A stretch of 64,000 nucleotides of DNA from Ministeria vibrans ATCC 50519. Lineage: Eukaryota > Protista > Filasterea. The position numbers were made by a program, and so were the translations under genes. Each line of letters begins with the position of its first letter. The stretch's first letter is position 1. Of this stretch, positions 1-64,000 are shown piece by piece. The stretch is taken from NCBI GenBank assembly GCA_943704425.1, contig CALSCP010000364.1, forward strand, positions 17,554 through 81,553, written 5' to 3'. The notes below the pieces were generated by a model. The model worked only from the letters and a program-made list of their open reading frames with translations, ran no database searches and was not told where the DNA came from.

Positions 1-740
1 GGCCACGCGTGCGCTCGCCCGGGAGCCCTCTGCCAGCGCTGCGCACGTCGCAGGAAGAAGCTACAGAACGACCTGCACTACCTGTGTCGTCGTCGAGCCC
101 GTCCAGTGCCCGACAGACCTCCCCTCATCCGACCCATGTTACGCGCCCCTCTCGCGCCGGCTCGTCGACCCCGTCCCCCCGCACCGCCCGCCGTACGTCG
201 CCCTCCCCGAGCCCCGTCCTGCTCAACCCACCCACGCCACGGTCTGCCAGCAGCCCCTCGCTGGGCACCCGTCGTGTGCTGCCACAGATCAAGCGCAAGG
301 ACGTCGACCCCGTCAAGGAACTAGCTGAGGAGGAGACAGTCGTGCTGGGACAGGTACGTGCGCCGGTGGGCAAACGCACTCTCAGCCCGGACCATGAGCC
401 GGAGAGTACCGTATCACCAACCGACGCTGTGTCACCGAGTATTGCGGAGGTACACGTGCCTGGTCACGTGGACGGACACCTTGCTGGTGTTGACATGGTG
501 CAGCGCCAGCGCTATCTGCAAGAGCACCGTGAGCGTCTCATGGTGCGCCGACGTCACGAGGCTGAAGAGGCATTGCGAGCGTATCGTGCGTCACAGGGCG
601 ACGCCGACGAGGCGACGAGCAACGACGACGGTGATGATGGAGATGGCGCCTCAGTCTTGAACGAGGTTGAAGACGACCGGAGAAAGGCCCTGCGTGAGGC
701 GCTCACAGCCAAGCTCAAGCGAGATCTCTTCAATAAATAA
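1..740 (+). CDS. 3' end of a coiled-coil protein resembling CFAP36/CCDC104 (BART-domain cilia protein); 5' part lies outside the window
   Basis: The ORF is open from near the window start. Its C-terminus, RQRYLQEHRERLMVRRR...RRKALREALTAKLKRDLF, resembles the CFAP36 C-terminus as recalled. Confidence 0.45.
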   Translation, partial: PRVRSPGSPLPALRTSQEEATERPALPVSSSSPSSARQTSPHPTHVTRPSRAGSSTPSPRTARRTSPSPSPVLLNPPTPRSASSPSLGTRRVLPQIKRKDVDPVKELAEEETVVLGQVRAPVGKRTLSPDHEPESTVSPTDAVSPSIAEVHVPGHVDGHLAGVDMVQRQRYLQEHRERLMVRRRHEAEEALRAYRASQGDADEATSNDDGDDGDGASVLNEVEDDRRKALREALTAKLKRDLFNK

Positions 741-922
741 CTAACAAACACGGATCGTTGAAGGGCGGGGGGCGCGCGCATGCCTATGTGCTCGTTTGTG
801 GGCGTACGGATGTAGTACCCTATGGGATATCGTCGAACAAACAACAAAAATATTAAAAAATTTAGTACTTTAGTTTTGGTTTGTTAGTTTTATTCTATAG
901 TAGCTTCGAGTACCACGACAAG

Positions 923-1863
923 ATGCTTATTGTACTGGCCGAAGACCACAAAGAGCATCTGAAATTCCTCTCTGAAGTGGACGGAGACGGTAAAGGAGAA
1001 GCGAGAAAAATGCAACTTTGCGTTTGACTGTGCTGCTGCTCGCCTGTGTAGTCGCATCCGAGTTCTGCCGGCTGTCGATGGGGTTTATTCGAAAGGGGCT
1101 GACGACCAAGGTGTTCGCGTCGGCGGCGCGTAAGGAACAGCGCATTTTTGCTTCTTCTGATGCGCTTGCTGTGCTCTCTAGAGAAACTGGGAGTGCCCGT
1201 GGACGCTGTACGGCACTGCGTGGAGGCCATTATGTTTCTGTTGACGGAGAGTAGCAAGTTGTTGGTGTCGGAGATTGATTTTCAGGTCGGCCAAAGAAAA
1301 ACGGAAGAGCTTTTCACTCAACTCGACTCTGCTTAGGACTCGATTATGACACTGGTGCTGCCCAAGGAGACGAGCGACGTGCTGCTGCAGGTAGGAGTCG
1401 AGTGCCGACGACCCGGCCGAGTGACTCTCTCTCTCTCTCTCTCTCTCTCTCCCTTTCTCTTCATCTTTCTCATTCACTCTCTGTCTGTTAGACGTATGTG
1501 GAGAACCGCAAGGAGATCCGGACCATTCTTGCGTCCATGTCCATGTCACTGCGTCATTATTACGATCTGCAGTGGCGCTTTGATGTCATGGTGGCCGGGC
1601 GATGCGTGCGCGCCATGACCAACCCGGTGGTGGTGCTCAAACTGGAGACCAAACAAGGCACTGGTGAGAATACACTTTTGTCATCCGTCGTGTTTTTTTT
1701 TGTTTGTTATTCTTATTTTTCTTTTGCGTGTGTAGACGACGCCATTTCGCATTTGCTGCAGACGGATCCGCTGTCGCTGCGCCATGTTATTGACGTGCTT
1801 GAGACGGCGCACCGTGAGCTCAAGACAGCGCACTGTCGTCGCATTCTGCGCAACATCAAGTAG
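923..1863 (+). CDS. COMMD2: COMM domain-containing protein 2 (multi-exon)
   Basis: Spliced exons give MLIVLAEDHKEHLKFL, LLTESSKLLVSEIDFQ, YYDLQWRFDVMVA and LQTDP...KTAHCRRILRNIK*, matching COMMD2 throughout. GT-AG introns. Confidence 0.92.
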
Positions 1864-1920
1864 CTTCTCGCTAGCTCGCCTCTTTTGTATTGTACTTTTT
1901 TCCGTTTTTTTATTACTCAA

Positions 1921-2939
1921 TCATATCCCTTGGAATTTCTTGTATGCCTCGTGCACAAAGAAGAGCACCATGCAGGCAATGGAAAAGTCCTCAAAGCCAA
2001 AAAACCACGATACGAGTCCCACAAAGGCCAACGGAGGCACCGAAGCTCTCTGCAGCAGCACATAACATTAGTCGAATGGTCCTTTGTGCAGTAATCTCTT
2101 ACAAATTCGCCGTGATAATGAACGCCCCCGGCATGTGGAGGAGCCTCGGGGGGCGCAGGGGCTTCGCCGCGCAGCTGCTCGGTGCGCTGTCGCAATTGCG
2201 TCTCAAGTGAGTCGTCGATTACCTCCGGCGCTTCATCTGCGTCGTCGTTGTGTGTGGAGTAAGAAAGTGATTGTATAAGTGAGCGAGTGAGTGTATGATT
2301 GTATGAGTGAGTGAGTAAGTCAGTCAGTCAGTGAGTGANNNNNNNNNNNNNNNNNNNNNNGTGTGTGTGTGTGTGCGTGTATCAGTGTGTGTATGTATTA
2401 GTGTGAGTAAGATACAGATCAAAGGGAATGGGAAAGTCGTGGCCTACCTCGATCCAGTCGTCTTCGGTTGATGATTTCGCGCAGGGTGAATGCGGGGTGG
2501 ATGGCGACAATGTAGGTGCGACACGACGGGCATTTCCAATTGCTACGGGGCGCCGACGCCAAGTGCTGGAGGATGCAGCGAGCACAAAACGAATGGCCAC
2601 AGCTAATGTCTGTCGCCTGCGCAGTGTGTCAGTCAGACGGGGGGAAGGGGAACGAGGGGTTTCTTACTTGGACATACTCGCACTGCAAAGTTCACGATTC
2701 GACACATCAGCAGAGAAGAGAAATAAACAGAGGCGGATAAGGAGACAACGCAGACTACTGTGACGTACCAAGCAGATAGGGCAGGTGAGCGAGGATTCTT
2801 CGCTTGGTTCGGATGGTCTGGGGGCAGTGTCGGGAACAGTCTGGCTTGCCGGCGGTGGGGGCGGCGGGGCATCCAGATCAGACACGTCTGGGTACAGTGA
2901 CGAGTATGGCGGTGCAGATGGGCCAGAAGGTTGAGTCAT
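1921..2939 (-). CDS. RING-HC E3 ubiquitin ligase with C-terminal hydrophobic (membrane-anchor) segment, RNF170/RNF5-like architecture
   Basis: Exons encode CPICL, SCGHSFCARCI and WKCPSCR. The last exon (after a ctgcag acceptor) reads RASVPPLAFVGLVSWFFGFEDFSIACMVLFFVHEAYKKFQGI*. Confidence 0.7.
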
Positions 2940-3053
2940 TTTTAAATAAAAAATAAAATTAATGCTGCGGACTTGGGNNNNNNNNNNNNNNNTTACTTAG
3001 ATCAAAAGTTCAAACTTCAAAGTTCAAGTCAAATCAAATTTTTATTGTTTGCA

Positions 3054-4133
3054 ATGTCTCGGGGCGGCCCTGGTATGGCGAGCGGGGCTGGCTCGTCGAC
3101 GTCGGGCCAGCGCATGATGGACATTGCCAAGGGCTGCGAGGGTGTCAATACGTTTACCGCCGCCGAAATCGAGTTTCTTGCCGAAGATGTGCCCGTGACA
3201 ATCCTTCCAAACTTTAGCATGGACCCACTTGAGCTGATCCAGGTGCGTGCAGGGCTGTTTATCAGTGGCCTTTGTTGCTTTTCACTTTTTGGCGCTCTTT
3301 CGTTGTTTTTCAACGCCAAACGAGTCACTCGACTCCAAACGCCCACCCAACCGCTCTTGAGCCTGTGTGACTCGTGTCCATTGACCACCCGTCAGCTTTA
3401 AGCGACGCTCCATTGCTCCTTTTGCCAACGTTGCTCTTTTTAACCTCTTCGCTTTTCGTCAGGGCGCTGTTGGACCGTTTCAGCCTTCCCGTCCCGTCGA
3501 CGTGCCTCTCTGGTTAGCAATAGTGTTTAAGAAGAGGCAAAAGTGCAAAATACAGCCTCCTTCCTGGCTCGAAGTGGGTATGCCAGTCAATCAATCAGCA
3601 TTCCGTGCTATTCATCCAGTAACTAGTATTTTATATTGTATGCAAACCTGTGTAGAGTTTCTCACCGAAGCACGGAATCGAGAGCGAGATGAGAAGGGAG
3701 CGTTTGTTAAGATGCCCGATCATTTTATGGAAATCTCGTTGGTTCTTCTCGACAAGTAGGCCACCAAAGGAAAAGAGGAACGATGCAATTCAATGCTGTC
3801 TTCTTGCTTTAGCGCACCTGACGATGTGCCAATGGCCAATCAGGTTCGGTTGTTGCTGCAGGATCTGTGGGAGACACGTTATGCCAAGGCACGAAATGGC
3901 CTGCGCTCACTCGACGCGGAAACGACCTTTGTGCAGGTCAGCCTATAGGATGCACAACAAAATGACACAGCGTACCCCCACATCTTCTCACTCGCCTCTT
4001 TATGTAGTTGAACAACATGTCACAGATGGAGCTGAACATGATCCGACCGTTTTTCGCGCAGGCCATGGACCAGTTTTTCTCGCTGCGTCTGGCGCGCGAC
4101 AGTCTCACGCAAGACGACCAAGACGACCGCTGA
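3054..4133 (+). CDS. GINS2: GINS complex subunit 2 (Psf2), multi-exon
   Basis: EIEFLAEDVPVTILPNF, GPFQPSRPVDVPLWLAIVFKKRQKCKIQPPSWL and LNNMSQMELNMIRPF are Psf2 hallmarks. Confidence 0.93.
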
Positions 4134-4266
4134 GGGGCCCGTGCGCAGCGTGCACCGCAGTAGCAACAGTAGTGTAACATTGATGAAGATACAAACAAAA
4201 CAAAAAATACGTATACATATTAACTTAACAATGCCAATTTGATCGTGGCTGTGCCCTTCTATATAT

Positions 4267-5120
4267 CTATGGGCTCCCTTCGGTCAGTGTGTGTGTGCGC
4301 TGTCGTTTGCGCTCCCGCTCCGTCTTGATTTGTCGCGCATAGCACACAGTCCGCCATTCAGTCTCTTTGGCGTCAAGAGACATGGTTGCGTGCGCAGGGC
4401 TGGTCGATGGGAGCACAAAGAGCGAGAGGGTGCGCGTGGCAGTGTCTTCGACTGCGCTTGTGTCGTCGTCACGCAGAAGTCGTTTGAACACTCGCTCAGC
4501 ACGCTCATTGCCAGTCCGCAGGCGGATTCCCTCCGTATCGCCATCACCCGTGCACCATAATCGGTGTTGCTGCTGGAAGAACGTTGCCGCCTGTTGACTG
4601 TTGAAGACTGAGCGACAAAGGATCCAAAACAATTAACTAAGTCATTATTGTACTCTTGGTGTTAGGTTTCAGTTCGTACCAATCGCATCGATTGACGGAT
4701 TCCTCTGTAGCACCTCCAGAACACCGCTAGACGTTGGGGCCACAATGGCCGAGTCGAGCGAGCCCGTGCGCGTACAGCGAGCAATCACATCCCACAGCGC
4801 AAAGCCCGCCGCCAGCAGCGCCTCCATCTGCGCCCTGTACGGCGTCGTCTGTCGCTCAAATCCCAGACAGCGCCCTGCAATCGTCCAGAAGGCATTTTGA
4901 GGATGTCCGTAGTACTGCGTCTTGGCGAGACTCTGCACAGAGGGACAACTGCAGAGAGAGTGGTACTTAAACGAAGTTCACAAGTTTCAGTTTCAGTTTG
5001 TGCACACCTTCCCAATATCAGAGTGTGGGGCGCCACGTCTCGTGACACCTGCGGATCAAATCCTAGCACTTCGTGTGCAGACGACGCCGCAGTTGGCGTG
5101 ATCATCTTTCGTTTGCTCAT
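4267..5120 (-). CDS. Uracil-DNA glycosylase superfamily, family 6-type DNA-deoxyinosine (hypoxanthine) glycosylase; two introns
   Basis: Motifs LILG..PS..SL...QYYGHPQNAFW, ALWDVIARC.R.GSLDSAI, FNSQQA and LPSTSPA are typical of HDG/Mug-like enzymes. Confidence 0.8.
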
Positions 5121-5839
5121 CGATTTAAAATTAGTGACTTGGATTTTTTTCAATCTTTTTCACTCTCTCAACCTCACCACAGAATATCATGGACTCTCCG
5201 TAAGTTCTACATAAATTAAAGTTTACATAGTCTCTTGCGTTTGTACGCAAGCAGTGTTCACTTGCACTAGAGAGAGAAAAAAAAACCTGTGAAGTTTGTT
5301 TGTTTGCCGATGTCGACTGCCACTCTTGTGGACTGGCAAACGGCACCAGCGCCAGTCGATGGCACTTAAGCGCATGTGTATGGTGCGGTGGGCGTGCGCA
5401 TAGCGGCTCCCACGCCCGTCCAGTGCCAGAATCAGCAGTTCGATTACGTTGCAAAAAAACGAGGAAAAAAAAAAACTTTTTCGGTGTTGGGCAAATGGAG
5501 TGAAAATATTGCTTGACGAACACGTGCATAACATGTGTCGCATAGCACTGGAGCACCGTGGGCTATTGCAACGGCAGCTTGTTGTGCGACGTGGTCTTTT
5601 TTTTGACGAAACGACTCGCTGTTGGTTTGTTTGCCCCACTGCCAAATCTCAGCCGAACGTCTACCTTTCGCACCGTCGTGTCGTGATTGTCGCTTAATCA
5701 TGGTGTTTATGCATGATGCACTACATTAGAATCGTTTGCATGAACTTATTCGGAACATATGACGTTTTTTTTTTTTTCCTAATGTTACGCGTCGCCTCTT
5801 TTATTTTTTTTGATCTTCAACTTTTTTTCTCCGTCTCAG

Positions 5840-7691
5840 ACGAACTCCACGCACACCCAACCGGACCAAACGGCGTCGTGACGAAGTGTCGCCCCCGCAA
5901 TTTGACACGGCCATCGATGCGCGCGCCCGCAAGAACTGCGACTCGCCCATGGCGCGCGAGAATGGCGCCGCCAACTCAAACGGCGTCTACGACTCGCCGC
6001 GCGCCTACAAGCGCTCACGACGCTCAGACGTGGCGTCACCGGGTGCTGCCTCGACAGGCGCGGACTCGCCGAGCACTCCGCAGGGAGCGTCGCCCACGGC
6101 ACGGCGGACCAAGGGCAAGGGCATCCTCAAGCGCGCCAAGACGATGACGCAGGTCATGATGCACTCCATGACCCCCGACCGGCTCAAGAGCAAGGCCGTC
6201 TACAAGTCGGTCATGAAGACAGTCCAGTCGCCGACGCGCGGCATGTCGCTGCGCAAGCAATTGCTTAGCCCCAAGAAAGCACAGACTCCCGGACGCAACA
6301 CCAACAGCGACTACAACCGCTTTCAGAAGGAGAAGGAGAAGGAGAGCAGTGCGTCGGGTGCCCTTGGGCGCAGAGGATCAGTCAAGACGACTCGCAGCGC
6401 AACGGCAACATCATCGTCGGATGCCAACACGAACGAGTGGACAGAGACTGTCACGGCCGAGTTGCTCGAGTCGCTGCCCAAACAGGATATTCTGCGCCAG
6501 TCCATTATCCACGAGCTGTTCAAGCTGGTGTACTTGTTCCAGCGGGACGTCACAACGACGCAACGGGTTGTGTTGAGATCACTTCAGCAGCTGGGCAGTG
6601 ACTACATGTCGGACGAGGAGCACAGAGCCATCTTTGCCAACTGGGAGGACTTTGTGGCGCCCAATGAGACGTTTATCAAGGCGCTGTCGGGTGCACGCCT
6701 GGCCAATGGCATGTACGGACCCATTGGGGCAGCCGTGCTGGGCTGGGTGACAACACTTGACGTGTACAAGGAGTACATTTCGCGCCAAGTCAACGCAGCG
6801 GAGGACCTCAACGTCGCCATGCGCACCAACAAAAACTTCAGCGACGTGCTCGAGCGTTACGAGAACATCAAGGCAAGCGAGCGCCTTGACCTCAAGGCCC
6901 ACTTGGACCATCCTCGCCGCGTCTTTCAGCAGTACCCGCTGGTGCTGCAGCGCCTTATCAAGTGCACGCCGACCGAGCACGCAGACCACGCCAAGTTGCA
7001 GATGGGCCTGACCAAGCTGGAGCAGGCGGTGCAGGAGACGGACGCACAGGCGGGCCATGCCAACCTCGTTGTGCTCAACCGAAAGCTAGCCTTCCCGCCC
7101 GAGAACAAGATGCGCCCCGACATTGACGGACCAGCACGTCGTTTGCTCCGCGAGGGCGTTGTCAAGCTGCGTGACGGCGATGGCTACGCCGTCCTCCTCA
7201 ACAACTACCTTTACATGACCAAGCGCACGATCAAGGATCACCGCGCCGTCTTTACCGTCGTCCGTTTCGGCGCCATGCCCCTCGAGCGCGTCCACGTTAC
7301 CCTCCCCGGCGAGTCGCTCAACCCTGACGCGCCCGCCACGTCGGACGTTTTCAGCGGTGCTACCGCTGCCGCAGAGCGTCCCGTGCGCCGCTCGGCATCT
7401 ACTACAAGCCGCACTTTCGAGTACTCCAACAGCACATTGCGTCGCAAGGAGGCGGCCGCTCTCACGACCTTCTACGTGACACTCACGGCACGTCAGGCGG
7501 CGACGAGTGCCGTTCAAAAGATCTTTAAGGTGACCGTACCGACCATCGACGACTGTCATGCGTGGGTGCACGCCATCACAGACGCCGCACATCAGCGCAG
7601 GGCCGACCTCCACCTGCTTGACTCATTGTCCGATCAAGAGGACGACAACGACAGCGACAGCGATGGCCTCGACGCCTCCTCGTCCGTCTAA
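5840..7691 (+). CDS. Dbl-family RhoGEF (DH-PH), NET1/ARHGEF3-like; probably has an unidentified upstream exon
   Basis: DH motifs RQSIIHELF, AIFANWED and LDHPRRVFQQYPLVLQRLIKCTP, followed by a PH-like region (RRLLREG...AWVHAI). A polypyrimidine/cag acceptor ends at about 5839. Confidence 0.8.
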
Positions 7692-7852
7692 CTCCCCGAC
7701 TCTTACTCGTTTGCCTGTCTAATTATCTCTCTCTCTCTTTCTTTCTGTGCGTGTCGTACCCTTCCCTAATTTAATCTGCTCAATACAATTTCACATGAAA
7801 CTTGTTGCATTCACTCCGTCGATGCATGTGTCTGTGTCGCACCGCCCGTGTA

Positions 7853-10230
<2,378 letters not shown>

Positions 10231-10404
10231 CGTCAGCTTCGGCCGAAGCTGCGCGTTTCATTTCTTAGTCGTTACAGTAAATTAGTGTGTAAACACTAAA
10301 CTGTAATATAAAAACAGAAACGTTTCATTTGTCTGTCGAGAATAACACTCGAGATCAGTCAAAAGAGAAAAATCTAGTCAGACAAAAACCTCACGTTCAC
10401 AGTG

Positions 10405-11113
10405 ATGGTGCGCGTTCTTGTTCCGATCACGACGGACAGCGAAGAGATTGAAAGCGTTTCGATTATAGATACACTTGTGCGCGCAGGTGCGTCGGTCACC
10501 GTCGCGTCTGCGGAGAACCAACTCCAGGCAAGTTCACACCAACGCAAACCCGCAACGTGAAAACACGCTCGTTCCGTCGACAGGTACGATGCTCTCGCGG
10601 CGTGAATCTTGTAGCCGACGTGCTTCTGAGCGATGTCGCTGTTGACACGCTCTTCGATGCCATTGCCATTCCAGGAGGTGAGTTCCGCGCGACCAAAAGT
10701 GAGTGAGTCGTGTTCACCCCCCTTCTTCCGTTCAGGCTCCGGTGCCAAAGCGCTGGCGTCAAATGCGCACCTGTCTGCCCTGCTTCAGAGTCATTATGAA
10801 GCAGGCCGCATTGTGGCGGCTGTCTGTGCGGCTCCGGCACTCGTTTTGGCGCCATTGGGACTGCTGGATGGCAAGAGAGCGACCGGCTATCCTGCGACAC
10901 ACGACAACATCCCAAACTGCGTTCGCGATGAGGCGGTTGTGCGCGACGGTACAACCCATTGAACGACCCCATTGCATTCAATGCCCCTCTGTAGGCAATG
11001 TGATCACTGCTACTGGGCCCGCGACTTCGATTCGCTTTGCTATTGAGATTGCCGACGCACTATTTGGAGCGGAGATGAGCGCGACGCTTCGAAAGCAGAT
11101 GCTCGTCGACTGA
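10405..11113 (+). CDS. DJ-1/PfpI (PARK7/YajL-like) glyoxalase/deglycase
   Basis: VLVPITTDSEEIESVSIIDTLVRAGA, FDAIAIPGG, AAVCAAP (catalytic Cys), ATGYP and NVITATGPATSIRFA. Confidence 0.9.
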
Positions 11114-11189
11114 AGACCGAAGAGCAGCATTTTGATATTATATAGACCAAAAAGAAAAAATAAGTGTTACAATATGGTATTTTCTGTTT

Positions 11190-11620
11190 TCAAGAGAAGT
11201 CTCTGTCGGGCAACACAGCGGGAGCAATGACAGTCCAGAGATAGAGCAGCCACACCAGCCAGGAGGAGACCATCTGGACCCACAGCGACGCATCGTCCGA
11301 GCCCAGTGTCACCAGTTGCTGCAGAAAAAACCAATGAGTCAGTTAGAAGGCAGAGGGAGGGGGGTGAGGGGTACATTGTGGACTGTGGGATGGACAAAGC
11401 CCGTGAGGAGCAGCGCAGAGTACATTGCCGCACCGGCATACGTCACATGAAACCAGAAGTACGAATACTTGGTCGCCTACATAGATGTACAAGCAAGGAC
11501 TGAGCGGGTGTTGTTGATGTGTATCTGTGTGTTTGTGTGGCGTACATCTGCTTCGTCGTTGTACTCGTCCATGTCCCCCCGTTCAGTATCGCGCTGGAGC
11601 AAAGGTGTCTCGTTTGACGC
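11190..11620 (-). CDS. SERINC: Last three exons of a Serinc (serine incorporator/TDE) gene whose 5' part is at 28956-30700
   Basis: Minus-strand exons read ASNETPLL..DEYNDEAD / ATKYSYFWFHVTYAGAAMYSALLLTGF / ...SLWVQMVSSWLVWLLYLWTVIAPAVLPDRDFS*, the conserved Serinc C-terminus. Confidence 0.88.
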
Positions 11621-11657
11621 CTGCAGTCCATTTCGCGTCAGTCTCCATTCTCCCCTT

Positions 11658-11692
<35 letters not shown>

Positions 11693-11697
11693 CTTAG

Positions 11698-14600
11698 GAC
11701 AAAGCTGTGCTGTCGAAGATCAACTGGCACTACATCATCATTGACGAAGGGCACCGCATGAAGAATCACAATTGCAAACTGTCGCAGACACTCACTCAAC
11801 ACTACAGCTCGGCCAACCGTCTTCTGTTGAGTGGCACTCCCCTTCAGAACAACCTTCAAGAGATGTGGGCGCTTCTCAACTTCTTGCTTCCGTCCATTTT
11901 CAACTCACCCGAGACCTTTGACGAGTGGTTCAACAAGCCATTTGCCAACACGGGCGAGAAACTTGAGCTCACCGAGGAAGAGACCATTCTTGTGCTCCGT
12001 CGACTTCACAAGGTGACACACACCCTCGCACACATATAATGATTATAATATATACACACACATACATTCATTCACAACCTCTTTTTTTGTCATTGTCCGG
12101 TTGCTTATCCCTTTCCTTCTTTTTAGGTGTTGCGCCCGTTTCTGTTGCGTCGGCTGAAAAAGGACGTGGAGAGCCAACTGCCCGACAAGGTGGAGTATGT
12201 GTTGAAATGCGAGATGTCGGGGCTGCAGCGCCGTGTATACCTCAAGATGAAGGACAAAGGGATCCTTCTGACGGAGAATGGCAGCAAGAAGCCCGGCAAG
12301 ACTTCACAGAACCAGCTTATGAACACCATTATGCAACTGCGCAAGATCTGCAACCACCCGTTTATGTTCCAGGAGGTTGAACTCGCCATGGCCCGCCACC
12401 TCGGCTACACCACCAACACGGTGCATGGCCGCGATCTTGTGCGCGCTGCTGGCAAATTTGAGCTCCTTGATCGGCTGTTGCCGAAGCTCATTCGCTTCAA
12501 CCATCGTGTTCTCATGTTTTGTCAGGTACGGTGGACACATTTTTTTTGTCGAGCCAGCAAACCCCCGTGTATGCCCAAGACTGATGCCAGACGTGTTTCT
12601 TTTTTTCTTTTCTTTTTTTCATTTTTTTTTCTCACAGATGACCAATCTGATGACGGTGATGGAGGACTTTTTGGCGTGGAAAGGGATCAAATATCTGCGT
12701 TTGGATGGTAGCACGAAGCCAGAGGAGCGCGGAGAGCTACTGGAGAAGTTCAATGCGCCCGACTCGCCCTACTTTCTGTTTCTGCTGTCGACTCGCGCCG
12801 GTGGACTCGGGCTCAACCTGCAAACGGCGGACACGGTGATCATCTTTGACTCGGACTGGAACCCGCATCAGGACCAACAGGCCCAGGACCGCGCACACCG
12901 CATTGGGCAGAAGAACGAAGTGCGTGTCTTCCGACTCGTCATTGCCAATTCGGTGGAGGAGAAGATTCTGGCAGCGGCGCAGTACAAACTGGACATGGAC
13001 GAGAAGGTCATTCAAGCAGGCAAGTTTGACCAGAAATCGACGGGTGCGGAGCGTCGTCAGCTCCTTGAGGCGCTTGTGAGTGGAGGTGAGCGCGACGAGG
13101 ACGAAGAGGAAGAGGTATAGTATTTGTATTATTTTTATTATTCTTAATATTTTTATTATTATTAATTTTAATATTATTTATATTAATTATTAGCTGGTTG
13201 ACGATGAGATGCTGAACACAATGGTGGCGCGTACGGACGAGGAGTTTGCGGTGTTTCAGCAGATGGACTTGGACGTGCGGGCGCAGGACGAGCATCGGCT
13301 GTTTCAGGAGAAGGAGCTGCCCGAGGAGATGCTGGTTGACGAACCAGAGGTGGACAGCGAGGAGCTGGCCGCCCAGGCCGCTGCTGACTTTGGCCGCGGA
13401 CGGCGTGAGCGCAAGGATGTCGCCTATGACGATGGAATGAGCGAGGCGCAGTTCTTACGCGTATGACTCTATACATGGATACTGAGGAGCGACAATTTTG
13501 GCGGACTAACTGTCTACGTTTGTTGTTCTTGTTGTTGTCATTCTGTCAGGCGGCTGAGGCAGGCGAGATTGACGAGTCACTGTCGCGCAAACGCTCACGC
13601 AGTAGGGCAATGGGGAGCCCAACGAGCAGCGGCTATGTGTCACCTGCGGTTGGCTCACGCGTATTCTATCACACAACACTTTCTGGTACGAGAACCTGAT
13701 TTTTGTGCTTGTTTGTTTGTAGGCCCAGTCTCCGTCGGGTGGTGATCCACACTTGCGATCCCTGTTGTTGTTGCTGTATTCACAAATGACCGAACAGAAG
13801 GACGCGTAAGCACACACACACACACACACACCACAAAGACATACACCACAAAGACACACACACACACAAAGACATTCACCACAAAGACACACACACAAAC
13901 ACAAACACAAACACACACTCACTCTCTTACGCTTGACTTCTACTCACTTGTTCACCTGCCGCAACCTTGCTCACTTCACGTTTTCACCCACTCACTTTTT
14001 TTACTCCGTTTGTTGCAGCAATGGCGATCAGCTTGTGATGGACTTTGTGCGCCTTCCGTCTCGTCGCGACTTGCCCTATTACTACACTGTCATTCAGCAA
14101 CCAATGGACTTTGTTCGTATCAAGGTACTTTTTCTTTTATTCCTTTGAATCTCCCTTATAGTTTTTTTTTTTGTTGTCGATTGTTCGATGATGTAGTCTA
14201 AGATTTCTCAGAATCGCTATGGAAGCGTCGACGAAATGGCTGCCGACGTTATGTACGAGAGAAAATTTAACACATTACACTCACATACACACACACACTC
14301 ACTCACTCTCACCCTCTTTCTTTTTCTCTCACACTTTGTTTCTCTCCCCCTCCCCCTTCTCTCTCACACTTTGTTTCTTTCTCCCTACTCCTTTTCTCTT
14401 TCTCCTTCTCTACACTTAGACTTCTATGTGACAATGCTGAGCAGTTCAATCAGGAGGACTCGGAAATCTATCAGACGTCCAAGCAGATTCGACAGTTGTG
14501 GAGAGACGTGACGCAATCGGTGCTCGGCGAGACGCTCCATGACGAGACCGCCACCACCACCACCACCACGGAAGACGCTGCGACCCCGCGCGTCCTCATT

Positions 14601-14711
14601 CGTATGCAAGCGCCCAAGCGCAGTGCTGACGAGGCCTCTCACGATGCAGGTTGTGACACGTCGACTGCCCCCGAATGGGAGACCGAGCCCAAACGCCCGC
14701 GTCTCGATTAG
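11698..14711 (+). CDS. SMARCA4: SWI/SNF ATPase (SMARCA2/4, Brahma/Snf2 type) with bromodomain; 5'-truncated (no QLQ/HSA or motif I in the window)
   Basis: [76 protein letters not shown], SnAC-like [15 protein letters not shown] and bromodomain [11 protein letters not shown]...PMDF...NAEQFN. Begins at the acceptor after a poly-T run. Confidence 0.93.
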
Positions 14712-14989
14712 AAGTAAATCAACTGAAGAAGAAGAAGAAGAAGACATTTCCAATTTATTATCAATCACAAACGAAAAGCCACAACACAAACAGCTCAGAA
14801 CCACCTTCTAAGCTACGGGAGCGAACTGATTTTTTTTTTATAATAATTGTGACTTCAATTTCTTTTAAAACTATTTTGATTGAAGTAATAAAATAAATTA
14901 ATGAGTCGCCGGCACACACTTAATCTTCCTCTCCCTTGCCTTACGCCGTGCTGCACTTTGCTTTGCACGCCTGGCACCGTTGATCTAGA

Positions 14990-16723
14990 ATGCTGCGCTC
15001 GCTCTCCCGTGGAGCGCATGCGGCGAGCTGGACACGGGCGATTCTGACCCGGTCTGCAGCGGCCGCCACGCGACCCCTTGTGGCGGCTCGCCGAATGACC
15101 TCGGCGGCCGCAGTCGAGGAGCCGATCGAAGAGACGACCTTTAGCAGCATCGGCGTCCATCCCGACCTGGTCAAAGCTCTGGCGAAGAAGGGCCTCGAGA
15201 ACGCCTTTCCCATTCAGGCCAAGACGTTTGCCGCGGCCGCCAACGGCGACGACATCTTTGCGCAGGCTATCACCGGCAGTGGTAAGACACTTGCCTTCCT
15301 CTTGCCCGTGCTGCATCGCCACGCATCGCAAGCGGCGCCGCTCAAACGACGTCGCAAAGTCACGACGCTCGTCCTCTCGCCAACACGTGAGCTTTGCAAG
15401 CAAATTCAGTCGGTCTGCCAAGCCTACGAAGAGTGCACCAAGGCCCGATCTCTCTCTGTGTACGGTGGCGCCCCGTACAGCCAACAGTCAGGCCCGCTGC
15501 AAGCGCAGCTCGTCGACATTGTGATCGGCACGCCCGGCCGTGTCCAGGATATGATCAACCGAGGCGACTTGTCCCTCTCCAACTTGAAAACGTTGGTCCT
15601 CGACGAGGCCGACGAAATGCTCGAGCGCGGCTTCAAGCGCGAGGTCGACGATATTCTTCAAGCGTGCCCCCCCGCCGCGGACCGCCAGACGCTGCTCCTC
15701 AGCGCCACTCTGCCCTCCCACATCCGCAAACTCTGCAGCCAGTACATGAACAACGTCAAGTACATCGACCTGGTCAACGACTTGGGCAAGTCACCTAGCC
15801 GTGTCACGCACGAGGTCGCGCCCATGCGTCGCGCCTCTGTCCAGAAACTGAGCGAAAACGTTGGTCACATCATGACCAAGACGGAGAGCAAGTCAGCCAT
15901 TGTCTTCTGCAACACCAGACGCATGGTCGATCAAATTACCGACGGCTTGTGCGACAACGGCATCGACGCCGTGGCACTGCACGGTGCTCTCACGCAAGGT
16001 CGCCGTGACTCCACCATGGCCAAGTTCCGTCGTGGCTCGGCAAGCGTCTTGGTCTGCACCGACATTGCCGCGCGTGGCATCGACGTCCCCAACTGCGACA
16101 TTGTCATTCAAGCGCTCCCGCCAACCAACTATGCCTACTACTTGCACCGCAGTGGCCGCACAGGTCGTGCGGGGCGCAGCGGCCGCTCCATCACAATTGT
16201 CTACCAACGCGACCCGGAGCACAACGCCTTCTTCCGCCACATCCGCGAAAAGTGCGATGTCACCATCTCGGACGCTTTCGAAGAGCTCAAGTCGTACGAG
16301 TCCGCAGTCGACAGTGATACTGACAGCAACCAGAAATGGGGCGACGAAAATCGCCAAAACACGGGAGGTGGTGGTGGTAGCTATGGTCGTGGTGGCGATG
16401 GCGATGGCGGTTATGGTCGTGGCCGTGGTGGCGCTGGATACGGTCGAGGTGGCGGCGGTGGTGCCGGGTACGGTCGTGGTGGTGGCTATGGTGGTGGTGG
16501 TGGTCGTGGTGGTGGTGGAGGCGGTTACGGCGTCTCCAACGACTACAGCGAGCGTCGTGGCCGTGACAGCGGGAGCTTCGGTCGTCGTCGTGGTGGTGGC
16601 GCTAGCCGTTATGACGACTTTGACGAGGACGACGACTCTTCCTTTTCCCGCCATACTTCCAGGTCGCGCTCTACCCGTGACAGCCACTCCGGTCGTTTTA
16701 GTCGCAGTGACGATTTTGAGTGA
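14990..16723 (+). CDS. DEAD-box RNA helicase with likely mitochondrial presequence and C-terminal RGG tail; intronless
   Basis: Q motif FPIQ, AITGSGKT, PTREL, TPGR, LDEADEM, SAT, ARGID and HRSGRTGRAG. Arg/Ala/Ser-rich N-terminus and (YGRGG)n tail. Confidence 0.93.
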   Translation: MLRSLSRGAHAASWTRAILTRSAAAATRPLVAARRMTSAAAVEEPIEETTFSSIGVHPDLVKALAKKGLENAFPIQAKTFAAAANGDDIFAQAITGSGKTLAFLLPVLHRHASQAAPLKRRRKVTTLVLSPTRELCKQIQSVCQAYEECTKARSLSVYGGAPYSQQSGPLQAQLVDIVIGTPGRVQDMINRGDLSLSNLKTLVLDEADEMLERGFKREVDDILQACPPAADRQTLLLSATLPSHIRKLCSQYMNNVKYIDLVNDLGKSPSRVTHEVAPMRRASVQKLSENVGHIMTKTESKSAIVFCNTRRMVDQITDGLCDNGIDAVALHGALTQGRRDSTMAKFRRGSASVLVCTDIAARGIDVPNCDIVIQALPPTNYAYYLHRSGRTGRAGRSGRSITIVYQRDPEHNAFFRHIREKCDVTISDAFEELKSYESAVDSDTDSNQKWGDENRQNTGGGGGSYGRGGDGDGGYGRGRGGAGYGRGGGGGAGYGRGGGYGGGGGRGGGGGGYGVSNDYSERRGRDSGSFGRRRGGGASRYDDFDEDDDSSFSRHTSRSRSTRDSHSGRFSRSDDFE

Positions 16724-16980
16724 TGTGTTCTGTGCGAGGGTGTGAATTTTGTGCCTTTTTGTCTGTGACTCTCTTCTCTTCGTCACTGTATGTTGGTGTT
16801 TTCAGGTATTTTTTATGTGTGTGTGTGTCTGTTTCTCTTTGTGTCTGTGTTTGTGTGTGTGTGTGTGTGAAGGAGTAATAATTAAACGTAACCCAGAAGG
16901 AAAGTTGAGAAATCAAAGGCAGGAACAATTAAACAAAGTGAACGTTTTGTACATACAATGATGATAAAAATCCACGAAAT

Positions 16981-19506
16981 CTACCAATCTTCGGAGCGGT
17001 CGACGGGCTGCTTGGCGTGATTGAAGACCAGTTGGAGCTCGGGAGGGTCGAAGCGGCCATGTTCTGCGTCCGTATTGTACTTTGCGAGGAGCTCAGCAAA
17101 CTCAACGCGCGACAGCATGAGATGCTGGGCGGAACTGGCCGAGACGTGCAAGTGAAAGGGCGAAGTGGTCGTGGAGGTCGTGGTGGTTGAGGTGGCGGTG
17201 CGTGTAGATACAGAAGCAATGGCACTGTTTTCGTTGCTTGTGGTATCGGGAGGGGACGCGTCGGCAAAAAGATTGAGGCTGTTTGTGGAGACAAACGCAC
17301 GACGAGAGCGCGCGCTCAAGGTTGGCAAAGCATTCGCATCGCTCGCATTGCTGCTGGTGCCCTCGGCCAATATGCGCTGTTTCGCCGAGGGCGACACGAG
17401 CGAGGGGGTCGACGATGAAGCCTGACGTGTCAGTGTCAGACACTCTTCTTTGCTCGACAGAATCTGCGGTTCGGACTGTCGACGCGACGAGGACGACGAC
17501 GAGGCACGAGACAGATCGCGCGGCGTTAAACCCGCTTCGGAAAGTCGGTCGAGTTCTTCATTGCTGGTCACACTGAGAATACCCGGTACCAGTAAGGAAT
17601 CCGATGCGGTGTGCGCAAGCAACGGCATCAACTTAATGGGTGGCGATGTACGGGTAGGGGCTGTCGCCAATGTAGTGTTGGAGCCACGGGCGCCGGCTGT
17701 GCGAGGAGAGCGATCGGGAGAGTGAGGCTGCAACAGCCGATCGCTATGACTGGCGTGAATGGGAGACGAGACGGGGGGCAGACTGGACGATGAGGTGCTG
17801 GTACTCGAGTAGGTGTCGGAGGAGTCACAACGTCGACGATCCTCGCGGTATTCAGCGCCGCTGTCATCACTGTGTCCTTCGTCTTCGTCATGGGTCAGAG
17901 ACGCAAGCGATGCCGAGAGAAGCGACGCGGACGAGCCTAACGGATGAATCACAAGGGATGCGGCCATGCCACTGCCACCACCAATGTTGCCGTCGCCCAT
18001 ATCGTCGTAAGTGTCGCTGTCACCGCCACACGCGTCCTCGTCACGATCGTACGCATAGCGATCTTCGTTTAAATAGCCACGAAAGGCGCGAGACAAACCG
18101 TCGGGTCCGAATGAGGAGGTGTTGCCTGCCGCTGCAATCGCCTCTGTCGCCGATGTGGCGGCAAGTTGGGTGTCGGAAGCCGAGTCGAGATTAGAAGAGG
18201 ACAAGGATGCAGGCGCATGTGCGGCGATGTCGGAGACACGTGGCGTAACGGTCAACGAACTGGTCAGACTCCTGAGCGTGCTAGTGCTGACATTGCTTGG
18301 TCCATCGATAGAAAGAGACGACGTCCCTCGCAATGCGATTGAGTCCGATGCTGCTGCAGCAGCAGGTGAATGGTCACCGATGTCGTTGGCATCGTCGCTG
18401 TCGTTGTTGAAGTCCTTGACGTCGTTGGATGTGTTGTTGTTGTTGTTGTTGATGCTGGAAACTACAGTGACGGCAGCCACGGCGTCCGAGGTGGTCGCTG
18501 CACTACCGCTGGTGTCACAACGGACACGCGTCGGACTCGAATCGCAGCACGACACGTCACCGCGCACCTTGACGACGTAGTAGCCGGGTGCGTTTCGATC
18601 GATCTCCATGTCAGCGTACATGGCGACTTCCGTCTCGAATCGACATCGTTTGGCCAGACCGGCGTCGATTTGAGTCACAATGCGTTGCTTGTGCTCGAAC
18701 AGCATGGAGCGACGGCCGCGCGACTGACTGCCAAGGGGGCGACCACGCTGCGTGTCGGTCTCGACGTCCGTGATGGGCACACTGGCACAGAGAATGCGAT
18801 AGACCAAGAGCTGGTGAAAGGTGGCGCGCACTACGTAATCGTAGTGGGCAAAGAGACGAAAGAAGATGGGCCCAAGGAGCACGTGGGTGACGAGCTCGTG
18901 GCGGTAGAGACCCTCGATGGAGGCAAAGTTACGGTAGAGTAGCACGAGGGTGTTGCCAACGGTCTCGCACAGGTCTGACTCGAGAAGCATTTGAATGCAA
19001 CGAAAGAAGAGTGCATAGTCGAAGGTAGTGGGCACACTGACGCCCGCCTGCACGAGCGCCCCAAAGAAGCAGTCACAACAGCGAAGGGCTCCCGCCACCT
19101 GACTCGGGTGGTTGAGCGAGGTACGGCGCAACACGGTGGACATGATGGGCGAGAGTAGGTTGACATTGTGAAGGAGGGCGGTCGCCGCCTGCAACAACGA
19201 CGGAGGGTACTCGCTGACGCGAAGTGCACGCAAATTGAAGAAGAAGTGTTGTACGAGAACGCCATAGCCGGGGATCACGGCCCAGTCGGAGGCTTCCTTG
19301 GTCAAACAGTATTGCACAATCTTCTCGATAAACACCATGAAGAGCACACTACCCTTGCGTCGCAGCCGTTCATACCACTCATCTCCAAACTCAAATATCA
19401 ACTCATCCTGAGCAGCCAATTTCGCTTCGTCTGCCTACAAAGGAAAAAAGAATACAAAATAGTATTATTATTGTTTTATTTTTCTATTATTATTGTTTTA
19501 TTTTTC

Positions 19507-19579
<73 letters not shown>

Positions 19580-22320
19580 TACCTCCATCATTAGATGAAT
19601 GTTGGCGTGCGACCAGTCCAGTTGAGGGGGCACACCAGTGGCCTGAAAGGCAACCGATCCATATTGTTCGGCGGTCTGTTGCGACATGACAGGCATAAGT
19701 TGACTCAGCAGAGTCGGGCCAAAGTCGGGTAGAATGAAGTAACAGGCGGCCAGTACAGCACCCGAGAACTCCAATAGTGCCTCATACATGTTCTTTTCGT
19801 TCGTGACCTTGCCCAGAATGTACGCGAGTGTGCGCAGTACGAGCGCACGCAACGATACAAGCACATTGGTTTGCTCGTCGGCACGCTCGCTCAATGTTCG
19901 ACCTGCCCGCGACATGTCCAGCTCGCCTCGTCGCAAAATGGTTGTAATAATTGCAAAATATCTAAAATGATTGTATTAAAAAGAGAGAGCATAATTATAA
20001 GAATTAAACCAAAACCAAACCAAGTTGTGACATACCGAACACGATCCTGGTAGATGGTACTGTCTGCATACTCAAGCATGAACGACCAAATATCAAGCAT
20101 TTGGCGAGCGCCGATACGCACTGCAGCGTCATTTTCATAATCAAACATGGCGACTTGAGTGGTAGAGGAGCGTGAGGAGCGCAAGAGTGAGAGCATCTTG
20201 AGGAGCGCATCGTTGGCCGAGTGCACTTGCCAACGGTGTGCTTTGACGTCGCGCACAATGACTTTGTACAGGTCGTGAAGTTCCTTGACTTCGTCTGGAA
20301 TGTGGATGTGTGATTTGCTGAGTAGAAAAAAAAAGATTTAAAAAGAAAGTAAGTGGGTTTATTATTCTTATTCCTTTTTCTTCAGGGGGCTTTTTTTTTT
20401 TACCTGAGACGCGAGAAAGCGGACGAGACGGAGGTGGAGACGCGATGGCGGAGGGTTGAGCTCTTGACGGCGCGAGGAGGTGCGGTAGTGCTGGTGCCCG
20501 TTGCGTCTGTCACAACGCCCACAAGCGCTTGTTTGTACTACAGGGAGAACGGAAGAAGAGGAGAGAAGGAGAGAATCGAGAGAGGGTACAAGTGAGTGTA
20601 AGTGCGAGGTGATTTGGAACACGATATTATACTTTGGGGACGTTCAGGACACGTAAATGGCCTTCGATGGTGCCGTAGCTGCGTCCGTTTCGCATCAAAT
20701 GCTCCTAAAGAAAAAAATGGGTGTTAGTCAAGGCAGATATAAAGAAGAAGAGCAAATTGTTGGTACCTTGAAGGCAATGGGGTCTTCGGTGACGGCATAC
20801 TTGCCAAAGGAGATGAAACATTCGCCAACAAGGGTCTCATCGAGACGAGCCACGCCGCCAAACTGTAGCAAAGGACATTTGAAGGGAAAAAAGGGAGAAA
20901 AAAACAGAAATAAAGAGAAAGATAGAGCGGAGGGAGAGAGAGAAAGAGAGACAAAATAAAAGAAAGTAAAAAAGAGAGAAAGCGAAATAACGTGATAGAG
21001 AAAATCAAAGTGATAGAGAAAAAACAAAGTGTGAGATGAGAGTCCATATGACGCAAGTAACAACAAGAAATCTCACCTGAAAGAGTGCAATGCGAATGGA
21101 GGAAGGACGGATCTCACGGAGGGTACCCTCGATGCCGACACCTTCCAGTGAATCGGCGGCCCAAGCGGGCGAGCGGACGCTCTCGACGGGAGGAGAGCGG
21201 GTGGATGAAGCATTGCCAACGCCCACGGGAATGTAGGCGTACTCAAGGATGTAGTGGCGAGCTGTGAACTGTGTCACTTCGCACTCAATGCCGTCCAGCA
21301 TGATCATCATGTCTGAGATCTGAAACATAAAATATGTTATTAAAAAGGAAGTTTTTTTTTGGAGTGCGTGTGCGGTAGAACACGAACCTGCTCGAAGCGG
21401 ACTTGAAGCTCAATGTGCATGGGTGTGGGTGCTTTGCGGATGGGGTCAAAGAGACGGATGTTGTAGTGAACAGAGTTGGACAGAACGGCCATGAGATTCG
21501 TTTCGTACACTAGAAGAAAAAATAAGAGGAGGGAAAGCGAGGGAGGGAAGAAGAAACAAGGAGAACAGCGCCAAGAGCAATCTGAGAGAAAAGTTTGATA
21601 TGTACCTCCAACGAGTTCCATTTCAGAATCGAGTTGCTCGGGCCGGCCACGAAAGGCCTTGATGGAGAAAGTGCGCTTGGCAAGGGTATCCAGGGGCGCA
21701 GCGTAGTGAGAGGAGCGCTCCAGCTGAAACTGAAACTCGGAGCATTTGTAAGCGCTTTCGCTCTTAAAGGTGACTAAACGAAACAAACATTATTAATAAT
21801 AATACTGATATAATTATTATATTATTATTATTAATGTGAAAATATTAATGAATGGTGGTGTTTAGAATTCACCTGTGTCCCAAGTGAACTGAAGGAATAA
21901 GCGTGTGTTTGAGTTGGAAAAGCCATAGCCACGAATGCTGTTGATGAGAAGAGCAAAGCGGTCGATGGAAGGGAAGCCATCGACAAGCGAGTTGCGTTGC
22001 AGCTTAGAGACACGGTGTTGGACGCCTGCTTCAGTCATTTCAAGAAAGCTGAGACGGTCTGCAGATCGTCGTGGGGCTGAAACAACAACAAAAAAATGTG
22101 AGAGTGTAGAAAAAAGAGGGAGACAGACAAGAGAGAATTTACCTTTGACAGCCTGCTTTTCTGCCTTGGAGCCCGCACATCCGTCATCTGTGACAATACT
22201 ACATCGTGAATGGACACGGTGAGAGCATTCTACAAAGAGGAACAAAGTTATTTCAGTGTCATTTTGTCTCCCTCCTCGCTGTATCACTTTGTTGCTTTTG
22301 TTTCTTTCTCCCTCCTCTCC

Positions 22321-22354
<34 letters not shown>

Positions 22355-23218
22355 CTCTTGCACTCTTCTCTCCCATGTAGCTCCTATCACACACGCACAC
22401 ACGCATCTACGCAAGTCGCGCTTTGGTGCATAGCTTACCACAGCACTTGAGACTCTTGCCCCAGATAAGCTGAGCACACGCATCGCATTGTTTCGGTGTT
22501 TTGACCACTTGCGTCTTGAAGCGATGAGGCTTCTTGACATCGTCTTCTTCCTGGCGCACACGAGAGGTAGACGGCGATAGAGGCACGTCGACTAAAAAGA
22601 GCATTGCAACGAGAGAGTCGAGAGTCAGGAAAGTTGCGACCAAGCCAAGAAGGGATCAGCGAGCGTACCGGGATTGGCGACGGTGAAGAGGATTTCAAGA
22701 CGGATGCGGCCCTGAGGCTCAAGCATGATCCACAGGTCGTTGACGCCGCGCTCGTTGAGGCTCTCCAGGCGCAGCAGGCCCGAACCCACCTTGGTGCCGT
22801 CGACGTCCAAGTCATCGACTACGTTGAACACACTCACCCCGAGTTCCTCCACCTACAACCACACGCCCCGTGTGAGTGTCTGCCCTTGACATTGGTACTG
22901 ATTGTAGAGTGCAGTTCACACAGTGAAGCGCATTTGGTTCTTTTTCCCTTTCCGGTTTTTTTTTCTTTCTTTTTTGCTTTAGTCCAATAAGGAACAGAAA
23001 TGTACCTTAGCCATTGGAAATGATAGCCTTTCGTTCCACTTGACACATAGACTCCCACTTGCAGTGCACGTGGAGGCCCTTGTGCCCCCGAAACTGACGG
23101 TACAGAAGAACTCGGCGGGTTTGGGGTCCACAGAGTTTTGCTCTCGCACCATGAACAGATCCTGTGCCTCTATGACACGGATCTTCACCGTACGAAGGTC
23201 CCACGAGACCTTCGCCAT
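16981..23218 (-). CDS. Large multi-exon protein: N-terminal C2-like domain, C1 zinc finger and C-terminal DUF1765 (UPF0592/Ahk1-like) region with a low-complexity insert
   Basis: VKIRVIEAQDL...VKWNERLSF (C2). HRF..CDACAQLIWGKSLKCCEC.HRVHSRC..C (C1, spliced). FDYALFFRCIQMLL...FAHYDYVVRATFHQLLVYRI (DUF1765-like). Joining all exons into one gene is inferred. Confidence 0.6.
19507..19580. repeat. (TTA)n microsatellite, intronic
   Basis: Seen directly in the sequence. Confidence 0.95.
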
Positions 23219-23380
23219 TGACGGAGCCGCAAGAGGGTTAAGAAAAGAAATACTTTAGGTCTTTCGTCATTAGCGTGTCATTATCGTAATTTTCGACTCA
23301 AATAATAATCAATTTACTATTTAGCACACAATTTCTTTTGTTGGTTTTGCCTTTTGTTTCTGGAATAAAGCGCTTTTCGA

Positions 23381-24145
23381 ATGGCTGACGAAGACTCAAA
23401 GGTTGGAGCCTTCTGGTTGTTTCACGTGCTGCACTCTTTTATATTTTTCAGGGTCGCACTTTCGCGCCAAGAGTGAAAATGGTCGTGAAACACGTCGAGC
23501 AGGACTAACGGAGGGTGTTTCTTGCGTGTAGGAGGGAGTGAAGAAGGAGGGAGCTAGCGAACACATCAATGTCAAGGTGGTGACAGCGGTACGTGGCGTC
23601 AGAGCGGCTGAGTTGGTGTGTTTCGCGAACCCTTTCTCGCGTCGTCTTCCTCTCGTTTTGCCTCCTCCTCCCACAACGCGGGGGCCGCTGCGGTTTGTGT
23701 GGTTAAAACGAAGGGAAGGGGGCTGGGGTGTTTAACAGTTGCGGCGGGCAAGCTGGACATGAAACTATATAATATTATCACGATTGTGCTCATCGTCTAC
23801 TATACTGTGTCACAGTGTATGTGTATGTGTGTTGAAACTTTTTTTTTATTATTTGGTCCAGGACAAACTTGAGGTGCAATTCCGCATTAAGATGTCGACG
23901 CCGTTGAAGCGGTTGAAGGAGGCGTTTTGCAAGCGAAATGGCATTGAGCCTAATAGCGTGCGTCTGATTACGGGCGAAGGAACTCGCATTGATGATGGTA
24001 ATTGGTTTGCCTTGCTTCCTTGTGTCTCTGAACCTTTTCTTATGATGGTTTAGATGATACGGCGACGACCTTGAATTTGGAAGAAGGAGATGTGATTGAT
24101 GCCACTATCCAACAAACTGGGGGTGGGAATGAAAGAGAGGTGTAA
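23381..24145 (+). CDS. SUMO: Small ubiquitin-like modifier (SUMO), four exons
   Basis: MADEDSK / EHINVKVV / EVQFRIKMSTPLKRLKEAFC / LEEGDVIDATIQQTGG-GNEREV* with the diglycine maturation site. Confidence 0.92.
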
Positions 24146-24479
24146 GCCGCTGTAAGAAGATGAGATAACTTGAGATAGAGAATGGTAGACTGTGTGAGGA
24201 GTGGCGCCAGTGAGTGACGCATTAATAGGGTCAGAGGGACAGACAAAATGTGTGAATAAGAAAAATAAATTGCCGATATTGCCGAGGGGGTTTGTAGGCC
24301 AGATAGCCGATCGGCATCCATATTTGCAGCTTGAGCCATACTAATAAGTACTGTCACTCTGCATACATTTTTGGAATTTTAATTCTACTCGTGTCTCAAT
24401 TCTCAATCATATAACATTACTAGTTCAATTAATTTATTCAATTCATTTTTTTTTCTTTTGCTCTCTGCGACTTCTTCTC

Positions 24480-24856
24480 ATGATCCGCTCTTTTTTAAGT
24501 CGCCCACAGGCGACAGTGGTGGCGCGAAACGCGTCGCGATCGCTGTGGGCGTGTGCGCGCACGTATTCGACGACCACGAACGATGCAAACGACGAGAATG
24601 ACGCCAGCGACGAACAGGCAGACGAACAGAAGACCAAGATGAAGGCGGCGTTTGCCGCTGCGTCTGACGGCACCCGCCCCGTCTACCTTGACCAGCAGTC
24701 GACTACGCCACTGGTACGATGCCCTTGAAGCGTCTTGAAGAGCAGAAAAAACAGACTTTTTTTTTTTCACGTTTCACATATTCTGTGGAGTGCACAAATT
24801 TTATAATGAGTCATCCTTGTGGCGTACTTGGTGTCAGAATGCACACACACACACAC

Positions 24857-24887
<31 letters not shown>

Positions 24888-26368
24888 TACATACATACAC
24901 AACCTGTGGCTGGCTACACACGAGAAATGACATTGACCTTTTGCTGATGTTCTTGCGTTGTGTGTGTGTGTTTAGGATCCACGCGTCCTCGACAAAATGA
25001 TGCCGTACTTTACGGAGAAATTTGGCAACCCACACTCGCGCACGCATCCGTACGGCTGGGAGGCCGAAGCGGGCATGGAAGAGGCGCGCGCAGAGATTGC
25101 CAAGCTGATCGGAGCGGACGCCAAAGAGGTGGTGTTCACCTCGGGTGCGACGGAGAGCAACAACATTGCGGTGAAGGGTATCATGCGATTCCACCGATCC
25201 AACGGCAAGAAGCATGTGATCACCCTTCAGACGGAACACAAGTGCGTGCTCGACTCGTGCAGAGCGTTAGAGAACGAAGGCTTCGACGTGACGTACCTAC
25301 CGGTCGAGCCCAATGGGATTGTGTCGATGGCGACTCTCGAGGCGGCCATACGCCCCGACACCGGCCTCATCTCGGTCATGTCGGTGAACAACGAGATTGG
25401 CGTCATTCAACCCATTACCGAAATTGGCGCGCTCTGTCGTTCGCGCAAAATCTTTTTCCACACAGACGCAGCGCAGGCAGTCGGCAAGATCCCACTCGAC
25501 GTCAACGCCATGAAAATCGACCTTATGTAAGAATAATAATAATAATAATTATTATTATTAATTTATAATAATATTAATAATGATTATTGTTATTGTTGTG
25601 TTTGAAGGAGCATCTCGGGTCACAAGTTGTACGGCCCCAAGGGTATTGGTGCGCTTTACGTGCGACGCAAGCCGCGCGTGCGTCTGGAGCCACTCTTCTC
25701 GGGCGGTGGCCAGGAGCGCAACGTGCGCAGTGGCACAGTGCCCACTCCTTTGGCCGTCGGCCTTGGCGAGGCCTGTCGCATTGCCGGCTTGGACATGAAG
25801 GTATTCTTCCCAATTATGAAAGAAACAAGAAAAATTAATATTCTACTAATAATAATATTATTATTATTATTTTAGAGTGATACTGAGCGCATTACACGTC
25901 TGGCCAAGCGGCTTTACGATGGGATCTGCGCCAAGTGTGACATGGTGATTCTCAACGGAGACCCGGAGAAGCGCTACCCCGGCTGCCTCAACCTGTCGTT
26001 TGCGTACATTGAGGGCGAAGCAATGCTCATGGCGCTCAAGGGCGTCGCCCTGTCGTCTGGCTCTGCCTGCACCTCCGCCTCCCTCGAGCCCTCTTATGTT
26101 CTTCGTGCCGTTGGGGCCGATGAGGATCTTGCTCACTCGTCCATCCGCTTTGGCATTGGCCGCTTCACCACCGAAGAGGAAATTGACTTTACCATCGACC
26201 TGTGTGTCTCTAAAATCGAAAAGTATCAACGACAATATTGTATATTTTGTTTGTGTTTTCTTCTGTTAATTCTTTTTTTTTTTCTGTAGACTCCGTGATA
26301 TGTCGCCTCTGTGGGATATGGTCAAGGAGGGTATTGACCTCAAGACGATCAATTGGTCTCAGCATTGA
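24480..26368 (+). CDS. NFS1: Mitochondrial cysteine desulfurase
   Basis: [50 protein letters not shown] and [19 protein letters not shown], ending INWSQH*. Confidence 0.96.
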
Positions 26369-26841
26369 ATGTATTAGAAAAATTAAACAGACACCTTTCC
26401 AAACAGTTTCTTACGGTTGAATCGGAAATTATATTATTATAATAATTAAAATAATAATAAAGAAAATAAATAGAGAGTCGAGAGCTGTATTCAATGTCAA
26501 AAAACTATAATTTATTATACTACTGTCTAAGCAAATTGAAATCAATGGAATTGGCATTGCTCTGTCTCTGTTCGTATGCGGTGCCTGTGATGGAAGTCAC
26601 CCCGTGAGGTTGGCATGAAATTGCCGACGTAGTCAGTCATTGACAGTGTAGGAACGGCGAGATCAGTCTGATGTGACGGATGACTCTTTCATTTTTAAGG
26701 GTCGGAGAAAAAAGAGAAAACCCTCAAAATAAGGGATAATCAACTTGACTCAAACAGACTGACTCACTGACTGTCCGGCCACTATTTTATTTGGCTGTTG
26801 TGCTGCCAAATTTGAACATTAGCATTAGGTAGTGGTGCGCG

Positions 26842-28890
26842 ATGTCCACATGTAAGAATAACGCAGTTCGGCGCGAGAAATACGCTCTCGTCGTGGGACG
26901 AACAATTTACAACGCAACGCAAGACGCACTCGACACGCTCAGAGGGGTCGCGGCGACGGTGCGAAACGTTGCGGTCGACCTGCACCGCAACGGATTCATG
27001 GTCGTCGTGGTCGCAGACACGCGCGTGGCGTTGGCACAGGGCGCCTTCGCCAATGCGACCGTCGAGCAACAATACGTCGATGACAGCAGGCAAGCCAAGC
27101 GGGCCGGCAGCCTGCGGTGGATTTGTGGCGATGCTACACGAGCTAATGTCCGTGCTGCGTTAGCCGCGCTGGCCGCCATGGTGCCTGGGCACGTTGCAGC
27201 AACCGCAGACGAACTGGTCATTTACATTGCGGCTCACGGTGTCGAGAACGACTCTGACCGCTCGTACGGCGCCGCATTGGGCGAGTGCCGGTGCGTGCAG
27301 CAGACGACGGACGCGCACGGCGAGGTGACGGGGGTCTACGAGGGCGCGTACACGATGGAGCAGCTGCACGACGATTTGGGCGTCGACCAAGAAGATCAAC
27401 GGTGGCGCAACACGCTCGTGGTGCTCGACACATGCCATTCGGGCGCTGCCTTTGACATGACACAGCCACAGGTTGTGTGCGCACGCAGTCGTGGCGTCGG
27501 AGAGACACCCACCTTCCAAACAGCGTACCTGTCGGAGTCGTTTCATTGTCTTGCTGCCGCGCCGAGTCGATTTCCCGCGTTTAACGAAGACTCTGGGACG
27601 CTGCTGTACACGGCTTTGCGGCGCGCATGGCTGTCGCCTGGTGGTGACGGCGGCGCATTTGGGCGCACGGGCGGCGAGGGGGTGGCGGAATGGGCTACGA
27701 TCGGGTGTGTGGCGGACCGCGTCAACGCCGAGCTGACGGCAATTCTGGCAGCGGGCGCGAGCGATTTCTTGTTGCACCGACAGACTTGCGAACTCAGACG
27801 ACTGCCATGGTGCACCAGCACGAATGTGGGAGAGTTTGTGGTGTTCAACAAGAACTACACGGAGCGGAACAAGCTGGCAATGGTCCCGTCGCCACCAATG
27901 TGCTTTGCGGGACGCAAAGGTGAGCTGGCGGAGCTGCACAAGCGACTGATGAGTGATGGCCAGGCGATGATCGGCAACAACGTCGCTGTGCGTGCGGCAG
28001 GCGGGGTGGGGAAGAGTGCGATGGCGGCGGTGTACGCGACGGAGCACGTGCACGAGTACACTTGGTTGTTGTGGGTGCGAGGCACGAATGCAGAGACGAT
28101 GGTGGCGTCGTTTCGAGAGGCAGCGGCATACATTCCACTGCGTGGAGTGACAAGGACGAGTAAAGATGAGAAGGTGGTGGCGGCGATGCGAGAGTGGCTG
28201 TCGCACGAGAAGGGATGGTTGATGGTGGTGGACGGATGGGATGTGGTGACGAAGGAGATGGTGGCGCTGATGCCTTCGGGACAGACTTGCGGGAAGATGA
28301 TTGTGACGACACGACTGCAGAGTGTGCGTGACTTTGGTGCGCTGTTTGGAGGCGGGGGCGGGGATGTGGCACTGTCGTTGGATGTGCTAGAGGAGGAGGA
28401 TGCGGTGGGATATCTGCTGGAGCGACTACCAGAGAGGAAGGAGAAGGAGAGTGAGGGGTTGAGGAAGGTTGCTGTGGAGTTGGGGAGAATGCCGCTTGCG
28501 CTTGAGCTTGCGAGTGGGTATCTGGCGGAGATGGTGGGAGTGAGTGCGAGTGGGTATCTGAAGAGGCTGGGCGGCGACCGATTGACAGCGTTGCAGGAGC
28601 GAACGGGAGATGGTCAGGTGGTAGATCGAGTCTTGGCGACGTATTGGCCAAGCATTGAACGAGCGATGGAGATTGGAGGAGAGGAGATGGTGAAGAAGAT
28701 TGTGGGGGTGATGGGGATGGTGGAAGGGAGTGGGATTGATGTGGGTCTGCTGCGCGTGTTGGTAGTGGGGAAGAAGAGAGAAGAAGAGGAGGGAGCAGAG
28801 GAGGATGAGTTTGATGTGGCGCTTTTGTTTCTGTGTCGACTGTCTGTTTTGAAGAGGGGAGGGACACGCGTGAGTGTGCACGAGCTGGTG
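26842..28890 (+). CDS. Caspase-family (peptidase C14) protease fused to an NB-ARC/STAND NTPase (NLR-like); 3' end lost at an N gap
   Basis: C14 motifs YALVVG..Y, ATRANV, YIAAHG (His) and VLDTCHSG (Cys). STAND motifs FAGRKGEL, GGVGKS, LMVVDG, IVTTR, GRMPLAL and VHELV. Confidence 0.85.
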
Positions 28891-28955
28891 NNNNNNNNNG
28901 CTCGAGCGCGGCTTCAAGCGCGAGGTCGACGATTTCTTTCTTTCTCTGTTCGTAC

Positions 28956-30700
28956 CCCAGTGACGACATTCTGTGGTTCGTTTGCGCCTCCAAGTGCCGA
29001 GTGCGATACCACAATGAGCAGCAGAATGACTCCCATCCACAGTGACAGGTTCTGTGCCTCCGCATTGTCCTAAACCCCTTCTGGTCAGTGGCTGCATTAC
29101 GGTACAAGTGTATGCAGACGCATATTCGTACCAGTTTACCCGGACAGTGAAGGTTGCCAAAGGGCGCACTGAGAATGCCGCTCCAGACAAGATACGTCGC
29201 ATACCTGAGAGACACATAAAAAAGAGACACAAAAAGGAAATGGAGGGCGAGAGAAAAGATGGACGAGAAAGAAGCAAGGGATAGTGTGTGTGTGTCATAT
29301 CGAGATAAATCACTACGTGAGTCGGATTGAATCTTACGCAGCAACAATGGATGACTGCAGAAGACCACTGTGCGGGTTGCGCTCTTGGATCGACGGACTG
29401 CCACACCAAAAGAATAAAAGTCAGAGACCTGTCTCTCTCTCAATCACATTCTTCCTCTCTCCCTACTTTCACTCTTGTCTTTTTTTCTTACTGTACGGAG
29501 AGAAATGAAACGATCAGCGCTATAATCATATTGAACGTCACAAAGAAAGTGTGTGCTTTGCACTCTGAAACAAAAGCGAAGATCAACCCGAATGTCACCT
29601 CATCGCGTTTCACTTACCCTTGCTTGTGGGAATGTAGAGCGTGATGGTGAGACCCATGGCAACCGAGTAGAAGAAAAGCATGGCGGTGATGAGACCACAG
29701 AACCAACGGCGTTCCTGGGTGTCTAAGGCGGCGGGGAAGAAAAAAGGAACAGCTCAGAGAGAGATAGAGAGAGGAGAAAGAAACAAAGTGATAGAGAAGA
29801 AAGAAGAAACAAAGAGATAGAGGAGAAAGAAATAAAGTGATAGAGGAGAAAGAAGAAACAAAGAGATAGAGGAGAAAGAAATAAAGTGATAGAGGAGAAA
29901 GAAATAAAGTGATAGAGGAGAAAGAGGAGAAAGAAACAAAGTGATAGAAGAGAGAGAGGTGACAAGGCTGAACTGGATACCTTCGGCCTTGGCGACCCAG
30001 TCTTCGTTCCACGAATGTGCAAGGTCGACGAGCAAGAGCATTTCCGCAAGCATAAACACAATGGCACCAATGAGGGCGGGAATGTAAAAGTTGGCAATGG
30101 AGCGACCGTCGATGAAGAAGCACGCAATTATAATACCAATCTACGAAAGAGAAGTCAATTATCTGTCGCGGATGCTTCGCTCGCTCATCCCGCACCCACA
30201 GAAGAGCTTTCAGTAGCCAGCAGCCGTTGTGAATGACGGCTCGCTTGTCGCGCGTACTCGTCACGCCAATCATCGCAATGGCCAGGATCGCATGGTAGAT
30301 TGCCATCCCCGCCATCACCTTGTACACTGCAACCGTTCCGAAGCACGCAGCATCCGACGTTGGACAGTCGAATCCCACGCCGCTCGCCGCATGCGTCAGC
30401 GACTGTCGTATTTTCCTGCAGCGACGCAAAGTGCGGAGTGGGTGAGCGGCCGAGTTCATCTCCGCCCTTGCTTACTCCGTGTTGAGCACCCAGCCGGTGA
30501 TGAGAGTCAACACAAACATGAGCCCGTAGATGGCGCGCGTGGCATACGACTGGCGGCACCGAAAGCATCTCGCAAAGCAGCAGCTGCGAAAGGGGAGTGG
30601 AATGGGAATTTACCAAAGCGATGCAATTGTCTTACCACGCCGATCCCGCACAGCAAGCCGCTTCACCAATGCAGCACAAAGATGACGCGATAAGACCCAT
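28956..30700 (-). CDS. SERINC: 5' exons of the Serinc gene (continues at 11620)
   Basis: MGLIASSLCC.GEAACCAG, ATRAIYGLM, CFGTVAVYKVM, RAVIHNGCWLLK, LLVDLAHSWNEDW and YATYLVWSGILSAP. Confidence 0.9.
29760..29958. repeat. Intronic GA-rich minisatellite, unit about 23 bp (gaaataaagtgatagaggagaaa)
   Basis: Several near-identical tandem copies are visible. Confidence 0.85.
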
Positions 30701-31150
30701 TCTACTATGCCGAGAGACCAGAGGGGGCAAACGAATAAAATTTGAATTATGTTAAATTTTTTAACATTTGAATGTTAAATTTTTTAACAAGTTGAAGAAG
30801 AAGACATTTCCAATTAAGTCACACGACAAAAAAAACGTTTGGATTTGAGTTTACTTTCTAGAAAAAAGTTTGGTCTTGAGCTTGACTCTCAAGATTGTGT
30901 CAAGAGTCAAGACTCAAGAAGATGGATATAATACAATTATTTTGGAGATAATATATTTCAAGACTAGTTACTATACGTGTGAGTCACAGAGAAAAAAATA
31001 ATTGAACTAATTCATTAGTTTACCCCTCTTCTACAAATTAGAAAACACCTCCTTTCAATTTTTCTTGTACAAAAAGAGTATCGAAATCCTTTAAAAATTA
31101 CAGACAGTTGGAGGTAGAAGAACATGTGGCGCCGGAATGCGTGAAGGTAT

Positions 31151-33410
31151 CTAGAGCTTGGCCTTGGCGGCAGCCTTTGCAGCAGCTTTCGCAGCTTTCG
31201 CGGCGGCCTTGTCGGCGGCCATTTTGGCCTCAACCTTGGCAATCTGGTCCCCCTTGACCTCGTGCATGAGCGAGTCGAGTTCGTCAAAGGCCGACGTGAC
31301 GGCACTCCAGAACTTGTCTGGGTTGGCGCGAGTCGAGTCCTTCCATGTGCCAACGTACACAAGCGATACGTCGGGCAGCAGCGAGTAGGTCACAGCATAG
31401 CCGTCCTTGGCCATGGGCGCAAACACGCCGTACGATCGCGTAAAGCCAACCTATCATCAAAACAAACAAGAGAAGAAAAAAAGAGAAAGAAGAAGAATGA
31501 GTCATGTCTGCTCGTTGTTGATACAAAAGGTAAATAGGCACTTACGGGTGCGGCAAACATTTGCATATCATTGCCACCGCCAGACTTGGCAAAGCGAAGG
31601 TAATCTAAAAGACAAGACACAAAAAGAGGATCAGAGCGAGAAAAACAATGAAAAAAATAATATTATTATGGTTAGTTGACGGAAACAAAAGCTTACCGTC
31701 ATGAGCAAAAAGCTCGGGAACGGACTGGCCAGTCTCGGCCTGGCGCTCCTCGGCCATGAGCTGGAGGCCCATGAGATGGCGGTCAATACCATGACCGAAG
31801 ATGGCGGCGTCGTTGTACTCCTGATGCACACGCGACGCCTCCATGTACGCCTGTGCCTTGGCGGCGGCTGTCGCTGTCGGGTCGACCATTGTCTTGGTGA
31901 AATGCACGCTCTCGGGATTGACGGCGCGCACCAAGTCAGTGCGGCCGCGGTAGAAGCAGCGGTGGGTGGCGGTCTTGAGGGTCAGCACCGGCTTGTTGTA
32001 CAGTCGGTAGAGAGCGAGCTGCAGTGCCAGCTGCAGGTGAACGTCCGGGTTGACGCCAAATGCCTTGGCCTTGTCGCGTCCAAAGCGATGATGCTCATTC
32101 ATGTTGGTCGACACGCGCGCCAGATCCTTGTACTTGGCCTTGGCCAACTCAATGTGCGAGCGCACCATGTCGCTCTCAGGCAGGTCCAGCTGGCGCACAC
32201 GTTGTCGTGCCAGCGCCACGCCCTCGGGCTGTGAAAACTCGCGCGCCACCTCAGCCTCAATGGATGACAGCTCAGGAATGAGCTTTTGGGGTAGTTTAGC
32301 GGCGGCAATGGCCATGACGGCATCCCAGACTGCGCGGAGGTAAGGCACGCCCTCGGCAACGGTGTGGTCGGCGGCAAGGGCAGTCTGGCCGTCCTTGAAA
32401 ACGGAAATCATGAACACCTTGTCAAACCACGTCGAGGTGGGGTCGCAATGAATGCTCTTTTCGGTGAGTTGATGAAAATCCTTGGGGGTTGTGTCGTCGA
32501 ATGTAAGGCACGCAATGCTAGTTTCAATGTCCTTGAGAGCCGCCTCGGCGCCCAGATCGTCAATCATATGTTCGCGCACTGTCGCCCAAGTTGTGCGATC
32601 AAGAGAGGTGAGCGCCGCGTGTCCCGCGCCGACCCCGTCGAGCTTGGAGAGCTGCAGGACGGTGGAAAACGCGCGCGCGAGCTGCTGCTGCGAGTGAACC
32701 ACGTTGTTCTCGTCGACGACATCGACGCGGTACGCACGGCCCTTGACCAGCACCACAATGTGGCGCTGGTCCTCGTAGTGATCAATGCGGTCAAGCTCTT
32801 GACCCGGCACGCGGTACGACGACCAGCAACGCAGGTACTGACGCATGCACATGGGTGCACGCGAGCCGTCGGGCTGACGCTGTGTGTCTTGGGGAACCTC
32901 GCCGCGCTGGACGGCACCGCGGAAATTGAGCATGCCGTGCAACAGCAGTGCGGCGTACGGCACCTGCATGCCCTCGGCGCTCGGCAAGATAGGGCGCAGG
33001 TCGAGCGGACAGGAGATGTTGACGTTGACTGAGGTTGGCTTGCGGTCACGCAAGTAGGCAAATTCCTCCCAGGCCTCGGCCATCCAGTTGCGCGAGACTG
33101 TGGCGCGATGCTCGAGACGGCGCTGCAGATCCCAGCCGGGACCCGACTTGGCACTCACATCGCCCAGAAAGTCCTTGACGAGCGCCTCGCGCTTGGCGTA
33201 GTCCTCGCTCGAGAGCAGCGGCTGCAACGAGCGAAGGTAGCGCGTGGTACTGACAAGCAGGTCGGGCACTGGCAGACGCGGCAGATGGCTCTCATACTTC
33301 TCGGGAACAACTGCGTCGGCGGGCTGCGGGAAGGGCGACACGGCCGGCTCGACGTCGTGCTGGGCGAGGGGCGTCAGCGACTTGGTGGAGCTGGTCACTG
33401 TGCGGGCCAT
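31151..33410 (-). CDS. Choline/carnitine acyltransferase family protein, CROT-like, with peroxisomal PTS1 (-AKL)
   Basis: LPRLPVPDL, NWMAEAWEEFAYL, PMCMRQY, WFDK, DHTVAEG (catalytic His), GRTD, GHGIDRHL, KSGGG and PMAKDGY. Ends AKL*. Confidence 0.88.
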
Positions 33411-33869
33411 TCGACGGCTGAATCCGGTCTACAAACATAGACACCCCTCGTCAGTCGCCTTGCCAACAGTCGCTTGCATTAACACCAAATGCACGAGGGA
33501 CAATGCGGCGCAATCAAAGGAATACAAACTCAGTTGAAAGTCATCCAGAAAAAATTTTTTTTTTCTTCTGAAGGATGAAATGTATTTTGGTGAACCGTCG
33601 ATTATTGCGAAAGAACGCGACGGATACGTATAGATTAGATGTATAACACACCCATGGAAGTAAAATGGGAAGAAACAGAGGTCGCACAATGACGAAAATC
33701 CCAATCATGTGTTGAGGGAGCGGGGTCCACGGGATTACAGATTCTGGCGCTCCACGACTTGTGGAGAGCCCAACGGCGGTGCAAGACACCTCGGAACAGG
33801 GTTGGCATGGCTGTTTGCGCGCGACACTGGCTGATTTCCCGCTGCGTATGGCTGGGGTTGATGTTGCAT

Positions 33870-33905
<36 letters not shown>

Positions 33906-34188
33906 GATTGTTGGATTTTTTTTTGTAGTATCAAAATCGCATAATTAGGTTCACTTACGAGTCCTTGGGCACGGGTAAGCATGAAGGGCAAGAAACGCGG
34001 TCAGAAAGATTCGCCGGTGAAAAAAAAAAGTAAAATTTAATTTATTTAAAAAAAAATCAATTTTCAACCAAAATGTTAAGCATCCTAAAAGTTAAAACCT
34101 AAAAGCTGACTCACAGACTTTGAACTTTCCATCGCCCTTCCATATAACATCAATGTCGCGATACAATAATACCAATATAATACATTGT

Positions 34189-37083
34189 CTACATGTGAAG
34201 CTTCCGTCGAGCTCGGGGAGGCGAGCCGGCTCGCTGGACGGGCGGATCGATGGAGCGCACTGGACTCGAGTCGGAGTGGGCGAGACGGCGAGGACTACGA
34301 CGCGTCGGCGAGGGAGACAGGCCGTGGCGCATGGTGTGAGCGAGTGCGGCACGTTGCATCTCCGGTGACTCGAGAACCCTTCTCACTGCAGTGGGAGCGG
34401 CGGCCGTGGATGACGAGCCTGCTGCCCCCATGGTGGCGGCGTCGAGGGGACGGCGAGGGCTGCGACGCAGCCGTTTCGCAACGGGCGTCTCCATCACAAT
34501 CACCTTCTTCTTGGCCTTCTGCTTCACTTTGGCAGTCGAGGATACTGTTGCCGATGGCGTTGCAGCAGGTTTTCGCACCTTGGCTGCGGGGACGTGCCAG
34601 TCACCGGCCACACCCACCGATGCACTCGTCTTGGATTTGTGGGCACGGGCAGCCGCAGTCGAACCCATAGCGCCACTGACCTCCCAGCGAAGACTGGTCG
34701 AGCCACGGCGAGCGAGCTTGGACACAATGGCGGGCGGAGGGGCGGGCGCAGCACACTCCGCAGACTCAGTCGCCTTGTGCTTTGTCGTCTTCAACTTGGA
34801 ATCGGATGCTCGCCTGGAGCGTCCAGCGGCCGACTTGAGTTCCTGTGCACGTTGTTGCTGACGCCGCAACAACAACGCAGACTGCGCCTGTTGCTGCATA
34901 AGCTCCCAACTGTTGCTCGCAAGAGCCGTGGTCGCTGCCGCAGCTGCAGCTGAGGGGTGAGTCTTCTTCTTCACGGGTGGTGACAGTGAGGCGAGTGCGT
35001 CTGAACCGGCACGGCGCTTGCGCTTGCGGGGCGACGTACGTCGGGGGCAATCCACATCGGCACGCTCAAAAAGCGCCAAGGTTGCGCGGGGAAGCACAGG
35101 GTGAAAGTGGGGCCAGAGAGTGTCGATAAGAAAGCGCTCAAAGGAGAATGGCATTGGGGGGAGTGCAGATGTGTTGCCGATGTCTGCCGTCGAGAGATCC
35201 GCAGTCGGGATGGCGGTGGTGGTGGACGTGAGAGTGCTCGTCATCATACGTAGAATGTCAAGTTCTCCATACACGTCGCGCATGAGCCGCTCGGTTGCGT
35301 GAGGGTCGCCGACGTCGTCGTCGTCATGGTCATCGCTCGCATAGTCGTCAGCAAGGTCGCCCGTCGTGCGGCTGATCGCCAGAAGGCGCAATAGAGCCTG
35401 TGCGGCATGGTCGAGTTGCTTTGCTGCGGGCGGGAGAGTGCGGGTAGCGGTGCGAACGCGCAGTGGGCTAATGAGACGCGCAAGAGCAAGGCCTGGGTCG
35501 GTGTCGACACGCGCGAGTGTCTTGAGGACAACGTCGCTGAAGAAGAAACGCACAGTGTCGTGCGGTCCGCTCGCGCTGGGGCCCGACGGAGATATAAGAA
35601 TTGATTCGTACAACGCATGGATGTGTGCGTAGGCGTCTTCGGGCGACAGGGGTGACTCGGGATGTGGGGTTGTCATCTGCACCGTCGCGTGAGTCGCCGT
35701 GTGTGTTGTGGCAATGGCTGTTGTATGATGTGTGATGGTGGTGTCTTGAAAAGCGGCAGTAGGATCGGCACGAAGTTGAGCGCGACATTGAAGAAGAATG
35801 GCTTGTGCGTTTGATGAGAGGGCAGGGCAACTGTCATGAGGATGGTCGATGGTCGCACGCACGCCGCCCGAGAGGGCGCATGTGGCGCTGCTTAGCGACA
35901 TAGCGGTCGCTGCCGAACGGTCGTTTGATTCGTCAGTGTCCAGCCGGGCCGACGACGTAACAATAAACACAAGGTGAGCGGCAGTCGTCAGAGGAATGAG
36001 AATGGCGCGAAGACGGTCGTTGACGAGCACCGACATGGTCGTCACAGGGACGCACGTTGTCGCAGGAGAATCCTGTACGCAAAGCCATGCTTTGGTGTGC
36101 GTCGCTTGTAGCGCATCGAGAGCGCACTGAATCGCACCGGCAGCGTTGGCACAGCGCGATACAAGCTGGAGGCGCGATAGAACGGGCGTGCGCGTTGTAG
36201 TGGCAGCGAGAACAGCGAGTGTGATGGGCGTGATGGCGATTGAGGAGCGCGCCGCGACGGTTGCCGTGACCGTCTTGTGAGGAGCTACCACCTGCTGTAA
36301 GGGTACATTGCCACGACGACGGTGTGCGTGAGACGCCGACCGAGCATGTCCGGGCGGACACAAATGGTGTCTGGAAAAGAAAAAAGCCCCATAGAGAGCC
36401 TCCAGTGGGAGGGCGCTTGCAGATGCGACAAGCGCCTCCAGACGCACAACAGCGCCATCGAATGCGGCAACAATGTCGCTGGCTAGGGGACACGCACGGC
36501 GGCCCGAAGTGTCTACAACAAACCACGACACGCCGAGTCGCTCGTACTGGAGTGCGAGGCCGTTGTGCGCGAGAAACAGGCGGTCAAGTCGAGCGCGCGC
36601 CTCGTCCTCGCCCAGTGTCGCCTTGTCGCTCACAAACGCCGAAAGAGTCGCCAGCGAATAAGGCCAGGCATCCGTGAAGAGTACAACAGCTCGCTGGCGC
36701 GGCCCCTGGAGAGGAGAGCCCAGGGATTTGGATTCGCAGGCGAGTGTTTGTTTGAGGAGTCGCGAGAGGCCGTCGGCGCGCGGTTCGACCGCCGCACTGG
36801 ACGACGCCGAGACGGGATGCGACAAGGTTCGCTCGAGAGTCTCCCGGACTCGTTCGCCGTCGCCACACGGGTGCGCGTCGGCCCCCACCTGGTAGACTGG
36901 CGTGGTGAGCGGGACGGTGTCGGAGACGCGCAGGGCGTCAACGGAGCGCACAGAAAAGGCGGGAGATGACGACGCCGGTGCGATGCGCAGCTGCCAGTAG
37001 GCCACGAGGTTGACGGCAACAGGCACAATGGTGGCTACTGGCGGCACTTGGCCTGACGGAGTGTCCACCAGAAAGTGGATCAT
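34189..37083 (-). CDS. TICRR: Putative Treslin/TICRR (Sld3 family) replication initiation factor; intronless, 964 aa
   Basis: N-terminal FLVDT, AVVLFTDAWPYS..L..FVS and WFVVDT resemble the Treslin vWA-like domain. QALLRL and FL...L..HF...LP..L..LF resemble the Sld3/Treslin domain. Paired CDK-like sites VMETP and VLESP. Confidence 0.55.
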   Translation of the reverse strand: MIHFLVDTPSGQVPPVATIVPVAVNLVAYWQLRIAPASSSPAFSVRSVDALRVSDTVPLTTPVYQVGADAHPCGDGERVRETLERTLSHPVSASSSAAVEPRADGLSRLLKQTLACESKSLGSPLQGPRQRAVVLFTDAWPYSLATLSAFVSDKATLGEDEARARLDRLFLAHNGLALQYERLGVSWFVVDTSGRRACPLASDIVAAFDGAVVRLEALVASASALPLEALYGAFFFSRHHLCPPGHARSASHAHRRRGNVPLQQVVAPHKTVTATVAARSSIAITPITLAVLAATTTRTPVLSRLQLVSRCANAAGAIQCALDALQATHTKAWLCVQDSPATTCVPVTTMSVLVNDRLRAILIPLTTAAHLVFIVTSSARLDTDESNDRSAATAMSLSSATCALSGGVRATIDHPHDSCPALSSNAQAILLQCRAQLRADPTAAFQDTTITHHTTAIATTHTATHATVQMTTPHPESPLSPEDAYAHIHALYESILISPSGPSASGPHDTVRFFFSDVVLKTLARVDTDPGLALARLISPLRVRTATRTLPPAAKQLDHAAQALLRLLAISRTTGDLADDYASDDHDDDDVGDPHATERLMRDVYGELDILRMMTSTLTSTTTAIPTADLSTADIGNTSALPPMPFSFERFLIDTLWPHFHPVLPRATLALFERADVDCPRRTSPRKRKRRAGSDALASLSPPVKKKTHPSAAAAAATTALASNSWELMQQQAQSALLLRRQQQRAQELKSAAGRSRRASDSKLKTTKHKATESAECAAPAPPPAIVSKLARRGSTSLRWEVSGAMGSTAAARAHKSKTSASVGVAGDWHVPAAKVRKPAATPSATVSSTAKVKQKAKKKVIVMETPVAKRLRRSPRRPLDAATMGAAGSSSTAAAPTAVRRVLESPEMQRAALAHTMRHGLSPSPTRRSPRRLAHSDSSPVRSIDPPVQRAGSPPRARRKLHM

Positions 37084-37187
37084 GGCATTCTAAAATATTG
37101 TGGTTATTATAATAATATTTTTTTCAATTTTATTCATCTCGAGTTCTCGACATCTCGTTCAAACTCCATGATACGACGTCACCTAGC

Positions 37188-38004
37188 ATGAATCATCGTT
37201 TTCTTGGGCTTGCCATCCTCGTGTATGTTGTGTTCTGTCAACTCTACGATCTGCATCGGTACCCTTTTCGCGTTGTCGTTGCTCCTTCCTCTCAACGCTG
37301 GCAACTGCGTAGCCATGGTCCGACGGCATACTACAGTTACTTCTGGGTATGCACTGTGTCGATGCTCACCGCTGCGATGGGCCTCCTGATGAATTCCGAG
37401 ACGTTGTTTGGTTCGGGCAAAGACACACACGTCTCGTCGCTTAACTCTTTGTGCCACATAGTGTCTGGCACCATTCTTGCAATACCTGGGCATGTGTGCT
37501 ACCAGATTGACACTCTACTGTACTTGGCGGTGGGTGAGTTTCCGCTGAAACTAGCAATGGATGTGGCTGTAGGTAGGAAGGAAGTCGGTCTGCGACGCAC
37601 TATCCGCACCTTCTCATGTCGTTGTGGTGCTGTAGAGCCCTCGATGGTCGGCTGGTTTGTCACTCTTCACCACTTTTGGTTTCTTCCGGTGTGTTTCTAC
37701 GTGATGCTCCGTGGCCGTATGCGCGTCACGAAGCAACACACTCTACTCGCCTGTGCCATGATCAGTGTCCTGCGTGCCCTCACCAAGTAAAGCACCCAAA
37801 GAGGCATCCTTCTTCTTCTCTGTCTCTTCACCTACTCACGCCACCGCGCCCCTCTTCCTGCCACACAGATTATATCTTCCATCCAAGATACGTGTGGGGC
37901 GTCGTGTGATGAGCATCAACATTAACATGGTCGGCGGCGTGAACGAACTTGTAAACGTGCCTATTCTCGGTGCGTCTCTCTTCACTCCCATTTCGGTATG
38001 TCTA

Positions 38005-38079
<75 letters not shown>

Positions 38080-38366
38080 ATTATTAGTTGATTTCTTTTC
38101 TTTGTCGCCTTTGATTCTCTCTCCTTTGATTCTTTTTTTACTTCTGTATCGTTTTGGTTTCTTTTCCCCTTCCTCTCTCGTGGGGATAGTATGGCAGAGT
38201 AAGGGTTGTTCGTTGTTCTTACGTAGTGCACTGATCTCTTTAGACGCTCAGTCCATTCACTTACCATATCGCATCCACCGGTGTCTACTGTGCCGTCGCC
38301 ACCATTGCCTCTTTTCTTCTCAATGTTGCTCTCGCGCGACTGACTCCTCGACAGAAGAAGGTCTAG
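37188..38366 (+). CDS. Multi-pass membrane protein of unknown family (conserved-looking FWVC and LHHFWFLP motifs)
   Basis: Several hydrophobic exons. The inferred last exon reads TLSPFTYHIASTGVYCAVATIASFLLNVALARLTPRQKKV*. Confidence 0.6.
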
Positions 38367-39001
38367 TTGGACTATCGGGACTGGCTGCAAACCGCTGAAT
38401 CTCCGTACGCACTCAAGGGCGCGGTCGGCACGTGGAACGCGTAGCGGGCGTGCCGCTGGATACTGGCTTTTTTGTGCCACGCGCCACTTCACCAAGAGCG
38501 AACATACGCATTGTGCGGCACATTTGCGTCACCGAGTGTCGTTGAACTGCTCCTGGTGTGCGAAGGATGCGCTGGTGAAGGCGATTCCGACTCCCGCGTA
38601 TACGCGTGTATGGGCTGGCGGTGCTTGAGCGCTCTTCCGTGACCTTGAGGTAGTGTCATCGGCGAGTAACGCTTCTATCGTGCTACTCCACGACGAAGCA
38701 GAGCGCGTGGCGAGCCACGACTGCACAATGTGCTTGCGGAAACACTTCTCCTTCTGGCTTCTGCAGTCTGATTAAGTGATCTTTCGAAGAAGGACATGAT
38801 TATGTATAAGTGTAATAAATGTATAAGAGAGTAGACTGAGTAGTCAGTACTACTGACTACTTAGTAGGGAATTAGGGATAGAAAGTTAGATGGAATAGCA
38901 TCATTTCGTCAAAAAGATGTTTCGTTATTAGTCCGTTGAGTGAGTTTGAGTCAAAATTGAAAATTCTCAAAAAAAAAATTCATTTCTATTTGCTCGTCCC
39001 C

Positions 39002-39336
39002 ATGAATTCCTTATTATTAGCGCGTCTACCATTGCGAGCAGTAGGATGCGTGAGAGGCAGATCAATGGGTCTGAGCACTGCCGTTGCGCCAAGTAGTCGT
39101 GAAGCGAGCGAATCGCTTCCGTTTTGCGTCACTCGATCAAGCGGTGCGCTGCAGTCCCTCCCCTCCGCAAGACGCCAACGCATTCATTCCATTTCCTTGT
39201 AGTTGGCAATCTCCCTGTGTATCTGCGACGGACAGGCAACAAGAACGTGGCGGTAGGGCAGAGTGAACGTCGATTTCTTTGCCCTGTCTGTTCCTTCTCA
39301 CTTTCTTCCTCTCACTGTCTCACTGTGTTCGGTGTT

Positions 39337-39401
<65 letters not shown>

Positions 39402-39683
39402 TGTGTGTGGTGTGTGTGTGCGTCTGTATGTGTGGTCTCCCTTCGTCGTTCTCTCTCTGGCTTTTTTCCGTCTTCTTCCCTCTGTCTGACTTCTCTCTGT
39501 CTCTTCTCTCTTCTTTAGCCGAAGACACAAGTGCGACTGGTGACGGGCGACATTGATGCATTTGTGGCGCAGTGGCAGGAGGCTGTGGGGGTCCGCAAAG
39601 TGACGGTGAACCTGGCGACGGTGGTTGGGAACGGAAACCATGTTGTGCAGACCAAGGAGTGGCTCGCATCCCTCGGCTTCTAG
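39002..39683 (+). CDS. MRPL49: Mitochondrial ribosomal protein mL49 (Img2)
   Basis: Presequence-like N-terminus, then LPFCVTRS.VGNLPVY, TQVRLVTGDI and GNHVVQTKEWLASLGF*. Confidence 0.85.
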
Positions 39684-39934
39684 CCGCGATCGCTGGTCCA
39701 AGGTGTCGAATGGCGTGTCTGTCAAGGCGACTCTACTCTATGACCTGTTTAAGTGTACTGTACAAACCCTCTTTTTTTGTTGAGAAGCACGACCGTGTGG
39801 GGGTGACGGACTGACAACACAACGATTGTACTGATGATTACTCAAGTCCTAAGTCCGGAGTCCTCTACTCCTCTTTAGTCTTTGCTTTGTAATTTGTAAT
39901 TTGTCATATTTTTGTGACCGACCGTTCTCAGGGC

Positions 39935-42900
39935 ATGGCTGCACGTCTGCTGAAGGGGGTCAAGGGCCTGCGCGGGCGCGACTCCGACGCGTCTCGGCTG
40001 TCAAGCGCGTCCGAACCCGATGCTGCCGCAGCAGCGCCTGCGAACGAGCCTGCCAAGGTATCCGCCATGCGCGCGTCGGGCTGGCTGTTTCATCACGCCG
40101 CCCCGTTGCCCACTCTGCTCGTGTGTGGCGTCCCCGAGCCGCATTTGCGATGTTTGCTGACAAATTCGACAACGTCTTTCTTGCGCTGCCTCACCCGCCC
40201 ACCCGCCCATTCCCTCCATGGCCCGCTTGNNNNNNNNNNCCCCCCTCCTTCCTGCGTGCCCTTCTGGGCTCGGAGTCAAGCGAGAGAGGAGTACTTTTGG
40301 ACAGTCCTTTTTTTTCTTCTTTTTTTCTTTCTTTTTCTTGTTGAGCTCTTTGTTGACAATCTATTTTCATTGGGGTTGTGTTTTGCGCGCGATACTGACG
40401 CTGTGGTTCCCATTGCTACGCAGGTTCAGCGGAAGCGGCGCGAGGAGACCGACGAAGAGATTATTTCGACGATCGATAAGCGATATTACACACTTGAGTT
40501 TGACGGCAAGGAGTATGTGCTGGAGCATCTTGGAGGGGCCGACGTGCCGGTAGGGCGCCTTGGAGAAGAATTCGCCTCTCGCGACGCATTGACTCGTGCT
40601 CACCTCGCGTTGTCTTTGTAGAGAGACGACCTCGCCGAGCAACGCGATCGCCTGCTGCGCGCAGTGTCGTTCAACGATTCGCGACTGAGCACACTTGTCA
40701 TGGACAATCACAAATCGTTTGTGCAAGAGGTAGCTCATTGACAATGGCAACCATGGCTGCGTTTGATGTTTCTCTGTGATTCTCCTTCTCTCTCTCTCTT
40801 CTTCTTCATCTTCCCTATATTCATCTTCTCTTCTTCTTCATCTTCTCTTTTGTCAGTTGCAACGAGTTGTCGAGGTGCAAAAGGAGCTGCAGCGAGCAGC
40901 AGTTATTTGCAAGAACGAGCGCCGTTTGCTGAGTTCGGCTGCCGAAGGAATCAACACGGGTGCTTTGTCGGTAAGTTATTGCAAGAAGGCGGACACCCCC
41001 TAGCTGATGTGGTATCTGACCTCACTTCTTTGCCTTTGCGTCGGTCATTTTCAGATTATGGCGTTGCACCGCCGACGGCAGAATCTTGTGCGACTGAACG
41101 AAGTGTGTGCGGGGATCCAGGAAATTGTGACCAAGTACAAGGAACTGCGCAATGCCATTGCGGCGACAGACTATCCCACGGCCATTGCGTTATGTGCGCA
41201 GTGCCAGGCGGGCGTCGTACGCTACCGTCGCTTCAACTGCGTTTCGACCATGCGCTACAAGATTGACGATGCCTACAAAGTCATTGAGGTATTGCAATTG
41301 GCCAGTTGACGAGCTGCATCACGACCAATGTCTCACTGTCTTTTTTATTTTCATTTTTTTTGTACCTCTTTATTCTGTAGGAGTGCCTTGAGGAGGAGAG
41401 CAAGCAAATGTGCCTGCAATTTGATATTCGGCGTTACCAGCGGGTTTTGTCCGCCTATAAGATGCTCAACAAGTCGCAGCGGGCCATCGACCAGCTGCAT
41501 CTGACCTTCTCGTCGACTCTCTCCAGTGTCTGCTTTGATCTTGTCTTCAAGTTTGTCAAGTTGTCAACCAAGCGGGGCAAGCAGCGCTCGTCGACGCTGG
41601 AGCAAATGCGCGAGAGCCAGTCGTATCGCGAGCTGTGTGGTCTAGTGGACACAACGACGCAGTTTATGCCGGCTCTGCTGGAGGTGTGTGGGTCGCTCTG
41701 TGACGTCATGCACAGTCACTACCAGCTCAACGAGTGGCACCGTCGCAGCCAGGAGGAGGAGGAGCAGGAATCGGACTTTATCGACGATGCCGACGATGAG
41801 CCCTCCGTGACCGCTGTCGACCGCGACACACGCACGGCACTCGCCCAAAAACGTCGCGCCGACATCACCGCTAAGCTCGCCAAGGGACGACGCGCCATTT
41901 GGGACGAGTCACAGAAACTCCTCGGCACCTTTGTGTCGTCGCAGCGACACATGTCGTCGCTAAAGTTTGACGATTTCTTGCGTCTACTCGACATTTTGCA
42001 GCTGTTTGTCAATGTGGGCGAACGCTACGCCGGCAAAGGATCATCGGAGATATTGCAGAAGATGATCCGTCTCAAGAGCGTCGATTACTTCCGGGCCTTC
42101 CACCGTGGCCACATGGAAGACTTGCGTGCCATGCTTGAAAACGAGGCGTGGCAACGGTGCCCTCTTTCCGCCTCCTTTACCATTTATCACCTCAAGGAGT
42201 TTCACTTTATGCGCACCGGCCGTGCATCGTCGTCGGCAGCCTCGAGTGCCGCTGCGGCCGCCAGTGGAAGTGTCGCGACGGCGGGTGCATTTTCTGCCAC
42301 GGCACTGAGCAACGTGGCGCGCTTTTTTGACCAATACGATCAGTTTGGCGAAGGGGGCGGCGCGGCCTGCTTTAGCAACCTGTGCAACCGATCGCTTGCG
42401 CGCGCAGGCGAGGCCAAAGATATCAATTTGGTGGACGAGGGGGAAGGGGACGGGGCGGTTGGCGGAGGGGGCGCTGCCAAGAGAGGTGGCGATGGCGACA
42501 ACAACAACGACGACAACGACGATGATGACGATGACGATGATGTCGACGAGGAGCTCAAGGGCGACTTTGTCAATGAGAACACGGGCGATGATTCCGCAAC
42601 AGGATTGGACCGGCGCTCGGCAACGACGTCGTCTGTGTCGTCACAGAAACGTCGGCGCCACTCCATGGCACTTTCCGCGGACGGCACCGACTCAGAAGGA
42701 GTGCACGGCTCGATTTTGGCGACGACCACGCTCAACTATGCGCGTCTCATTGGGCGCTACATTGAAATTATGCAGCGCCTCGAGCCAATTGCGTTTGACG
42801 TACTTGTCGGCATGTCGCAGATTTTCGAGTACTACCTGTATGCGGTGTACTCGTTCTTTGGGCTTGACGAGGCCGGCTCGGCCATGGCTGGCGGTGGCGG

Positions 42901-44579
42901 AACCTCTGGTGGAGGAGGTGCGAGTGCAGCCGCACACAACCTCATGGCACACGGCTCCAACGCACTCGGCATTTCGCTCAACTCGCAGCAGCAGCACATG
43001 CCTGATCTGCTCAGTGCAATGCCTCCCCGTCTCCGCTCCACTCTCAACCGACTGCGCGCAACCATGATGGAGCGTCGTTCTGCCGATAACCCCACGACCA
43101 CTCTTGGTACGTGAATGAGCGAGTACTTTGTGCGTACAGTGTGAGAAATATAGGGGGGAGAAAGAACATACTGATAGAGAGAGAGGAGGGAGGGAGAAAG
43201 AACACAGAAAAAACAAAGTGATAGAGAGAGAGAGAGAGAGAGAGAAAGAAAGATAGAGAGTGTGTATGTGTGTGATAGGGTGAGAGAGGTGAGTGCACGT
43301 TTCATTTTTCATACTTTTTTTTGGCAGGTGGCACGACGGCGGGAAGCAACGAGCTCATTGGGTTTGCGCCGCCACGTCTCTCATCGATGGTCCGCCTCAA
43401 CTCGCCTGACACTGTCTATGCACTGAGTGAGCGCATCACAGCCACCGAGTCGCTCGTGTTTCTGTACGATGTGCTCACGTCGCTCAAGGTCTTGCAAGCA
43501 TTGGATGTTTGAGTCTCTTTTTTATTAATGCCGTGTTTTGTTTTCTTCTTTTTTTTTCTTTTTTTTTTGTGGTTGTGCATGTAGGGAAAGCTGCAGGCGA
43601 TGGTACCGCAGCACTCTGTGGCGTATCTGTCGCAATTTTACTCACAAGAGGTTGACATTGTGCCTGACTTGCGTGTTCACATTTACAAAGTGATGGCCTC
43701 CAAGGTCACCAGCCTGGACAAGGTAGGTGGTGTATTCGAGTGCGACTATTGCAAGTCCGTGTTGTGTGTGACACTTGCTTGTGCTTGCATGCAGGTGTTG
43801 TCCCTGATGAATCAGGTCCGGTGGGACGTGAAAGAGATTCGGTCCGAGCACAACAGCTATGTGAATTTGCTTGTGAGTGAACTTGAGACCTTTTCCCGCC
43901 GACTTTCCGACATGTAAGTTGACATTAATAATAATGATTGATTGTATTATTGTTTTTTTATTTGTTCATTTTTGCTATTATTATTATTATTATTATTATA
44001 TTATTATTATTATTATTATTATTGTTGTTGTTGTTGTTATTATTATTATTGTTATTATTTTCATTATTATTATTATTATTATTGTTATTATTATTATTAT
44101 TGTTGTTATTGTTATTATTTTGTTATTATTATGTTTTTATTGTTATTATTATTATTTTAATATTGTTGTTGATTTTTTGCAGGGGTGGAGTTGCACCTGC
44201 GGCCGAGAATGAATTGTGGCGGCAGTCACTGGAGCGGATCATGGAGACGCTGGTGGAAGGGTTTGCGAGCACAGGGCGCAAGTGCACGAACGAGGGACGT
44301 GCACTGATGATGATTGACTTTCGGCAGTTGCTGTCCAAGGTCGAGAAACTGACGACGCTGCGGCCCATTCCGCGCATAGACTATGTGCAAAACTACGTCC
44401 AGGCGTACTACAGCGACGAGGGTGACCTGGAGCGCTTCATCCGCACCCATCGCGAGTACACGGCACGACAGCTCACCGCTCTCATTGAATGCGTTCCCGG
44501 AATTCCCCAGAAGCGTCAGACCCGTCAACGTCTCAAGAATCTCATTGAGGAGGTTGACAAGAAGCGCCTTAACTTGTAA
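39935..44579 (+). CDS. VPS50: Syndetin, EARP complex subunit (multi-exon)
   Basis: KSVDYFRAFH..HMEDLRAMLENEAWQRCP, QIFEYYLYAV and LVEGFA...KCTNEGRALMMIDF...YVQNYVQAYY. Confidence 0.92.
43975..44160. repeat. (TTA/TTG)n microsatellite, intronic
   Basis: Seen directly in the sequence. Confidence 0.95.
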
Positions 44580-45014
44580 TTTCAATTTTGTGTGCAGGAC
44601 TGCAATTTTTATTGTTCGTATTGAATCTTACGTAACTCTTCCCTTCCCCATTCTTGTAACGAAAGGGGTACTGGCCCTGAGATATTTCTTCTTGGGCTTA
44701 TGTCGGCCGGTCGAATCTTATTTCTGACTACATAGTATAGCAGGCGGCGTGTTTCGGTCATAACAATAATTATTATTATATTTTATGATAGTGATATTTT
44801 CTAGTTAAACTTTCAGGTGACTTTCATTGATACAAGCCAACATGAAACTCTCAGTCTTGATAACAACACTGCCTATCACTAGCAGTCTTGCTGACTGGGA
44901 AGACCCAAGACACCCATCCCTCTCACTCCACAATCCGCACTCGGGTTGTTCAGCACGAGTTCTACAAGTTACTTTTATGATAGTGATAGTGTGTAATTAT
45001 AGTGACAAGGAGAG

Positions 45015-46122
45015 CTACGACTCTAACTCGGAAGCAAGCACGGTTTCGGCGTCTTCGTCATCGTTCGAAACGAAAACAGAAGGCTCGGCGGCACCGACAG
45101 TGGCGAAAGAATCTGCGCTTGCATCGTCTGCAAGTGACTCAACTGTGAGCTGCGAGTTGGTGAATGCAAGAGCGTCGGCGACGTTGACGGGCAGGCCTTC
45201 GCGCCAGGAGACGGAACGCGTCAGGGCAAAGTTGAGGTCGTGTGTGAAAGGATTGGGTTGGCCGCGTGGTTGGCGGGTGGGAGCACAGGCTGGCGTGCCG
45301 GAAGAAGAGTCACCATTGGCGGCGGCAGCAGTCAGTTTCATTGGACGACGCACGACCTCGAGATGTCGTGCAAAACGCGGACGATTGCCCAACGACACTT
45401 CGACGTAGGCAACGCTGGTGTTACTGCGCGGCTCAGTTGCAGTCTTGAAATCCTTTTTGGCGAAGGTAGCCGTCACGGATTCGGCAGTACCGTCGTTGGC
45501 GGGACGTGACACGACACCCGTGCTGGTTTTCTCATCGTACGACACCAGCAAGCCATTGGGAATCGCGATCTCGCGTGACACAATGGCAACGTCGACGGCC
45601 GAGGGCGTGTTGTCTTGGCGATTCGTTGCCACCCGAAACGTCACGTCCTCGTTGAGTTGGAGAGTCGGTTGCGCTGCCGTCACGCGTGCCACATGGTACG
45701 CAATAGTCCTCTCACAAGTCGACTCCTTCTCCTCCTTCTCCCCCTCCTCCGCAGTCGAGTACGTAATGGTACCCACTCCGTCGCCTTCGGTCGCGAGTTT
45801 CGTCACACGTCCGTTCCATACGGTGTCAGGAGTGTCCTACGACGGGAAATGATCATGAATCATGATGACTATAAATAATTATTATGTTTTTCATACTTCG
45901 ATGACGTGCAACGGAGTGCTTGAAGGCGCCCAGCGTTGGATAAACGTGGAGGAAAACTCGACGACAACAAGAGCGCTTTTGGCGGGCTTGGCGTGCCGAG
46001 AGCGCGACAATTTGACGTCTTTGAAGATAATTGCGGGGTCTGTGAGTGATTGGAAGGCATACGTGCGGTCCCCAGTCGCAAAAATGACACCCTAAATGAG
46101 CATAATGATGATGATGATGATG

Positions 46123-46191
<69 letters not shown>

Positions 46192-46211
46192 GTAATAATA
46201 CTACTACTAAC

Positions 46212-46246
<35 letters not shown>

Positions 46247-48138
46247 CTTACGTAGTGCTGATTGTTGAATTGGATGCGTCGCAACGACTTGATGGAGGTG
46301 TCTTTGGTGCGGCAATTGTAAACGACCTCGCACGAAACAATATCGCCCCCTTCGGGTCCCCACGCGGGCACTTTCCATTCGGACTGGAGTTCGACAGGTC
46401 TCATTTGTGAACGGTCCACACGTATTGTTTCGTTGCCAACGACACTGGCTAGCCGGTTGACCTTGATGCGCAAAGCGTTGCTGGGGTCGGAGGGGAGAGG
46501 TGGGAGCAGCTCGCTCTCGATCGGTTCGGCTTCTTCAAAGACAGCTCGCTCGCCGGCGGGCAGTTTGTGAATACGCACAGGGACGTGGGACGAACGTCGG
46601 GGGTACAGGTTGAACGAGACGTGATCGCCGACGCGGGGACACTCGAGATTGTTGCTATCATAATACTGAGCATCGATCACACACGGAAGGTCCTCGTTGC
46701 GACTCGCACAGTGTATCGTAAAGAAATCGCCGCGGGTGCGAGGCGAATCGAGCCGGCCCTTCTCGCGATCTGCTTCCTCGTAATGCATGTGCTTCACCAG
46801 CTGGATTTGCACAGCATGTTTTGTTTTAGAGATACGGTCGTAGGCGACGACAAAAGAGACAGTGTCGCCGCACATGTACGTGTCAGAGGGACTTTCAAGG
46901 CGAGACAGGTCACTAGCGCCAAACTTGATACAGGAGACGCGACCTTGGTCTGGCTGTGACGAGCCATCGTCTAACTCAATCTCGCCGGTGTAGTCGTGTG
47001 CTCGGCGCTGTGTGCCACGAAATCGCGACGCCGTGTGCGCTGATGCAGACGCAGATGCAGGCAGGGAGATGTGTCCTTCGGACTTTTCCAGCAACTTGTC
47101 GCGCGAAACGGTACCGGATGGCAGCGAGAAAATGTTGCATGCTTCGAGTTTGCCTTTGACAAGACGCACGGTGTACGACACACTGGCACCGGGCTGAAGT
47201 CCAATGTTGGAGTTCCCTCGCTGCTGCTGCTGCTGCTGCTGCTTCTCTTGCCATTGCTGTCGATGCAACCCTTGTCTGGGGTTCGCTGGCAAACCTCGCT
47301 CCCACTTTTGGCCGTTGATCCCATCCCCACTGCCCAAGAGCGGCGCACCACGCGATTGTGCTCTATCGTCGTCGCCATGCCCGTAGACACGGTCGCTGGC
47401 TTCGCCGTTGTCGTTATCGTTGTCGTTGTCGTCGTCGTCGTCATCATCATCATCATCATCGTCGCCACTGTCGTACTTTCCCGCGTACTCGTCGAAGCGG
47501 AAGTAAATGTCGGGGGTGTCCTCGTCGTCGTCTGGGTTACACGGCACGATGAAGCCAAAGTTTTCGAGGACGGTCTTGACAATGCCGTGATTCTTTTTGG
47601 CAGGCGACTCGACGCGGACATTGCGCGCCCGCACGTTGTGGCAATGCGGCTGGGACGAGAGCGCTGGGGGCAGGTTGAAACGTACGATGTCACCAAAGTG
47701 AGGAAGGGAGTCGCAGTGAGCGTCCATGCGAAACACGACTTCGCTTTGGCTAGGTAGGCGTGGTTTGATGAGATTGGACAATTTCGAAGCAAACTCGACG
47801 TTTTTGCAGTCATCGGTGAGGTAGCGAATGCGGCCGGGGCGAGGGAGTTCGCGGGGACGGAGTCTGCCGGTGGACGGCTCGTCGATGACGACGCCGAGAC
47901 ACGACGCCTTCTCATCCTGCTCGCGAAGGCGTCTGGCGTGATGGTCCTCGCTGTACAGTTCAACGACGTCGGCCTTGGAGTCGGCGGCATCAACGTGGAA
48001 CACTACTCGATCATGGGTCTTCAAGGCGCGGAAGGAGCCGCGCACGGCGCTCGCGTGGAAGAACCACCGCTGCGACGTGATGGAGGAGACTACAAAGCCA
48101 TAGGAGTCGTGCAAGGAGCGGATGTCGCCGTCGTCCAT
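45015..48138 (-). CDS. CSDE1: Multi-cold-shock-domain RNA-binding protein, CSDE1/Unr-like
   Basis: Repeated CSD-like units (GDIRSLHDSYGFV..WFFHAS, GIVKTVLENFGFI, GD.VSF) and a SUZ-C-like PTRQPRG near the C-terminus. Confidence 0.72.
46102..46243. repeat. (TGA)n(TAA)n microsatellite, intronic
   Basis: Seen directly in the sequence. Confidence 0.95.
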
Positions 48139-49157
48139 CAGCTGCGTTGTGAGACAATGACAGAATTATATATTTATTATATTATATATAAAAAAAAAAA
48201 AAAAAAAATACAACAGCCGAACGCTCTGCTTGTAAGGCACGATAGAAGAGAAGGGAGCGGTAGAATCTCAAGGCACAACGGGTATAAACGGATTCGCATC
48301 ACACAGGCGTGAGAGAAGGTCCATAGGTGGCGTAGGGAGACGGATGAACTTTTGAGGGTTCGTCTGTTTTGAGGGTCACCCTCAAAAAAACAAACTTTCG
48401 GTCGGATGGACAATTTCAAGAGTGCGGAAAATGGGTTAGGAGCATTGCGGAGAGGCGTTGGTGGGGCACATTAAAGTTGTTGAAATGCATTAGCAGTCCA
48501 GCCCAACTTGCGATGGCGTAGGTGCCACATCACGTCAGCTTGGGGGGTTTTCTTTTTTTTTTTTCTTTTTTTTCCTCGTTTAATATTTGTATGTGCTTAA
48601 ATTTGCACGGCATAATGAGAAATGTGTGGGTCTGGGAAGGGTATGCTTCAAAGCGACTTCAGCAACTCAAAATAAAGGCGAAATAAACCGAAAATCAAAA
48701 ATAATCGGTATGTTGTCATAAATGAGCCTTCATACTATGCGTCGGCAGCGTCGCTCACGGATTGGCCCCAGTTCAGGCCAGTTGGTTGTAACAAAATGTT
48801 TCGAGAGAATCAGGAAAACTGGTCACTGAATAAATAAATTTAAATTGCGTTTTATTGCGATTTGCGAAAATATAGCTGATTCTGATTTTTCTAACCCGCG
48901 CGACACCCTCTCGAAATTCATAGCACACCTGCTGGTGAACTGTCCACATATCCAAAGCAGCTGCAGCCTACCGTGTACACGATTAAAAGAACGCGCTTGG
49001 GGGCTGGTCGGACGCGGACAGCACAGCGCAAAGCACTTTGCGACAAGCAGCCGATCGCGCGGCGACTCTCTTCGTGAGGCCCTGTCGCTCTGATGACACT
49101 TCATTGCTATCCGATGACAAGTAGACATTTTTTTTTATCACCCACTGTCAAGCACTC

Positions 49158-49707
49158 ATGGCACTCGACGGGAGGCTGCCCACTGCGCGCCTTGGCGCCC
49201 ACGAGAAGCAGACGGAGCGCTCCAGCGAGAATCGACCCGATCCTCTCTTTTGCTACGACATCGAAGCCGAGGTGAGCACCCCCACCTGCTGCACAGATCA
49301 TCTAGACTCCCATGAGTTGTGTTTCTCTCCGCAAACTTCGTCTCCGTCGCTCCCTTCAAAGGGTCACGGGGGTTCATTTTTTGACTCATCCCTTGAAGGA
49401 GAGATAAAAAAAAAAAACGCTCTCTCCCTCCATTCCTCACACTCACGTCCATGCGTACTCTAGGTCATTGGGGCTGCCACCATCTATCGCGATGACATCC
49501 CCCAGGTACTCCCCAATAACTGCCTTCGTCTCGTTTTGCGCAGTCCGGCCTAAAATAAAGCTTGAACTTTTTTAGTTTGTTGCCTATGAGATCCGCGTGA
49601 GTGTTGGCGACAAGCACTGGACCATTTTACGGCGCTACTCTGACTTTGAAAAGGTCCATCGGCAGCTTCAGATTGCGGTGAGCGTGGCAGACGCCAAAGC
49701 CAGTACG

Positions 49708-49758
<51 letters not shown>

Positions 49759-51218
49759 TATGTCTTTGGATGTCTTTGGATGTCTTTGTGTGTGTGTGTG
49801 TGTGTCTGTATGTCTTTGTGTATGTGTGTATGTGTGTGTCTTTGTATGTCTTTGTGTGCGTGTGTGTGTGTCTTTGTGTGTGTGTGTGTGTCGTGGTATG
49901 TCTTTGTGTGTGTGACCTTGAGCATGCATTTGTGCATGTACTTGTGCATGCATTTGTGTGTCTTTGTGGTGCGTTATCGTAGTACTTATTCAACTTTATG
50001 CACTGTAGAGAAAATCCAACTCCCTACAAAGAGAATCATCAAGTCCGACAAATTCGACCCGGACTTTATCATTTCAAGACGGAAAGAGTTGGGAAGGTGA
50101 AGAGGCGGAGGAAATGAAGAAAAAGTGTTTCACTTCACTGAACTGGCCCCTTTTTCCCCGTCAGATATCTCAATTCGATTTTGCGCACACCAAGTTTCCG
50201 TATGTCGTCGGCTTTGCGAAAGTTCCTTGACGAGACGTACGCCAACGATGGCGACAATGACGGATGGCTCAAACAAATAGGTATCATAGAGGAGTTGTCG
50301 TGGTCACGCTGCAATGTCAAACCCCCCATTTTTTTTTCCATGTCAGGCAACATCTTCTCAAAGCTACTGGATACACTAGCGTCGGACATGGCCAACGGCT
50401 CGACGCGGTCGGTCTCGTCGTCTGCGTCTGGGCGCCACGGCCACCGCCAACCACGCAGTTCCTCCTCCTCCTCTCCGTCCACCACCTCGCCCTCTTCCCA
50501 GACTCGCTCATCTGGTCGCTCTTCCGGTCGCTCATCCGGTCGTTCATCCGGTCGCTCTTCTGCCTCTTCGTCGCGCTCTCCATCTCCTTCGCGGCGCGCC
50601 TCAGACGACTCTTCGCGCCAACACGCGTTCAACAAAGCCCTTCAGAAGCAACAGTACGAAGAGCATCAGCGCCAACAGAGCTCCTACTGGGCCACCCAGC
50701 CCAACCCACATCGTCTCACTGGCGACCTTTGGCGCTCAGGTACTCAGCCCTCGGAACCCGCCTCTACACCGAGTGTCAACAGTAGCGGCAACGCCACGAG
50801 CACACCACCGACCCCCACTGGTGACGCAGACTCGGCCATGTCGCTTCACCGTCTCCTCGACAGCAACACACCCATCACTATCCCTCTTCCGGGCATCAAC
50901 AAGCCCATACCCAAACGCGTCCTCTCCCTCCGCACCGCCTATGACTACGAACGCATTCGTCCTCGCCACGGCACACCACCAACCAGATCTCGCGACTCTG
51001 GCTCTTTCCGTCCCTCCTCCCCAAACTCACCCTCCCGCCGTTCCAGCTCCTCTTCCTCCTCCTCCTCCGCCGTCGCCTCCGCCTCTTCTCCCTCCGCCGC
51101 CCGACCCGCTCTCCCCCCAGCTGACTCAAACGAGACTCGCGCGCGCCTCTTTCTTCGTGACTACCAAAGACACCGCTTTGGCATGAGAGCGGCGAGACTA
51201 CCTAAAGCTGTCCAATAG
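49158..51218 (+). CDS. PX-domain protein with a Ser/Pro-rich disordered C-terminus
   Basis: [48 protein letters not shown]...LRKFLD form a PX domain. Confidence 0.85.
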
Positions 51219-51320
51219 TAGTAGTATTCATCTTGAGTTGTACATTTACAAAAGACGTAACCTTATCTAACCAGAGAGAGAAAAAAATAAACAAAATTAA
51301 CTTATTACACATATCTCTCT

Positions 51321-51698
51321 TCATGTCTGAATCAGGATCGCGGAAGAGCAGTGCGCTCGCATCGCTGGCGAAGAAGAGCGCTCGCTCCACTCACGGCGTA
51401 CGTGTCGGCCCATCCATCCCGTCCCTGCCCCTCTGCCCCGTCCCCTCGCCCGCCTCCCGACCCCCTCCCTCTCCCATTCCGACATCTTCTTGGTGGCAAT
51501 GGCGTTGCTTCCGCCCCCGCGCTCGCTCCTGCTGTGCTGCAGACGGGGTTCGTTGGGTGGTTTTACAACAAAAACAGATGTGTCTCGTCCCGCGCAAGAA
51601 AAACCCATAGGCCACCCTTGCTGACCCATCCCGCGTCGCTGCCACACAGCACACCCCTGCTGGCGTCACTTCCAATCCCAACCATTCTCACTTTTCTC

Positions 51699-51736
<38 letters not shown>

Positions 51737-52060
51737 NNNNNNNNNNAATTATATATTTATTATATTATATATAAAAAAAAGAAAAAAAAAAAGGAAAGGA
51801 TGAGTGTAAGAGAGAAAGAGAGAGAGACAAACAGACAGACACAAAGACCCGAACAACGGCATCAGAAAAGAGAAAACCCGTTGTGAGGAGGGCTGGTGAC
51901 TCACCTGATCGTCGGCGAAGGACGGCGGCGGCTGGTGGCGCGCAGGGGCGTGGCGAGAGCGCGACCGGTCCCTCGAGTGGGCTGCTGAGCGTGGACCTCC
52001 TCCCGACTAAATCGAAGGTAAGACGGTGCTTTGAAATGTCCTTTCGTTGACGCTTACCAT
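51321..52060 (-). CDS. Possible small multi-exon gene, product unknown
   Basis: ATG followed by a gtaagc donor, an open exon (SGGGPRSAAHSRDRS...FADDQ) ending at a gtgagt donor, and a downstream Arg/Gly-rich ORF. No homology recognised. Confidence 0.3.
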
Positions 52061-52063
52061 GAG

Positions 52064-52098
<35 letters not shown>

Positions 52099-52192
52099 CA
52101 AATAGAATAATTAAGGGATAAAGGATAAGATTTTCAGATCATTGCTGCATTTTGATTTTGATTTATCATTCACTTTTGAGACTTTATTAACA

Positions 52193-52272
52193 ATGGATCG
52201 GGCTGGCCTCGTGAGTGCGGGTGAGCATGGAGAGGAAAGAATGACCGAGTGTAGTACAGATGGAAATGCGGA

Positions 52273-52303
<31 letters not shown>

Positions 52304-53222
52304 GAGTGGGGTGAGTTTGACGACGACTGTGTCTTTGACGATGAGGATGGAGACGGAGCGGCCTCTCGACCAATTAGCGACGTAATGCAGCACGGGCACG
52401 AGGAGGCCGATCAGGAAGGGTTTGCTCGCGGACGGGCCATGACGGGCTCCTCGAGTGCGCTCCCAGACCAATCCGTTTGTTCTCTTTTGACTCTGGTGTG
52501 CGATCAGTTGCCGACGCCTGATCTGTCGACCAGCCATGCTCAGTCGATGTGTTCCCTGCTGATCCCTGGCGGCGAAGCACTGTACAGAGCACAGGCAGTC
52601 GATGAGGCGTGCGAGACATCGGCCGAGCGTCAGTGGTGGAGGACGACTGCGCGCCAATTACACCAATCGGTGGTGGTGGCGGCGGAAGCACAGGCGTCCG
52701 ATGGTAGTGTGCATGTACTTTGGGAAGGTTCAACCATTGAGAAGCATCTACTGGATGTATTGACGAAGCGATGGAAGTGCCAGGCGGTGCCGCCACCCAC
52801 ATCAGCGGCTACTGAGTCGGCGAGGCGAAGAAAGTCACGCTTTGCTGCACCACCACCATCCTGTGCATTTGATTTTGACGCTGCGTCCATTGGTCAGTCT
52901 ATATATATATATATATATATTAGTGATACGATTATTCTTAATACGTATTGTATTATTATTATTTTCTCAGGCTTGATGTCGCTGGAGACGGAGGACCTCG
53001 AGCGAATGCGCGACGACTTGATGACCAAGAGTGGACGCCTGAACGGCGAGCTGGTGAACGAGTTGGACCGACGTGATCGACTTCAACTTGAGAGTGACGT
53101 AAAGAACAAATTGATTGCGTCGCTACTCCGGATGATTCGCAAACAAGGCGGCGACGCGACTGCGGGCAACACTGAGAGCACCGTCGAGAAGAGGGTAAGT
53201 GTACCTGTGTGTATGAGACTGC

Positions 53223-53312
<90 letters not shown>

Positions 53313-54154
53313 TTGTACGCATGTGTGTATTTTTGCGGTGTATTTGCATGTGGTATGCGCATGTGTGAGTCGGGGTGTGGTTTTTTAATTGTGTGCGTGT
53401 TGTCGTTGTAGATAAAAGGTCGGGTGAGTTTTGGGATGCGACGACATAGTGGTAGTGGCGCGAACAGCACCAGTGGTGCCACTGCAAGCGGCGCTCAGCC
53501 TGCGTCGACTGGCAGCGGTTTTATGGGTCTGATGGGTCTGGCAGCATCATTTGTCACGAGTACTTTAGGAGGGGGCGTGAGTAGTGCCGGTGAAGCAGCA
53601 TCAAAGGGAGGGTCGGGGGAAGTGGCTGTGCGACGCAATACGATGGTTAGTTTGACAGGGCGACCTGTTTCCGATGCGAGTATCACCGCGCCTCTTGACG
53701 CAAGTCTGCTGCCGACGATTCCGCTGCCACCCGATATGTCACTTGGCTGTCTTGTAAAGCTCACGCGCGGTATCCTACTGTGACTAGAAATTGCCTCCAA
53801 TAATCGTTTTCTTTCGATATAGTTGTGGATGGGTATTTTCATGAGATGGCACAGACGAAGGAGTATCTCGCTGCGTACATGAGCTACGTAGCGAGTGCGC
53901 AAGCGAAGGCGAGTTTAAGCGAGACGGTGAAGGAGAAGAAGAGGAGTGTGGGGGAAGAGGAGGAGGAGGAGGAGGAGGAGAAAAGTAGCGTGGTAGAGGA
54001 GAAGGAGTGTACTTTGGTGGAGGATGATTGCAGTGCTGTGGTGGAGGGCGAAGGAAGTGCTGTGGTGAAGGAAGATTGTAGTGATGTGGTGGAGGAGGGC
54101 GAATACGAAGGCAGTGCTGTGGTGAAGGACGAAGTGGTGGCGGACAGGGACTAA
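52193..54154 (+). CDS. Coiled-coil adaptor with FEZ1/UNC-76-like C-terminal region and aftiphilin-like N-terminal motifs
   Basis: ELVNELDRRDRLQLESDVKNKLIASLL resembles FEZ ELVQQLARRDELEFEKEVKNSFI as recalled. Acidic EEEWGEFDD and LWEGSTIEKHLLDVL resemble aftiphilin motifs. Confidence 0.55.
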
Positions 54155-54235
54155 AATCGTTGCGTAGCTCAAGAAAAAATGTATGATTAATGAATGATGT
54201 ATGTATAAAACAATTGGATGGATCTGTTGCCGCCG

Positions 54236-56340
54236 CTAGTCGTCGGTCATGGAGAGAAACTGGGCGTACGACTCGCGCACGCACTCCCCTTTCGAGTTGA
54301 AAGAATACTTATAGAATGAACCATCGGCACAGATGACTGGAGAAAAAAAAAACACCAAAACCCACCAATGAGAAAGAGAGAGAGTTGCTTTAATTGTGTG
54401 CGTGTCACAAATACCGAGAATAGCCTTGGAGTTTGGAGTGAAGGCGCAAACAGACCGACTTTCGGGCAGATTGACTTTAGCAAAGCTCCACGACGACGAG
54501 AAGTAGTTTGGGAGGAAGTCGCGCACGCCTGAGAGTGTTGACGATTTGTTTTTGGTGGCGTCCTGCACGGCAAAGATGTGGATAGTGCCCTTGTCGGAAG
54601 ACACACAGATGAGTGTGCTTTCCGGGTTGAAAGAAATACTGGAAAGATAAAAAGGGGCAACGAGAGAGAGGTAAGAAGAGTGATAGAGTGAGGTTAGGGT
54701 TAGGGGAGGAGAAAGAGAAAATAAGTAAACAGAGAGAGGAGGGGGAAAGAAACAAAGTGAGAGAAGAAAAAACAGAAAAACAAGTGAGAGAGAGAGAAAG
54801 AACAGAAAGAAACAGAGAGAGAGAGAAGAAAGAAAGTGAAAGAAAAAACAGAAAAAACAAGTGAGAGAGAGAAAGAACAGAAAGAAACAAAGAGAGAGAG
54901 AGAAGAAAGAAAGTGATAGAGAATGGACAGCACAGCTCAGAATAAAAACAGACGGACCAGTTGATAGTGGCACGGTCGGCACCACGACGGAGCTCGCACA
55001 GCTTCTCTTTGGTAGCCGTGTCAAACACACGCACAAGGGTACCCTTTTAACCGCAACAAAAGAGGAGATGGAAAAAAATGAGAATGATTGCAAACAAAAT
55101 GCAAAATTGAAACCTTCTCAGAGGTGGTGGCAAGACGAGTGCCGTTGAGATTGATACAGAGACAGCTGATAGGACTGTCGTGTGCAGTGACAATGCCCGC
55201 AAGAGCACTGCGCTCGGATGTGCCCAGGTCACACAGCTGCACCTGCCCCTGAACACGGCCAGGGAACGCCAACAGCGCCGATGTCGAAAAGGGACACAGT
55301 GCACATATTCCTTATGAAACAAACACACAAGCACATGAGTGACACCCGAAGTAGGTCATAGGCAATCAAGAAAGAAACGCTTTTGCTACCTCGAGGATTG
55401 TCGGCTGTCTCGTAGGTGAAAAGTCGCTGAGGAGCCTGTGTGAAAGTGTAGACGAAAATCTTGCTCTCGAGAACGACGACGATTCTAACAGACCAGAAGA
55501 GTCATTTGGGTTTAAAGAATATGAGAGAAGATAGAGGTCGATGTGCGAGTATACCTGTCACGACGGAGTTTCACAGCCTTCACGTCGCTGCGGAATTCCA
55601 ACTCAATGACACACGCACCCTTCAGGTCGTCCCAAATCATCACTTTGTTCGGGGGATACTTTGGGTTCTTCCCGCCACCCACGATGGCAAGATAGTTGCA
55701 GCGAAAGAGCATGTCAATGCACCCAATGCCGCCGTCCGGGAAGTCTACGCGGAGGCTGAGTCAGGCGCAGTGCAGATGTGTGTTCGCCACCGACCTACCT
55801 CGTCTCATTTTCTCCTTGAGCGGCTCTGAATTGTAAATGCGAAAGCCCGACTCCATGCCACAAGCAAAACATCCTGAGAAACAAAGGAAGAGAGCGAGAA
55901 GTGACGCAGTTTAGAGTCGAGTCGACACTCGCCGACAAAAACACTCTGTCAACTTCCACGCTGTCGGCTTTTTCGGGGTCACGCACGCACGATAGGCGGA
56001 AAACACAAAACCCCCAGGGGGGAGAGAGAAGCAAAGAGAAAGTGGGGAGTGGTGCACAGACGGGCACACACCTGCGAGAATGGTGCCACTTGCAACGATC
56101 AAGTTGATGGTTTCACATGTACCTGTGAGGCGGGNNNNNNNNNNACACTTTTTTTTTTTTTTTTTTCTCCCTCACACTGAAATTCGCAAGATAGGCGCGA
56201 GAAACAACACCTGACACTAGAGGAGTTGGGTGTACAGTCGACGCTATATGACGAGGGAGATCAATCCCGGTACCTTTGTCCTGGTTGAACGCAACATAGA
56301 GAAGACCATTTTTATGGGGATTCACAGGTCCCAAGTTCAT
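54236..56340 (-). CDS. WDR45B: PROPPIN WIPI3/WDR45B
   Basis: [54 protein letters not shown] and [10 protein letters not shown]. Confidence 0.93.
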
Positions 56341-56777
56341 TATGACGAGACACGAGACGGAAGCAGGGATACGCAAGAGCACCCAACAAAGGCGACGACT
56401 AGTGGAGAGGCAGAGAAGCAAAGACTGAAGAAAACAAACTGTGACAACTGTGTGTTGTAAATAAAGATGATATTGAAGGATGACAAAGTTTCACACACAC
56501 ACAGTTTTGTCACAAACCCCAGAATAACCAGATATCAATCGACACTTCCTTTTTGGATACTTTTCAGTTTTCACCAACCTGTCCATCAAATTTACATATT
56601 CGACCCATCGGTCCTTGAGGGCGCGCAGCAGCAAACTGAAACAAACTACTTCTAAACGATCGGTTTCCCGAACGCAAAGCAGCGAGTAGCCCGCGAGTAC
56701 GTCCTACTACCGGACAGACACACTCCAGGCGTCCACCATTAACCATATTCTGACATCGTTTTAGCGCCTGTGTCGGA

Positions 56778-57679
56778 ATGGACCGCTGCCGTCACCATGC
56801 CAACCACGGTGACGGGTGCGACGCTTGCGACTGCGATCAGCAGCTGCTATTGTGCGCCCCGTGGCTCGTCGAGGACGCGCCCGCTGTGCGTTGGCGTATG
56901 AGCTTTCTCAGAGCGCTCGTTGACCAACTTTCGAAAGACGAGCAGCAATTTGTGTCGTCGCTCCTTCTGAGTGTCGGTCGTCACGACAGTCGCTTAATGC
57001 AGGTGTTCTCGAGCTCCAAAACGACCACCACGTGCATTAAAGGCTCCGCATCTACGCTGAGCGGCGTTCTTTTGCGACGACAACGTGTGTGCCAGGCCGG
57101 TGCACCAGCGTGTGTCGATTTTGAGTCGGTCCACACGCAATGTCTCCAGTGGTTCACTGCTGCCTCTCCCGCCGCGCGTCACAGGTTCATTGTATCCTTG
57201 TTGACGCGGCTCGACCTGGACACTATTGATCTTGTTGAAGCTTTATTACGCGATGCAAAGCACGAGGACGTGTTGACGCGGCTGCCGCGCCACTTGGTCA
57301 AGAGGGTGCTGCGCCTGTTGAGTCGTGAGGATCTCCTCGAGGTGGCATGTGTATCGCGTGCGTGGAACAGCATTGCACGCGAGTGTGTGGATGAGAAACG
57401 AGCAACGCTAACGCGCGCGGGTGGTGCCTGCATGATGGGCTCTACTCGTGAGCGCGACTTACTCGGTGAAGCGCTCGACACGTCGTGTTCGGCGATGCAG
57501 TCGACGGTGCGAGGTCGCCATTCAGTCACTGTCGAAGGTGGGGCCTTCCCCTTTCCCAGCCTTGAACGACGCCATAGCCTTAAAGCACTCACACTCTATG
57601 ACTCTATGCTACCTGAGGGGTAAGAATAAATTAAATTTAATTATTTAAATGAGACATGAGTTCCATAAAAATATTAAAA

Positions 57680-57712
<33 letters not shown>

Positions 57713-59262
57713 TATTATTATAATAATAATATTAATAAATCAATCAAATTCCCAGGTGGTTCATTGAGCGGGACTTGTTCATGCATCGCTTTCGGGTTCG
57801 TTCGTTCAATGCGGTCAACAACAACCTGGCACACACGAGCACCTTCGACTTTACGGCTCGGTCGCCGTTCGCCGGTGAAGAGATACCCGAGAACACTGTC
57901 ACCCCGCTCGGCGTTGAGTTAGGCCGGGTTCTCGCGTACAACGGAGGCGACTTTGTCGTGGCCGGCTCGCATCGCCGTGCCGTCGATGTCTATCGCGTGG
58001 ACACTGGTACACGCGTGAAAACAATGCTGGGCCATGCGGGTTCGGTGCGCTGTCTGTATGTGAATGAGACGCTGGATGTCGTGCTGAGCGGAAGTTTCGA
58101 CGGCAGCGTTCGATTGTGGTCTCTGTGTGATGGCCATCGGCGGCACGCGCGCCTGTTGGCAGGCCACCGTAGCACGGTGTACTCCCTTGCAGCGGCCGGG
58201 ACGGCGATTGTGAGCGGATCGCGCGATGGCACTGTGCGCGTGTGGGATCGCTTGTCGGGTGCACCGCTGTGTGTCTTTGGTACGCACGAGGTGCCCGTGT
58301 GCTCTGCCACTCTAGCGCACACTGACAGCACACCGCGCGTTGTCGCCGGTACCTCTGCGGGCGACATATTTACCTTTGATGTGAGCCAGCGTCGCTGTGT
58401 GTCTCGCATCAAGAAGGCTCACTCGTCGCTCGTGAGCTCACTGCAATGTGCCGGTGGTCTCCTCGTCAGCAGCGGTGTGGACGGTGTGGTCAATGTGTTT
58501 CACGCCGCCCATTCCGACCAACCTCTCATTCGACGCTTCCAACATCCCTGTGCCGTGTCCGTCGCCCGTGTGCAATTCCAACGCTGTGTGACAAGTGGCA
58601 GTGACGGTCGTGTTCGCTTGTGGTCGCTTGCCTCTGGTAAGTGTTTGCGCGTGCTCTGTCTCAGTCGCACCTCAGCGCCCATCAACTCCCTTGCGTTTGT
58701 CGACCGTCGCCGTTTGGTCGTGGCAACTGACACAGCCATCACCGATGTGACCTTCTTCGACGATAATGGACGTGTACTTGACCCCGACTGGCCCATCGTT
58801 GAAGAGCCCGGCTCACAGGCAGAAAAAGGACAACTCAAAGAAAAGTCAGCAGCAGCAGCAAGAGGAGCAACAACAACAAAACATTTCTCTCTTCTCAAAG
58901 CAAATGTGGGTCTCGAGCGTCTTGCACTCATGAAAGGTTCATTATCTTCATCCTCATGGGAATGGTCCACATGGACACCGACGCAGAAGACTCCCGTGCG
59001 CACACGCCCACACTCATCTCAGCATCCTCCTCCACGTCGCGACGACAAGTTGGTCAAACAACGTCTTGAGTGTCTGGCTGTTACAGCACAAGAGGCACGA
59101 GTGCGCTCCTCAAAACACCAACAATGGCGACAGCCTCGCATGTTGGCATCATCATCACTCGCGGCGGATGGACCGACACTGCCCGCCTTGGCGGTGTCGC
59201 CTTCGCAGCCTAGAGCAGTCCGCTCGCTTTCTCACGCCCTCACCAAAACACCCTTTTTGTAA
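56778..59262 (+). CDS. FBXW10: F-box/WD40 protein, FBXW10-like
   Basis: N-terminal CDACDC..W...RFL, F-box DVLTRLPRHLVKRVLRLL..EDL...ACVSRAW, RVLAYNGGDFV and WD40 repeats (GHAGSVRCL, SGSFDGSVRLW). One intron at about 57620-57755. Confidence 0.7.
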
Positions 59263-60622
59263 CCGTCGGAAAATAAATTCAACAACGACATAATTATCTA
59301 CAATATGGGAAGATTTAGTTTTGTGAGGTCAGTTACTAGAACGGCAGACATGAAAAAAAAAAGGTGCTATTCACTCAAAACCGACCGACGCCACAGAACA
59401 CTGCGCGTGTTGCCGCTGTTGAAAACCCATAGTCAGCACGGAGAACCCGCACCGACAGTGAGCCAACCGACACTGGGGAAACAATGAAACGCAGTGGCAA
59501 AACGCTACTGGGACAAAGACCCACTGGCCGTGGACACAAAATTCGCAGGTGTAGCATATGCTCTACCACAATCGTAACGGAACCTGGTGGTGAGAGAGTC
59601 GAGCCACAAGTTCCTGACAAGAAGTGCGGAGAAGGAAGGCCAAAAAAAACACTTTGGAAACACACGACACACGGCATACCTCAATCAAGAGCTTATCCGA
59701 GCTTATCCAACACGAAGAAATAGGTGTTGCAAGTCACAAGCGAACACAGGCTACAGTGCAATAATAAAAATTATTAGTAAAGAAAATGATGGCCGACTCA
59801 ACGGTGATAATAACGAATCTTAGAAGAAAAAAGTCTTGCACCCATGCACCTTGGAAACAATAATAATAATATAATAATAATAATTAATATCATTATTAAT
59901 TTTTATTATTATTACTATTATGGCTCAAAAGAAAGTGAAAGACAAAGAACACACGAGGAAAAAAGACGTCAAAAAACAAGCACACCGCGATCGTCAAGGG
60001 TTGGAACAGAGCCACAATGTCACAGATGAGCAACAGGGCGACATAGAGACATGTAGAAGGCGCGAGAGAGAACTGTGCCGTCCGAACAGCAATCACAAAA
60101 ATAATAAATGACACACGTTCCACCACACAGTCAAAATCCGCACCGTAAATCACAACGACGACAAACCCATAGGAGCAGCATCAAAGATCTTACCCATTGG
60201 CATCAGTGGCGGCGGTGGATCGCGGGCTCAATTTCTGAAATCAAGAGAAACGTTAGCAAAAAAGAAAAAAGAAAAAAAAAAGATAAAAAAGGACAACGAG
60301 GTAAGACGAATCGGAATTCTATTTGTTCACATGATGTTTAATTTGTTCGTGTTCGAAGAGCTGAGTTTGTTTGTCGTCACTTTCGTCTTGCAATCGAGCG
60401 CATTTCTCTTTTTAAACATACCGGAAAGTCATACAAAAAACGACACTACACAAAGGGCATCTCGTCGCATGTGCTTGTATAGAGCGGGTGCGAAAACCCC
60501 ATAAGGAGAACAACTCAGGTCTCAGAAAAAAAATGAAAAAAATGTTAAATATTTTATATTAGAACTTTCGATCATTATTTTGGATTTCTGAAAAACTTTT
60601 TGTCTTCTTCACGTTTCGTTCC

Positions 60623-63499
60623 ATGTCGGAGAATGGCGGCTCGCCGCTTGTGGTTGTGCAAGCATCGCGTGTTCAACGAAATAGCAGCTTTTTTGAGCCT
60701 GACTCGCCCCTTCTGACGCGTGGGGGCGTCAACACGAGTGGAGTGAGTGAACGCGAACCGCGAACGCCCTCCGTCTCGTCTGCGTCCGCCTCGCTCAACG
60801 GCATGGACCACGACACCTCGTCGCTCTCGCTGGACCCTCAGCTCACCCCTTCGATGCAGTTCAGCCGGCATGTGCCTCCCTCGCCGGCGCTGAGCATCGC
60901 GTCGTCGACGAATGTCCCTCGAACTCCGTCGAGTACGCCGAGTGGCGCGAACAGTGCCTTTCCCCTCGACAACGACGAGCCCGCGACGACGGCAGCATCA
61001 ACAACGGCAGTAGCGGTCGCCGTGAACTCCTCGGCAGTGCCTCTGCGCGAGATGCGAGACCCGGACTTTGTGACGACGCCGTCCGCCAACTTGCGCTGTC
61101 CACTGTGCAAGTTTGTGTTTGTGGACGCTGTCATTTCCGCCTGTGGCCACACATTCTGTCGCAATTGCGCTCTCCAGCCGACCGCAGTCTGTCCCAAACA
61201 CGGCGGTGAACCCCTCTACAACCGCCCAACGATTCCTAATCTGGCCGTCGATGAGCAGGTACGTGTGTGCACTGCACGACAATGGTTTGCTCACTTTCTT
61301 TTTGTGCTTGTGTTTTAGGTTGGCGCCCTCGATGTACGTTGTGACAACAGTGAGAATGGATGCACCGCAGTGTTAGCTTTGTGCGATCTGCCAGAGCACA
61401 CGGAAACGTGTGAGTTTAGTTTGTGCGCATGCCCCAACGGACAGTGCAGTCCTATGCTGCGGAGTGAACTTGAAAAGCACTTGCTCACATGTGACAAGGG
61501 GGCGTGCCCGCATGCGACGCGTGGTTGTGGCTTTACTGGCACGCACGCGCAGGTCCTGGCTCACCTGTCGGACTGCCAGTTTGAGGCACTCAAGGCACTT
61601 CTCATTGAGAACGACCGACATGTGACATCCCTCACACAACTGTTGCACTCACGCGACACGGAGATTGCCACAATGCGTTCGCTCATGCATCAGCTGGCAC
61701 ATCGACTGGAGAAGCTTGAGCGGGTGGCGGACGATCGAGTACAACAGATTGAGGGGCGTCTGGACGAGTCGCTGCGCGACGTCAAGCGAGAAATCGAAGA
61801 GATTCACGCTAACATGGGCAGCTACGACGGCCTCTCCATTCTCGACCCCAACCATTTTTTCAAGGTGCGCGCGCTTGAGAAAGAGCAAAGAGCGGTGTGG
61901 AAAACTAATGTGACTTTACTTTGGTAGTGTAAGGGTACGTTTGTGGGTCATCACGGGCCAGTGTGGGCACTCACTGCCTATGGCAATGTACTTTTCAGTG
62001 GCTCGAGCGACACACTTGTACGCAGTCGCGAGCTGACGCCCACCATTACAATCCATACACTTACTGACATCTTATTTTGCTTTTTTGTTTGGGGGGTTTT
62101 TTGTCGTGCGTAGATCAAAGTGTGGGACCTGTCGACATTTCGATGCAAAGCGACGATGGAAGGTACGCGTTCAGTTTGATTTTTCAATACTGATTATTCT
62201 TCGGTTGGGGTGTTAAGGGCACGACGGAATCGTCCATGCGTTGTGCACCGCCAATGGAATGCTTTACTCCGGCTCGTCCGATTGTACTATTCGCTGCTGG
62301 TAAGCGATGTTTTCGTGCATTCATTCGATGCTTTTACATGGATGGCTGTCTGGCATTGTGTACATGGTGTTTATCCTTTTTTTTTTGACTTGGCCGTGTG
62401 CATCTCTGTCTTTTTTATTGTGTCTGGCTGACTGTGTGTTGCCACGCACTGTGTAGGGACGTGGACACATACGCGCTTGTACATACTCTGCATGGCCATG
62501 AGCATCCCGTGTGCACACTTGCCCTCACTGCCGACGGATCCACCCTTTTCAGCGGCTCCCATCGTCTCATCAAGGTTCTTTTATTATGCATATTGCTAGC
62601 CTTTCCTTGATTAACGTGTTTGTATTGCCATGTGTAGGTGTGGCGTCAAGGCGAAAAGGAGAGGCGATTGGACTACGAAAGGTACGGCGCTCGTTCGCGT
62701 CCTCTTCTTTTGCTTGCCATTGTTCTTTCGCACTGACTTTTTTTTTGTGTGTGTGTGTTTTGCCGGTCTGTAGAGATTTGGAAGATCGGGAGGGATTGAA
62801 CCATTGGGTGCGAGCGTTGTTTGCAACAACAGAGAACTTGTATGCAGGTTGCTTCAAGGCCATTCTTGTGTTTGAGTTGAATACGCTTGAGATTATTCGA
62901 CGGGTCACAACTCCCGGTAAGAGATGAGAGAAAGACACAGCGAAAAAAATAATGCTGTAAATTAACGAGAACTGGTTATAATAATAATAATATTAATAAT
63001 AAATTTAATAATAATAATAATTATTATTATTAATTTTTATTATTATTTTTATTATTATGCATGTGAAATCTGACGTAAGAGAGGGTACTCTGGTGTGTAG
63101 GTGGTTCTGTGTACTCGTTGATTGTGTCGCAGGACACGCTCTTTGTTGGGACCTTTGAGAATTCAATCCATCTGGTATTTTTACAAACAAGATTGGTTTC
63201 TGTTTAAATTAATGATAACTAACAGAAGAAGAAGAAGAATAATATTATTATTATTAGAATAATAATAATGATAATTCCGCCATTAATTTTGGTTGCGTAG
63301 TGGGATACTCAGACGTACAAGCACCAGCGGACACTTGAAGGCCACTTGGGCGCTGTCTATGCCGTTGCCTTCATGAACGTGGGTGGCATTCGAAGACTCT
63401 TCTCTGGATCATATGACAACACTGTCAAGGTACGTTTTTTCTGACGCTCACCTAAAGAATCTCTTGCTCTTGATCCTACCAAAAATAATTATTTTGCTG

Positions 63500-63533
<34 letters not shown>

Positions 63534-63782
63534 TATTATTACTATTAATTTATTGCTATTAAAATTATCTGTTCTCTTTCTAGATTTGGTCGCTCGACAC
63601 CTGGCAATGTACCCAAACTCTTATTCGGTAAGGGACGCTTTCGTCTTTGTTAATGCAAAAGTGTTCACCGTCAGCTGCTTTTTTTTTCTAGACACTCTTC
63701 TTCTGTTGATGCTCTTGCCGTGCTTCCTCGAGGTCGCATTGCTTCTGGTGCTGCAGATAACTGTGTAAAAGTGTGGTTCTAA
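60623..63782 (+). CDS. TRAF7: TRAF7-like RING / TRAF zinc finger / coiled coil / WD40 E3 ligase
   Basis: CPLC..VF.D.VI..CGHTFCR.C...CP, NLAVDEQ, Zn fingers, FFKCKGTFVGHHGPVWAL, GLNHWVRAL and FSGSYDNTVK. Confidence 0.9.
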
Positions 63783-64000
63783 TTAAAACAATAATACAAT
63801 AATATTATAAGAAGATAATTGCCATCATGGTGGATGAGGATGTCGCCAGTCGGTGCGTCGACACAGCACTATGACCTGCCACTGTTCTCCAATGTTACCT
63901 CTAGAGTTTCGGTTGAGTTTGCAAGGCGGTCTGGCTGTGTCTTCGCGTGGTGACTGTATCATTAATAAATGGGTTGTATTCTTCTTCTTCTTCTAATTAT

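Follow-up and report, generated by a model that had tools for sequence, protein, structure and literature searches.

A caspase-fold protease domain joined to an NB-ARC switch in a single eukaryotic open reading frame

Introduction

The locus described here raises the question of whether a eukaryotic genome can carry a caspase-fold protease and its STAND switch on one polypeptide chain, and what such a protein would do. In animal apoptosomes and inflammasomes, caspases are recruited through death-fold adaptors. Bacteria often fuse a protease straight onto the STAND switch, and fungi fuse S8 or CHAT proteases. A eukaryotic family with the layout C14–NB-ARC–TPR would test adaptor-free, proximity-induced activation of a caspase fold in eukaryotes, and it bears on the entry and diversification of bacterial conflict modules in eukaryotic genomes.

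The single-chain caspase–STAND idea has already been published for bacteria (PMC3501461, PMC13581612), as have protease-NLRs for fungi (PMC8851545). In surveys of choanoflagellates, NACHT domains were found with LRRs and without any Death or CARD domain, and caspases were counted among the animal-specific gene families (PMC6040629).

The open reading frame and its surroundings

The gene lies on the forward strand of the window, by which the whole 64-kb stretch of DNA analysed is meant. From an ATG at 26842, an intronless and uninterrupted reading frame of 683 codons runs to 28890 and is still open where it meets an assembly gap of nine N (28891–28899), which probably hides the C-terminal part of the gene. 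The corresponding entry in the list of open reading frames extends across the gap (26842–29073, forward strand), with no stop codon in the portion that precedes it. The flanks of the frame are AT-rich, as is the rest of the window.

Pfam searches of the larger open reading frames identified an intron-containing NFS1 gene upstream and, downstream, a convergently oriented Serinc gene whose 3' end follows the gap. No N occurs between 8238 and 28890, so that the fusion frame is contiguous with NFS1. No gasdermin-like gene or other obvious substrate gene was seen adjoining the frame among these larger ORFs, and scanning the window for Rfam families and tRNAs gave no matches. The host, a eukaryote, also codes for a class-II DAHP synthase, and a neighbouring carnitine acyltransferase has its best named matches in animals, at only 26–31% identity.

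The protease domain

Residues ~13–345 (26878–27876, forward strand) form a divergent caspase-hemoglobinase-fold domain of the Peptidase C14 type. By Pfam alone the assignment is borderline: Peptidase_C14 (PF00656) scores 18.8 bits with the whole protein and 21.4 bits with the N-terminal half, against a gathering cutoff of 21.4. The same model reaches 24.2 bits in the relative P0008/L004, and a precomputed match to it exists for the second gene carried by L006. The NCBIfam model caspase_w_EACC1 spans the His–Cys region with an E-value of 1e-5. When the 683-residue protein was used as a single query against PDB sequences, noise was all that was returned; a profile of the family matched nothing but caspases there at E<10.

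An AlphaFold2 (AF2) model of the domain (pLDDT 79.8, pTM 0.88) gave 217 Foldseek matches in the PDB at E<=1e-3. The top matches listed are all of the caspase fold and include MALT1, GSU0716, metacaspases of yeast, Candida and Arabidopsis, and caspases 3, 6, 7 and 9, at a query-normalised TM-score of only 0.40–0.46. The C14 fold, first proposed from the letters and open reading frames alone, is thus borderline by profile and confirmed by the modelled structure, and we regard the predicted identity of this half, a very divergent C14-like caspase-hemoglobinase fold, as established.

The putative catalytic residues are well placed in this model. His132 (27235–27237, forward strand), in the motif YIAAHG (residues 128–133), ends the model strand 124–135. 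The putative catalytic Cys198, whose codon begins at nucleotide 27433, follows directly on the model strand 190–197; it belongs to Asp196-Thr-Cys198 (27427–27435, forward strand) within LDTCHSG (residues 195–201). In alignment A2 of the family, Asp196 and Cys198 are nearly invariant, and His132 is kept in every member covering the position except L005/P0009. The domain closes with a conserved segment (GEFVVF...) and a short linker to the NB-ARC module (27829–27903, forward strand); the motif GEF-x-x-F is common to L004, L005, L006, L007 and L008.

The Asp-x-Cys arrangement is typical of metacaspases and paracaspases, and metacaspases and MALT1 take a basic residue at P1. By analogy, the conservation of Asp196-x-Cys198 suggests that the window protein would cleave after a basic residue. 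At what we take to be the second acidic pocket position of metacaspases, after beta1, a conserved Arg-Asn appears to stand here, judging from sequence alone.

A domain so divergent might have become a non-catalytic scaffold, a pseudo-protease retained for oligomerisation or for the recruitment of partners. Its Pfam score at the threshold would fit such a scaffold, as would the large insertions that separate the His and Cys strands in both the alignment and the AF2 model, and the paralogue P0009/L005 has lost both the catalytic His and the catalytic Cys while its fusion to a P-loop NTPase has been retained. We nevertheless consider a scaffold very improbable. His132, Asp196 and Cys198 persist in nearly all other members at 22–57% identity, and His132 and Cys198 stand at the canonical strand ends of a confident model. 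The joint loss, moreover, is confined to that single paralogue; that the two residues disappeared together there suggests that the pair matters elsewhere in the family.

The NB-ARC module and the missing sensor

Residues 355–683 (27904–28890, forward strand) are a bona fide NB-ARC (AP-ATPase) of the STAND class, comprising nucleotide-binding domain, helical domain and winged helix. The Pfam model PF00931 passes its cutoff of 23.5 bits with the whole protein (30.4 bits) and with this half (32.7 bits), and the NB-ARC part of the NCBIfam model FxSxx_TPR (NF040586) matches with an E-value of 8.7e-33. The AF2 model of the half (pLDDT 89, pTM 0.87) resembles resting NRC2, the NB-ARC domain of NRC1 and ADP-bound Apaf-1 in Foldseek (query-normalised TM 0.67–0.71, rmsd 4.5–5.4 Å), whereas against active oligomers the TM-score is only about 0.5.

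The motifs of the class follow in order on the forward strand, and their conservation was assessed in alignment A3, which covers the NB-ARC region of 36 sequences. After FAGR (residues 355–358) come the Walker A or P-loop motif GGVGKS (28000–28017), in which G-x-GK is invariant, and the Walker B motif LMVVDG (28219–28236), with its Asp likewise invariant. In the sensor-1 or RNBS-B motif IVTTR (28300–28314), T143 of the alignment is invariant and R145 nearly so; the G, P and L of the GLPL-type motif GRMPLAL (28483–28503) are nearly invariant also. The last codons before the gap (28876–28890) encode the MHD-type motif VHELV, whose His680 is nearly invariant within the consensus HRLVQ. All of the motifs named in the first-pass annotation of this DNA were confirmed in place, and its central observation, a C14-fold domain with an intact dyad and a complete NB-ARC in a single intronless frame, is borne out by the profiles, models and alignments.

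The first-pass annotation had also proposed that the gap cuts the frame exactly where a sensor of TPR or WD40 repeats would begin. Two relatives agree on the place and on one of the two repeat types. The metagenomic copy L002, 97.9% identical in nucleotides, extends past the position of the gap, and its segment L002:3097–3621 matches TPR_10/TPR_12; P0001, which is 64% identical, continues in the same frame beyond VHELV into TPR_10/TPR_12. The repeats are therefore TPR and not WD40. As a copy with 97.9% identity runs into TPR repeats, the full layout is probably C14–NB-ARC–TPR, with a sensor known from the relatives and a window copy that stops at the gap. By comparison with P0001, the hidden part is expected to amount to ~550 residues, made up of a linker of about 100 residues and roughly ten TPR_10/TPR_12 repeats.

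Family, paralogues and selection

Among 1.84 billion representative sequences, phmmer found only nine relatives of the protease domain and none outside its own small family, which leaves the domain as a nearly orphan branch within clan CD. About seven paralogous contigs derive from one sample, and the domain order is identical on the independent contigs L001, L002, L009 and L005. Five relatives are disrupted: L001 by a frameshift, L002 by a 2-nt insertion, L003 and L010 by in-frame stops, and L009 by a frame change and a stop, with the frame changes of L001 and L009 sitting just upstream of the GEF-x-x-F motif. For searching and aligning, any relative interrupted by a stop or frameshift was divided into its stop-free stretches, which were treated separately. 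The gene is a member of a small, lineage-restricted, birth-and-death family.

Membership in such a family opens the possibility that the window copy is itself a truncated or decaying member, a pseudogene or fragment without current function. Its frame stops at the gap, the convergent Serinc gene follows, and searches of the window (tblastn; HMMs on the six-frame translation) gave no TPR signal, no further NB-ARC signal and no paralogue elsewhere in it. Some or all copies of the family may be decaying, given the five disrupted relatives, and the nearly identical L002 lies in different genomic surroundings. Several observations make a dead copy unlikely, however. The 683 codons are unbroken, and all catalytic and NTPase motifs in them are intact. 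The dN/dS ratio of the window copy against L002 is 0.26, calculated with the register restored across the 2-nt insertion of L002 and the surrounding codons skipped; by this comparison the coding sequence is shown to evolve under purifying selection. As to truncation, four of the seven N runs in the window measure 9–10 bases and look like placeholders rather than measured sizes, and repeats such as a TPR array are prone to being collapsed during assembly.

Composition and origin

At the boundary between the protease and NB-ARC domains the composition of the gene changes sharply. Across it, the share of C at third codon positions goes from 0.35 down to 0.09 and GC skew climbs from +0.10 to +0.49; relative synonymous codon usage (RSCU) correlates with that of the neighbouring genes at 0.64 in the protease part and at 0.14 in the NB-ARC part. 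The NB-ARC half thus has a strongly G-skewed codon usage unlike that of its neighbours. An antisense overlapping gene was considered as the cause of the skew. The antisense frame of the window copy is open over 337 of 338 codons, a length reached by <=2 of 500 synonymous shuffles; the explanation was ruled out, as the antisense frame is closed in L001 and L009 and both are still skewed.

The nearest relatives of the NB-ARC half are bacterial effector–NB-ARC–TPR proteins, at ~30% identity (~28–33%). In the tree, a clade placed only tentatively next to the window protein, with an SH-aLRT value of 89, holds a Streptomyces C14–NB-ARC–TPR protein (P0050) and a trypsin–NB-ARC–TPR protein (P0070); within this bacterial clade, the N-terminal effectors interchange among C14, trypsin and TIR. 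The sole fungal match, the NB-ARC–TPR protein P0068, falls outside the clade of the window protein. A bacterial origin, which the first-pass annotation had raised for the gene, is by this identity and tree position weakly supported as an affinity of the NB-ARC–TPR module, and of that module alone. The C14 domain of P0050 does carry VVLDCCHSG, matching the Cys motif of the window protein, and when a profile of the N-domain family was compared with it, the beta1 region alone aligned, at 84% probability. Beyond the Cys motif the two domains are not detectably closer than any two C14 domains, and no specific kinship between them was found.

A sharp compositional switch at a domain boundary, together with bacterial nearest relatives on one side of it, is also what a mis-assembled chimera of two genes, or contaminating bacterial DNA joined to a eukaryotic contig during scaffolding, would produce. 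That the fusion is such an artefact is largely refuted, and we give it hardly any credence. The N-free link to the intron-containing NFS1 gene ties the whole frame to a eukaryotic contig, its AT-rich flanks resemble the remainder of the window, and the bacterial relatives are just ~30% identical. The junction, the order of domains and the shift in composition are all found again in L001, L002 and L009, independent contigs that stem from other samples. A genuine eukaryotic gene fusion is the reading retained, and a contaminant, checked for on the same grounds, was not what was found.

Proposed mechanism and role

On balance, we favour the reading that the locus codes for the first 683 residues of an NLR-like STAND protein, in which a caspase-fold effector, an NB-ARC switch and a TPR sensor hidden by the gap would act together, with a role in immunity or cell death assigned by analogy. 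At rest, the NB-ARC would be kept closed and ADP-bound by the TPR arm together with the winged helix and its MHD-type His680. Binding of a ligand to the TPR arm would permit nucleotide exchange and oligomerisation, and the N-terminal protease domains, crowded together, would be activated by proximity or dimerisation in the manner of initiator caspases. The active protease may then cleave itself or cellular substrates. We infer this sequence of events from the established behaviour of Apaf-1, of plant NLRs and of STAND receptors in bacteria; for the activation of the effector by ligand-induced oligomerisation in particular, the models are Apaf-1, plant NLRs and, among bacterial proteins, Avs. 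Weighing against the favoured reading are the missing sensor of the window copy, the strong divergence of the protease domain, the lack of an adjacent gasdermin-like gene and of a PADLOC match, the many disrupted relatives and the G-skewed codon usage of the NB-ARC half.

Immunity or regulated cell death would be the most probable output. A working caspase–NB-ARC–TPR switch could also serve elsewhere, for example in regulated proteolysis during stress signalling or development. Metacaspases and MALT1 have roles outside death as well. The locus shows no tie to a pathogen and no defence-island context, and its neighbours are housekeeping genes. In PADLOC-DB, neither the window protein nor its N-terminal half found a match at E<=0.1, and P0001 matched a generic TPR model only. 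Such a role is improbable, however, in view of the narrowness of the family, its many paralogues and frequent pseudogenisation, and the swapping of C14, trypsin and TIR effectors in the neighbouring bacterial clade. Narrow distribution, paralogy, pseudogenisation and effector swapping are the usual signatures of conflict or immune receptors and not of housekeeping regulators (PMC7159879, PMC13581612).

A broader and more novel proposal is advanced as tentative and rather doubtful. A narrow lineage of microbial eukaryotes may possess its own repertoire of single-chain, 'apoptosome-like' receptors that is at once growing and decaying, and in which an orphan clade of caspase folds is carried in cis on NB-ARC–TPR. 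The switch, or the whole gene, might have come from bacteria with actinobacterial NB-ARC–TPR-type proteins, and the products might act as immune receptors with direct protease output. The sharp, conserved G-over-C skew, restricted to the NB-ARC and sensor regions, would in that case stem from a mutational or selective process peculiar to this part of the gene and tied to that role.

Comparison with known systems

The window protein shares with the animal apoptosome (Apaf-1 or CED-4 with caspase-9 or CED-3) and with inflammasomes an output enzyme of the caspase fold, and its modelled NB-ARC half overlays ADP-bound Apaf-1 with a TM-score of ~0.70 and also matches CED-4. Pfam found no death-fold adaptor, CARD or other, in the window protein; the protease is in cis, unlike in the animal apoptosome or inflammasome, and the sensor of the family consists of TPR where that of the animal apoptosome is WD40. 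Caspases have the active-site motif Q-A-C-x-G. The window protease, with D-x-C in its place, is not of the animal type. The metacaspases, paracaspases (MALT1) and orthocaspases (MEROPS C14B) are, together with caspases, the best structural matches of the window protease; the metacaspase consensus resembles its H-G and D-x-C-H-S-G motifs. From these the window domain differs in scoring no higher than the Pfam threshold, in its long lineage-specific insertions and in its distinctive C-terminal GEF-x-x-F.

Fungal HET-Q2-like proteins (S8–NACHT–WD40 and TPR–CHAT) are also NLR-like, eukaryotic and equipped with a protease in cis, and they cleave neighbouring gasdermins (PMC8851545). Their effectors are S8 subtilases or CHAT proteases and that of the window protein is C14, a domain absent from the published list of fungal NLR N-terminal domains (PMC4986451). 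HET-Q2-like modules, moreover, adjoin a gasdermin, whereas no gasdermin-like neighbour was seen at the window locus.

In bacterial Apaf-1 orthologues and metacaspase–NACHT/NB-ARC–WD40 proteins, a caspase-like protease stands N-terminal to the STAND NTPase in place of the CARD adaptor, a layout published as a 'more direct effector mechanism' (PMC13581612; PMC3501461). The window protein likewise has a caspase-like protease N-terminal to a STAND NTPase. The bacterial Apaf-1 orthologues and metacaspase–STAND proteins are prokaryotic; they sense through WD40 beta-propellers and often have NACHT, whereas the sensor seen in relatives of the window protein is TPR.

A close likeness is also found with the bacterial effector–NB-ARC–DUF7779–TPR proteins and the TPR proteins of FxSxx-COOH systems, which share the order of N-terminal enzyme, NB-ARC and TPR_10/TPR_12; proteins of this kind match the NB-ARC sequence best and make up the clade that tentatively neighbours it in the tree. 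P0050, a Streptomyces 'caspase family protein', itself reads C14–HATPase_c_4–NB-ARC–DUF7779–TPR. It has an additional HATPase_c_4 domain and a DUF7779 for which Pfam gave no match in the window protein, and its C14 domain resembles that of the window protein in little but the beta1 region and the Cys motif. Unlike these bacterial proteins, the window gene belongs to a eukaryotic, intron-containing genome. The layout is well known in bacteria and rarely described in eukaryotes, and the locus is a real eukaryotic variant of it.

Gene structure and the missing C-terminus

The open reading frame at window positions 26842-28890(+) runs for 683 codons without interruption and stops at a run of nine Ns (28891-28899); an ORF listing carries it across this run as a single frame, 26842-29073(+). 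Each motif quoted in the first-pass annotation was found on the forward strand at its assigned position. These include YIAAHG (His132 at nt 27235) and LDTCHSG (Cys198 at nt 27433) in the protease half, followed in the NB-ARC half by FAGR (aa 355), the Walker A motif GGVGKS (28000-28017), LMVVDG, IVTTR, GRMPLAL and an MHD-type motif, VHELV, which forms the final five codons ahead of the gap. The locus is real, was correctly read and delimited, and is probably the 5' two-thirds of a C14-NB-ARC-TPR NLR-like gene of a microbial eukaryote.

The proposal that the frame is cut where sensor repeats would begin agrees with two relatives that continue into TPR. P0001, an 890-aa metagenomic protein, is 64% identical over its first 340 residues to window aa 347-683 and then enters TPR repeats; upstream on its contig, L001, lies a reading frame for a caspase-like domain (57% identity, motif LDTCFSG), separated from the NB-ARC part by a change of frame. 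Similarly, contig L002 is 97.9% identical in nucleotides to window 26839-28890; where the window breaks off at the gap, L002 goes on for another 525 nt and enters TPR_12/TPR_10. Judged against P0001, the window would lack about 550 residues. Outside the ORF, no part of the window, post-gap sequence included, gave a TPR or NB-ARC profile match. Immediately beyond the gap comes a convergent Serinc (serine incorporator) gene with introns, represented at window 28900-30459(-) by its 3' end, and therefore the 3' end and terminator of the NLR-like gene are wholly missing from the scaffold.

The NB-ARC module

Pfam, NCBIfam, conserved motifs and predicted structure alike uphold the STAND module claimed to follow the protease and identify the C-terminal half as NB-ARC. 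The ORF protein scored 30.4-32.7 bits against Pfam PF00931 (cutoff 23.5 bits), and the NB-ARC portion of the NCBIfam model FxSxx_TPR matched it at E 8.7e-33. In a 36-sequence alignment, the FxGR arginine, Walker A G-x-GK, Walker B aspartate, T-T-R, G-x-x-P-L and the MHD-type histidine show little or no variation. Residues 347-683, modelled with AlphaFold2 (pLDDT 89, pTM 0.87), superposed on resting NRC2, the NRC1 NB-ARC domain and ADP-bound Apaf-1 (TM 0.67-0.71, rmsd about 4.5-5.4 Å), whereas active resistosome and apoptosome protomers reached only a TM of about 0.5 (rmsd about 15 Å). The model therefore represents a closed NBD-HD-WHD unit.

The caspase-fold domain

The identity of the protease half is weakly indicated by sequence alone. 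Pfam Peptidase_C14 gave 18.8 bits for the whole protein and 21.4 bits, exactly at the cutoff, for the N-terminal half, while NCBIfam caspase_w_EACC1 matched the His-Cys region at E 1e-5. A family profile searched against PDB sequences retrieved only caspase-2 and a reconstructed caspase-3/6/7, at E 0.05-1; a second, sub-threshold stretch of profile match aligned the family HGV on SHGVEGA of caspase-2. A model of this domain built from an 11-sequence family alignment (pLDDT 79.8, pTM 0.88) gave 217 Foldseek matches in the PDB at E<=1e-3. Those listed were all caspase-hemoglobinase-fold proteases, including MALT1, Geobacter GSU0716, yeast, Candida and Arabidopsis metacaspases and caspases 3/6/7/9. 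The query-normalised TM scores were modest (0.40-0.46), consistent with a conserved core carrying long insertions. The caspase-family domain claimed earlier is borderline in Pfam and borne out in fold by the model and Foldseek, and it is the predicted structure that settles the N-terminal half as a very divergent caspase-fold domain.

In the model, strand 124-135 ends in His132 and strand 190-197 precedes Cys198. Asp196 and Cys198 are nearly invariant across the family, and the histidine is kept in all members covering the region except P0009, a paralogue on contig L005 in which His and Cys are lost jointly. In metacaspase and MALT1 structures, the aspartate two residues before the cysteine is an S1-pocket residue that selects Arg or Lys, and Asp196 at this position suggests basic P1 specificity for the window protease. 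A conserved Arg-Asn, read from the primary sequence only, lies in the loop after beta1, where metacaspases have Asn-Asp.

Composition switch within the ORF

Coding-strand composition switches sharply at the domain boundary, at about nt 27890 (27877-28890 compared with 26842-27876). Third positions are balanced in the protease part (C 0.35, G 0.35; GC skew +0.10) and strongly biased in the NB-ARC part (C 0.09, G 0.58; GC skew +0.49, with single 150-nt windows up to +0.78). Codon usage correlates with that of the neighbouring genes at 0.64 before the boundary and at 0.14 after it, against 0.74-0.94 among the neighbours themselves. The skew is shared by L002 (2086-3621), including the start of its TPR part, is weaker in L001 (570-1589) and L009 (798-1607), and is absent from the L001 TPR part and from L005; the switch is common to relatives at 50-98% identity.

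Antisense to the NB-ARC part, a frame at 27845-28890(-), whose second position faces sense position 3, is open in 337 of 338 codons and is listed as an ORF spanning the gap (27845-29443, minus strand). Such openness was reached by at most 2 of 500 synonymous shuffles for the window and by none of 500 for L002, the only two sequences exceeding shuffle expectation. The product is Pro/Ser-rich and of low complexity. Because L001 and L009 do not conserve this open frame, G3-richness is its probable cause.

A narrow family with paralogues and disrupted copies

With the N-domain as query, phmmer was run exhaustively against 1.84 billion representatives and returned only nine proteins. All nine are singletons, found in one read-archive run and three related ENA samples, and a single sample accounts for about seven paralogous contigs. 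The order C14 then NB-ARC recurs in L001, L002 and L009; L005 has it too, although its dyad is dead and its P-loop NTPase divergent. In half of the ten related contigs the caspase-like/NB-ARC gene is broken by a frameshift or in-frame stop: a frameshift in L001 (456-468), a 2-nt insertion in L002 (aligned to window nt 27553), in-frame stops in L003 and L010, and a frame change plus stop in L009 (636-726). These disruptions fit frequent pseudogenisation in a birth-and-death family, and some may be assembly errors. The window copy is intact and, with a dN/dS of 0.26 against L002, is under purifying selection.

The flanks of L002 are unrelated to those of the window, with an upstream cyclophilin gene, absent from the window, in place of NFS1, and similarity starts 3 nt upstream of the ATG (L002:1-1045 compared with window 26400-26841). 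This pattern suggests a second locus, a recent duplication or gene conversion that homogenised the coding region alone.

Other members depart from the common plan. P0009 (L005:321-2354) has YMMCASV and LDTSGSA in place of both catalytic motifs. Its fusion partner is still a P-loop NTPase (GPCGTGKT ... LLVVDGWDD), one so divergent that it escapes Pfam, and the protein may act as a pseudo-protease regulator or as a decoy. L006 carries a tandem pair of caspase-like genes (588-2177 and 2170-3186); the segment with the Cys is missing from the first, and the second gives a Pfam Peptidase_C14 match. L008:1644-2927 encodes a caspase-like protein with a long hydrophobic C-terminal stretch, possibly a membrane anchor.

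Genomic setting

The first-pass annotation had raised the possibility of a bacterial contaminant. The ORF is linked to exons of the intron-containing NFS1 gene on the same N-free sequence and is not a contaminant. Other genes of the window are RhoGEF, DEAD-box helicases, carnitine acyltransferase, Vps54, Serinc, F-box, RING and WD40. The window also holds a shikimate-pathway gene, for class-II DAHP synthase, at 7853-9833(-), in two ORFs split by an N run (8121-8237). Animals are not known to have this pathway, and the host would therefore not be an animal; the gene may help to place it. Introns and intergenic spacers (window 25531-25626, 26290-26500) are AT-rich, with ATA/ATT trinucleotide runs translating as poly-Ile/poly-Asn, whereas exons are GC-rich (third-position GC about 0.6-0.8); exon boundaries are therefore visible by eye. 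No substrate gene was evident near the locus.

Bacterial relatives and possible origin

A search with words drawn solely from the NB-ARC part matched 64 proteins, 24-34% identical apart from P0001. The named relatives are nearly all bacterial (Actinobacteria, Cyanobacteria, Planctomycetes, Acidobacteria) and follow a plan of variable N-terminal effector (TIR, DUF4062 or unannotated), NB-ARC, DUF7779 and TPR. Among them, P0050 of Streptomyces is C14-HATPase_c_4-NB-ARC-DUF7779-TPR, and P0070 is trypsin-NB-ARC-TPR. A quick, unrooted maximum-likelihood tree, for which the word filter biased the sampling, shows the window clade as monophyletic (100, starred) on a long stem and groups it with P0031 and a clade of P0050, P0070 and actinobacterial proteins (SH-aLRT 89, unstarred); the sole fungal match falls elsewhere, on a long branch. 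The C14 domains of the window protein and P0050 share no specific similarity. Because of this, the biased sampling and the unrooted tree, these comparisons are compatible with, and not proof of, a bacterial source of the NB-ARC-TPR module or of the whole architecture.

Proposed function and precedents

The TPR tail is part of the architecture in relatives, and the catalytic and switch residues are intact in the window copy. A ligand would bind the TPR arm, leading to nucleotide exchange and oligomerisation; proximity would then activate the protease, which would cleave itself or substrates, with immunity or regulated death the likely output.

Few eukaryotic families combine caspase and NB-ARC domains in cis with an orphan protease clade, and this one lends itself to experiment. 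The concept is already established in bacteria and partly in fungi. Many bacteria have metacaspase-NACHT-WD40 proteins, and NB-ARC is present in two Chloroflexus metacaspases (PMC3501461); bacterial conflict systems include caspase-superfamily domains fused to STAND NTPases (PMC7159879). In fungi, NLR-like proteins with S8 or CHAT proteases cleave neighbouring gasdermins (PMC8851545). The list of fungal NLR N-terminal domains does not include C14 (PMC4986451). Animal NB-ARC proteins use CARD, DD, DED or TIR adaptors (PMC2246300). Given the bacterial and fungal cases, the present gene represents a known architecture in a eukaryotic variant, with an orphan protease clade.
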